A stretch of DNA of 64,000 bases from positions 2,542,001 to 2,606,000 of the forward strand of contig CATNEN010000005.1 in NCBI GenBank assembly GCA_950097015.1, in the 5' to 3' direction. The notes beneath the pieces were generated by a model, which was given only the letters and a program-made list of their open reading frames with translations, had not been told where the DNA came from and searched no databases. Origin of the DNA: Macrostomum hystrix (Eukaryota > Animalia > Platyhelminthes). Of this stretch, positions 1-64,000 are shown piece after piece; within the stretch, counting starts at the first letter, position 1; every line of letters starts with the position of its first letter. The translations under genes were made by a program, and so were the position numbers.

Positions 1-165
1 ATCCTCCCTCCCTCCCTCTCACCCCAGTGTCTCATCCTCCCTCCCTCTCACCCCAGTGTCTCATCCTCCCTCCCTCCCTCTCACCCCAGTGTCTCATCCT
101 CCCTCCCTCCCTCTCACCCCAGTGTCTCATCCTCCCTCCCTCCCTCTCACCCCAGTGTCTCATTT
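1..165. repeat. CT-rich minisatellite, about 33-37-bp unit (window edge)
   Basis: Repeated CCTCCCTCCCTCTCACCCCAGTGTCTCAT. Confidence 0.9.
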
Positions 166-823
166 TCACTCTCATTTTCTCTCACTGGCAGTTGTTAGTA
201 ACACTTAGAGGACACTTTTAAAGTGCAGGCCCGCTGGTCACGCCAACCTGGCGTGATTCCTAAGCCAGCTAAGTGCATGAATGACAGGTGCAGAGAAACT
301 TAAAAAAGAAGCTTTTGTTGGAATATTTATTTATAAATTCAGAAAGCCTGCCTAATTATTTTTATTAAAAAATAGAAATGCAGATTTTGCTGCACAGAAT
401 CGGGCCACATTATATCTCGAATTGATTGAACCCTGTCAGATTGTGGAGAAAGATATTTTTGTTTTAAAGCTGGCAGCTATTTTGCTGAATTTATAAGAGC
501 TTTTTCTGTCCACAAAATACTATTTCCCTTTTCGACATTTGTTGTTCGAATTAGAAGACTGTATTTCCTTGTCGTTGTCTCGCAGTTGTTCATAATTTGC
601 TGTCAGATTTTTTGTTATAAAAATTAAAACATCTGTTGTTTTAATGTATGTTTTTTGCATTATTAAATCCGTTAAACTATAGAAACAGGTGCATTTGATG
701 CAAGTTAAACGGTAGAAAATTAATAGGTTCTCAGAAACAAATTGCAGGGCTGTCATTAAAAAACTACATTTCAGAGAGCCCGCTGTGAAAGTAGTGGATG
801 AGCTTAAAAGGCAGTGGGACTAG

Positions 824-2062
824 AGACAGTGGGACTAGAGACAGTGGGACTAGAGACAGTGGGACTAGAGACAGTGGGACTAGAGACAGTGGGACTAGAG
901 ACAGTGGGACTAGAGACAGTGGGACTAGAGACAGTGGGACTAGAGACAGTGGGACTAGAGACAGTGAGACTAGAGACAGAGGGACTAGAGACAGTTAGAT
1001 TAGAGACAGTGGGACTAGAGACAGCTAGATTAGAGACAGTGGGACTAGAGACAGCTAGATTAGAGACAGTGGGACTAGAGACAGCTAGATTAGAGACAGT
1101 GGGACTAGAGACAGTGAGATTAGAGACAGTGGGACTAGAGACAGTGAGACTAGAGACAGTGAGACTAGAGACAGTGGGATTAGAGACAGTGGGACTAGAG
1201 ACAGTGAGACTAGAGACAGTGGGATTAGAGACAGTGAGATTAGAGACAGTGGGACTAGAGACAGTGAGATTAGAGACAGTGGGACTAGAGACAGTGGGAC
1301 TAGATACAGTGAGATTAGAGACAGTGGGACTAGAGACAGTGGGACTAGAGACAGTGGGACTAGAGACAGTGAGACTAGAGACAGTGGGACTAGAGACAGT
1401 GGGACTAGAGACAGTGAGACTAGAGACAGTGGGATTAGAGACAGTGAGATTAGAGACAGTGGGACTAGAGACAGTGAGATTAGAGACAGTGGGACTAGAG
1501 ACAGTGGGACTAGAGGCAGTGAGACTAGAGACAGTGGGACTAGAGACAGTGGGACTAGAGACAGTGAGACTAGAGACAGTGAGACTAGAGACAGTGGGAC
1601 TAGATACAGTGAGATTAGAGACAGTGGGACTAGAGACAGTGGGACTAGAGACAGTGGGACTAGAGACAGTGAGACTAGAGACAGTGGGACTAGAGACAGT
1701 GGGACTAGAGACAGTGTGGGACTAGAGACAGTCGGACTAGAAACAGCTAGATTTGAGACAGTGGGACTAGAGACAGCTAGATTAGAGACAGTGGGACTAG
1801 AGACAGTGGGACTAGAGACAGCTAGATTAGAGACAGTGGGACTAGAGACAGCTAGATTAGAGACAGTGGGACTAGAGACAGCTAGATTAGAGACAGTGGG
1901 ACTAGAGACAGCTAGATTAGAGACAGTGGGACTAGAGAGCTAGATTAGAGACAGTGGGACTAGAGACAGTTAGATTAGAGACAGTGGGACTAGAGACAGC
2001 TAGATTAGAGACAGTGGGACTAGAGAGCTAGATTAGAGACAGTGGGACTAGAGACAGTGGGC
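824..2062. repeat. 15-bp minisatellite GTGGGACTAGAGACA
   Basis: Direct tandem copies. Confidence 0.97.
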
Positions 2063-2579
2063 TGAGAGAGAAGATGAAAACACAGGAAACATAAACTAGG
2101 ATTCGGTTTTCCCAATCTATGCGCGTCGGGTTGGAATGCAATTATAGAATGCAGTCAACTATTCACGACACAGTCAAGTTGCATTGTTTGCGATTGGTGT
2201 GACAGTCCGAGAATATTGACACATCCCAACTGCTCATAATAATTCATGGATCACTGAGTAACAGCCAAAGAGAGACCAGTTGAGTTGGCCGTTCTCAAGT
2301 CAGATTGTGTGCCGATTGGTCGTCTAAATTTAGCCACTGGTGGGCACAATAATCCCTTGGCTTTGGGTTAGGATGCTCTTCGGTGCGATAATAAGTTGCA
2401 TATTTCGTTGTCGGATCGCATCTATCCGAAGATGGAACTAAACAATTCGTTGACTAAAAATAGAACTTCCTTAATTTCGCTCATATTTTATAGCCGCGTT
2501 GTCAATAGAATAGTGGAAAGATAACTTATATACATGAGATTGTTTGTTTGTGTCTAACATTTGCCTTGCTGAATGCGTA

Positions 2580-2830
2580 ACGGGTGTCATATTCAGTGTC
2601 TAACAGGTGGCTCATTTATTGTCTAACTATAACAGGTGTCTCATTCAGTGTCTAACAGGTGTCTCATTCAGTGTCTAACAGGTGTCTAATTCAGTGTCTA
2701 ACGGGTGTCTCATTCAGTGTCTAACAGGTGTCTCAATTAGGGTCTGACAGGTGTCATATTCAGTGTCTAACGGGTTTCTCATTCATTGTCTAACGGGTTT
2801 CTCATTCAGTGTCTAACAGGTGTCTCATTC
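2580..2830. repeat. 23-bp minisatellite CAGTGTCTAACAGGTGTCTCATT
   Basis: About 10 degenerate copies. Confidence 0.9.
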
Positions 2831-2842
2831 CATAAAGGCCAT

Positions 2843-4920
2843 CTGAAGGATGGGGTAGAGACCGTCTGAAGGATGGGGTAGAGACCGTCTGAAGGATGGG
2901 GTAGAGACCGTCTTAAGGATGGGGTAGAGACCGTCTTAAGGATGGGGTAGAGACCGTCTGAAGGATGTGGTAGAGACCGTCTGAAGGATGGGGTAGAGAC
3001 CGTCTGAAGGATGGGGTAGAGACGGTCTGAAGGATGGGGTAGAGAGAGACCGTCTAAAGGATGGGGTAGAGACCGTCTGAAGGATGGGGTAGAGACCGTC
3101 TGAAGGATGGGGTAGAGACCGTCTGAAGGATGGGGTAGAGACCGTCTGAAGGATGGGGTAGAGAGAGACGGTCTGAAGGATCTGATATTCCTGAAGGATG
3201 GGGTAGAGACGGTCTGAAGGATGGGGTAGAGACCGTCTGAAGGATGGGGTAGAGAGAGACGGTCTGAAGGATCTGATATTCCTGAAGGATGGGGTAGAGA
3301 CCGTCTGAAGGTTGGGGTAGAGACCGTCTGAAGGATGGGGTAGAGACCGTCTGAAGGATGGGGTAGAGACCGTCTGAAGGATGGGGTAGAGACCGTCTGA
3401 AGGATGGGGTAGAGACCGTCTGAAGGATGGGGTAGAGACCGTCTGAAGGATGGGGTAGAGACCGTCTGAAGGATGGGGTAGAGACCGTCTGAAGGATGGG
3501 GTAGAGACCGTCTGAAGGATGGGATAGAGACCGTCTGAAGGATGGGGTAGAGACCGTCTGAGGATGGGGTAGAGACCGTCTGAAGGATGGGGTAGAGACC
3601 GTCTGAAGGATGGGGTAGAGACCGTCTGAAGGATGGGGTAGAGACCGTCTGAAGGATGGGGTAGAGACCGTCTGAAGGATGGGATAGAGACCGTCTGAAG
3701 GATGGGGTAGAGACCGTCTGAAGGATGGGGTAGAGACCGTCTGAAGGATGGGATAGAGACCGTCTGAAGGATGGGGTAGAGACCGTCTGAAGGATGGGGT
3801 AGAGACCGTCTGAAGGATGGGGTAGAGACCGTCTGAAGGATGGGGTAGAGACCGTCTGAAGGATGGGGTAGAGACCGTCTGAAGGATGGGGTAGAGACCG
3901 TCTGAAGGATGGGGTAGAGACCGTCTGAAGGATGGGGTAGAGACCGTCTGAAGGATGGGGTAGAGACCGTCTGAAGGATGGGGTAGAGAGAGACGGTCTG
4001 AAGGATGGGGTAGAGACCGTCTGAAGGATGGCGTAGAGAGAGACGGTCTGAAGGATGGGGTAGAGACCGTCTGAAGGATGGGGTAGAGACGGTCTGAAGG
4101 ATGGGGTAGAGACCGTCTGAAGGATGGGGTAGAGAGAGACGGTCTGAAGGATGGGGTAGAGACCGTCTGAAGGATGGGGTAGAGACCGTCTGAAGGATGG
4201 GGTAGAGACCGTCTGAAGGATGGGGTAGAGACCGTCTGAAGGATGGGGTAGAGACCGTCTGAAGGATGGGGTAGAGACCGTCTGAAGGATGGGGTAGAGA
4301 CCGTCTGAAGGATGGGGTAGAGACCGTCTGAAGGATGGGGTAGAGACCGTCTGAAGGATGGGGTAGAGACCGTCTGAAGGATGGGGTAGAGACCTTCTGA
4401 AGGATGGGGTAGAGAGAGACGGTCTGAAGGATGGGATAGAGACCGTCTGAAGGATGGGGTAGAGACCGTCTGAAGGATGGGGTAGAGACCTTCTGAAGGA
4501 TGGGGTAGAGAGAGACGGTCTGAAGGATGGGGTAGAGACCGTCTGAAGGATGGGGTAGAGACCGTCTGAAGGATGGGGTAGAGACCGTCTGAAGGATGGG
4601 GTAGAGACCGTCTGAAGGATGGGGTAGAGACCGTCTGAAGGATGGGGTAGAGACCGTCTGAAGGATGGGGTAGAGACCGTCTGAAGGATGGGGTAGAGAC
4701 CGTCTGAAGGATGGGGTAGAGACCGTCTGAAGGATGGGGTAGAGACCGTCTGAAGGATGGGGTAGAGACCTTCTGAAGGATGGGGTAGAGAGAGACGGTC
4801 TGAAGGATGGGATAGAGACCGTCTGAAGGATGGGGTAGAGACCGTCTGAAGGATGGGGTAGAGACCTTCTGAAGGATGGGGTAGAGAGAGACGGTCTGAA
4901 GGATCTGATGTTCCTGAAGG
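2843..4920. repeat. 23-bp minisatellite CTGAAGGATGGGGTAGAGACCGT (with 27-bp variants)
   Basis: Direct tandem copies. Confidence 0.97.
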
Positions 4921-5293
4921 ACATTCAATTCAAAAGTAAAATTAGACTGAACAAAGTCGTGCCTGCTATTGCGATGCTCAAGTGTTTTATATTTCATCTA
5001 TACTCAGCCTCCAAGTTGTTTCGGAATAGCAATGCCTTAGCTTGCTAATTTCTGGTTTGGGAGTCAGTTAAATAATTAAAGTTCAGGTCTTTTGATTTAT
5101 TACTTTGCTACGTTCGCGCTTTCATGAAAAGTCACAATAACAATTGTTCGTAATTAACAAATAAATAAAGCTATCAAGCTTAGGTTTGCTTAAAAAAATC
5201 AAGATTTATCAAATCTCTTTAAAGCAGTAACTTTCCGTTTAGATGTTAAGCGCTGCCGAGGCCGTCCATGTTTTTATTTCTTAGCCTTAGCAA

Positions 5294-6992
5294 TTAGCCC
5301 AGGTAGTCTGTAGAGCAGGTTATGTAGCGACAAATCTCATAGCCTTGCACAGCCCGATCGACCATCGGCTTAAAATCTCTAAGCTCAGGGTAGTAGGCCG
5401 AACACACCACCAGGTCACGTAGAAATTCTATGAAGTGCACTGCGAATTGATACGGATCAATCATTCATTAGCAACTGAAGCTTTGGAGATGTGCTGAAGG
5501 ATGGAAGGTGTGCTGAAGGATGGAAGATGTGCTTAAGGATGGAAGGTGTGCTGAAGGATGGAAGGTGTGCTGAAGGATGGAAGATGTGCTGAAGGATGGA
5601 AGGTGTGCTGAAGGATGGAAGGTGTGCTTAAGGATGGAAGATGTGCTGAAGGATGGAAGGTGTGCTGAAGGATGGAAGGTGTGCTTAAGGATGGAAGATG
5701 TGCTGAAGGATGGAAGATGTGCTGAAGGATGGAAGATGTGCTGAAGGATGGAAGATGTACTGAAGGATGGAAGATGTACTGAAGGATTGAAGATGTGCTG
5801 AAGGATGGAAGATGTACTGAAGGATGGTACTGAAGGATGGAAGATGTACTGAAGGATGGTACTGAAGGATGGAAGATGTACTGAAGGATGGAAGATGTAC
5901 TGAAGGATGGAAGTTGTACTGAAGGATGGAAGATGTACTGAAGGATGGAAGATGTACTGAAGGATGGAAGATGTACTGAAGGATTGAAGATGTGCTGAAG
6001 GATGGAAGATGTACTGAAGGATGGAAGATGTACTGAAGGATGGAAGATGTACTGAAGGATTGAAGATGTGCTGAAGGATGGAAGATGTACTGAAGGATGG
6101 AAGATGTACTGAAGGATGGAAGATGTAATGAAGGATTGAAGATGTACTGAAGGATGGAAGATGTACTGATGGATGGAAGATGTACTGAAGGATTGAAGAT
6201 GTGCTGAAGGATGGAAGATGTACTGAAGGATGGAAGATGTACTGAAGGATTGAAGATGTGCTGAAGGATGGAAGATGTACTGAAGGATTGAAGATGTACT
6301 GAAGGATGGAAGATGTACTGAAGGATGGAAGATGTACTGAAGGATGGAAGATGTACTGAAGGATGGAAGATGTAATGAAGGATGGAAGATGTACTGAAGG
6401 ATGGAAGATGTACTGAAGGATTGAAGATGTACTGAAGGATGGAAGATGTACTGAAGGATGGAAGATGTACTGAAGGATGGAAGATGTAATGAAGGATGGA
6501 AGATGTACTGAAGGATGGAAGATGTACTGAAGGATGGAAGATGTAATGAAGGATGGAAGATGTACTGAAGGATGGAAGATGTACTGAAGGATGGTACTGA
6601 AGGATTCGATAAGTTTTTAGTCTAAGTCGAAGTTGGCATGTTAGTATGCAAAATGATCACAGGGTGCTCATACTTTGCGGATACTTCATTCGCCAGTAGC
6701 TCTTGAACACCAGGATGTCGTGAGTTTCGCACCTCTGTATGCAGTTCATCGGATTGGTTCTCTTCTCCTCATTCTGCGGCCATTGCCAGCTGTGCCCATC
6801 AGAGCTCAGCAACTTCACGAAATCTTGAATCCTTGGCGTCGGCAAGACGCTCTCCTGGATCAAGGACCCAGCCCTGGCAGGCACGGTTGCCGCCGAAGCG
6901 TCGCGCATCATCAGACAGAGGGCGAACAACACAAGAAGAATGCCGAGGATTGTTTTGGGTCCTTTGGGGCACGCCTTGTCGCGGGAATTCAT
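5294..6992 (-). CDS. Secreted prohormone-like protein, 154 aa, two coding exons (6992-6674, 5439-5294)
   Basis: The ORF starts with a signal-peptide-like hydrophobic stretch (ILGILLVLFALCLMMRDASA). A phase-1 donor A|GTATGA follows 6674 and an acceptor TTCGCAG| precedes 5439. The joined frame is open: ...EEKR TNPMNCIQRCETHDILVFKSYWRMKYPQMHFIEFLRDLVVCSAYYPELRDFKPMVDRAVQGYEICRYITCSTDYLG*. Confidence 0.75.
5490..6608. repeat. 19-bp minisatellite CTGAAGGATGGAAGATGTA filling the intron of the secreted-protein gene
   Basis: Direct tandem copies. Confidence 0.97.
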
Positions 6993-7747
6993 TGCTTTAA
7001 TCTGCGGTTAATCCGTTGAAATTGCTGGCGATGTGTCTGTGTGTGTGGTTTATTAGGAAAATGTATTAATTGCAGTTACAGTTTTAATTTAGTTTAATCT
7101 TTAAACTGGGGTTGAGTTCTATCCACTTGAGTTCTCCGAAGGAGGAGTTTCGCATCTGTAGATGTGCGAAATATAGTAAATTTTCAACATGACAACAACA
7201 ACACTAGCAGAATGAAAACTTCTGCATCACAACACAAGCTAAGAATAGAATCGGATACGGCTGATGTAATATCCTAACAAAGCGAAAACTAACTCAGAAA
7301 GTATGCCTAATGCACGTCGACCACCCGCAGAGTGAGTGGGCAGGGACATTGTTTCCCTAATAATATTGAAGTCAAGCCTTTTAAGCGTAGTGCATTCATG
7401 TTCAATCACTGGATTGCCATTGTGGGTCGGCGTGAAGCTTTCGTTATTAGATTTTAGACTCACGCCTGTTTCTCACACTCGCTTTTCCAATTCATTGTCT
7501 ATCTGTTCATCTCCTTCCTTAGAGGCTAATCTAATTTGGTAGTTAAACTTCTTTTTTGCCTTTTTCATTTGAATTTATCGATGTGAAAACATTTAAAGCA
7601 TTATGACTCACCAGGAAGGACTCAACTGTTCAATTTTGTCCGCAATTTGGTGGGGAAAGACTTGATGGGGAGGCTGCTGCTGCTGCTGCTTAGGTTAAGT
7701 AGCGACTTGTAGAAGAAGTGAAGACGATTCTAGACCAGGCTCTCTAG

Positions 7748-7790
7748 TATTTATAGAGTTCCACGTGCGCTTTATTAGGCAGCCAATCAG
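7748..7790 (-). promoter_or_regulatory. Probable Pol II promoter of the secreted-protein gene
   Basis: TATAAATA on minus at 7755-7748, E-box CACGTG 7762-7767 and AGCCAATCAG 7781-7790. Downstream lies a putative non-coding exon ending at a CTG|GTGAGT donor after 7612. An acceptor CACAG| precedes 7036, upstream of the ATG. Confidence 0.6.
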
Positions 7791-8079
7791 AGACGAACGG
7801 ATGCCGAGTTGCTCTCCGTCAGTTTGCTCAACGGAGCAACATTTTTTATAAGACACTTCTGTGTTCTTGAAGCAAGCCTGATTTTTTCAACGCTCTCTGC
7901 AGAAATTCCTGTTCCAAATAAAAAATCTATTTTCCGACGTGAAAACTTCTCGAAAACTATTTACTCGAAAAATTCTTCATGTTTCTTAAAATTTCTAGAA
8001 ACTGAAGCTTTGGAGTTGTGCTGAAGGACATACGCAATGTCACTTTCACACTCTCTCTATCAGTTGCTCATCTCTCACT

Positions 8080-11000
8080 TTCTCTCCCACAGTCTCACCG
8101 TCACACTGGCTCACAGTCTCACTGTCTCACTGTCTCACTGTCTCACTGTCTCACTGTCTCACTGTCTCACAGTCTCACTGTCTCACTGTCTCACAGTCTC
8201 ACAGTCTCACTGTCTCACTGTCTCACAGTCTCACTGTCTCACCGTCACACTGGCTCACAGTCTCACTGTCTCACTGTCTCACTGTCTCACTGTCTCACAG
8301 TCTCACAGTCTCACTGTCTCACTGTCTCACAGTCTCACAGTCTCACTGTCTCACCGTCACACTGGCTCACAGTCTCACTGTCTCACTGTCTCACTGTCTC
8401 ACTGTCTCACAGTCTCACAGTCTCACTGTCTCACTGTCTCACAGTCTCACAGTCTCACCGTCACACTGTCTCACCGTCACACTGTCTCACAGTCTCACTG
8501 TCTCACAGTCTCACTGTCTCACTGTCTCACTGTCTCACTGTCTCACAGTCTCACAGTCTCACAGTCTCACTGTCTCACAGTCTCACAGTCTCACCGTCAC
8601 ACTGTCTCACAGTCTCACTGTCTCACAGTCTCACAGTCTCACTGTCTCACAGTCTCACTGTCTCACAGTCTCACAGTCTCACAGTCTCACTGTCTCACTG
8701 GCTCACAGTGTCACTGTCTCACTGTCTCACAGTCTCACAGTCTCACAGTCTCACAGTCTCACTGTCTCACTGGCTCACAGTCTCACTGTCTCACTGTCTC
8801 ACTGTCTCACTGTCTCACTGTCTCACTGTCTCACTGTCTCACAGTCTCACTGTCTCACTGTCTCACTGTCTCACTGTCTCACTGTCTCACAGTCTCACAG
8901 TCTCACTGTCTCACTGTCTCACAGTCTCACTGTCTCACTGTCTCACTGTCTCACTGTCTCACAGTCTCACTGTCTCACCGTCACACTGGCTCACAGTCTC
9001 ACTGTCTCACTGTCTCACAGTCACACTGTCTCACAGTCTCACAGTCTCACAGTCTCACAGTCTCACTGTCTCACTGTCTCACAGTCTCACTTTCTCACTG
9101 TCTCACAGTCTCACCGTCACACTGGCTCACAGTCACACTGTCTCACAGTCTCACAGTCTCACAGTCTCACAGTCTCACTGTCTCACCGTCACACTGGCTC
9201 ACAGTCACACTGTCTCACAGTCACACTGTCTCACAGTCTCACAGTCTCACAGTCTCACAGTCTCACTGTCTCACTGTCTCACAGTCTCACTGTCTCACAG
9301 TCTCACAGTCTCACTGTCTCACTGTCTCACAGTCTCACTGTCTCACCGTCACACTGGCTCACAGTCTCACTGTCTCACTGTCTCACTGTCTCACTGTCTC
9401 ACAGTCTCACAGTCTCACTGTCTCACTGTCTCACAGTCTCACAGTCTCACTGTCTCACCGTCACACTGGCTCACAGTCTCACTGTCTCACTGTCTCACTG
9501 TCTCACTGTCTCACAGTCTCACAGTCTCACTGTCTCACTGTCTCACAGTCTCACAGTCTCACCGTCACACTGTCTCACCGTCACACTGTCTCACAGTCTC
9601 ACTGTCTCACAGTCTCACTGTCTCACTGTCTCACTGTCTCACTGTCTCACAGTCTCACAGTCTCACAGTCTCACTGTCTCACAGTCTCACAGTCTCACCG
9701 TCACACTGTCTCACAGTCTCACTGTCTCACAGTCTCACTGTCTCACTGTCTCACAGTCTCACTGTCTCACAGTCTCACAGTCTCACAGTCTCACTGTCTC
9801 ACTGGCTCACAGTGTCACTGTCTCACTGTCTCACAGTCTCACAGTCTCACTGTCTCACTGGCTCACAGTGTCACTGTCTCACTGTCTCACAGTCTCACAG
9901 TCTCACGGTCTCACAGTCTCACTGTCTCACTGGCTCACAGTCTCACTGTCTCACTGTCTCACTGTCTCACTGTCTCACTGTCTCACTGTCTCACTGTCTC
10001 ACAGTCTCACTGTCTCACAGTCTCACTGTCTCACTGTCTCACTGTCTCACAGTCTCACAGTCTCACCGTCACACTGTCTCACAGTCTCACTGTCTCACAG
10101 TCTCACTGTCTCACTGTCTCACAGTCTCACTGTCTCACAGTCTCACAGTCTCACTGTCTCACTGTCTCACAGTCTCACTGTCTCACCGTCACACTGGCTC
10201 ACAGTCTCACTGTCTCACTGTCTCACAGTCTCACAGTCTCACCGTCACACTGTCTCACCGTCACACTGTCTCACAGTCTCACTGTCTCACAGTCTCACTG
10301 TCTCACTGTCTCACTGTCTCACTGTCTCACAGTCTCACAGTCTCACAGTCTCACTGTCTCACAGTCTCACAGTCTCACCGTCACACTGTCTCACAGTCTC
10401 ACTGTCTCACAGTCTCACAGTCTCACTGTCTCACAGTCTCACTGTCTCACAGTCTCACAGTCTCACAGTCTCACTGTCTCACTGGCTCACAGTGTCACTG
10501 TCTCACTGTCTCACAGTCTCACAGTCTCACAGTCTCACAGTCTCACTGTCTCACTGGCTCACAGTCTCACTGTCTCACTGTCTCACTGTCTCACTGTCTC
10601 ACTGTCTCACTGTCTCACTGTCTCACAGTCTCACTGTCTCACTGTCTCACTGTCTCACTGTCTCACTGTCTCACAGTCTCACAGTCTCACTGTCTCACTG
10701 TCTCACAGTCTCACTGTCTCACTGTCTCACTGTCTCACTGTCTCACAGTCTCACTGTCTCACCGTCACACTGGCTCACAGTCTCACTGTCTCACTGTCTC
10801 ACAGTCACACTGTCTCACAGTCTCACAGTCTCACAGTCTCACAGTCTCACTGTCTCACTGTCTCACAGTCTCACTTTCTCACTGTCTCACAGTCTCACCG
10901 TCACACTGGCTCACAGTCACACTGTCTCACAGTCTCACAGTCTCACAGTCTCACAGTCTCACTGTCTCACCGTCACACTGGCTCACAGTCACACTGTCTC

Positions 11001-12362
11001 ACAGTCACACTGTCTCACAGTCTCACAGTCTCACAGTCTCACAGTCTCACCGTCACACTGTCTCACCGTCACACTGGCTCACAGTCTCACTGTCTCACAG
11101 TCTCACAGTCTCACAGTCTCACAGTCTCACTTTCTCACTGTCTCACAGTCTCACAGTCTCACTGTCTCACTGGCTCACAGTCTCACAGTCTCACAGTCTC
11201 ACAGTCTCACAGTCTCACTGTCTCACTGTCTCACTGTCTCACTGTCTCACTGTCTCACAGTCTCACTGTCTCACTGTCTCACAGTCTCACAGTCTCACTG
11301 TCTCACCGTCACACTGGCTCACAGTCACACTGTCTCACAGTCACAGTGTCTCACAGTCTCACAGTCTCACAGTCTCACAGTCTCACCGTCACACTGTCTC
11401 ACCGTCACACTGGCTCACAGTCTCACTGTCTCACAGTCTCACAGTCTCACAGTCTCACAGTCTCACTTTCTCACTGTCTCACAGTCTCACTGTCTCACTG
11501 TCTCACTGGCTCACAGTCTCACAGTCTCACAGTCTCACTGTCTCACTGGCTCACAGTCTCACTGTCTCACAGTCACACTGTCTCACAGTCTCACAGTCTC
11601 ACAGTCTCACAGTCTCACTGTCTCACTGTCTCACAGTCTCACTTTCTCACTGTCTCACAGTCTCACCGTCACACTGGCTCACAGTCACACTGTCTCACAG
11701 TCACACTGTCTCACAGTCTCACAGTCTCACAGACTCACTGTCTCACAGTCTCACAGTCTCACTGTCTCACAGTCTCACAGTCTCACAGTCTCACTGTCTC
11801 ACTGTCTCACAGTCTCACTTTCTCACTGTCTCACAGTCTCACAGTCTCACAGTCTCACAGTCTCACCGTCACACTGGCTCACTGTCTCACTGTCTCACAG
11901 TCTCACTGTCTCACCGTCACACTGGCTCACAGTCTCACTGTCTCACCGTCACACTGGCTCACAGTCACACTGTCTCACAGTCACACTGTCTCACAGTCTC
12001 ACAGTCTCACAGTCTCACAGTCTCACCGTCACACTGTCTCACCGTCACACTGGCTCACAGTCTCACTGTCTCACCGTCACACTGGCTCACAGTCTCACTG
12101 TCTCACTGTCTCACAGTCTCACAGTCTCACTGTCTCACTGTCTCGCAGTCTCACAGTCTCACTGTCTCACTGGCTCACAGTCTCACTGTCTCACAGTCTC
12201 ACTGTCTCACAGTCTCACAGTCTCACAGTCTCACAGTCTCACAGTCTCACAGTCTCACAGTCTCACAGTCTCACTGTCTCACTGGCTCACAGTCTCACTG
12301 TCTCACTGTCTCACTGTCTCACTGTCTCACAGTCTCACAGTCTCACAGTCTCACTGTCTCAC
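8080..12362. repeat. 8-bp satellite TCTCAC(T/A)G with kilobase-scale higher-order duplications
   Basis: 4.3-kb array. The rare variant GGCTCACAGTGTCAC recurs at about 8700, 9804, 9860 and 10486. Confidence 0.97.
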
Positions 12363-12914
12363 GTGTCCCTCCAGTTGTTTATCAATTCACCATTAGCAAT
12401 CAGTGAGTCAAGTGTTAGTTAAGGCTTGAGCTGCAAACATCCTTGAGCAGGCAACTCAAATCAGGAATAGCTGATGCAAAAAAAGTCATTAAAGTGTCGA
12501 AGATGTAGGAGGCAGGTGTAGCTAAAAACATTGCTACAAGGTCTGAAGAAAACATAAATTGATCCTGACGGTAATCTACTCTGACGAAGAAAAAAGTTGT
12601 CGGCGTTAATAAACATTTCGTCCAGGTTATCGTTTGTAAAATCCCAAATTCACATTGACGTGTAGCGGTTAGACTTTTTTTGGAGGGGTTCTTAAGAGGC
12701 CAAATAGATCCCCAAATAGAACTATTGGGGATCTAGATTATCGAATACAGGTAATTGTACAGTTGACTAAATATAGATACCTTAATCGTTCTCCAACTTA
12801 GGAAGATATATTATAGAAGTATTTGACAAACACAAATACAAACCTACTCAATACTTCTCAAAATAAGTAAGCAACGACTCAAAACGGACTTAAAAACGAC
12901 CAAAACATACTGAA

Positions 12915-13517
12915 ACCTACTCCAACCTACTCAATCCTACTCAAACCTACTCAATCCTACTCAAACCTGCTCAATCCTACTCAATCCTACTCAATCCTAC
13001 TCAATCCTACTCAATCCTACTCAATCCTACTCAAACCTGCTCAATCCTACTCAAACCTGCTCAATCCTACTCACTCCTAATTAATCCTACTCAAACCTGC
13101 TCAATCCTACTCAAACCTACTCAATCCTACTCAATCCTACTCAATCCTACTCAAACCTGCTCAATCCTACTCAAACCTGCTCAATCCTACTCACTCCTAA
13201 TTAATCCTACTCAAACCTGCTCAATCCTACTCAAACCTACTCAATCCTACTCAATCCTACTCAATCCTACTCAAACCTGCTCAATCCTGCTCAATCCTAC
13301 TCAAACCTACTCAATCCTACTCACTCCTAATTAATCCTACTCAAACCTACTCAATCCTACTCAAACCTGCTCAATCCTACTCACTCGTAATTAATCCTAC
13401 TCAAACCTGCTCAATCCTACTCACTCGTAATTAATCCTACTCAAACCTGCTCAATCCTACTCAATCCTACACAAACCTACTCAATCCTACCCACTCCTAA
13501 TTAATCCTACTCAAACC
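12915..13517. repeat. 10-bp repeat TCAATCCTAC
   Basis: Direct tandem copies with variants. Confidence 0.95.
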
Positions 13518-13595
13518 TAAAATATAAATACCCAGATCATTTCTGTACTGAAGATCTCATTGAAAAATTTCCTAGAAAAATGTCAATGATTGCAA

Positions 13596-13935
13596 GATGC
13601 TGCGGGCAATGGCACATCATTTGGTGACACTAGACCCGCAGCCAGCGAGGAGGCATGCTGCCCATTTCGCTGACTCCTGAGTACACACGCACACAGATAC
13701 TGTACGAAGTCACACTCTCACACAGGTGTGTACATCTACCCTGACTTTCTCATCGTCAGGCAGTGTACACTCTCACTGTGCCTTGGAGGTTGGCCCTCAA
13801 GGGCGTAAATTGCCCGACAAGCCCCCAAAGCCTTCTCTCCGCGGCTGCGCCCCAAATAAATGTGGCCTCGCCTCGGAATCGAGCTCAGGGACCTTGGTGC
13901 GAGAGGCAAACGCGTTAGATCGCTCTGCCACCCCC
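13596..13935 (-). mobile_element. tRNA-derived SINE, family C (most complete copy)
   Basis: The minus strand begins GGGGGTGGCAGAGCGATC..GAGCTCGATTCC (A/B-box-like). Its body and 3' end match partial copies at 34035-34135 (+), 35010-35215 (-) and 45455-45640 (-). Confidence 0.7.
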
Positions 13936-14337
13936 TATATTTTTCTGTAAATAACTTTGATAAATTAAATGAAAAAAACTCACGGAAATATGGATATCTT
14001 TGCAAAAGCAGAATTAACCAGATGACTTCACACGATTGTAATATTGTACTAAAATAAATAGCTTTAACGGTCTCCATTTTTAACAAACGTTTCTTTTGCA
14101 AACAGAATCATTTTCTTCGTGGTTTGTTTCGTTTGTTCTTCTTATTTCAACAATATAATGTTTAAGTACCTATTGATGGTCTATAAAAATGTTGCAATGC
14201 TTATTTTTGTAACTAACCAGTTGACCTGTAAAAAAATTCTTTACACAATGGGTTCTTTAACAAAGTGGATCGTTTTTCTATGTGTTTAAATGTAACTAAA
14301 ATTTATTTCATAAACGAAAAACGAAATCTAGACATTT

Positions 14338-15093
14338 GTCAATGCACTTCTAAAACGAAACTGCTGTCAATGCACTTCTAAAACGAAACTGCTGTCCATG
14401 CACATCTAAAACGAAACTGCTGTCAATGCATTTCTAAAACTAAACTGCTGTCAATGCTTCTAAAACGAAACTGCTGTCAATGTACTTTTAAAACGAAACT
14501 GCTGTCAATGTACTTTTTAAACGAAACTGCTGTCAATGCACTTCTAAAACTTAATTAATGTCAATGCACTTCTAAAACTAAACTAATGTCAATGCACTTC
14601 TAAAACTAAAGTACTGTCAATGCACTTCTTAAACGAAACTGCTGTCAATGCACTTCTTAAACGAAACTGCTGTCAATGCACTTCTAAAACTAAACTACTG
14701 TCAATGCACTTCTAAAACTAAACTACTGTCAATGCACTTCTAAAACGAAACTGCTGTCAATGCACTTCTAAAACGAAACTGCTGTCAAATGCACTTCTAA
14801 AACGAAACTACTGTCGATGTACTTCTAAAACAAAACTACTGTCAATGCACTTCTAAAACGAAACTGCTGTCAATGCACTTCTAAAACTAAACTGTTGTCA
14901 ATGCACTTCTAAAACGAAACTGCTGTCAATGAACTTCTAAAACTAAACTACTGTCAATGCACTTCTAAAACTAAACTGTTGTCAATGCACTTCTAAAACG
15001 AAACTGCTGTCAATGCACTTCTAAAACGAAACTACTGTCAATGCACTTCTAAAACTAAACTGTTGTCAATGCACTTCTAAAACGAAACTGCTG
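14338..15093. repeat. 28-bp minisatellite AATGCACTTCTAAAACGAAACTGCTGTC
   Basis: Direct tandem copies. Confidence 0.95.
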
Positions 15094-15339
15094 CGAAGGA
15101 GGAAACGTTTAGAAAAACAATAAGAACCTGACTATCCACGTCGTCTTATTTGAAGTAATTTTCCAGCAATTTTCGCCATATAACTACCTCTTAAAGATAG
15201 CCAACGAAAAAAATTGAATGAGATCAAAGTGCCAGCTGGATTCACTTTGATCTGTAAAAATGCCAAATGGTTCCAACCTTCAAATGTAGAGCCTACTGTC
15301 ACCAATTCGCAGAATGCACTTGTCTGTGAAAGAAAGATT

Positions 15340-16440
15340 GTCACCCGTTAGACAGAATATTTTACCTGCTAGACAGATTGTCACCTGTTAGACAGAATAT
15401 TGTCACCTGTTAGACAGAATATTGTCGCCTGTTAGACAGAATATTGTCACCTGTTACACAGTATGTCGTCAGCTGTTAGACAGAATATTGTCACCTGTTA
15501 GACAGAATATTGTCACCTGTTAGACAGAATATTGTCGCCTGTTAGACAGAATATTGTCGCCTGTTAGACAGAATATTGTCACCTGTTAGACAGAATATTG
15601 TCACCTGTTAGACAGAATATTGTCGCCTGTTAGACAGAATATTGTCACCTGTTAGACAGAATATTGTCACCTGTTAGACAGTATATTGTCACCTGTTAGA
15701 CAGTATATTGTCACCTGTTAGACAGAATATTGTCACCTGTTGGACAGAATATTGTCACCAGTTAGACAGAATATTGTCACCTGTTGGACAGAATATTGTC
15801 ACCAGTTAGACAGAATATTGTCACCTGTTGGACAGAATATTGTCACCTGTTAGACAGTATATTGTCACCTGTTAGACAGTATATTGTCACCTGTTAGACA
15901 GAATATTGTCACCTGTTGGACAGAATATTGTCACCAGTTAGACAGAATATTGTCACCTGTTAGACAGAATATTGTCGCCTGTTAGACAGAATATTGTCGC
16001 CTGTTAGACAGAATATTGTCACCTGTTAGACAGAATATTGTCACCTGTTAGACAGTATATTGTCACCTGTTAGACAGTATATTGTCACCTGTTAGACAGA
16101 ATATTGTCACCTGTTGGACAGTATATTGTCACCTGTTAGACAGAATATTGTCACCTGTTGGACAGAATATTGTCACCAGTTAGACAGAATATTGTCACCT
16201 GTTGGACAGAATATTGTCACCTGTTAGACAGTATATTGTCACCTGTTAGACAGTATATTGTCACCTGTTAGACAGAATATTGTCACCTGTTGGACAGAAT
16301 ATTGTCACCAGTTAGACAGAATATTGTCACCTGTTGGACAGAATATTGTCACCAGTTAGACAGAATATTGTCACCTGTTGGACAGAATATTGTCACCTGT
16401 TAGACAGAATATTGTCACCTGTTGGACAGAATATTGTCAG
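15340..16440. repeat. 22-bp minisatellite CACCTGTTAGACAGAATATTGT
   Basis: Direct tandem copies. Confidence 0.97.
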
Positions 16441-16763
16441 CAGCTGGATTGTACTTTTCGATGCAGATATTTTGGCAAAAAAATCCCCCCAGTGTTTGTA
16501 GCTCGCCAATTAGTTAACAATTTTTTTGGTGAAACCAAATTGTAAACCATAGGATGATTAGACTATTTTGTTTATTCAAAATGAAATTGCTGGCTTTTCA
16601 GACCAATTAGTGAACTGGTCCAACATTTGGCCTGAGGTTGAAGAAGAAGTTCAATTTTTTTTTAAGTTTTTACGATTTTTTACTTTAAATCCTTAAGGAT
16701 TTCCCTATTCCAAATCCTTAAATACCTAATCCCAAAAGTATTCCAGTAGAACAATTTAGTTAG

Positions 16764-16860
16764 AAGGGTTTGCAGACGAGTGGTTAGAGCGTCGGACTCG
16801 CGGCTTGAAGGTCGTGGGTTCGATTCCTCACTCCAATGGAACAAACAAACAATCAGTGTC
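16764..16860 (+). mobile_element. Diverged, truncated SINE family A head
   Basis: GAGTGGTTAGAGCGTCGGACTCGCGGCTTGAAGGTCGTGGGTTCGATTCC aligns with the family A head. Confidence 0.65.
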
Positions 16861-17110
16861 ATTTAGAAAGAGCAGCAATTCTGACTAAACGATATTTTTT
16901 GTTTTCTTAAGTCAGTCTTGCCTATTATAATTAGTCGTTATAGTACTGGAAGAAAAAATGTCTACTGTCTATGGCCAAAGCTGAAACTTTCCCTCTACAA
17001 TTCGCATACAAACTGTGATGAAAAGCAACACATCGCTGCAAAAAGACAAGCCAAGGCCGGTGAAATATAATAATCTAACTGAATGATTGGTAGCACCAAC
17101 TGGCAGCCTA

Positions 17111-20100
17111 ATGTTGAGTTTAGAGCCGTCCAGACTGCAGAATCTGCCAAAACCTCCAGCATTCCTGGATCCGCTATCCAGCCTAGAAAGCAGCTATTAC
17201 TATTCTATTCCAAAATTTCATCCGGCCAATCATCCGGTCACCACCTGGCTGCTGAAGCGCATCCTCTCTCACGACGTCGAGTCCATCAAGCGAAAGCTGG
17301 AGCTGTGTCCGACCTTGCTGCAGGAGCGCTATTTTCAACTGGTCGACGATCCATGCATCTATGCGAGCAACAGCGACACCGACTGCATGTTCCACCGCAA
17401 GTGCCTGCTGTATCTAACACCGCTGGCTATTGCAATCTATTTCAAATCGGTGAGATTTGGCTTCTGGATTCTAGAGACTAAAAGGAATCAGACAAGGTGG
17501 AGAGACCTTGAGAGTAGGGGGTGAGAGTGAGGGCGAGAGAGAGGGCGAGAGAGAGGGCGAGAGAGAGGGCGAGAGAGAGGGCGAGAGAGAGGGCGAGAGA
17601 GAGGGCGTGAGACAGGGGCGAGAGAGAGGGCGAGAGGGAGAGGTTGAGAGAGAGGGCGAGAGAGAGGGCGAGAAGGAGAGAGAGAGAGCGGGAGAGAGGA
17701 TAGAGCACACTGCCCATTGAATTTAAAAAATCGAATGTTGGAATTGATTCCGATATGTATCGAAAAAATTGAAACATATCGGATGGACGGATTCGAACCA
17801 ATGCAACTCCAGACGCCTTTCGCTCTTGTTGGAGCTCATCAGTAGAGTCTAGCCTTGCGCTTTAGCCATTCGGCTATAGGCGCTTGCTCAAATCCAGCTT
17901 TCAACCTCAACATATCGAAATCGTGAGACAGGGGCGAAAGAGAGGGCGAGAGAGGGGGAGAGAGAGGGCGAGAGAGAGGGCGAGAGAGAGGGATGAGAGA
18001 GAGGGAGAGAGAGAGCGGGAGAGAGGAGAGAGGACACTGCCCATTGAATATCAAAAATCTAATGTTGGAATCGATTCCGATATGTATCGAAAAATTTGAA
18101 ATCCGGATTCGAACCAAGGCAACTCCAGACGCGTTTCGCTCTCATTGAAGCTCATCAGTAGAGAGGGGGAGAGAGAGGGTGAGAGAGAGGGCGAGAGAGA
18201 GGGTGAGAGAGAGGGGGAGAGAGAGGGCGAGAGAGAGGGTGAGAGAGAGGGGGGAGAGAGAGGGTGAGAGAGAGGGGGAGAGAGAGGGCGAGAGAGAGGG
18301 CTTGAGGGAGGGGGCCAAGAAGGTCATGATTAGATACGATGCAAATCTAATGCAAGTGAAATCCCTATGCAATCCAGTATGAAGTGGCAGACGTTCTGCT
18401 TTCGCATCAACCTACGACTGAAACCAACGTAGCGATGTGCGAGGCGCCCCAGTTCTGTAGCCACCTGCAGGACAAAGTCGGTGGAGATTTCCACGCCTAT
18501 CCAATATTTATAATTGTGCTACGCAGGTCAGTATTCGCAGCCGTGTCGCTGCTAGCCCGTTGCGGCTGGCGAGCTGCCCAACCGATCGCCATGCCTCTGA
18601 GAAGGCGTTTTGAGCGCAGGATAATCTACTTTAGAGACTGGCTTGACGCGGCCTTAAGCGTACTGCAAGCTAGGCCGAATTACTCTCTGGCTACTCTAGT
18701 TCATCACGTGACCTGCACTCCTGGCTATGAGTACATTCAACTTCCAGTTGGCGCCGTGTCGGCCAAATCTAAATTGGACCCGAAGGAAGTGGAAAATGAT
18801 GACGAAAAATCGGCAACTAAAAAGAAGAAGAAGCGAAAAGATGCGAATTCTGTTTTGCATCAACAGCCGGGACTTTTGGAATTCGGAAACCAGCCACCCT
18901 CCGTGCCAATTGTTGGAGTAAAAAATATCGCCGAATTGTGCCTGATGGTTGACACGTTCAGACAGACTAAGAACAGAGCCAAAGAAATTAGAACCCTGAT
19001 GAGCAAAGCTGTGAACAATGGCTTGCACCCTGAGGTCGTGCTTACTAAAGCGTTGGACGATATTCAGCCTGATCTGGAGGATAGGAATAACAATTACTTC
19101 GCTGATCTGATGCGGCGGAATCGTGAGTTGATCTTAGGAATAGTTGGATACTAGTTAGATGCGTTTTGTAAACTGTTAGACGCCTTAGACACAGGGACTC
19201 ACTTGTCAGAGACGCCGTGATTCACCTGTTAGACACAGTGACTCTTACCTGACTCACCTGTTAGACATGATAACTCACCTGTTAGACATGATAACTCACC
19301 TGTTAGACACAATAACTCACCTGTTAGACACAATAACTCACCTGTTAGACACAATAACTCACCTGTTAGACACAATAACTCACCTGTTAGACACAATAAC
19401 TCACCTGTTAGACACAATAACTCACCTGTTAGACACAATAACTCACCTGTTAGACCCAGTGACTCTCACCTTACTCACATTTTAGACATGGTGACTCACC
19501 TGATAGACAAAGTGACTCACCTGTTAGACACGATAACTCACCTGTTAGACACAATAACTCACCTGTTAGACACGATAACTCACCTGATAGACACGATAAC
19601 TCACCTGTTAGACACGATAACTCACATGTTAGACACGATAACTCACATGTTAGACACGATAACTCACCTGATAGACACGATAACTCACCTGATAGACACG
19701 ATAACTCACCTGTTAGACACGATAACTCACATGTTAGACACGATAACTCACATGTTAGACACGATAACTCACATGTTAGACACGATAACTCACATGTTAG
19801 ACAGGGTGACTCACCTATGAGACACTATGGTTCACCTGTTAGACTCGGTGTCTCCCCTGTTACACACGGCTTGTCAACAGATAAACCCCAGAAACGGAGA
19901 ATTAGTTTCCAATCACTTTTTCGTCCATCAGAATTCGGCGGCCCATCGAACAGCAACAATCACGCCGCTTCTGCTACCAATGAGCCGATGCAGCCCATGC
20001 AGAACGAGCATTGCTCTGAACCAGTTCGAATCCTGCTGTGTGGCCTAGAACGCTCTCGTTTTCGTCAGCTTTGTCTGGACGCTGTCGCCGTGTACGTCAG

Positions 20101-23100
20101 TCGTCGAAACTATTTCTGCTGTTCCGAGGAGCTGGGTCCACTAGATGGGCGAATTCGGGACTTGCGCAACTTCGTTGTCACCCTCTTGAATATTGTGGCT
20201 AGCGAGAAAACGGATATCGATGCGATTGAAACTCAGATTACACCTACACACCCCAGGAGACGCGCATTGGAAACACTGATATCCATTAAGTCAGGTGAGC
20301 AACTGACAACAAATATTTGGCATAAAAATTAACTCCTCAAACCCCTGCTGACACCTTCTCAAACTCAGCTGACATCTTCTCCAACCCATGCTGACACCTT
20401 CTCAAACCCATGCTGACACCTTCTCAAACCCATACTGACACCTTCTCAAACTCAGCTGACACCTTCTCAAACTCAGCTGACACCTTCTCAAACTCAGCTG
20501 ACACCATCTCAAACCCATGCTGACGCCTTCTCAAACCCATGCTGACACCTTCTCAAACCCATGCTGACACCTTCTCAAACCCATGCTGACACCTTCTCAA
20601 ACCCATGCTGACACCTTCTCAAACCCATGCTGACACCTTCTCAAACCCATGCTGACACCTTCTCAAACCTCTGCTGTGCAAACTCTTAATTAAACTTTCG
20701 CTGTCAATCTTTCCTGATCAGTCATGCTAAAAATAAATAGTGTCTGAGCATTATATTGTCATAAACCCCTAATGATCAAAAGACACAAAACAAAAATAAC
20801 CTTTAGAGGGTAATTATTTTTTAACTGGCTTTCACGAAGCAAAAAATTTGTCATCAGGCTAATCTGTCTGAACTGATTATTATTTGTTTTTGGAAACATT
20901 TTTGTAATGAAATCGAAACAAAAACTGTGTAAAACAACTACAGTGAAGACAATCTTTAACGATTCTATTAATGCGAGCTAAACTATATTTAAAGGTAGCT
21001 ATATTTAATCATTAATTTAAGTTCAATAATAGGGTTCGTTGACGTGCATCTTAGCTATTTGCTACCGTATAATTAAATTTCACCATGTACCTTAAAACTC
21101 AACACTTTGCCTCGTTTTCCCAACTATTTTCGCTCGGGCAATGAGTAGTGGTGTTGGAAAAAATCGATAAAATATACACCAGCTGACGTTATGCTGTCTG
21201 TAATTTTAGAACCAGAAATGATAGTTAAAGCAACTGGAAAATGGGCTAAATAACTAAATTTAATCAATCAACGACCAGGCATCGACCGATGATGCGTTAT
21301 TGACTAATTCATTAGCATGACCGATCAATTAACATCAACTAATCAATCAATCCATTAGCATCAATCAATCAACCTAATAGCATCAATCAATCCATCCATT
21401 AGCATCAATCAATCAACCTAATAGCATCAATCAATCCATCCATTAGCATCAATCAATCAACCTAATAGCATCAATCAATCCATCCATTAGCATCAATCAA
21501 TCAACCTAATAGCATCAATCAATCCATCCATTAGCATCAATCAATCAACCTAATAGCATAAATCAATCCATTAGCATCAATCAATCAACCTAATAGCATA
21601 AATCAATCCATTAGCATCAATCAATCAACCTAATAGCATAAATCAATCCATTAGCATCAATCAATCAACCTAATAGCATAAATCAATCCATTAGCATCAA
21701 TCAATCAATCTAATAGCATAAATCAATCCATTAGCATCAATCAATCAACCTAATAGCATCAATCAATCAACCTAATAGCATAAATCAATCCATTAGCATA
21801 AATCAATCCATTAGCATAAATCAAGCCATTAGCATCAATCAATCCATTAGCCTAAATCAATCCATTTGCATCAATCAATCCATTAGCATAAATCAATCCA
21901 TTAGCATAAATCAATCCATTAGCATAAATCAATCCATTAGCATCAATCAACAACCTAATAGCATAAATCAATCCATTAGCATCAATCAACCAAATAGCAT
22001 AAATCAATCCATTAGCATCAATCAATCAATCTAATAGCATAAATCAATCCATTAGCATCAATCAACCAAATAGCATAAATCAATCCATTAGCATCAATCA
22101 ATCAACCTAATAGCATAAATCGATCCATTAGCATCAATCAATCAACCTAATGGCATAAATCAATCCATTAGCATCAATCAATCAATCTAATAGCATAAAT
22201 CAATCCATTAGCATCAATCAACAACCTAATAGCATAAATCCATCCATTAGCATCAATCAACAACCTAATAGCATAAATCAATCCATTAGCATCAATCAAT
22301 CAACCTAATAGCATAAATCAATCCATTAGCATCAATCAATCAATCTAATAGCATAAATCAATCCATTAGCATCAATCAATCAACCTAATAGCATCAATCA
22401 ATCAACCTAATAGCATAAATCAATCCATTAGCATAAATCAATCCATTAGCATCAATCAACAACCTAATAGCATAAATCAATCCATTAGCATCAATCAACC
22501 AAATAGCATAAATCAATCCATTAGCATCAATCAATCAATCTAATAGCATAAATCAATCCATTAGCATCAATCAATCAACCTAATAGCATCAATCAATCAA
22601 CCTAATAGCATCAATCAATCAACCTAATAGCATAAATCAATCCATTAGCATAAATCAATCCATTAGCATAAATCAATCCATTAGCATCAATCAACAACCT
22701 AATAGCATAAATCAATCCATTAGCATCAATCAACCAAATAGCATAAATCAATCCATTAGCATCAATCAATCAATCTAATAGCATAAATCAATCCATTAGC
22801 ATCAATCAACCAAATAGCATAAATCAATCCATTAGCATCAATCAATCAACCTAATAGCATAAATCGATCCATTAGCATCAATCAATCAACCTAATGGCAT
22901 AAATCAATCCATTAGCATCAATCAATCAATCTAATAGCATAAATCAATCCATTAGCATCAATCAACAACCTAATAGCATAAATCCATCCATTAGCATCAA
23001 TCAACAACCTAATAGCATAAATCCATCCATTAGCATCAATCAACAACCTAATAGCATAAATCAATCCATTAGCATCAATCAACAACCTAATAGCATAAAT

Positions 23101-23903
23101 CAATCCATTAGCATCAATCAATCAACCTAATAGCATAAATCAATCCATTAGCATCAATCAATCAATCTAATAGCATAAATCAATCCATTAGCATCAATCA
23201 ATCAACCTAATAGCATCAATCAATCAACCTAATAGCATAAATCAATCCATTAGCATAAATCAATCCATTAGCATAAATCAAGCCATTAGCATCAATCAAT
23301 CCATTAGCCTAAATCAATCCATTTGCATCAATCAATCCATTAGCATAAATCAATCCATTAGCATAAATCAATCCATTAGCATCAATCAATCCATTAGCAT
23401 AAATCAATCCATTAGCATCAATCAATCCATCAAACTAACCAAAAAAGCATCAAATTAACCAGATAAACTGATGAGAAAATCAATCAATCAATTGATCAAT
23501 CTTCTAACTGAAATCACCCAACCCATCCGCAGGCGTAATCACTCGTGTCACCGGCATCCTGATGGAATCCCTTGTGCGCACCAAGCAGATTGTGAACTTC
23601 CTAGCGTCAGCCGTCTCATTTCCGCCTTATCCACAGGACTCAGTGGATTTCGCTATCAATCCCAGACTGGCCGCATCGATGCTAGAAATTTGCTACGGCG
23701 TTGTCATACATCTAAATGCCAAACGGGACGTTCATAAGTTTCTAAACAACGAAATACTAGAGAAGGCAATGAAAGATTCGTCCATATCGTTGCAACTTAA
23801 ATTTGGCCGACTACCAACCGAAGCCGAACTACAAAAGCACAAAAGTATTTTAAAAGAGACAAGCAAGGAATCAAAGGAGCAGAAACCAATTATCGAAAAA
23901 TAA
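17111..23903 (+). CDS. Uncharacterised ankyrin-repeat-like protein, about 620 aa; exons 17111-17449, 18378-19122, 19881-20294, 23533-23903 (start codon uncertain)
   Basis: Phase-consistent GT-AG junctions: TCG|GTGAGA..TCCAG|TAT, AATC|GTGAGT..AACAG|AT, TCAG|GTGAGC..CGCAG|GC. The first splice reconstitutes an ankyrin-like repeat TPLAIAIYFKS-YEVADVLLSH. A basic NLS-like KKKKKRK is present. Confidence 0.6.
17805..17849 (-). ncRNA. Type I hammerhead ribozyme, copy 1
   Basis: The minus strand reads GACUCUA-CUGAUGA-GCUC(CAACAA)GAGC-GAAA-GGCG-UC|UGGAGUU. It has a 7-bp stem I, the complete catalytic core, a 4-bp stem II, and a minimal stem III with a G at 15.2 (mismatch). Confidence 0.8.
18121..18163 (-). 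ncRNA. Type I hammerhead ribozyme, copy 2
   Basis: The minus strand reads CUCUA-CUGAUGA-GCUU(CAAUGA)GAGC-GAAA-CGCG-UC|UGGAG. It has an intact core, a stem II with a C-G to U.G change relative to copy 1, and a palindromic CGCG stem III as in minimal metazoan hammerheads. Confidence 0.85.
19220..19845. repeat. 21-bp minisatellite CACCTGTTAGACACAATAACT (intronic)
   Basis: Direct tandem copies. Confidence 0.95.
20340..20670. repeat. 22-bp minisatellite CTGACACCTTCTCAAACCCATG (intronic)
   Basis: Direct tandem copies. Confidence 0.93.
21330..23440. repeat. Composite 18/22-bp minisatellite based on TTAGCATCAATCAATCCA (intronic)
   Basis: Alternating unit variants. Confidence 0.95.
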
Positions 23904-24534
23904 TTGTGACGGAATTTCGTCATTTTTTCTGTATCCGGGTGCCAACTTGTTTTAGATATAAATGTGCCCATGATGGGAAGGCATTAAAATTGACACCCGT
24001 CCGTCGTTCTTGAAATGCGCGGTAGAGTTGGCATTGCGGTGACTTTTTTCATTGCAATGATACATTTCATTACAATTTAATATTAATGCCTTAAACAGTA
24101 CTTTTCAACCTCTCAAACCTGCTTCAGTAGTTTAGAACCGGATGTTTTGTTCTAAAAATGCGAAAATCTACATTTGAAATGTGTTTTATTGAGCTGAAAA
24201 TGTCTGCTGTTTGTTTAAACACATGTTTAAACAAAAATTTGCTTTCAAGAAACACAAATCTCTGGACTATAATATTTTCATTCATACTTTAATTCAATAA
24301 CAACCATTCTTTGATACCGTATTTAATGGCCAGGAAAAAATATTTATCCAAGAGAAACAAATTTTTGCTCTTTTTTTAATTAAAAGCAGAATTCAAATAA
24401 ACATCAGAGAAGTGCAAAAACAACACCAGCTACCTTGTTTTCTCTGCGACCATCTCTTTCAATATGCATTCACAAAATACTTCGTTTTTTAACTGATTTG
24501 CGCAATTTTACTAGCCGTTATAGAAGCTAAAAAA

Positions 24535-27500
24535 CCTAACAGGTTTTTAATCTGTCTAACAGGTATCGAATCTGTCTAACAGGTATTGAATCTGTCTAAC
24601 AGGTATCGAATCTATCTAACAGGTATTGAATCTGTCTAACAGGTATTGAATCTGTCTAACAGGTATTGAATCTGTCCAACAGGTATTGAATCTGTCTAAC
24701 AGGTATTGAATCTGTCTAACAGGTATTGAATCTGTCTAACAGGTATCGAATCTGTCTAACAGCTATCGAATCTGTCTAACAGGTATTGAATCTGTCTAAC
24801 AGGTATCGAATCTGTCTAACAGGTATCGAATCTGTCTAACAGGTATCGAATCTGTCTAACAGGTATTGAATCTGTCTAACAGGTATCGAATCTGTCTAAC
24901 AGGTATTGAATCTGTCTAACAGGTATCGAATCTGTCTAACAGGTATCGAATCTGTCTAACAGGTTTTGAATCTGTCTAACAGGTATTGAATCTGTCTAAC
25001 AGGTATCGAATCTGTCTAACAGGTATCGAATCTGTCTAACAGGTATTGAATCTGTCTAACAGGTATTGAATCTGTCTAACAGGTATCGAATCTGTCTAAC
25101 AGGTATTGAATCTGTCTAACAGGTATTGAATCTGTCTAACAGGTATTGAATCTGTCTAACAGGTGTTGAATCTGTCTAACAGGTTTTGAATCTGTCTAAC
25201 AGGTATTGAATCTGTCTAACAGGTATCGAATCTGTCTAACAGGTATTGAATCTGTCTAACAGGTATCGAATCTGTCCAACAGGTATTGAATCTGTCTAAC
25301 AGGTATTGAATCTGTCTAACAGGTATCGAATCTGTCTAACAGTTATCAAATCTGTCTAACAGGTATCGAATCTGTCTAACAGGTATCGAATCTGTCTAAC
25401 AGGTATCGAATCTGTCTAACAGGTATCGAATCTGTCTAACAGGTATTGAATCTGTCTAACAGGTATCGAATCTGTCTAACAGGTATCGAATCTGTCTAAC
25501 AGGTATCGAATCTGTCTAACAGGTATCGAATCTGTCTAACAGGTATCGAATCTGTCTAACAGGTATCGAATCTGTCTAACAGGTATTGAATCTGTCTAAC
25601 AGGTTTTGAATCTGTCTAACAGGTTTTGAATCTGTCTAACAGGTATCGAATCTGTCTAACAGGTATCGAATCTGTCTAACAGGTGTTGAATCTGTCTAAC
25701 AGGTTTTGAATCTGTCTAACAGGTATTGAATCTGTCTAACAGGTATCGAATCTGTCTAACAGGTATCGAATCTGTCTAACAGGTATTGAATCTGTCTAAC
25801 AGGTATTGAATCTGTCTAACAGGTATCGAATCTGTCTAACAGGTATTGAATCTGTCTAACAGGTATCGAATCTGTCTAACAGGTATTGAATCTGTCTAAC
25901 AGGTGTTGAATCTGTCTAACAGGTTTTGAATCTGTCTAACAGGTATTGAATCTGTCTAACAGGTATCGAATCTGTCTAACAGGTATTGAATCTGTCTAAC
26001 AGGTATTGAATCTGTCTAACAGGTTTTGAATCTGTCTAACAGGTTTTGAATCTGTCTAACAGGTATCGAATCTGTCTAACAGGTATCGAATCTGTCTAAC
26101 AGGTATTGAATCTGTCTAACAGGTATTGAATCTGTCTAACAGGTATCGAATCTGTCTAACAGGTATCGAATCTGTCTAACAGGTATTGAATCTGTCTAAC
26201 AGGTATCGAATCTGTCTAACAGGTATCGAATCTATCTAACAGGTATTGAATCTGTCTAACAGGTATCGAATCTGTCTAACAGGTATCGAATCTGTCCAAC
26301 AGGTATTGAATCTGTCTAACAGGTATTGAATCTGTCTAACAGGTATCGAATCTGTCTAACAGTTATCGAATCTGTCTAACAGGTATCGAATCTGTCTAAC
26401 AGGTATCGAATCTGTCTAACAGGTATCGAATCTGTCTAACAGGTATCGAATCTGTCTAACAGGTATTGAATCTGTCTAACAGGTATCGAATCTGTCTAAC
26501 AGGTATCGAATCTGTCTAACAGGTATCGAATCTGTCTAACAGGTATCGAATCTGTCTAACAGGTATCGAATCTGTCTAACAGGTATTGAATCTGTCTAAC
26601 AGGTATTGAATCTGTCTAACAGGTATTGAATCTGTCTAACAGGTATCGAATCTATCTAACAGGTATTGAATCTGTCTAACAGGTATTGAATCTGTCTAAC
26701 AGGTATTGAATCTGTCTAACAGGTATCGAATCTGTCTAACAGGTATTGAATCTGTCTAACAGGTATCGAATCTGTCTAACAGGTATCGAATCTGTCTAAC
26801 AGGTATCGAATCTGTCTAACAGGTATCGAATCTGTCTAACATGCAGGTATCGAATCTGTCTAACAGGTATCGAATCTGTCTAACAGGTATTGAATCTGTC
26901 TAACAGGTATTGAATCTGTCTAACAGGTATTGAATCTGTCTAACAGGTATTGAATCTGTCTAACAGGTATCGAATCTATCTAACAGGTATTGAATCTGTC
27001 TAACAGGTATCGAATCTGTCTAACAGGTATTGAATCTGTCTAACAGGTATTGAATCTGTCTAACAGGTATCGAATCTGTCTAACAGGTATTGAATCTGTC
27101 TAACAGGTATCGAATCTGTCTAACAGGTATTGAATCTGTCTAACAGGTATTGAATCTGTCTAACAGGTATCGAATCTATCTAACAGGTATTGAATCTGTC
27201 TAACAGGTATCGAATCTGTCTAACAGGTATTGAATCTGTCTAACAGGTATTGAATCTGTCTAACAGGTATCGAATCTGTCTAACAGGTATTGAATCTGTC
27301 TAACAGGTATCGAATCTGTCTAACAGGTATCGAATCTGTCTAACAGGTATCGAATCTGTCTAACAGGTATCGAATCTGTCTAACATGCAGGTATCGAATC
27401 TGTCTAACAGGTATCGAATCTGTCTAACAGGTATTGAATCTGTCTAACAGGTATTGAATCTGTCTAACAGGTATTGAATCTGTCTAACAGGTATTGAATC

Positions 27501-27685
27501 TGTCTAACAGGTATCGAATCTATCTAACAGGTATTGAATCTGTCTAACAGGTATCGAATCTGTCTAACAGGTATTGAATCTGTCTAACAGGTATTGAATC
27601 TGTCTAACAGGTATCGAATCTGTCTAACAGGTATTGAATCTGTCTAACAGGTATCGAATCTGTCTAACAGGTATTGAATCTGTAC
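24535..27685. repeat. 20-bp minisatellite AATCTGTCTAACAGGTAT(T/C)G
   Basis: 3.1-kb homogeneous array. A 4-bp insertion variant (AACATGCAGG) occurs twice, about 544 bp apart. Confidence 0.98.
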
Positions 27686-28309
27686 AGGCAGGCATATATG
27701 TATTATCTTTATTGTTTCCAGTAAAATTAAAAGTCAAATAGTTGAAGCTTTTCCGAATTGGATTTTTTTGATACGTCTGAAACTACGAAACGTTTTTGTT
27801 TTAAAATCTTAACAGCTTTTTGCAGTTACCATTAGATGGTTCATTGTCTACTTGGAAAAGTACAGCATCTTTACGCGAAAATAAAAATCAACCACGCTCA
27901 AATGACGATAAAAATAGTTTCACGAGAACACTCGAGAAGATTCTCTGCATGCTCAATAATTTCACAAGTAAGGCTCCCTTCATGCAGGTTTCATTTAAAT
28001 TTGAAGATCAACAAAAAGCCTTCATTTAGGTCACAAATTTAGCGTCTCAAACTAAATTCTACAAAACAACTCGTGCGAACTACTATTTATAAGTAGTATA
28101 AATTGTAGTGCTATTTTATTCAACTCCGTGAGATACCGAGATTGCTGTAGATCGTAGAAATACAAAAAGCATTAAAAAATAGTTTCAGTCGATTAAGAGG
28201 CGCATGATTACAAATTTAAATTATAAAAACAGTTCAAATTTGTGCCAAAAGTTACCGTCGTTTAAACTTGTTCTTAACAAACCTTGTTACGCAAGTGTAA
28301 GACTTGAAT

Positions 28310-29790
28310 ACACTAATGTGGGATTTTAGATACACTGGTGTGGGATTTTAGATACACTGGTGTGGGATTTGATAGACACTGGTGTGGGATTTGATAGACA
28401 CGGTGTGGGATTTGATAGACACGGTGTGGGATTTGATAGACACTGGTGTGGGATTTGATAGACACTGGTGTGGGATTTGATAGACACTGGTGTGGGATTT
28501 GATAGATCGTGGTGTGGGATTTGATAGACACTTGTGTAGGATTTGATAGACACTGGTGTGGGATTTGATAGACACTGGTGTGGGATTTGATAGACACTGG
28601 TGTGGGATTTGATGGATCCTGGTGTGGGATTTGATAGACACTTGTGTAGGATTTGATAGACACTGGTGTGGGATTTGATAGACACTGGTGTGGGATTTGA
28701 TAGACACTGGTGTGGGATTTGATAGACACTGGTGTGGGATTTGATGGATCCTGGTGTGGGATTTGATAGACACTTGTGTAGGATTTGATAGACACTGGTG
28801 TGGGATTTGATAGATCGTGGTGTGGGATTTGATAGACACTGGTGTGGGATTTGATAGACACTGGTGTGGGATTTGATAGACACTGGTGTGGGATTTGATA
28901 GACACTGGTGTGGGATTTGATAGACACTGGTGTGGGATTTGATAGACACTGGTGTGGGATTTGATAGACACTTGTGTAGGATTTGATAGACACTGGTGTG
29001 GGATTTGATAGACACTGGTGTGGGATTTGATAGACACTGGTGTGGGATTTGATAGACACTGGTGTGGGATTTGATGGATCCTGGTGTGGGATTTGATAGA
29101 CACTTGTGTAGGATTTGATAGACACTGGTGTGGAATTTGATAGACACTGGTGTGGGATTTGATAGACACTGGTGTGGGATTTGATAGACACTGGTGTGGG
29201 ATTTGATAGACACTGGTGTGGGATTTGATGGATCCTGGTGTGGGATTTGATAGACACTTGTGTAGGATTTGATAGACACTGGTGTGGGATTTGATAGATC
29301 GTGGTGTGGGATTTGATAGACACTTGTGTAGGATTTGATAGACACTGGTGTGGAATTTTATAGACACTGGTGTGGGATTTGATAGACACTGGTGTGGGAT
29401 TTGATAGACACTGGTGTGGGATTTGATAGACACTGGTGTGGGATTTGATGGATCCTGGTGTGGGATTTGATAGACACTTGTGTAGGATTTGATAGACACT
29501 GGTGTGGGATTTGATAGATCGTGGTGTGGGATTTGATAGACACTGGTGTGGGATTTGATAGACACTGGTGTGGGATTTGATAGACACTGGTGTGGGATTT
29601 GATAGACACTGGTGTGGGATTTGATAGACACTGGTGTGGGATTTGATAGACACTGGTGTGGGATTTGATAGACACTGGTGTGGGATTTGATAGACACTGG
29701 TGTGGGATTTGATAGACACTGGTGTGGGATTTGATGGATCCTGGTGTGGGATTTGATAGACACTTGTGTAGGATTTGATAGACACTGGCG
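28310..29790. repeat. 22-bp minisatellite ACTGGTGTGGGATTTGATAGAC
   Basis: Direct tandem copies. Confidence 0.97.
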
Positions 29791-30034
29791 TGTCTATGTC
29801 TAACATCATGACAGTTTGAAATTTATGTCAAAATGGTCAAGCTAGTCTTAATTAATTTCGTACTGGTTGAAAACTTTTAGCACAAATTAGAATTAAGCTT
29901 TTAGCTTGTAGTGCAGGAGGTAGCGAAAAAGGCTCTTAACTGATTAGCGGCAAAACTACGCGAAAGAAACAATTTTCATTAGCAGAAGTAATCGTTTTTA
30001 AAGTGCTTTGCTACAAATTTAATTTTGTTAAAAA

Positions 30035-30620
30035 TCTCACTGGGATCTACCCACGAATCTCACTGGGATCTACCCACGAATCTTACTGGGATCTACCCAC
30101 GAATCTCACTGGGATCTACCCACGAATCTTACTGGGATCAACCCACGAATCTTACTGGGATCTACCCACGAATCTCACTGGGATCTACCCACGAATCTTA
30201 CTGGGATCAACCCACGAATCTTACTGGGATCAACCCACGAATCTTACTGGGATCTACCCACGAATCTTACTGGGATCTACCCACGAATCTCACTGGGATC
30301 TACCCACGAATCTTACTGGGATCAACCCACGAATCTTACTGGGATCAACCCACGAATCTTACTGGGATCTACCCAAGACTCTCACTGGGATCTACCCACG
30401 AATCTTACTGGGATCAACCCACGAATCTTACTGGGATCAACCCACGAATCTTACTGGGATCTACCCAAGACTCTCACTGGGATCTACCCACGAATCTTAC
30501 TGGGATCAACCCACGAATCTTACTGGGATCAACCCACGAATCTTACTGGGATCAACCCACGAATCTTACTGGGATTTAACCTACCATTGAAACTGGGATT
30601 TAACCTACCATTCCAACTGG
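30035..30620. repeat. 23-bp minisatellite ACTGGGATCTACCCACGAATCTT
   Basis: Direct tandem copies. Confidence 0.95.
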
Positions 30621-30709
30621 GATTTGAGCTTGAATAATGAGTTGATCTTGTAAAATATAACAGACATAAAAGACTACAAAATTCGGAATCCAAAATATAG
30701 AGAGCATTC

Positions 30710-33700
30710 TTAAGTACCAGCCAGTAGGCACGGCAGGTAATCGTACTCAATCAGTATGGTGACAGTCAGGAATCCGGCGTACAGGATTAGCATAGCAACA
30801 CCCAGGCCCTTTGACATTCGCCAACGAAACGCAGCAATGCTTAGCACTAAGCAGGCCAGCATGCCGAATAACAGTAGGACACTGCAGACTGCGCCCTTGC
30901 TGTTCACTGACACCGGTTTGGTCGAGTGCACCAGAGACCAGACTAGCCAGGGCAGCGGCAGACCAATGGTGACGTCGAAAATATTCGAACCGACTGAGCT
31001 GGACACAGCCATATCGCCTAGGCCTTGCCTAGCAACTACCACAGAGGTGATGAGATCGGGGACACTAGTGCCGGCAGCTAGAAAAGTCAGGCCCATGATC
31101 TGTGGGGGAAATTGTTCGATATTATTTCAGGATTTACAGTATTACATTCATTTTCATTTTCTCCTTCATTGTAAAATAATTTTCATGATGAAGTTTTATC
31201 CTGAAGTTTTATCATCCTGAAGTTTTATCATCCTGAAGTTTCATCCTCCTGAAGTTTTATCATCCTGAAGTTTCATCCTCCTGAAGTTTCATCCTCCTGA
31301 AGTTTTATCCTCCTGAAGTTTTATCCTACAGAATGTTTTTCCTTCTGAAGTTTCATCCCGCTGAAGTTTCATCCTCCTGAAGTTTTATCCTACAGAATTT
31401 TTTTCCTTCTGAAATTTCATCCTCCTGAAGTTTCATCCTCCTGAAGTTTCATCCTTCTAATGTTTTTTATCCTACATAATTTTTCCTCCTGACGTTTCAT
31501 CCTGATTAAGCTTTATCTTCCTGAAGTTTAATCATCCTTACGTTTCATTTGCAACTGAGGAGAACTTCATAATTATATTACTCAATAATCAATCAAACAA
31601 CTCACCGAGTCTGGTATGCCAACAACTTCGCCGATTAGTTTAGCCCACCAGACCATCAGATAGCTGAATCCTCCAATCCAGATTATGCTGCCGATGAACG
31701 TCCAGACGAAGAATTTTTCGCTCTTCTGTATTTTCGGAACAAGATTGTTAGATTTTCAAGATATTTATACTGTCACCTCCCTTTCTGAGCCCCGAATGGA
31801 GCTGATTGGCTGCACTTAAACTGAACGCGTCATTTTTTCACTTCTAAACCTTCTGCGTCTGCTGATTGGCTGGCGCCAGGACTGAGTGTCTTGCCTTATT
31901 CTAACCCTTCCGCATCTGCTGATTGGCTGGCGCCAGGACTGAGTGTCTTGCCTTATTCTAACCCTTCCGCGTCTGCTGATTGGCTGGCGCCAGAACTAAA
32001 TGAATTTCCTCATTCTAAACCTTCCTCATATCCTTACTATGACAGTTCGCATCGTTTCAAATGTTTCTATTCTGGTTGGCTGCATTATAAAAATATACAA
32101 TTATTATAATCCCATACAAGCAATTATTTCGACTGCCTGATGTTCGTCTCTTTAGCTTGGCTATATTGCCGATTTTCCTTAGTCTTTCATTTTCTTGTTA
32201 CCGATTCGCGCATTAGAACAATGGAAAAGCTTAGCAACTTAAATATATAGAGATCGCTGCAATTAGCCTAATGATAATTATGTGTTTTTGCATGCAAATT
32301 CAAGCCAAAGCGGAATGTGCGCATTTGGGAAACCGAATAATGAGGCCTCTTTCTCTCTTCTTTTTCTATGCTTTTTTGCTCATTTTACTGAACTAAATCA
32401 TGGATCTATGAGAGTTCATTGACATGGATATTGACATTCGCTTTTCACCTTATCGTAGCTCACCTGTTTCCTGACGTCGGCCAATGTTAGCCAGAGTAAA
32501 ATAGCGATCGGGAATACCAGCAGGTACATGATGCGTTGCCTGGCTGTTGCTGGCCAGGACAGGTCCATCGGTTCGGAGTTCTCCAGCTGTGATTTTTATT
32601 GATTTGGTAAATAGATAGAAAATTATTATAATTGGATAGATAAGTAAACACTAAAAATGACTTAAAAAACTGATGATAACGCTTTAGAGTCAAGGATAGA
32701 CAGGTGAACAGAATGATCGTCCTAGTCATTGAGTTACATCATTCTTTTCATCTGTCAATCAATGAGTTACATCATTCTATTCCCCTGTCTATCAATGAGG
32801 TGCATCATTCTATTCCCCTGTCTATCAATGAGGTGCATCATTCTACTCATATGTCTATCCATGAGTTACATCATTCTATTCACCTGTCAACAGGTAATAG
32901 AATAGAATAGAATAGAATAGAATAGAATAGAATAGAATAGAATAGAATGATGTAACTCGTGGATAGACAGGTGTATAGAATGATGTAACTCGTGGATAGA
33001 CAGGTGAATTGAATGATGTAACTCGTGGATAGACAGGTGAATAGAATGACGTAACTCGTGTTTAGACAGGTGAATTGAATGATGTAACTCGTGGATAGAC
33101 AGGTGAATAGAATGATGTAACTCGTGGATAGACAGGTGAATAGAATGATGTAATTCGTGGATAGACAGGTGAATAGAATGATGTAACTCGTGGATAGACA
33201 GGTGAATAGAATGATGTAACTCGTGGATAGACAGGTGAATAGAATGATGTAACTCGTGGATAGACAGGTGAATAGAATTAATTAACTCGTGGATAGACAG
33301 GTGAATAGAATGATGTAACTCGTGGATAGACAGGTGAATAGAATGATGTAACTCGTGGATAGACAGGTGAATAGAATTAATTAACTCGTGGATAGACAGG
33401 TGAATAGAATGATGTAACTCGTGGATAGACAGGTGAATAGAATGATGTAACTCGTGGTTAGACAGGTGAATAGAATGATGTAACTCGTGGATAGACAGGT
33501 GAATAGAATGATGTAACTCGTGGATAGACAGGTGAATAGAATGATGTAATTCGTGGATAGACAGGTGAATAGAATGATGTAACTCGTGGATAGACAGGTG
33601 AATAGAATGATGTAACTCAAGGATGGACAGGTAAATTTATAACTCGAAAGATTCGTAACCGTTTCACACCAGCCCATTTTGTCACCATTCAGTCGGCTGT

Positions 33701-36700
33701 TTCGGGTCGAGAAGGTTAATGAGGCCTATGTAACAGTGCCTCGGAGGCAGAGACTGACAAAGCCCACTGCCTAAGAGTAGCTCGTAAGTGAGGGATTAGT
33801 GAAACACGGACTATCGAGGGTTGCCGCGGAAACTGCGGGCGCGTAATTCCTTTGTATGAAAGAAAGACTCAAACATTGGAACTGCTTGTGAGGACTTACT
33901 AAAACGCTCCCTTTAAGCGCCTAATCAAATACGTGGCGTCGGGTTTCTTTCGGTTTAGTTCGCCCCTCCAGCGCCCCTGAAGCGTCACTCCCGACGCTGC
34001 GCACGCATTTGTCATAAACAAATTCTGATAGCTCGTATTTACCTGCCTGACGATGAGAAAGTCAGGGCAGATGTACACACCTGTGTGAGCGTGTGCCTGC
34101 GTACTGTATGTGTGTACGTGTGTGCTCAGGAGTCAGGTAACTAATTAATTCATTTAGAATTAATTATTGGAAGATGAAAATGTGTACCAGGCCGACACAC
34201 AAGCTCAGCTAAATTGTCTAATTATTCATCTGAATTATCTATAACAAAGAAAACAAACAAATAAAAAGAGTCAACTCACATCGTCGCTTTCAGAACCCTG
34301 CTTCGGCCTGTCCCGCACATCTGATGCGCATTTTTCTGCAGTCTGATCGCCAGGTAAATTTTCTGCCCGCTTTAGTTTTCGCTCGCCGTTAGCAGCAGCA
34401 CCGTTGCCGCTGCGATCCAGAACTGACCGCTGCTCGGGCCCAGACCGATTGTGATTGGTGGAAGCCTCTTCGCTGAGGGCCAATCGCTGACGACTACGGG
34501 TGATAACAGCCTCGGTCACGTGGTGCATTCGGATGACTGCACAAACGGGTTTGATTTTTGTACAGATTTAGAACTATCCGTCTTATTTTTTTGTTTCTCC
34601 GACGAATTTTACTAAGCTTAATCCCTGAAAAGCTGATCCTCATACTATTTTCTTTACTAGACCTAGATTACGACTAGAGAAACTATCTAGGTTAACGAAT
34701 TTTAATTGTAGAGTCATATACGACTATTAAAAAATTATTACCGCGTGGTTTTATTGTTTCATTAGCTAAATTCATTTTTAGGAACAGGAATAGGAATAGC
34801 TTGACAGTAATGGACGAAGTTATAAACTAGAAAACTATTATTAAGAGATGAGCCTTTAGTCCGCATTTAATCAGAATCGCTCACTAAATTGTGCAGAAAT
34901 AGTGAATAATGTAATCTCTGTAGTGTCTTTTTCTGGAAAAATAAGCCTCCTGAACTGTTTCTAAGAAAGCTAGTTTCCCGCCCTTTTTTACTCCGCGTCC
35001 TTGGCGTACGCACTCGCACAATTGTGTACATCTGCCCCGACTTTCTTAGCCTTAGTCAGTGTGTGAATTCTCACTGTGTCTTGCTGAGCTTGGTCCTATA
35101 ACTAACGTTAATTGCACGACAAGCCATCCTCAAGGCCAAATTAGTGTATAGCCTCGCCGCGGATTCGAGCTCAGGTTCTTTGGTATGATTCAGACTCGCT
35201 GAAATCGACTCTCCAAACATCTGTTTTTTTATTACATGACGTTTCATGGGATGGGCGGATAGATGGGCGGATAGCTCAGTCAGTAAGGTGTCGGACTCTG
35301 GATCAGATGGTCCTGGGTTCGACTCCCGACCTAGTCTAGAACTATTCGTGCAGCCTTTGGCAAGCTGCTTTGCCCTGATGTGCTCACAGTCTACTCAGCT
35401 GCAAATGACTACCGACGTTTCGTCGGGTAATAACAATTCCGGCTGGCGTGGAATAAAGCAGTTCTGTGCGGCAATTCAGTGGGGTTCGGATGCTGCCGAT
35501 ATGTTTGGAAAAATAAATTCCATTGCTGACACGCGGCTGTCAACCGGTGTCCGAGAGAGCCGGGGAGTACAATAGTTGTGCAGTCCCCACCTGCTAGTGC
35601 GCCTGACACACAACACCTGCACTGGCCCTTGGGTCTAGTGTCAATTATTATCATTATTATTACATGACGTTTCACTTAAATGGTATTAAGAAAAAATTAT
35701 TAATTAAAGTCCCAATGTAAACAAAATTATTCATTTCTTGAATTTTTGAATACTCGAGATGATCAAAGTACAGTGTGCACTCGTATTTAAATACTACTGC
35801 GTGCAAGTTAACTACGTCCATTTTAACGCATTTAACGAATATAATGTAGCGAAAAAACACTATTGTACCCTTCAGGCTGGATTATCTAACATTGCATTAG
35901 ATATCAGATAAAATGTGGATCAGCAAGTGTACTTCTCTAGTATTTAAGATACCCTAAGATCGCGGATTTACTAATCCCGCGCACTGTGTCACACGATAAG
36001 GCAGTTCTATCGATTAGTCTTAACTGTGTGCAGCCTCATTTCATCGGCTGATTTCAAAGCTCACAACCATTCTCATGTTTTATCTCACAAATACAGCTCA
36101 GTGTATCCTGCCTCAGCAGACGAGTTCCACAGAAGTCAGGAAGACTTGCTTTCTTAATTACTTCCCTGTTAAAAAAATGGATAGATGCGATATATGATCA
36201 TTTCGATCTTGAACCATCTTTCATCGTCGTTCCGAAAACATTTTCTGAAAAAATTGCTAACATCGGGCGGACCTATAGTATGGGAACTAGATTTATTTTT
36301 GGATGAAATTTTTGATTAAATCGCGGCTCTATTTCCCCTGATCATCTGCCGACAGTCCTATCTAAATTCGGGATATATTTGACATCAGGGCAAGCGCGGG
36401 AAAATGATAACTCAGATTTTTGTTAGCCTCCTAAAGGGTGCCTAAAATATGGCGTTGGCTGAAATGCAAAGAAAAACGGTAGGATTTCGATTTTGCGGGA
36501 ATTTTCCCATTTTTTGCTATGAACGGAACCTTATGTAAACCCAGTATATACAATAAATCGATTTTTGTCCTTCTCACCCGTCCCTAGGGCCGACCCTCTC
36601 AATTCTCTAACCCCCCGTTGGATATGATTGGCTATCTCTATTATCTAAATGTACGCTCAGCCCTATTCTGTCTACCCACCCCAGACTGTCTATAATGTTC

Positions 36701-39301
36701 ACACCTCAGTCCGTCAGCCTAAATTTGTTATTCTGTCGCTCTACAGATTGGGCCTTTTTCGCAAGGACCAATAGAAGAATATGGACGGGACACTACGTTT
36801 CTTGGAAAAGTTATTAAAGGCAGATTTTCACAGAAGATGCACTAGCAAGATAGAAAATTTTTCACTCTTTCACATTAAAATGTTGATAACTTTTTATTGG
36901 AAGCATATACAATTATGTTCTTTTAATATGCGAACCATCTCAGAAAGCATGTTGCTTTAACGAGTTTAAGAAAGCATCATTTAATTTTATGTCTGATTGG
37001 CTGCTATTGTGCGTCATAATAAACAAGCGAAAATTAAATAAAGATCAACTAGCCTATTGATCTAGGGCGGATAGCTCAGTCAGTAAGGTGTCGGACTCTG
37101 GATCAGATGGTCCTGGGTTCGACTCCCGACCTAGTCTAGAACTATTCGTGCAGCCTTTGGCAAGCTGCTTTGCCCTGATGTGCGCACAGTCTACTCAGCT
37201 GCAAATGACTACCGACATTTCGTCGTGTAATAATAATTCCGGCTGGCGTGGAATAAAGCAGTTCTGTGCGGCAAATCTGTGGGGTTTGGATGCTGCCGAT
37301 ATGTTTGGAAAAAAAATTCCATTGCTGACACGCGGCTGTCAACCGGTGTCCGAGAGAGCCGGGGAGTACAATAGGTGTGCAGTCCCCACCTGCTAGTGTG
37401 CCTACACACAACACCTGCACTGGCCCTTGGGTCTAGTGTCATTATTATTATTATTAACTATTGATGAATGACAGCTTTCTAAAATTGGTTGAAGCGACAT
37501 GTTTTACAAGTTATATTAAAATGAACAGCATTGGATCAGCTTCCAGTGAAAAGTTATCAGCATTTTAATGTGAAGAAGTGAAAGAATTCCTATCTCGCTA
37601 CTCTACTGCATTTTTCCTTGAAAATCTGCCTTCAATAATTTTTCCAAGAAACAAACTATCCCATCCTTGCTTTTTCGCTGCTTGAAAAGTAGCGAATGTC
37701 AGCCTGAGAACAAACACATCGGAAACAGTCACGATCGCCTATGCTAATCAGTTATAATAATAATAATTTATTACACCTGCCCCAATTGGGTCAGATGTGC
37801 AGCCGACAGCACAGCCGCAGCTATTGCGCGGCGCATCTGAAGGCTGCGTACAGCTGTTCAGTCCATGGACTGGGGGGACGCCACACCCACCTTCAATTAT
37901 CCCAGCTGATGCTGGTACTCATTTAACAGCTGGGTGAACTGAAGCAATGCAGAGTTAAGTGTCTTGCTAAAGGACGCAAATTGTTCCAGTGGAGTCGGGA
38001 ATCGAACCCCCGACCTTCAAGTCGTGAGTCCGACGCCCTAACCACTAGGCTACAACCTCTTTTAATCACTTAATTTGTGTTATTTCATTTCATTTCCAGT
38101 CATTTCCGAATTTCCGAGTCGTTTCCGAAAATTCCTATTTTAGACTGTATATAAAAGGCGATACACAATGGACTCAATTTATCGGAGTTTGAACAACAAG
38201 ATGCACAAAACTGAACGAACTTTGCAGCAATACTATACCTGAGCGATCAGTTTCAGGATTGGAGAAATCAGTCTGCTGTTGTTGAGCAGCATGAGTCATC
38301 AGCTGGAACACTCCGTTGCGAAATCTGCCAACAGCCGCCGAGTGTAGAATGGGCAGTCCTACTGAGCATCGGCGCTTCAAGTTCTGCGGCCTGGCAGAGC
38401 GCAGTTCGTCGGCTCGCTCCACACTGACAATGTCTGGCGCTGAGCTGTTGTTGCTGTGGTTGTTGTCGTAGGCTACCGGGGCCGAGGTAGATGTTTCCAG
38501 AGCAGCGGCGACTGCCTCAGCCATTGCCCTACCGTTGCTGCTGGAATAGTTTGTCATTGCAATGCCTCCATTCTCTTGTCTGGCTTCGGCGTTAGCGGCG
38601 TCGGTTGCATCGACGCCTGCGGCAGCCACCTCAGGTTGACGTCGTCTAGCGGAGGCGATGAGGGAACGAACTCGAGCTTCCAGTTGTTCGTTGAATTTCA
38701 TGAAGATCACGTAGGCCGCATAGCAGGCTAGGAGGGCCACGGACTCGTACCAGTCGATGCGAGAGTCCTTGAAGGCGATTGTGAGCAGGGTCAGTGACAG
38801 CATGTAGAAGCAGCAGTCGCGGAACAATGGCCACCACGTGAGCTGCAGGACTCCCTTGGAGAAGAATGCGCACATGCTCAGCACGAATAGAATGTTAAAC
38901 ACGGCACTGCCAACGATTGTGCCGATGCCGACGTCGCTAACGGACACGAAGGCGCCCAGGAATGAGGTGGCCAGCTCGGGCGCGGAGCCGCCGGCCGCCA
39001 TGAAGGTGGCACCGGCTACATCGTTTGAGATGCGCAGTCGCCTAGTGATGACAGACAGGCTAGGCACAAAGAACTCGTCGCACACAATGGCCAGAGCGCA
39101 GAACATGTAGAGCAGGCCGATGCAGTGAAGCACAATGGCTCCGCGGTTTTTCTGCTCACAGGTGAAGACGTCGCGTGGGTACTCACCGGTGGCTTCGCTG
39201 TCATTGCAATGAATCGACGGGTCGTGACTTTTTCCCGGCGCTGCAGTTGTTTTCTGCATGACCACCGCGATGACGACAGCAACGAGTACAGTGGAGGACA
39301 T
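30710..39301 (-). CDS. SLC24A: K+-dependent Na+/Ca2+ exchanger (NCKX/SLC24 family), 650 aa; exons 39301-38239, 34536-34280, 32586-32464, 31725-31606, 31099-30710
   Basis: Alpha-1 repeat ([43 protein letters not shown]) and alpha-2 repeat ([41 protein letters not shown]) typical of NCKX. All five exons join in phase with canonical GT-AG. Confidence 0.93.
31190..31535. repeat. Degenerate 16-17-bp repeat CTGAAGTTT(T)ATCCTC (intronic)
   Basis: Tandem copies decaying toward the right. Confidence 0.85.
31840..32000. repeat. 57-bp repeat x3, each copy carrying CTGATTGGCT (CCAAT box)
   Basis: Three near-identical units. Confidence 0.85.
32695..33630. repeat. 33-bp minisatellite GATAGACAGGTGAATAGAATGATGTAACTCGTG with an inverted block and a central (AATAG)n tract
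   Basis: Reverse-complement units at 32730-32890, (AATAG)n at about 32896-32948, forward units at about 32945-33625. Confidence 0.93.
34035..34135 (+). mobile_element. SINE family C, internal fragment
   Basis: CTGCCTGACGATGAGAAAGTCAGGG.AGATGTACACACCTGTGTGAG..CTCAGGAGTCAG is the reverse complement of about 13668-13764. Confidence 0.65.
35010..35215 (-). mobile_element. SINE family C, diverged 5' portion
   Basis: Aligns with 13730-13920 (GCCTCGCC.CGGA.TCGAGCTCAGG, AATTGC.CGACAAGCC). Confidence 0.55.
35265..35660 (+). mobile_element. tRNA-derived SINE, family B, with 18-bp target-site duplication
   Basis: Head GGGCGGATAGCTCAGTCAGTAAGG..GGTTCGACTCC and (ATT)n tail. TTATTACATGACGTTTCA occurs at both 35229-35246 and 35657-35674. 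Confidence 0.88.
37065..37456 (+). mobile_element. tRNA-derived SINE, family B (second copy)
   Basis: High identity to 35265-35660 along its full length. Possible CTATTGAT TSD. Confidence 0.85.
37753..38059 (-). mobile_element. tRNA-derived SINE, family A (inverted copy)
   Basis: Reverse complement of 40368-40690 with few substitutions, including the tail. Confidence 0.85.
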
Positions 39302-40367
39302 TGCTGATAAATCGCGGCTTCGCAATATTGAAGTGCTGTTAATTAATTCTTTTCTTCTATACACTTTAATAAGCCTTGTACTCTTTCATGAGGGTCTTCC
39401 TGGTCTGCTTTAATGATTTGCTTACCGCCCAGCAGCCGCTGTCGACTCTCCTAGCCCTCCTATGGTTGCGCCTAATCTTTTATGCTCGTCAGGAGCTAAT
39501 CCACTGGATAGCTTTTTTTCGCTTCCCCACCAGCGACGGTCCTTGTGCCCTACCCATGCATGTGCATCTTTACTAGGTTTAATCATTCTTATTTTCGCCT
39601 TGTGTCCTTCTAGAATCCACGAGCGTGCGTCCGATTGGTCCCTAGGATGTTCGATCATCTTCCCTGATTCTCTTCTCGGGGGGGGGATCTGAGGATTCGG
39701 CATTTTCACCTGTCTACTTTACCGGATGGGGTACCGGGGGAGGGTCTGGTCGGCGGTCGTCTCAATTTTCTTTCTCCCCGTTTCCCTGTCTCTACACTTT
39801 GTTAAGTAGCGAGTCGTGACAACCCAGCTCTCCCTTTTCTGCCTGCCCGCCTGTCATTTGCGAAGTGACCGAAATTAGTATTTTAGCTATGCGAGCAGGA
39901 AAAAGGCATAGCAGTGTATTACACGAGGCCAGGAATTCAAGCAAAATGATTGGACTAGGCTAGACATGAAGCTTGGTTAAGCCTTTAAACACTGTGCTCG
40001 TTTCTCGGCAGGACTCGCTCGAACAAAGTTGGGTCTACTAAAAACCACGTAGCACGCATTTTGTGCTTCGTATTTGGTTGCGTAGATTTAGTGTCAAAAA
40101 TGCTGGAAATCACGCGATACCCTAAAACTACAACCCAGAAATGGAAATGGATTTGCGGCAAAGAGGTTCATTTTTGATTGTCAGTTGCGCGTGAAATTAA
40201 ATACATGCATGATACAGATCTCTGACCACGATTTTGTGATGCAACGTGAAGAGTTATTGCTTTCATTTATTTTTGTTCGTTCATTTAATTAACTTTGACC
40301 TGCTCTCTACAGAATATATCTTCTACATATGCATTTTTTGAAAAATATTAGCGAACTATAATTTAAA

Positions 40368-40690
40368 GAGGTTGTAGCCTAGTGGTTAGGGCGTCGGACT
40401 CACGACTTGAAGGTCGGTGGTTCGATTCCCGTCTCCACTTAAACAATTTGTGTCCTTTAGCAAGACACTTAACTCTGCATTGCTTCAGTTCACCCAGCTG
40501 TTAAATGGGTACCAGCATCAGCTGGGATAATTGAAGGTGGGTGTGGGGTCCCCCCAGTCCATGGACTGAACAGCCGTACGCAGCCTTCAGATGCGCCGCG
40601 CAATAGCTGCGGCTGTGCTGTCGGCTGCACATCTGACCCGATTAGGGCAGGTGTAATCGATTATTAATTATTATTATTATTATTATTAAT
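40368..40690 (+). mobile_element. tRNA-derived SINE, family A
   Basis: A box TAGCCTAGTGG, B box GGTTCGATTCC, CORE/V-SINE-like middle (GTGTCCTTTAGCAAGACACTTAAC) and (TTA)n tail. A near-identical inverted copy lies at 37753-38059. Confidence 0.85.
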
Positions 40691-41169
40691 TTAAGTTTTT
40701 GACGAACTCGGCATTCTTTTTATTCTAGTCTGTGCTGATCTCAACAAACAAACAACTGCCTGTACCGAAAATCACTGAGGGGATGCGTTAAAAATAGAAT
40801 CTCGAACGGTTCAGTTGTTTTCTTGTCTGCACTCATTGACAATATCGCGAAGAGGAGATTTGAAGAAGTATGCAAGGAAAAACACTCAATCCCATTCTAA
40901 TGACATTATTGAAATTGTGTTGTCATTTGCTAGCACGTGAAGTGCTTCAGATACTGATAAGTTTCAATATTTCAAAAGACAACAAAACAAAACGGAACAT
41001 TGCACTCCTTGTATTTTGTGCGGTTCTTCATATTATTATTAGCTTCAGGTGATTATCTATGTGAATTTTAGTATATAAGACTAGCAACTAATGCCCCCTT
41101 CGTGGAGCTTAAACATGGATGCAAAAATCTGTGGAAATTACGAAAGTTTTTCAGTCTGTCAAACAATGC

Positions 41170-41710
41170 TACCGCTACCCCCTCGAGTAGCGGTTCATAA
41201 AACCCCTCGATAATTTAGCTATACTCACTGCCCCCTCTAAATAAATCATGCTACCCTCGCTAAATCATTCTACCCTCACAATAAATTATGCTGCCCCCCT
41301 CGAAAATGTATGCTAGCCCCTCGAAAATTTATGCTACCCCTCGATAATTCCTGCTTCTCCTCGATAATTCCTGCTTCCCCTCGATAATTTCAATTCCTCC
41401 CCGTCGATAATTCCTGCTTCCCCTCGATAATTCCTGCTTCCCCTCGATAATTCGTGCTTCCCCTCGATAATTCCTGCTTCCCCTCGATAATTCCTGCTTC
41501 CCCTCGATAATTTCTTCTAGGTCCCCTCGATAAATCATTCTACCCCCCGATAAACCATGCTAGCCCTTCGATAAATTATGCTACCCCTTTGATAATTCAA
41601 GCGACGTACCCGCTCGACAGTTTGCACCAAACCTCGATAAATCAAGCTTCCCCCCGATAAATCATGCTACCCCTCTATAAATAACGACAATTAGCACTAC
41701 ATCTCGATAA
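41170..41710. repeat. Degenerate 20-bp repeat TTCCTGCTTCCCCTCGATAA
   Basis: Homogeneous centre with decayed flanks. Confidence 0.85.
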
Positions 41711-43790
41711 TTTACTCAAAGGCCGATAATACACAAGGACACAAGGACGATAATAAGTATCTACTCCTAGAGGTCCTTGATTGGTGGCTGACGAATCGAA
41801 ACGTAACTCCATATGCCTCCGCTAAGTTGTTTTAGTCATTTTGTCATAAAATTTACGTTTTTGTTTAAGGGATCGGTGGTTTATTCTTTGACATATTTTA
41901 AAACTAGGACCTACAGGCGTTTCTGAATTGTTTTACTGAAGTTAGATAAATAACTTTAGATGCGAAATATCGAATTGACCAGTTTTTTAATCTTAATCTG
42001 CAATCGCGGGAGGGGTGTCTTGTTTGAAATCCTGGGCTCGACTGTTGGTCATCACCTGTCACATTTCCTTTAGTTATAACTTGGAATAGGGCCTATGACA
42101 ATTTGGATTGGCCCCTACTGCAAGGTTGATTTATTTGTTTAATTATGTAAACGTAACCAGTCTAACCTAAGACAAGAGCAGTAGATAGGTCTCACGATAC
42201 AGTGTATATGATCGCTAAGCGTTGAAATAGTCCTGTAAAGAAATTTCATTAAAATGTATTTTATTTGTAGGATTTATCCATTTTTGTAGACCTTCAAACA
42301 ATAGCACCATAGCCATTCTATTTTATTATAATAGTTGTCTATTATTTTATTATTTTATTTTCAAACCGACAAATAACTTAAAATTTCCATTTAGTAGGGT
42401 TCTATCACCAAGTTTTTTAGGAAAAAATGACTGAAAAAGTAGGCTAACATTTTGTTTGTTGAGAGATGCAAGGTGAATAGGCCTATTTGCCAACTTAACT
42501 TGAAGTCTTGGACAAAGGCCTTTTACTGCAAATACATGAAAATATGAACAAGATTTTTAGTATTTTTGGTATGCTAGATAAAAGGCTAGGCCCTAATGTA
42601 TCACTGTATCAGTAATATCTGTGACTGTTACCTGCTGGGACTCAACTCCGACATTTTGCAAACTGTTGGTTCAATTTTGGACGGAAATTCACACAAAATG
42701 TAATTTCGACCCAATTTTGAACCATTTTAGAGCTGAATTTCATCTGCACTGTGTTGGATCAAAATTGGCTAACTAGGCCTATCGGGAAAGTTTTGGATCA
42801 ATTCTTCCACAACTCTCACTTGAATTTCATTCCTCGTTTAAACTTTAATGCTTAAACAGTTTTTTACCTTGCTTTGGCTACCAGTTGCTGAGCATGCAAT
42901 CAACAGGAATACAGATTATATTTTCTGACAGTTCTTAGTATTTATTATAAACAAGTGCCATTATAATTAGGCCTACACTAACAAAATAACTGTGAGCAGT
43001 GCAAAAAATCTGAACAGTGTCCTGATTGTGACATGATCTTGTCTACAGTCTTAACTTTTTTGCCTTTGGGTACGCAGATCGAATTAGGCAATTTTCTAAG
43101 TTTGCTATTTCTACATGAGTTTCATACTACTTTTCAGATTCCCTCCTAGTTAAAATGCCAACTAGAGCCTCTATTTGATAAGCATGTACATGTACAGATG
43201 AATATTGATGAAAATCAGATGGATAGGCCTATACATTGTCATATTTCTACACAGGTGAAAGTTGCAGTTGTTGTTACAGTTTTTTTGAAAAATTGATGAG
43301 TTGTCAATTTTTTTCGGGCAGATTTTTTTACTTTTTGTCCAACAAAAACCAATGAAAATTGTATGAAGATAAATGTTGATCCGTTTTTCATATTTTGTTT
43401 GCAACTTTTGTCTCATTTCCAAGAGTTCTTGCAACACATTTTATCACTTTCTCATTATTTATATTTATAGAGCTTAATATATACTATATGCATGCATATC
43501 ATTGTCTTGGTTAAGCTTTTAGATGATTGATTTGTTCTCACTTGAGTTCTAAAAAAGCTCTCCAAGTTAAGGTTAGAGAGCTAACAGCCTTACTCAAGAT
43601 CTTTTATTAAAAGAAAAGGGGCTTCAGAACCTTACTCAAATATCATGGTTAGATGAATACAGGCTATTAGCCTTATTCAACCATTAAAGCTTGAAGTCTG
43701 AGGGTTCAGAACAAGTTGTATGTTTTAATAAACAAATGAAGTGCAGATAAAGCAATAGAAAAGTAAAAAAATTAAAATAATTTCAGAAAA

Positions 43791-46700
43791 ATGGAACTTG
43801 AGGCTAATCACAAGCAACTAATTAAATGTAAGAGAATCTGCTTCATAAACTATGTTGTCAATATGCATTTTTATAAACTCAAATTTAGTGCACAAACAAA
43901 CAATTTTAGTGTGTGCATCCACTGAACTGCCACAACCTGGAGAGCTTCAACCAGCATATGATGAGCTGACTGTCACTTTAAATAAGCTCATTGAGGTTGA
44001 AGGAGGTAAGAACATTATTAGCTATTTTACATATCTACCATAGTCGTTTTGATTAGATTCCTAATGTTAGTGTAAATCCCAGATCCTTTAATTATAATAC
44101 ATATTTCCAGATTCTCACATATTCCCTCAGACATTCCCAGATTTCTAGTGTAGCTGACTTGCTACAAATGTTGCTAGTTGAGTTCAAGAGTCTGCAAAAG
44201 ATTGTGCTTGTTTATTTAGTTTTGTCGTGGGGTTACATTTAAATCTTAACCAGGCGACTGTACCTAACAATAACAAGGGTCATAGACAAATTAGCAGTAA
44301 GGGGGGCAATAAAAGTACCATTTGAATCTTTAAATATTAAGAGTTAAAAAAAGAAGTGAATTTGCTGCTAGATCTTAAAACTACATTACTCATTTTCAGA
44401 TTCAGAAATTAAATCCCACATCTCAAGATTCTGACATTAAATTCCAAGTTTTCAGATTCAGATATAAAATCCCACATTTCCAGATTCTGACATTAAATCC
44501 CACATTTCCAGATTCAGATATAAAATCCCACATTTCCAGATCCTTACATTAAATCCCACATTTCCAGATTCTCACATTAAATCCCACATTTCCAGATTCT
44601 CACATTAAATCCCAAATTTCCAGATTCTCACATTAAATCCCACATTTCCAGATTCTCACATTAAATCCCACATTTCCAGATTCTCACATTAAATCCCACA
44701 TTTCCAGATTCTGACATTAAATCCCACATTTCCAGATCCTGACATTAAATCCCACATTTCCAGATTCAGACATTAAATCCCACATTTCCAGATTCTGACA
44801 TTAAATCCCACATTTCCAGATTCTGACATTAAATTCCACATTTCCAGATTCTGACATTAAATCCCACATTTCCAGATTCAGACATTAAATCCCACATTTC
44901 CAGATTCAGACATTAAATCCCACATTTCCAGATTCTGACATTAAATTCCACATTTCCAGATTCTGACATTAAATCCCACATTTCCAGATTCAGACATTAA
45001 ATCCCACATTTCCAGATTCAGACATTAAATCTCACATTTCCAGATTCTGACATAAAATCCCACATTTCCAGATTCAGACATTAAATCCCACATTTCCAGA
45101 TCCTGACATTAAATGCCACATTTTCAGATTCTGACATTAAATCCCACATTTCCAGATGATTTTATTTCGCATATCTCAATAACTCCCACGCTTTAATTCA
45201 TGTTTTAGACTGGCACTTTACAACCGTCATTGACGATTCCCAGCGTCTAAAACTGTTGGCTAATCTAAGCAGAAAAATTGCCAATTCAAATGGCGGCTAT
45301 GTTGATGATTGTGTCGGCTTTGCCAGCTTTCCTAATGAGGGTATTGGACTGCGCGCTGAGTCTGATGTTAAGGTGCGAAATATCAGCTATTTAATACTAT
45401 GTATGGATTCGTTTGAAAATGCAAATTTACTATAGTAATTATAATAATATTAATATTTGCAGGAGGGCTATGGGCAATGGCGAATCATTTGGTGACACTA
45501 GACCCGCAGCCAGCGAGGAGGCAATTCTGCCCATTTCGCTGACTCCTGAGTCACTCACGTGTGTACACCTGCACTGATTTTCTTATCTTCAGTCAGTGTA
45601 CACTCTCGTTAATTGCACGATGGCGTTAATTGCACGAAAAGTCCATCGTGCTGATGCTAATAGTTGTGTTACAAAACCGGGAAAATTTTAAGTAGATAAG
45701 TAGACTAAATTGCATTTTTGCGTAAATTTCAAGCCTTTTTTTACAGTGGTATATTGATGTTTGACAATGTTAGGTAAACGGTAGGAATAACTATGTTCAT
45801 ATTGGCATAGTTAAATGCTTCGTCATCTTATTAGTAATCCAGTCAGTTGAAACTAAACATGCCTGCTATATTTCAGGCTGGCCAGTTGCTATTGAAGATT
45901 GGTCGCAATCAGATGCTAACTCAATCTGACGCATTGAATTGTACCGCCTGGCAGGCTAGTCGGCTCTCATTGGACGCAATGTGTCAGCGAATGCCAAACG
46001 CTTGCCTAGCGCTTTACCTGCTTCATCACAAATTGTTAGGCAATGAATCTAATCACGCTGATTACATTCACTGCCTGCCAACTAGTTCAACTTCGGCTGT
46101 TTGTTTAACTTTAACTTCTGAGAATTTCAGTCTGCTATCTAGTCAGCTTGTGCTCAGAGAAAGAATATTTACTGAGTTGCGCAATTGTTGCAAACAGTAT
46201 TTGTACTTTTATAGAGTACTGTCTCAGTTAAATATTGTTGGAGACGAGTTAAAACAATCCATGCCGTTAATTAAGCCCGGTAATTTCACCTTTGCCGCTT
46301 ATCGCTGGGCCGTTGCTATGGTAATGTCACGCAACAATGTCGTCCCGTTGGGTGGCGAAGATGGCGATTCTACTGCAGCTGGCACTCTTGGATTGGTCCC
46401 GCTGTGGGACATGGGCAATCATCGATTTGGACAGGTCTGTGCTGTACTTGTACTCTTGCTCTTTATATGTTGAATGATGCAATCAGCTGCTTTCTGATTG
46501 TCCAGTTTTAGATAGGGATTATTATTTGTGTAGTTCGGATTATCAATTTCAGGTTAGATTAGATTAAGGTTGTCAGGAGGTTAGATGGGGTTATAAGTTG
46601 TCAGTTTGGATGGGATTATTATTGTCAGGCTAGATGGGATTATTATTGTCAGGCTAGATGGGATTATTATTGTCAGGCTAGATGGGATTATTATTGTCAG

Positions 46701-48934
46701 GTTAGATGAGATTATTATTGTCAGGTTAGATGGGATTATTATTGTCAGGCTAGATGGGATTATTATTGTCAGGTTAGATGCGATTCTAGATGGGATTATT
46801 ATTTTCAGGCTAGATGGGATTATTATTGTCAGGTTAGATGAGATTATTATTGTCAGGTTAGATGGGATTATTATTGTCAGGCTAGATGGGATTATTATTG
46901 TCAGGTTAGATGGGATTATTATTGTCAGACTAGATGGGATTATTATTGTCAGGCTAGATGGGATTATTATTGTCAGGTTAGATGCGATTCTAGATGGGAT
47001 TATTATTTTCAGGCTAGATGGGATTATTATTGTCAGGCTAGATGGGATTATTATTGTCAGACTAGATGGGATTATAATTGTCAGACTAGATGGGATTATT
47101 ATTGTCAGGTTAGATGGGATTATTATTGTCAGGTTAGATGGGATTATTATTGTCAGGCTAGATGGGATTATTATTGTCAGGTTAGATGCGATTCTAGATG
47201 GGATTATTATTTTCAGGCTAGATGGGATTATTATTGTCAGGCTAGATGGGATTATTATTGTCAGACTAGATGGGATTATTATTGTCAGGTTAGATGGGAT
47301 TATTATTGTCAGGCTAGATGGGATTATTATTGTCAGACTAGATGGGATTATTATTGTCAGACTAGATGGGATTATAATTGTCAGACTAGATGGGATTATT
47401 ATTGTCAGACTAGATGGGATTATTATTGTCAGCTTAGATGGGATTATTATTGTCAGGTTAGATGGGATTATTATTGTCAGGCTAGATGGGATTATTATTG
47501 TCAGGTTAGATGCGATTCTAGATGGGATTATTATTTTCAGGCTAGATGGGATTATTATTGTCAGGCTAGATAGGATTATATAGGATAAAAATGCTTCTCA
47601 TAGTATTAGTGAGTCAGATGAAGTTTTGTTCACTTAGCACTACTATCTTGTTCTATGTGGCAGATGTCCACGGACTACTCGCCAGAGGAGCAGTGCCTCC
47701 TGTTCTACGCTATGGAGGACGCGCCGGCTGGCAGTCAGTTGTACTTTATGTACGGCCAGCGCAGCAATGCCAATTTATTTTTATACGCCGGCATTGTCAT
47801 TGGATCTGGCGATAATCCGTACGATTCGGCGGACTTAAAACTCGGGATTAATCCCAAGGATCGGCTTATTGAAGCCAAGGCTAAACAGCTAAATGCGCTG
47901 GGATTAGAGAGGTGTGACCCTGAGTGCACCTTTGATAGCTGCCTAATTGTTGCCGAAGAAAGACATCAGGAGACATCTATCGCCAACATGCTAATTCAAT
48001 GACTACACAACCCGTTAAATTATTCCAACCCCATATCCCGTATCCCACATCCTAATTCCAAAATCCCTCATCCCTTCCAAAATCTCACTCACACCATCCA
48101 AAATCCCACTCATCCCATCCCCAAAATAACATTCATCCCATCCAAAATCCCACTCACCCCTTCCAAAATTCCACTCACACCATCCAAAATCCCACTCATC
48201 CCATCCCCAAAATAACATTCATCCCATCCAAAATCCCACCCACACCATCTAAAATCCCACCCACACCATCCAAAATCCCACTCACCCCATCCCACAACCC
48301 ACACCCTAATTCCATGATCCCACACACCCATCAAACAACCCACACCCTAATTCCATGATCCCACACACCCATCCCACAACCCACACCCTAATTCCATAAT
48401 CCCACACACCCATCTCCCACAACCCACACCCTAATTCCATGATCCCACACACCCATACTGCAACCCACACCCTAATTCCATGATCCCACACACCCATACT
48501 GCAACCCACACCCTAATTCCATGATCCCACACACCCATACTGCAACCCACACCCTAATTCCATGATCCCACACCCATACTGCAACCCAGATCCTAAACCC
48601 GAATTCCCGCAGAAGCCAGCAGTTTCGTCTGCCAGTTTCTGAGCCGCTAACTGCAAGCTTGTTGGCATTCGCCCGCCTGGTATGTGCCCAATCAGAACCC
48701 GAGGTCGCTCTGGCAGTGTCCACAGACTCAACTGACGATGTTGGCAAAGATTTGAATCGTCGAGCTGGCCTATTTCTAGTCAACCGGTGTCGCCTATTAA
48801 GCATGTCCACACCGACTAAGGACGTCGATGGCGCCAATGCTAGCGGGCATTGTCAGAGATTCATTACAGCCGAACGCAACAAATTTGAACGATTGGCTAA
48901 GGTGTTTCAGCAATGGACCGATCAGTTTAATTAA
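43791..48934 (+). CDS. SETD3: Actin-histidine N-methyltransferase SETD3 orthologue, 474 aa; exons 43791-43827, 43910-44005, 45209-45372, 45877-46434, 47664-47911, 48613-48934
   Basis: SET-domain motifs NEGIGLRAESDVK, YRWAVAMVMSRNN, LVPLWDMGNH, LYFMYGQRSNANL and a Rubisco-LSMT substrate-binding-like C-terminus (LKLGINPKDRL, LLAFARL) match SETD3 as I recall it. All junctions are phase-consistent. Confidence 0.88.
44395..45155. repeat. 28-bp minisatellite CCCACATTTCCAGATTCTGACATTAAAT (SETD3 intron 2)
   Basis: Direct tandem copies. Confidence 0.95.
45455..45640 (-). mobile_element. SINE family C, 3' portion, in SETD3 intron 3
   Basis: About 80 nt near-identical to 13600-13680, plus an AT-rich tail. 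Confidence 0.7.
46505..47585. repeat. 24-bp minisatellite GATGGGATTATTATTGTCAGGCTA (SETD3 intron 4)
   Basis: Direct tandem copies with a periodic GATGCGATTCTA insert. Confidence 0.96.
48020..48598. repeat. C/A-rich degenerate minisatellites (SETD3 intron 5)
   Basis: Roughly 21-bp units followed by roughly 42-bp units (CCCTAATTCCATGATCCCACACACCCAT...). Confidence 0.85.
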
Positions 48935-49312
48935 TTTAGCTTTTTGAATTATATCGATTGATCTGTAATTGTTTAATTGAAATCTAAGATTTTGGTATGA
49001 GTATAAAGACTATAAACAGTCTTCCATCAATTTCTTTATTGGGTTAAACACCACCACTCTACTGATGTTTCTTAAGAGAAAAAAACCAAAAGCAAATTCA
49101 CTGCCATAGTTGTACCATTCGTTTTTTACGTGTAATATTTTTGCATGTGTCAATTTTCTCATTTTGCCTTTTTCTACAAGTTGTTTTTTGCACTAGTTAA
49201 ATGTACACTGAAAACTGATTAGAATAATTCTGAGCGATATTCAGAGCTGCTAAGGCCAGTTTTTTTTTCATTTTCTATGCTTTTATTAGAATTCTGTTGA
49301 TCTGAAAATAGA

Positions 49313-52152
49313 AGCTAATTCCCTGAAGCTACCATCTCTAATCATGAAGCTAATTCCCTGAAGCTACCATATCTAATCATGAAGCTAATTCCCTGAAGCT
49401 ACCATCTCTAATCATGAAGCTAATTCCCTGAAGCTACCATATCTAATCATGAAGCTAATTCCCTGAAGCTACCATCTCTAATCATGAAGCTAATTCCCTG
49501 AAGCTACCATATCTAATCATGAAGCTAATTCCCTAAAGCTACCATCTCTAATCATGAAGCTAATTCCCTGAAGCTACCATCTCTAATCATGAAGCTAATT
49601 CCCTGAAGCTACCATATCTAATCATGAAGCTAATTCCCTGAAGCTACCATCTCTAATCATGAAGCTAATTCCCTGAAGCTACCATCTCTAATCATGAAGC
49701 TAATTACCTGAAGCTACCATATCTAATCATGAAGCTAATTCACTGAAGCTACCATATCTAATCATGAAGCTAATTCCCTGAAGCTACCATATCTAATCAT
49801 GAAGCTAATTCCCTGAAGCTACCATCTCTAATCATGAAGATAATTCCCTGAAGCTACCATCTCTAATCATGAAGCTAATTCCCTGAAGCTACCATCTCTA
49901 ATCATGAAGCTAATTCCCTGAAGCTACCATATCTAATCATGAAGCTAATTCCCTGAAGCTACCATCTCTAATCATGAAGCTAATTCCCTGAAGCTACCAT
50001 CTCTAATCATGAAGTTAATTCCCTAAAGCTACCATCTCTAATCATGAAGCTAATTCCCTAAAGCTACCATCTCTAATCATGAAGCTAATTCCCTGAAGCT
50101 ACCATATCTAATCATGAAGCTAATTCCCTGAAGCTACCATCTCTAATCATGAAGCTAATTCCCTAAAGCTACCATCTCTAATCATGAAGCTAATTCCCTA
50201 AAGCTACCATCTCTAATCATGAAGCTAATTCCCTGAAGCTACCATCTCTAATCATGAAGCTAATTCCCTGAAGCTACCATCTCTAATCATGAAGCTAATT
50301 CCCTGAAGCTACCATATCTAATCATGAAGCTAATTCCCTAAAGCTACCATCTCTAATCATGAAGCTAATTCCCTGAAGCTACCATCTCTAATCATGAAGC
50401 TAATTCCCTGAAGCTACCATCTCTAATCATGAAGCTAATTCCCTGAAGCTACCATCTCTAATCATGAAGCTAATTCCCTGAAGCTACCATCTCTAATCAT
50501 GAAGCTAATTCCCTGAAGCTACCATCTCTAATCATGAAGCTAATTCCCTAAAGCTACCATCTCTAATCATGAAGCTAATTCCCTAAAGCTACCATCTCTA
50601 ATCATGAAGCTAATTCCCTGAAGCTACCATCTCTAATCATGAAGCTAATTCCCTGAAGCTACCATCTCTAATCATGAAGCTAATTCCCTGAAGCTACCAT
50701 CTCTAATCATGAAGCTAATTCCCTGAAGCTACCATCTCTAATCATGAAGCTAATTCCCTGAAGCTACCATCTCTAATCATGAAGCTAATTCCCTGAAGCT
50801 ACCATCTCTAATCATGAAGCTAATTCCCTGAAGCTACCATATCTAATCATGAAGCTAATTCCCTGAAGCTACCATCTCTAATCATGAAGCTAATTCCCTG
50901 AAGCTACCATATCTAATCATGAAGCTAATTCCCTGAAGCTACCATCTCTAATCATGAAGCTAATTCCCTGAAGCTACCATCTCTAATCATGAAGCTAATT
51001 CCCTGAAGCTACCATCTCTAATCATGAAGCTAATTCCCTGAAGCTACCATATCTAATCATGAAGCTAATTCCCTGAAGCTACCATCTCTAATCATGAAGC
51101 TAATTCCCTGAAGCTACCATCTCTAATCATGAAGCTAATTCCCTGAAGCTACCATCTCTAATCATGAAGCTAATTCCCTGAAGCTACCATCTCTAATCAT
51201 GAAGCTAATTCCCTAAAGCTACCATCTCTAATCATGAAGCTAATTCCCTAAAGCTACCATCTCTAATCATGAAGCTAATTCCCTGAAGCTACCATCTCTA
51301 ATCATGAAGATAATTCCCTGAAGCTACCATCTCTAATCATGAAGCTAATTCCCTGAAGCTACCATCTCTAATCATGAAGCTAATTCCCTGAAGCTACCAT
51401 ATCTAATCATGAAGCTAATTCCCTGAAGCTACCATCTCTAATCATGAAGCTAATTCCCTGAAGCTACCATCTCTAATCATGAAGTTAATTCCCTAAAGCT
51501 ACCATCTCTAATCATGAAGCTAATTCCCTAAAGCTACCATCTCTAATCATGAAGCTAATTCCCTAAAGCTACCATCTCTAATCATGAAGCTAATTCCCTG
51601 AAGCTACCATCTCTAATCATGAAGCTAATTCCCTGAAGCTACCATCTCTAATCATGAAGCTAATTCCCTGAAGCTACCATCTCTAATCATGAAGCTAATT
51701 CCCTGAAGCTACCATCTCTAATCATGAAGCTAATTCCCTGAAGCTACCATCTCTAATCATGAAGCTAATTCCCTAAAGCTACCATCTCTAATCATGAAGC
51801 TAATTCCCTAAAGCTACCATCTCTAATCATGAAGCTAATTCCCTGAAGCTACCATCTCTAATCATGAAGCTAATTCCCTGAAGCTACCATCTCTAATCAT
51901 GAAGCTAATTCCCTGAAGCTACCATCTCTAATCATGAAGCTAATTCCCTGAAGCTACCATCTCTAATCATGAAGCTAATTCCCTGAAGCTACCATCTCTA
52001 ATCATGAAGCTAATTCCCTGAAGCTACCATCTCTAATCATGAAGCTAATTCCCTGAAGCTACCATCTCTAATCATGAAGCTAATTCCCTGAAGCTGCCAT
52101 CTCTAATCATGAAGCTAATTCCCTGAAGCTACCATCTCTAATCATGAAGCTT
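49313..52152. repeat. 35-bp minisatellite GAAGCTAATTCCCTGAAGCTACCATCTCTAATCAT between SETD3 and the SR gene
   Basis: 2.8-kb highly homogeneous array. Confidence 0.98.
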
Positions 52153-52309
52153 AATACCCATAAAAACAAAGGTAGCACCGTTTAATTATCAAAGCACTCA
52201 CCTGACAGAAAAAAAGTTGTAAACCCTAATAATTTTCAGCTATTTTCGCATCACTGTGACCGGCCGTATCGGAACATATTATCCCTAAAGCACACGTACT
52301 AATTTGAGC

Positions 52310-55300
52310 ATGGGTCGCAATAGCCGTCGCACTGCCGACTCATCGTCGCCATCCAAGTCGCGGTCGACTTCGCCGACAAGGCGTCGATCGGCCACTCCGC
52401 CCCAGTCGGGTTCCTACTCTAAGCGTCGTTCGCTGTCTCGCTCTCGTTCGCGCTCTCCGCCTAGACGAAACGGCAACTATTCGTCCGGCCCCAATGCTGG
52501 CGGCGAACAGTTCCGCCTCCACATTGGCGAATTGGGAAATGATCCGGATAAGGCCGAAATCGAGCGTGCTTTTTCGCGTTTCGGCCATCCAACTGAAGTC
52601 TGGGTGGCCAGGGCGCCTCCGTGCTTCGCGTTTGTCGTTTATAGTAAGGATTAGTGATTCATGTTAGTGACCGTGACCTTGTCTCGGGGCAATCATCTTT
52701 AAGATCACATTGTGACAGTGTCTTGTGGCTACCATCACATTCAGGATCACATTGTGACAGTGTCTTGTGGCTACCATCACATTCAGGATCACATTGTGAC
52801 AGTGTCTTGTGGCTACCATCACATTCAGGATCACATTGTGACAGTGTCTTGTGGCTACCATCACATTCAGGATCACATTGTGACAGTGTCTTGTGGCTAC
52901 CATCACATATAGGATCACATTGTGACAATGTCTTGTGGCTACCGTCACATTCAGGATCACATTGTGACAGTGTCTTGTGGCTACCATCACATTCAGGATC
53001 ACATTGTGACAATGTCTTGTGGCTACCGTCACATTCAGGATCACATTGTGACCGTCATAATCTTCAGGATCACATCGTGACCGTCATAATCTTCAGGATC
53101 ACATTGTGACCGTCATAATCTCCATAATGATGCTGTGACCGTCATAATCTTCAGGATCAAATTGTGACCGTCATAATCTCCTGGATCACATCGTGACCGT
53201 CATAATATCTCCAGAATGACATTGTGGCCGTCATTATCTCTAGGATCACATTGTGACCGACATTATCTCCAGGAACTCATTGTGACAGTCATAATCTCCA
53301 GGAACACGTCGCGACCGTCATTATCTTCAGAATCATGCATTCTACTCATGGCACTTGGATCTATCTCCAGGATCATGAATTTGTCTCGTGGCATATGAAT
53401 CTATTTAAAACTGACCGGCATTATCTTCATTATGACGTTGTGACAGCGTCTTGTGACTACCATCATATCTAAGATCACATCGTGACAGCGTCTTGTGACT
53501 ACCATCATATCTAAGATCACATCGTGACAGCCTCTTGTGACTACCATCATATCTAAGATCACATCGTGACAGCCTCTTGTGACTACCATCATATCTAAGA
53601 CCACATTGTGACAGCGTATAGTACCTACAATCAAGTCCCTTTGTTCTATTATGTTTCTATTGGCGTACCGATTCCAAACCGGAGACTAATTATCTGATTC
53701 TCATCCTAGGCGAAAGACGCCAAGCGGAGCGCGCCATAGAAGCTATGGACGGCAAGGCGCTGGGCGATTCAGACAGAATTCGCGTCACTTGGGCCAAGCC
53801 CAGAGTCGGCGGCGGTAGTGGCGGCGGCGGCGGCGGCGGAGGAGGCGGAAGAGGCGGCGGCGGCGGCGAAAGAAGAGATCCTTATAATCCCAATCTTCGC
53901 TGCTACCAATGCGGCGACCTTGGCCATTTCAGCCGCGAGTGCACCGCGACTGGCTCGGCTGCTTCTAGGCGCAACGATTATAACAGCCGCGGACGCGATC
54001 GGGACCGCGAAAGGCCCAGCGGAGATTGGAACCGAGGCGGCAAGGACCGCGATAGGAGATTTCCCAGGTTAGATTTTCGCTTCGTTGAGTTATCGATTGT
54101 TTATTGATTGATGATTGACTGCTTGGTTGATTCAATCATTATTGATTGACTCACTGATATGCAGATCGATTGATCTTTTGATTCTTGATGATTGCTTGTT
54201 TGATTGCTGATTCATTGTTGATTGATTAATCGTCTGATTGTTGATAAATTAGTTGGTTGATTGTTGATTGATTGATCAATTAGTTGGTTGATTGTTGATT
54301 GATTGATCAATTAGTTGGTTGATTGTTGATCGATTGATCAATTAGTTGGTTGATTGTTGATCGATTGATCGTCTGCGTGTTGATAAATTAGTTGGTTGAT
54401 AGTTTAATGATTGATCGTCTGATTGTTGATAAATTTGTTGGTTGATTGTTGATTGATTGATCGTCTGATTATTCATAAATTTGTTGGTTGATAGTTTAAT
54501 GATTAATCGTCTGATTGTTGATAAATTAGTTGGTTGATTGTTGATTGATTGATCAATTAGTTGGTTGATTGTTGATTGATTGATCGTCTGATTATTCATA
54601 AATTTGTTGGTTGATTGTTGATCGATTGATCGTCTGCGTGTTGATAAATTAGTTGGTTGATAGTTTTATGATTGATCGTCTGATTGTTAATAAATTTGTT
54701 GGTTGATTGTTGATTGATTGATCGTCTGATTATTCATAAATTAGTTGGTTGATTGTTGATTGATTGATCGTCCGATTGTTGATAAATTAGTTGGTTGATT
54801 GTTGATTGATTGATCGTCCGATTGTTGATAAATTAGTTTGTTGATTGATGATTGATGTCTGATTGTTGATAAATTTGTTGGTTGATTGTTGATTGATTGA
54901 TCGGCAGACTCGTTACATGATACCTCCTTATAAGACATGTTTGATGTAAATGTTCCAATGAAATTAGTTATTGTTATTCGGATCTATTTTTCCTTTTTTA
55001 TCGTTAAAAATCTCTTTCCAGTAAAAAAGCTTCTACTTTATTGTTTCTCTCCTTTTTTGTCAACGAAATAATGTCGTCTAGCTGCTGGTCGCACTCAGAT
55101 TTGGTTGGATCGTGTGAGATTTTGGCAATGGTGCAATCAGGAATCGTTAGTTGAACTGAAAATAATGGAAACTGGACCTGAACTCGGATTGGACTGTAAA
55201 TGGATTGGAAATTCAACGCATTTCGTCCTGTGATTTATCGGTCTGTCATCCATTGCCGACTAGCATCACTCAGGTTGTCTGTGAATGCGTTGCCAAGAAC

Positions 55301-56313
55301 AACAAGTTGTGGATTCTGCCTTTCCCCTTAACTGTTTGTTAGCCGCATAAACAATTAGTGTACTGTAGCAGCAGCAAAGGCGTCAACAATGTCCTGGATT
55401 GGTTTTTATTGTTTTATCAACTTTCACAAGCTTAAACAACTATATTGAGCATTTGGTAACAAGTTGGACGGTTTGTGCAGTAAATGCGTTCACCAACGAT
55501 ATTGGTTTAACCCCGTTGTATCTTGCATTCAATAAGTGAGTAAGTAAATATCTTTATTTTCTTGACAACTTTCTCACTATTTACTGAGACATTTGCTCTA
55601 ATGTTAAAGTTAATTTTTATGACTCTCGCGCACACTATTTTGTTGTTTTCGGTTTGGGCTCGATTCCCTTTGAGGGCCTCCTGCAATTATCATTTTTAAC
55701 AGATTAATCCAGATTATACCAGGCAGTAAGTAAATTATCCCCATTCAGTAAACTATTCTACCTTTTAACAAATAAAAGGTACTTTAGTTTGACTGATTAT
55801 TGTCACTTGAAAAATTATCCCTAAATCTATAAACCACTTTTTGGCAAATTTCCCCTCACCTTTTAATGCTCCTTTTAAATTAGCTTTTCAATAATTTGCT
55901 AATTTATCCCGTCATTTTGGCAAATTAGCAATAAAATTAATCGTTTTTTTACTTATAAAATACTACTTATTTCTTATCCTAATCAGTAGTCTGATTGGTA
56001 AATAAACTTTAAATAGTAGAATGCGAACTAAAATACAAATTTTATATTCAGGGACGAACAACGCGATCGTCGCTATCGTTCGCCGCCCACGCAATCCTAC
56101 TACAATTCGTCCGGCTACGATAAGGATTCTAGCCGGCGCGAGGATAATCGGTATAGTCGCCGACGCTATGACAACGAAAACGACCGCATGCCGTCCAAGA
56201 CTGACGTTGGCGGCGGCGGCGATCACTTTCGTCGTCGGAGACCAAATAATTATGATGATCGGAAAAAATATTCGCCTATTATCGATCTAAGTCCGAACAG
56301 TGATCGATCTTAA
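52310..56313 (+). CDS. SRSF7: SR splicing factor of the SRSF3/SRSF7 (9G8) type, 317 aa: RS segment, RRM, Gly linker, CCHC zinc knuckle, RD/RS tail; exons 52310-52643, 53710-54067, 56052-56313
   Basis: RRM (RLHIGELG..VWVARAPPCFAFVVY..AERAIEAMDG..RIRVTWA) and zinc knuckle RCYQCGDLGHFSREC. Splice phases 1 and 2 are consistent. Confidence 0.8.
52700..53615. repeat. Related 42-bp and about 29-bp minisatellites sharing GATCACATTGTGAC (SR gene intron 1)
   Basis: Three sub-arrays: 52700-53050, 53040-53330, 53435-53610. Confidence 0.9.
54100..54905. repeat. Degenerate TTGA-based minisatellite (SR gene intron 2)
   Basis: Recurring TTGATTGATCGTCTGATTGTTGATAAATTAGTTGG. Confidence 0.88.
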
Positions 56314-57644
56314 ATGCCGAATGACGATGTTAAGAACTCTTTGGTTTGTTGCTTCTCTCTGAAAGACACTGTTATCAAACTTTTCTGTTGTTGCATTATT
56401 GATTAACCAAAGCACAAAGTAGAAGTACATTTTCGTAATAGTATGTACTTTTATGGTTAAATATTAAGTTTTTAGAATCTACCCTTTAAAAGTAACAATA
56501 ACAGTATGACCATTGCTTGGTGTTTTATTCAGAATTGCTGCATAATCTCTAGCTTTATTCAGTCTATAAAAGTTAAAAGTACAAACATACTGTCTCTCCT
56601 GCATTCGCACTGTTAATTAGTATTTTCCGTTACAGTCTTTTAAAGTGCTGTCTAAAATTTTCTTTCTTTCATACTCTCCCTATTAGTATACTACCATTCT
56701 ACCCCGGAATTTTATACATTTTTTTTATATTTAATTACCTGAAGTTCATTAAAAAGTTTGCCTAATAGAAGCATCAGTTAGTAATAATTAAGGAAAAACT
56801 TGTGACAATTTATGCAATTTTATCAGTTTTTTAATTAGTCGGTCTCGTTTCTGTGTCTGTTTTTTCAAATTTTCATATTTCTACTGTTTCACTCAATAAT
56901 AAATATAATAAACTACAAACTATAAAAGTTTAAAGTATGTAATACTACTTAGTAGACTACCGCACTACTGACAAGAAAAGATCAATAATCTGGTTTTTTA
57001 ATCAATGCTTGTTTGTCTTAATCTTAATCACTCGTAGTTTGGTTTTATTCTACAAAGTATTGTCGGTGTATTTAGAAAAGAACTGATTAAAAATCGTTTA
57101 GGAACACCAGTTTTAAAAGCAGATTAAACAGAATGTTAAGTTGCAACTAAAGTACATTTGCACAAGCTTGGATAGATCAATAATAATAGAATTTGAATCT
57201 GTTATTTTATAGCAAGCTAGATTACTAGATTTTTAACTACATATGGAGTATGGAAAATATGTATGCATTTAACGCTAGTTGTTAAACGTCAGGTTAAGAA
57301 ATGTGAAGAAAAATTAGATTATAGTCCGTTATATACTATAAGCTACTATAACTGTTTATTATTGCACAAATTGCGATGAAATTTTTGTGGTTGCTTCGTT
57401 ACTTTTTTAGATACAATGTAAAAGGTTGTGCAGAAGTGCTTCAAGGAAATTAATATTGTTGATTCTAATTTTATCAACAGTTTTGATGCTCAAACAAATC
57501 AGGCGAACATGGAACGGTAATACACCACAATTCAACTGGATTGTTTTAGTTGTTGAAAACTGTTTAAAAACAATGCTAATAGAGTAATCGTATTGTTGGA
57601 ATTTCCTGACCTGTAATTAACGAACAACGTTAATGAGAATAAGG

Positions 57645-58040
57645 GAGGGGATGAGAAGTAGAGTGGGAGGGGATGAGAAGTAGAGGGGAGGGGAGAGAAG
57701 TAGAGGGGAGGGGAGAGAAGTAGAGTGGGAGGGGAGAGAAGTAGAGTACGAGGGGATGAGAAGTAGAGTGGGAGGGGAAGAGAGGTAGAGTGGGAGGGGA
57801 CGAGAAGTAGAGTAGGGGGGTATGAAGTAGAGTGCGAGGGGATGAGAAGTAGAGTGGGGGGATGAGAATTAGAGTGGGAGGGGATGAGAAGTAGAGTGGG
57901 AGGGGATGAGAATTAGAGTTGGAGGGGATGAGAAGTAGAGTGGGAGGGGATGAGAATTAGAGTGGGAGGGGATGAGAAGTAGAGTGGGAGGGGATGAGAA
58001 TTAGAGTTGGAGGGGATGAGAAGTAGAGTGGGAGGGAAGT
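57645..58040. repeat. 22-bp purine-rich minisatellite GGGAGGGGATGAGAAGTAGAGT
   Basis: Direct tandem copies. Confidence 0.92.
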
Positions 58041-58376
58041 CAAGCATTTTGGAGCATAGCTAGCTCGTAATGAAATTCATGGCACAATTAAAAAGAGTTA
58101 CAATTAATTAACAACTCAGTTTAAAAGGTGATAGGGATGAAGGTGCAATAGCTCAATAATTAGGGATAACAGCTGAATGGAATGTTTATCAGAGCAGTTT
58201 AAAAATACTAAAGATTCAGCACAATCATGCGTCTCATGCAAGAAAATAACGTAAAAACTATTTCCTATGCCAGTATTGTCTGCTAAGAAATAAGTAACAA
58301 TTATAAGCGGCGAAAAAGGCTAAAATTCTACATTATTTAGTGTTCATATTATAAAAAATTGATTATACTAATTTTC

Positions 58377-61300
58377 TTAGAAGAGTCCCACAGCCTTCTT
58401 GGCGTTGGTCTTCTTCCATTCTGGCAGGTTGGCAAAGTCCGGATAGGACATGCCGAACACTCTCTGGAACTCCTCCTCCGTCAGGTGCAGCTGAAGTACA
58501 AATTTGTTTATTTAAATAACACCCCACACAGTACGGGACAGCAGCCAGCGAGGAAGTGATTCTGCTCATTCGCTGCCTCCTGAGCACAGGAGCTCTGCCA
58601 CTCAAATCCAAGGTGGTTCTGCCCCCAAACCCAAGTTGCTCTACCCTTAATTCCAAGGTGGCTCTACCCCTTAAATCCAAGGTGGCTCTGCCCCCAAACC
58701 CAAGTTGCTCTACCCTTAATTCCAAGGTGGCTCTACCCTAAATCCAAGGTGGCTCTACCCCTTAAATCCAAGGTGGCTCTGCCCCCAAACCCAAGTTGCT
58801 CTACCCTTAATTCCAAGGTGGCTCTACCCTAAATCCAAGGTGGCTCGACCCCTTAAATCCAAGGTGGCTCTACCCCTTAAATCCAAGGTGGCTTTGCCCC
58901 CAAAATCCAATGTGGCTCTGCCCCCAAACCCAAGTTGCTCTACCCCTTAATTCCAAGGTAGCTCTACCCCGAATCCAAGGTGGCTCTTCCCCCTAAATCT
59001 AAGGTGGCTCTTCCCCCTAAATCCAAAGTGGCTCGACCTGCCCCCTAAATCCAAGGTGGCTCTTCCCCCTAAATCCAAGGTGGCTTTGCCCCCCTAAATC
59101 CAAGGTGGCTCTTCAGAAACTGATAGGAGACCTTTAAGAATAGGAAAGTTCTTTTTAAAGACAATGCCATAATTTGACCATAAATTCTCGCAATTTTCAC
59201 AACATATCGGCTTACCTCTTTCTCGTCTGGCCTTACACTGTCCGGGCAGCTGTGCCGCAGAATCTGATAGGGCACCTTCTTGTACTCGCCAAAGCTCAGA
59301 GAGCCGCCTCCACCGATGCCGCCGCTGCCGTTGAGCGCGTCCGAGTTGACATCGATTCTGTCCAGAGTTCGACTCGAATCCTGGAACTCCATCTTGAGCT
59401 GCTCGTAGGATTTGGCACCCTGATTGTTTTTTTTAAGAAAAAACGTTTCATACTACTGATGTGTTAAAAGTAGAAAGTAAAGGACATGACGCAATAGTTT
59501 TAAATCGTAGAAATTATAAATTCGAATCACTCACCGACCACATCTGGTAATCCCAAGATGGGAAGAATCCGATAAACACAGGCGGCTCGTGACCCTGTTT
59601 GACCCGATAGATCGGGGCGCTGTCCGGGTCGCGCGACTGGGTCGGGTCGGATTTCAGATAGTCCACAGCGGCCTGGAGGGCGGCCTGACGCTCCGCGTCG
59701 TTGGAATCGATGCCGATCCAGATGTAGACTTCGTCGCCTGTGTCCAGGAGCATCACGTCATCCTCTACGAGATCGTCCTTTGGGGGTGGGGCGATGGAGA
59801 TTATTCCCCGTTCTAGTCAGCTGTTATTAACTGTATCACAGCGGTTTCTCATCGGCAGCGAATCCCGTTTTCTAACTAGTCGTTAATCCCATTTAAAGTT
59901 TTGTTAATTCCATCTTCTAAACACTGGTCGATTCAATTTCTAAATAAAGTTAATCCCAATTTTCTTATCAGCTGTTTAATCCCCCTTTTATAATCAGCTG
60001 TTTAATCCCCCTTTTATAATCAGCTGTTTAATCCCCCTTTTATAATCAGCTGTTTAATCCCCCTTTTATAATCAGCTGTTTAATCCCCCTTTTATAATCA
60101 GCTGTTTAATCCCCCTTTTATAATCAGATATTTAATCCCTGTTGTCTAGTCAGCTGTTTAATCTCAATTTTCTAATCAGCTGTTAATCTCCGTTTTCTAA
60201 TCAGCTGTTAATCTCCGTTTTCTAAACAACTGTTTATCCCTAATTTCCAATCAGCCGTAAATCCCTAATCTTTAATCAGCCTTTAATCAGTTTAATTCTG
60301 ATTAACTCAGATTTAATCCCTTAATCTTTAATCAGTTAATCCCTACTTCTAATCAGCTGTTAATCTAAATTTTCTAATGATTTCATTCCCATTTTCTACA
60401 AATTATTCTGCTAATAGTCGCTCACTTCCTACTATCAACATTTGGACAGTAGTCTAATGCGGGCATAACTATCGGAATTATTGAAGAAGCAAGAACTCAG
60501 CAGTGTGTGACTTACCTGAGTGAAGTTGCTGATCTCCTCTGCAGTGAAGTAGCCCTTCGCGTTGCTGCACTGGAATAGACGCGGCTCAAACACCATGTTG
60601 GCGTCTTGCAATCGTTTGTCGCTCTGATATGGGCCTCTGACGTTGCATTTGAAAAAATGGACATTTACAGGTACAATTACACACTGTAGGAATTTAATTA
60701 ACGCACTAAAAATGTGTTCTTAAAAACTTGAATTGTGTTTCTTTTTTCTAAGAGATTCTCCATCTTAGTAGGACAAACGCAGTGAAGACTTGTTCCCACA
60801 CAAACAATGGCTACAAATTATTCTGCTTTCTAAAGACAGCTACTACTAGTGAGTGTGAGAAGGCTGTCTGGATCCACCACGCCCACACTTAAAACCTATT
60901 TCTCTGGCTGTCTCTCTGGTCTCCTTTATAGCTTCTTCCAGTTTTGCACTCGTGCAGCATTTAGAAAAATGAATGCTGAAGCTGCATAATTCAAAGTAGT
61001 GTGGTATGATCTTTGAGTACACTAATGCTGTACAAGTACAATACATAGTGGTCGTACTATATGAGTCGGATAATTAAGAACCTATTTTTTTAATTGCGAA
61101 AATCGGAAATTAAAATAGCAGAATTTGAAATGGAATTTTTATTAACAAAAATTAAATTTGAATTCAATTGTGAAAAGCTTTCATTTCGGATCGACAGCTA
61201 GGCCTAAAAAAAGTCTCGCCTAGAACCATTTTCCAGACCTTAAGTCCACACTAGGCACCAATCTACACTAGACCCTTTCCCTAGGTCCTAAAACTACCAT

Positions 61301-63840
61301 AGACCATTTCCGAAGTCCCTAATCTATCAAAGAACATTCCGTAGGTCCCAAATCTACCATAGAACATTCCGTAGGTCCTAAATCTACCATAGAACATTCC
61401 GTAGGTCCCAAATCTACCATAGAATATTCCGTAGGTTCTAAATCTACCATAGAACATTCCGTAGGTCCCAAATCTACCATAGAATATTCCGTAGGTTCTA
61501 AATCTACCATAGAACATTCCCTAGGTCCTAAATCTACCATAGAACATTCCGTAGGTCCTAAATCTACCCTAGAACATCCCCTAGGTCCTAAATCTACCAT
61601 AGAACATTCCCTAGGTTTTAATTATCTATCACAGAAAGTCCCTGGGTTCTCATTTTTAAATCTACCATAGACTATTCTTTAAGTCCAAAAAATAGCATAG
61701 ACTACTCCCTAGGTTCTAAATCTATGCCATAGATCACTCCCAAGAACCCTTCGTTAAATATGGGTTCTAAATCTATGCCATAGATCACTCCCAAGAACCC
61801 TTCGTTAAATATCAGTTTAGTGTAAAAACTCATCTGAACCTCACGAACTTACTTGCCACCAAGAAGCTGCCAGAAGACTTCAGTTTCCTGGCCTTCGCAC
61901 AGCAAAACATAGTCTCGACGAGAGATAGTTTTAGCAATGTCTTTGGCAACTTCGCGCTCGTCACCAGTTGTACCCTGAAAAATTTGGTTCGACTTGTTTG
62001 TTTGTCAACTTGAAAGTGCTTCTAGTTGACTTGACAGCCAATCAGTTTTGAGCTAACCTTGCCGCACCAGATGAATATGGCCTGCCTAGAGACTAGTACA
62101 AAAGTGTCATTCGAATTTAGTGAGGCCGACTCAGTTGGCACCTGTTCTGCTTTGGTATTTAGCGCGTTTGTGCCACGAATGCGTAACAGATAAGTCTCGC
62201 CGACTGCTTGATCCTTTTCGTCCTTGCTCCAACCGGCTTTGCCGCCCTGAGCGGACAAGGAAGAATTGAGGGGGGAGAGAAGATTGGATTCTCAATGTAC
62301 TCTCTGGTCTGGACCGTGGACGAAAAGGCCGAATCGATCTGCCAAAAAAGAATGTAAATTTCTTTTCTATCCCTCACTGAGGTAGCCTCAGCGGGGCGAG
62401 TGAATCGCCTGATATGGATAGAGAGCGGTTATTTATTCAGCCTAGAATGTACATACGGACTGTAAATGTACATAGTATTTTTTCTAACCCCCAAATAGCC
62501 ACCCCGTAGACTCAGCCCAGAATAAGCCTTGGAATTAGCCTCAATTATTAGAAAGTAGTTTTATAAGCGAACCGGGGATGAAACTTCGAATAAGCATTTT
62601 TGTTATTGTATAGAAGACTTTGATTAAATAAAGTGATTTTCGCACATTTTAAATTAAATAATGGGGCGGCGTTTGATTGGCCTTGAATGTACATATTTAG
62701 GGGACTGGGGATGTACAAAGACTTTTTCAATACATTTTCCCAAGCCGTTACAATGAATAAGGTAAGTTGTGCATTTTCCCGACAGCACATGCTTTATATA
62801 GAAAAAAAATAAAAGGACTCACGTCGAAAACAATCATGCGACCTTTGAATAGGGCCAGAAAGTGCTGCGGCTCCTTGCCCTGTACAATTCGCACCTGTAC
62901 AGCAGCACCGCCCAACTGATCATCCAGAGCCGTGGCATGCAGAGCAGATGCTCCGCGCTCGTCCAACGAAGACTTTCGACCCTGAAATTACATTAAAAAT
63001 CGGTGCATTATTGCATCATGAGTGGCTGTATGAGTGGTTAGATCGCCGAGTGAACTAACCTGCCAGAAGTACACAATATAGCGCTCGCTGCCAGTGTCCT
63101 TAACTGCGTAGGTGTACAAAATAACGTACGAATCGCCGCCATAGAACTGTCCGTAGAGCACTTTTTCCTGCGGCACCAGTTCCAGGTTTTCGATGCGCCA
63201 GATCTGAAGAAAGGGAGGGAGAAGGGAGAGATGGAACCTGAAGAATGGGAGGTAGAAAAAAAGAGAACTTGTCAGTTCATCACAAACCTGAACCTTCCCG
63301 CTGCCGTCGTCTACCATGCGTGTTTCGGCGGCTAGCTTCGGGCTCTGGTGCATTGTTGAAGCGTCGAACTGGGTTTGCACAGTTTTAGCTGAAGAAATCA
63401 GCAACTGTATTCATTTTTTGTTTATTACAACTGCCTCTTGGTTTGAGAAATTCTAAGCAATACCTAGATAGAGAATTGCTGCAACAGAACTCACCGATTC
63501 GATTAAGTGAGGCCACTTTGCCAGAGTAAAGCGGTGCTGGCCAAGTTTGAAACAGCTGCTTAAACTGAGTAGTCTCGCAGCCCTCGTTGACGCGAGTCAC
63601 CTGCACGTGGCTGGCGTGTTTGCCCAACTTTTCTACGAAACTCTGCGGGTTTTTGGGACGGTTGGAGGCGGTTTGCGGAGCTGTGGTAGAGCAGCTGAAG
63701 GATTCAACGCACTCTGAAAACATTATTTAAAGATCACAAACCAGTGCGTTTGTCATGGCTGCTCGCTTCTCATTTTTATTGCTCAACTTGCCGCACCAGA
63801 TCCACACTCCGTGATTGGCGTTGTCAATAATAAACACGTC
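58377..63840 (-). CDS. VIL1: Villin/advillin-family actin-binding protein, 5'-partial; exons 63840-63742, 63642-63495, 63388-63288, 63203-63060, 62981-62823, 62246-62058, 61974-61853, 60636-60516, 59777-59535, 59419-59216, 58490-58377
   Basis: Gelsolin-repeat motifs ([75 protein letters not shown]) and a C-terminal villin headpiece ([35 protein letters not shown]). All junctions are in phase. Confidence 0.92.
58595..59113. repeat. 22-24-bp minisatellite AAATCCAAGGTGGCTCTACCCCT (villin last intron)
   Basis: Direct tandem copies with variants. Confidence 0.92.
59975..60370. repeat. 26-bp minisatellite TAATCAGCTGTTTAATCCCCCTTTTA, decaying (villin intron)
   Basis: Five near-perfect copies followed by degenerate ones. 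Confidence 0.85.
61290..61625. repeat. 30-bp minisatellite AAATCTACCATAGAACATTCCGTAGGTCCC (villin intron)
   Basis: Direct tandem copies. Confidence 0.92.
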
Positions 63841-64000
63841 CTGGAGTTGTTTTAATTTGATTGGTCGAGAAGTGCGTGAGTCATAGCTATTTTTAGAAAA
63901 TAATTATGACTAAAATAGAGCACGTGACTAGACCTAGCCAATAGAAATTCAGAAGGTAAATTTTAAATCAGCGCCGATTGTGCTACCGTCCTTCAACCAT

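Follow-up and report, generated by a model that had tools for sequence, protein, structure and literature searches.

Probable nested, 5'-truncated copies of a hammerhead ribozyme retroelement family in an intron of the flatworm Macrostomum hystrix

INTRODUCTION

Among animal mobile elements, repeats that carry hammerheads and spread by way of small circular RNAs have only recently been recognised as a class. The non-LTR retrozymes, which have been described in platyhelminths among other groups, consist of self-paired 170- to 400-nt repeats with type I hammerheads, some of which need dimers (PMC7229834, PMC7761336). Retrozymes have been proposed to be derivatives of Penelope-like elements (PLEs) (bioRxiv 10.64898/2026.07.22.740005), which form partial tandems and show a preference for microsatellites (PMC8557442).

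In the 64,000-nt stretch of the Macrostomum hystrix genome analysed here (the window), two hammerhead motifs are found close together on the minus strand. A sequence-only reading took them for a tandem retrozyme-like unit with a tRNA-like Pol III head, hidden in an intron and possibly yielding a 316-nt circle. The question is whether the locus is such a unit or has come about in another way. The locus probably combines two old insertions, both 5'-truncated, of a single non-coding, retrozyme-like retroelement family, with copy 1 nested in the tail of copy 2. The family is a fairly ordinary retrozyme-type element with one unusual feature, the position of its ribozyme between tRNA-gene promoter boxes. 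It adds to the class a clean consensus of a ribozyme nested in a tRNA-gene-like cassette, as well as a rod-shaped 336-nt unit strongly associated with CT-rich minisatellites and with its own tails.

RESULTS AND DISCUSSION

Two hammerheads in an intron of the host gene

The features of the locus are listed in Table 1. Residues 1 to ~113 of six homologues (those that are named are Macrostomum lignano proteins) map onto exon 1 of a plus-strand gene in tblastn searches; the alignments break off at positions 17449-17452 and restart at 18366-18390, and the acceptor site is placed, as the likely choice, before position 18378. Approximately 86% of intron 1 consists of the hammerhead-repeat composite, which runs antisense to the host gene, so the mapping of the homologues bears out the antisense intronic placement proposed earlier.

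Table 1. Features of the hammerhead-repeat locus and its host gene (window coordinates)
Feature	Position	Strand	Remarks
Exon 1, host gene	17111-17449	+	ATG at 17111; donor GTGAG at 17450, beyond exon end
Intron 1, inferred	17450-18377	+	GT...AG, phase 0, 928 nt
Exon 2, host gene	18378-19154	+	phmmer E 8e-49 to P0001, residues 119-347; tblastn
Left flank CCCCCTCCCTCAAG	18301-18314	-	Resembles CCCCCTACTCTCAAG at 17507-17521
CT-rich 12-mer array upstream of copy 2	18164-18300	-	TRF period 12, 11.7 copies, 90% matches
Copy 2 body	18033-18163	-	5'-truncated at stem I; hammerhead, B box 18115-18105, T5 18094-18090, 3' part
Hammerhead, copy 2	18123-18163	-	Predicted cleavage C18128/U18127; HH9 23.3 bits; core intact
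CT-rich tail of copy 2	17937-18032	-	Conserved; grades into 12-mer array
29-nt direct repeat, left	17922-17950	-	28/29 identical to 17606-17634; target-site-duplication-like
Copy 1 body	17706-17923	-	5'-truncated at family position ~131
A-box-like TAGCCGAATGG	17866-17876	-	10/11 vs consensus TRGCNNAGTGG
Hammerhead, copy 1	17807-17847	-	Predicted cleavage C17812/U17811; HH9 26.3 bits; core intact
B box GGTTCGAATCC	17789-17799	-	11/11 match
T6 run, Pol III-terminator-like	17763-17768	-	Conserved in family consensus, position 274
CT-rich tail of copy 1	17635-17705	-	Adjoins copy 1 body
29-nt direct repeat, right	17606-17634	-	Pairs with 17922-17950 around copy 1
12-mer CT-rich array, continued	17522-17605	-	TRF 17510-17698, period 12, 15.4 copies
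Right flank CCCCCTACTCTCAAG	17507-17521	-	Possible partner of 18301-18314

Both type I hammerheads lie where the sequence-only reading had placed them, and in each of them CUGAUGA, GAAA, and GUC are correctly ordered and spaced. In copy 2, the stem I strand CUCUA (18163-18159) leads into CUGAUGA (18158-18152), and the 3' side comprises GAAA, the GUC triplet ending at C18128, and UGGAG (18127-18123). The corresponding segments of copy 1 are CUCUA (17847-17843), CUGAUGA (17842-17836), the GUC triplet ending at C17812, and UGGAG (17811-17807). The predicted cleavage sites are 316 nt apart (18128 - 17812), as had been noted. The pattern CTGATGAG-N10-16-CGAAA has just these 2 matches in the window versus 0.03 expected. 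In Rfam searches, both hammerheads best match Hammerhead_HH9 (E values of 5e-4 for copy 1 and 5e-3 for copy 2); neither reaches the gathering score of 52, and a gathering-mode scan returned no hammerhead match.

Stem I is 5 bp long in both copies, and its distal part is lost in copy 2. Stem II is 4 bp long in both: copy 1 has GCUC/GAGC with the loop CAACAA, and copy 2 has GCUU/GAGC, including a U.G wobble, with the loop CAAUGA. The earlier statement that stem II and its loop vary while pairing is kept holds as far as it goes, in that the loops do differ; the stem variation, however, is a single C-to-U change that creates the wobble and involves no compensatory change. Within one ribozyme, helix III consists of one A-U pair closing CGCG; steric constraints do not allow a stem of 2 bp with a loop of 2 nt. 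Only two ribozymes together can build a helix III of 6 bp, through the palindrome ACGCGU (-8.9 kcal/mol), which implies a dimer-dependent, newt-type ribozyme. In copy 1, a C15.2-to-G change (AGGCGU) weakens helix III and places a G.G mismatch between paired ribozymes. For a non-canonical core such as this, no useful information is gained from minimum-free-energy folding of the ribozymes in isolation. Both window ribozymes carry weakening changes, and nothing at the locus suggests that either is active.

A dispersed, non-coding family with a 336-nt unit

The two copies belong to a dispersed family. The family motif has 73 matches in the 220-Mb genome, compared with none in the reversed control; a looser version has 91, and tail signatures, which mark 3' ends, number at least 124 (0 in the control). 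Roughly 30 of these signature sites have no ribozyme. The unit, measured from cleavage site to cleavage site at three dimeric loci, is 336 nt long. It consists of a CT-rich block, a 5' part of ~165 nt, a tRNA-like 5' half with the A box, the hammerhead, the B box, the T6 run, a 3' part of ~85 nt, and a CT-rich tail passing gradually into minisatellites that are specific to each locus. The unit is non-coding (the longest stop-free stretch in a trimer is 80 aa), with a GC content of 0.488.

Most copies are solitary and span 1.0 to 1.6 units; dimers are the only tandems seen, and there are no long arrays. Of 53 loci compared, 27 contain a single unit with a CT-rich head and tail, 14 a full unit with a 5'-truncated copy upstream, and 12 truncated copies. 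The same locus-specific minisatellite is found on both sides in 17 of 41 loci (shuffled-pair control); an automatic search for target duplications, blurred by these minisatellites, shows only that flanks match better within loci than between them. A cluster of five copies (on C38) was considered as a coding element and rejected, its copies being parted by long arrays of a 10-nt minisatellite. Four loci outside the family that carry CTGATGAG...CGAAAC appear to be chance matches, with a coding-like or repeat context and no element structure around them.

Among 40 copies chosen by whole-unit similarity, the paired and core positions of the hammerhead differ from the consensus at 0.9%, compared with 1.8% for the body (Fisher p 0.015), whereas loop II differs at 7%. 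This extra conservation of the ribozyme is modest and was observed in one test. Stem II variants within the family are wobbles or break a pair and are never compensatory; at ~2% divergence, the family is too young and uniform to provide covariation. With about 10^2 copies, the family is also small, and its source loci and insertion rules could therefore be fully worked out.

Three 336-nt monomers fold into rod shapes with minimum free energies of -120, -113, and -128 kcal/mol (z -4.4, -3.3, and -5.8), and none of 100 shuffled sequences was equally stable. The general kind assigned earlier, a retrozyme- or Sm-alpha-like element, agrees with these properties of a dispersed, non-coding hammerhead repeat with a rod-folded unit.

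Two probably nested insertions rather than a tandem unit

A true tandem dimer would free the 316-nt interval by double cleavage, and this RNA would be circularised, its transcription being driven by the tRNA-type Pol III head. In its favour, the two catalytic cores are intact and point the same way, copy 1 still has both an A box and a B box, and the interval falls within the 170- to 400-nt range of retrozymes (PMC7229834). However, the 316 nt differ from the family period of 336 nt, and the window's interval does not fold into a rod (z -0.24). Neither copy is a complete unit: copy 2 matches positions 207-383 of the family reference (92.3% identity in blastn) and lacks the whole 5' part, whereas copy 1 matches positions 131-383 (87.2% identity) and lacks 130 nt of it. 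Copy 1 retains, in order, a partial 5' part, the tRNA-like half, the hammerhead, the B box, the T6 run, and the 3' part, with an 11-nt insertion past the B box. Both copies are worn, with identities to the reference of 87% and 92% versus ~94 to 98% for most family copies, and their alignment indicates that they are unlike in age and subfamily. Further, the T5 run of copy 2 and the T6 run of copy 1 would halt Pol III before both ribozymes had been spanned. Taken as a tandem dimer, the locus is highly improbable, and neither the tandem arrangement nor the 316-nt unit length proposed earlier is retained.

Copy 1 has its own bracketing 29-nt direct repeat, and the variant unit CGCCCCTGTCTCACG occurs window-wide only in the two arms of this repeat, compared with 0.01 occurrences expected. 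Because the repeat sits in a periodic array, part of its length is the array's own periodicity. Copy 1 has the look of a later arrival, inserted into the array of CT-rich 12-mers that follows copy 2. The order of events would then have been the arrival of copy 2, followed by insertion of copy 1 into the CT-rich tail array of copy 2 with duplication of ~29 nt, and the 316-nt interval would be an accident of nesting. The outermost flanks (18301-18314 and 17507-17521) might even be an imperfect target duplication for the whole composite, a tentative suggestion based on their resemblance. The locus is a worn nested pair that shows the family inserting into its own tails and filling most of an intron.

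Promoter-like boxes around the ribozyme

The sequence-only reading had correctly located the A box and B box of copy 1, with the hammerhead between them, and interpreted them as a Pol III head. The element could be a classical tRNA-derived SINE that is transcribed by Pol III from these boxes and mobilised by a LINE, with the hammerhead as a passenger that has no role. The spacing of the boxes (77 nt, start to start) is workable, their matches to the consensus are good (Table 1), and the D-arm-like segment resembles a genuine tRNA found in the window; truncation at the 5' end, a 3' tail of simple repeats, and direct repeats are all typical of target-primed insertion, and Sm-alpha offers a precedent of a tRNA-derived SINE with a hammerhead (PMC2770079). 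The architecture of the unit points the other way. The A box comes only after approximately 165 nt of conserved element, so that the tRNA-related head is not at the 5' end, and the T6 run lies 9 nt past the B box, followed by a further T5 run, both within the unit and conserved in the consensus; a classic Pol III SINE head is therefore unlikely. No cloverleaf was detected by ARAGORN or, at E values up to 10, by the Rfam tRNA model in positions 17300-18500. The boxes diverge by 1.7% in the 40 copies, as against 1.8% for the body, and thus, unlike the ribozyme, show no extra conservation. On these grounds the Pol III head is a weak reading. The rod fold and the copies that exceed one unit and run on circularly also argue against such a SINE, which we regard as unlikely.

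The A box-hammerhead-B box-T6 module could instead act, within a retrozyme, as a functional Pol III mini-gene that makes a ~110-nt ribozyme RNA, which serves as a trans-pairing partner. This is quite improbable. If true, such an RNA could enable trans cleavage of solitary copies or of read-through transcripts, and retrozymes would gain a promoter of their own, which published ones are said to lack.

A possible life cycle and the relationship to Penelope-like elements

For a retrozyme-like family with nested insertions in the window, the following life cycle can be envisaged. The family hammerhead would be expected to cut efficiently only as a pair of ribozymes. Transcripts of the few dimeric loci, arising by read-through or from Pol II, may be cut by paired hammerheads, and a host RtcB-type ligase may join the resulting monomers into circles. 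The circles could then be copied into CT-rich repeats by target-primed reverse transcription, with the enzyme of a Penelope-like or another non-LTR element, which would leave copies of 1.0 to 1.6 units, 5' truncations, and partial tandems.

The unit could also be the solo pseudo-LTR of an autonomous PLE and not a separate non-autonomous family, since PLEs, too, have type I hammerheads of the dimer type, form partial tandems, and are associated with microsatellites (PMC8557442, PMC7761336). This is very unlikely: in the consensus of 30 motif-selected copies, conservation fades outside the CT-rich blocks, the copies have no additional element sequence next to them at any of the 53 loci compared, and the unit has no similarity to the 30 reverse-transcriptase loci compared. 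These loci came from a search for an autonomous partner, in which the best 150 of 1998 Pfam RVT_1 candidates were scored; none was found, and no sequence was shared. A genome search with the Pfam GIY-YIG domain gave two weak matches, in frames of 310 to 313 aa.

Pseudo-LTR hammerheads of PLEs (PMC8557442; Lunse et al. 2017, cited in PMC7761336) resemble the family in having a minimal, dimer-dependent helix III, in forming partial tandems whose upstream copy is 5'-truncated, and in their microsatellite bias. In contrast to them, the family carries no reverse-transcriptase or endonuclease ORF, and its stems I and II are full-sized, not minimal.

Comparison with other hammerhead repeats

With the metazoan non-LTR retrozymes (Cervera & de la Pena 2020, PMC7229834; reviewed in PMC7761336), the family shares a non-coding unit (~336 nt), a type I hammerhead, a GC content below 50%, a rod-like self-paired monomer, the occurrence of tandem copies at certain loci, direct repeats of more than 4 bp, and a weak helix III that implies dimeric cleavage, comparable to the newt/axolotl HHR_Amex1 with its single pair and palindromic tetraloop. 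Unlike those retrozymes, it consists of mostly solitary copies of 1.0 to 1.6 units, about 10^2 in number, with a CT-rich tail that is fixed and with a link to CT-rich minisatellites. Retrozymes seem to be promoterless (PMC7761336), whereas the ribozyme of this family lies between tRNA-type A and B boxes and is followed by a T6 run.

The family has about 10^2 copies and Sm-alpha more than 10^4, a comparison made, like the others with Sm-alpha, by description. The SINE-like Sm-alpha and Sj-alpha repeats of schistosomes are ~335 bp long. In these flatworm repeats (Ferbeyre 1998 and Laha 2000, as cited in PMC2770079), tRNA-derived sequence is likewise joined to a type I hammerhead, which has a 4-bp stem II with a 6-nt loop. 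Sm-alpha-related copies are called as tRNA-Gln by tRNAscan-SE (PMC2770079), so the tRNA part of Sm-alpha is a continuous cloverleaf; in the present family, in contrast, the tRNA-like segment is split by the ribozyme, and the searches detected no tRNA.

The amniote intronic ribozymes of Rfam family Hammerhead_HH9 (clan CL00010) have a stem II and loop consensus nearly identical to that of the family (GCUCCAAxAAGAGC), and consensus family copies share the stem I internal loop and the distal GGC/GCC helix. All scores, however, are below 52 (23 to 26 bits in the window and 38 to 42 bits for the best family copies). The helix III of the family is far shorter than that of HH9, and the family is a mobile repeat, whereas HH9 occupies a conserved single-copy intronic site.

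Hammerhead motifs in the window

Two complete type I hammerhead motifs are encoded on the minus strand of the window, just where the sequence-only reading had placed them, as are the A and B boxes and the 316-nt distance between the predicted cleavage sites (see the table). Two such motifs against 0.03 expected in the window, and 73 occurrences of the family version in the 220-Mb genome against none for the reversed control, show that the motif is not due to chance. A gathering-mode Rfam scan reported no hammerhead in the window; in a permissive scan, Hammerhead_HH9 scored 26.3 and 23.3 bits for the two copies, below its cut-off of 52, and the best family copies reach 38 to 42 bits.

Hammerheads and associated boxes in the window, and dimeric loci in the genome
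Feature	Position	Strand	Sequence or remark
Copy 2 hammerhead	putative cleavage after C18128	minus	CUCUA-CUGAUGA-GCUU-CAAUGA-GAGC-GAA-ACGCGU-C/UGGAG
Copy 1 hammerhead	putative cleavage after C17812	minus	CUCUA-CUGAUGA-GCUC-CAACAA-GAGC-GAA-AGGCGU-C/UGGAG
A-box-like	17876-17866	minus	TAGCCGAATGG
B box	17799-17789	minus	GGTTCGAATCC
336-nt dimer	C25:3259677/3260013		
336-nt dimer	C33:43200/43536		
336-nt dimer	C39:11766696/11767032		

Ribozyme anatomy and conservation

A 2-bp helix III with a 2-nt loop is not feasible; in the monomer the helix is reduced to one A-U pair around the palindrome CGCG. The newt and axolotl HHR_Amex1 ribozymes, described with the same architecture, depend on dimers for efficient cleavage (PMC7229834). 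Since ACGCGU is self-complementary, a 6-bp helix III is possible between two ribozymes (computed energy, -8.9 kcal/mol). Stem I of the consensus copies has an internal loop and a distal GGC/GCC helix, features shared with HH9. Copy 1 carries a C15.2-to-G change; its distal stem I is weakened, and that of copy 2, whose stem II also holds a U.G wobble, is lost through truncation.

Stem II and its loop do differ between the two copies without losing pairing, as initially observed, but this is weak evidence, because stem II variants across the genome are loop changes, wobbles or mismatches and never compensatory pairs. In 40 copies picked by whole-unit similarity regardless of the ribozyme, paired and core positions of the hammerhead were 0.9% off consensus and the remaining body positions 1.8% (Fisher p 0.015). 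In these copies, loop II was 7% off consensus, and the A and B boxes (1.7%) were no better conserved than the body.

Family organization

Alignments of 30 motif-found copies, and then of the 40 copies chosen by similarity, define a non-coding unit (GC content, 0.49) that consists of a conserved CT-rich block (~47 nt), a 5' part (~165 nt), a tRNA-like 5' half carrying the A box, the hammerhead, the B box, a T6 run 9 nt after the B box, a 3' part (~85 nt), and the CT-rich block again, leading into minisatellites whose unit varies by locus. Copy number is modest, with 73 to 91 intact ribozyme motifs and 124 tail signatures in the genome. Some 30 tail-signature sites have no hammerhead motif nearby (e.g., C1:6590171, C2:238393, C5:511441, and C5:710750); these represent copies with a truncation point 3' of the ribozyme or else a related element with a common 3' end.

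One unit with a CT head and a CT tail is found at 27 of the 53 distinct loci, a full unit behind a 5'-truncated copy at 14, a single 5'-truncated copy at 8, and two truncated copies at 4, including the locus in the window. At dimeric loci, the period is exactly 336 nt. Among the three perfect dimers, only the one at C25 (L026/L027) has two consensus ribozymes; in the other two, the downstream ribozyme is altered, with the cleavage triplet GUG instead of GUC at L059:733-763, which should be inactive, and a helix III that reads AUGCGU at L060:637-667. Locus L033 (G000:C38:21521000-21530999) carries five element copies (spacing, 1589/690/1589/680 nt) with intervening 10-nt minisatellite arrays that measure several hundred to ~1400 nt, forming a higher-order repeat of ~2.28 kb made of element and array.

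Probable nesting of the two copies and predicted RNA folds

The window holds only this one family locus. Copy 2 begins at stem I, after a CT-rich 12-mer array, and matches the reference at 92% identity; copy 1 begins at family position ~131 and matches it at 87%, with most family copies at 94 to 98%. The two differ in loop II, helix III, subfamily markers on the A-box side, and an 11-nt insertion. Copy 1 and its tail are flanked by a 29-nt direct repeat (17950-17922 and 17634-17606; 28 of 29 positions identical), whose distinctive unit, CGCCCCTGTCTCACG, is confined to these two places in the window. The simplest reading is that copy 1 represents a second insertion, with target-site duplication, into the CT-rich array trailing copy 2; the 316-nt spacing, earlier taken for the unit of a tandem dimer, would therefore be incidental.

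Long rods are predicted for three natural 336-nt cleavage-to-cleavage monomers: the 5' and 3' parts pair with each other, and a GA-rich stretch is the partner of the CT block (minimum free energies, -120.3, -112.7, and -127.5 kcal/mol; z, -4.4, -3.3, and -5.8; stability matched by 0 of 100 shuffles). Retrozyme RNAs are likewise "highly self-paired" (PMC7229834). The 316-nt interval in the window lacks this trait (-75.8 kcal/mol; z, -0.24; 45 of 100 shuffles equally good).

The Pol III question

Both boxes are genuine remnants of a tRNA, and the D-arm segment of the element resembles that of a tRNA-like gene at 37990-38059. The latter (minus strand) scores 31.8 bits, just over the Rfam cut-off, shows a 3-nt gap in its T arm and gets no ARAGORN call; it may be a tRNA pseudogene or belong to a different tRNA-derived repeat. 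A SINE-style Pol III transcript serving as the transposition template is disfavored, because the module occupies a central position in the linear element, is not recognized as a tRNA by ARAGORN or Rfam, is followed straight away by T6 and further on by T5, and is conserved at the level of the body. A short Pol III product of ~110 nt is possible.

Potential mobilization

The element commonly has locus-specific minisatellite sequence on both sides, with 17 of 41 loci above the 95th percentile of shuffled pairs. Such two-sided minisatellites and the partial tandems match the insertion habits reported for Penelope-like elements (PMC8557442), which have been proposed as mobilizers of animal retrozymes (PMC7229834; bioRxiv 10.64898/2026.07.22.740005). 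No partner element emerged from genome searches with the GIY-YIG profile, which gave two weak hits, and the RVT_1 profile, with the top 150 of 1998 candidates scored, or from comparison of the element with 30 reverse-transcriptase loci. Any mechanism beyond the DNA anatomy is drawn from the literature, and transcription, cleavage, and circles are putative.

Host gene and neighborhood

The open reading frame at 18384-19154 (+) is, as judged by homology, a real exon (phmmer E value, 8e-49; six representative homologs, those with names being Macrostomum lignano proteins). In tblastn, homolog residues 1 to ~113 align with 17111-17449 and the next block starts at ~18378; a GTGAG donor follows at 17450, and an AG at 18376-18377 is in frame. 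From these blocks and sites, the composite of both copies and their arrays (~17522-18300) is predicted to occupy ~86% of the 928-nt first intron, antisense to the host gene, whose pre-mRNA bears only the inactive complement of the ribozymes.

Between host exons 2 and 3, a 21-nt tandem repeat (19252-19455 and 19488-19820, plus strand; 9.7 copies, 98% matches) has an open frame encoding a THLLDTI-type peptide repeat and could be coding or intronic. The ~4.4-kb region at 8018-12406 (+), open in several frames and with a strong C-over-G skew, has seemingly spurious Pfam matches to the T4 gp5 repeat and MraZ and is probably a long array of simple-repeat or minisatellite type, resembling those beside hammerhead elements. 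Neighboring host genes are represented by long open reading frames on the minus strand with a sodium/calcium exchanger domain (38174-39364; E value, 3e-30) and a SAM/Pointed domain (2936-4924; E value, 2e-13).
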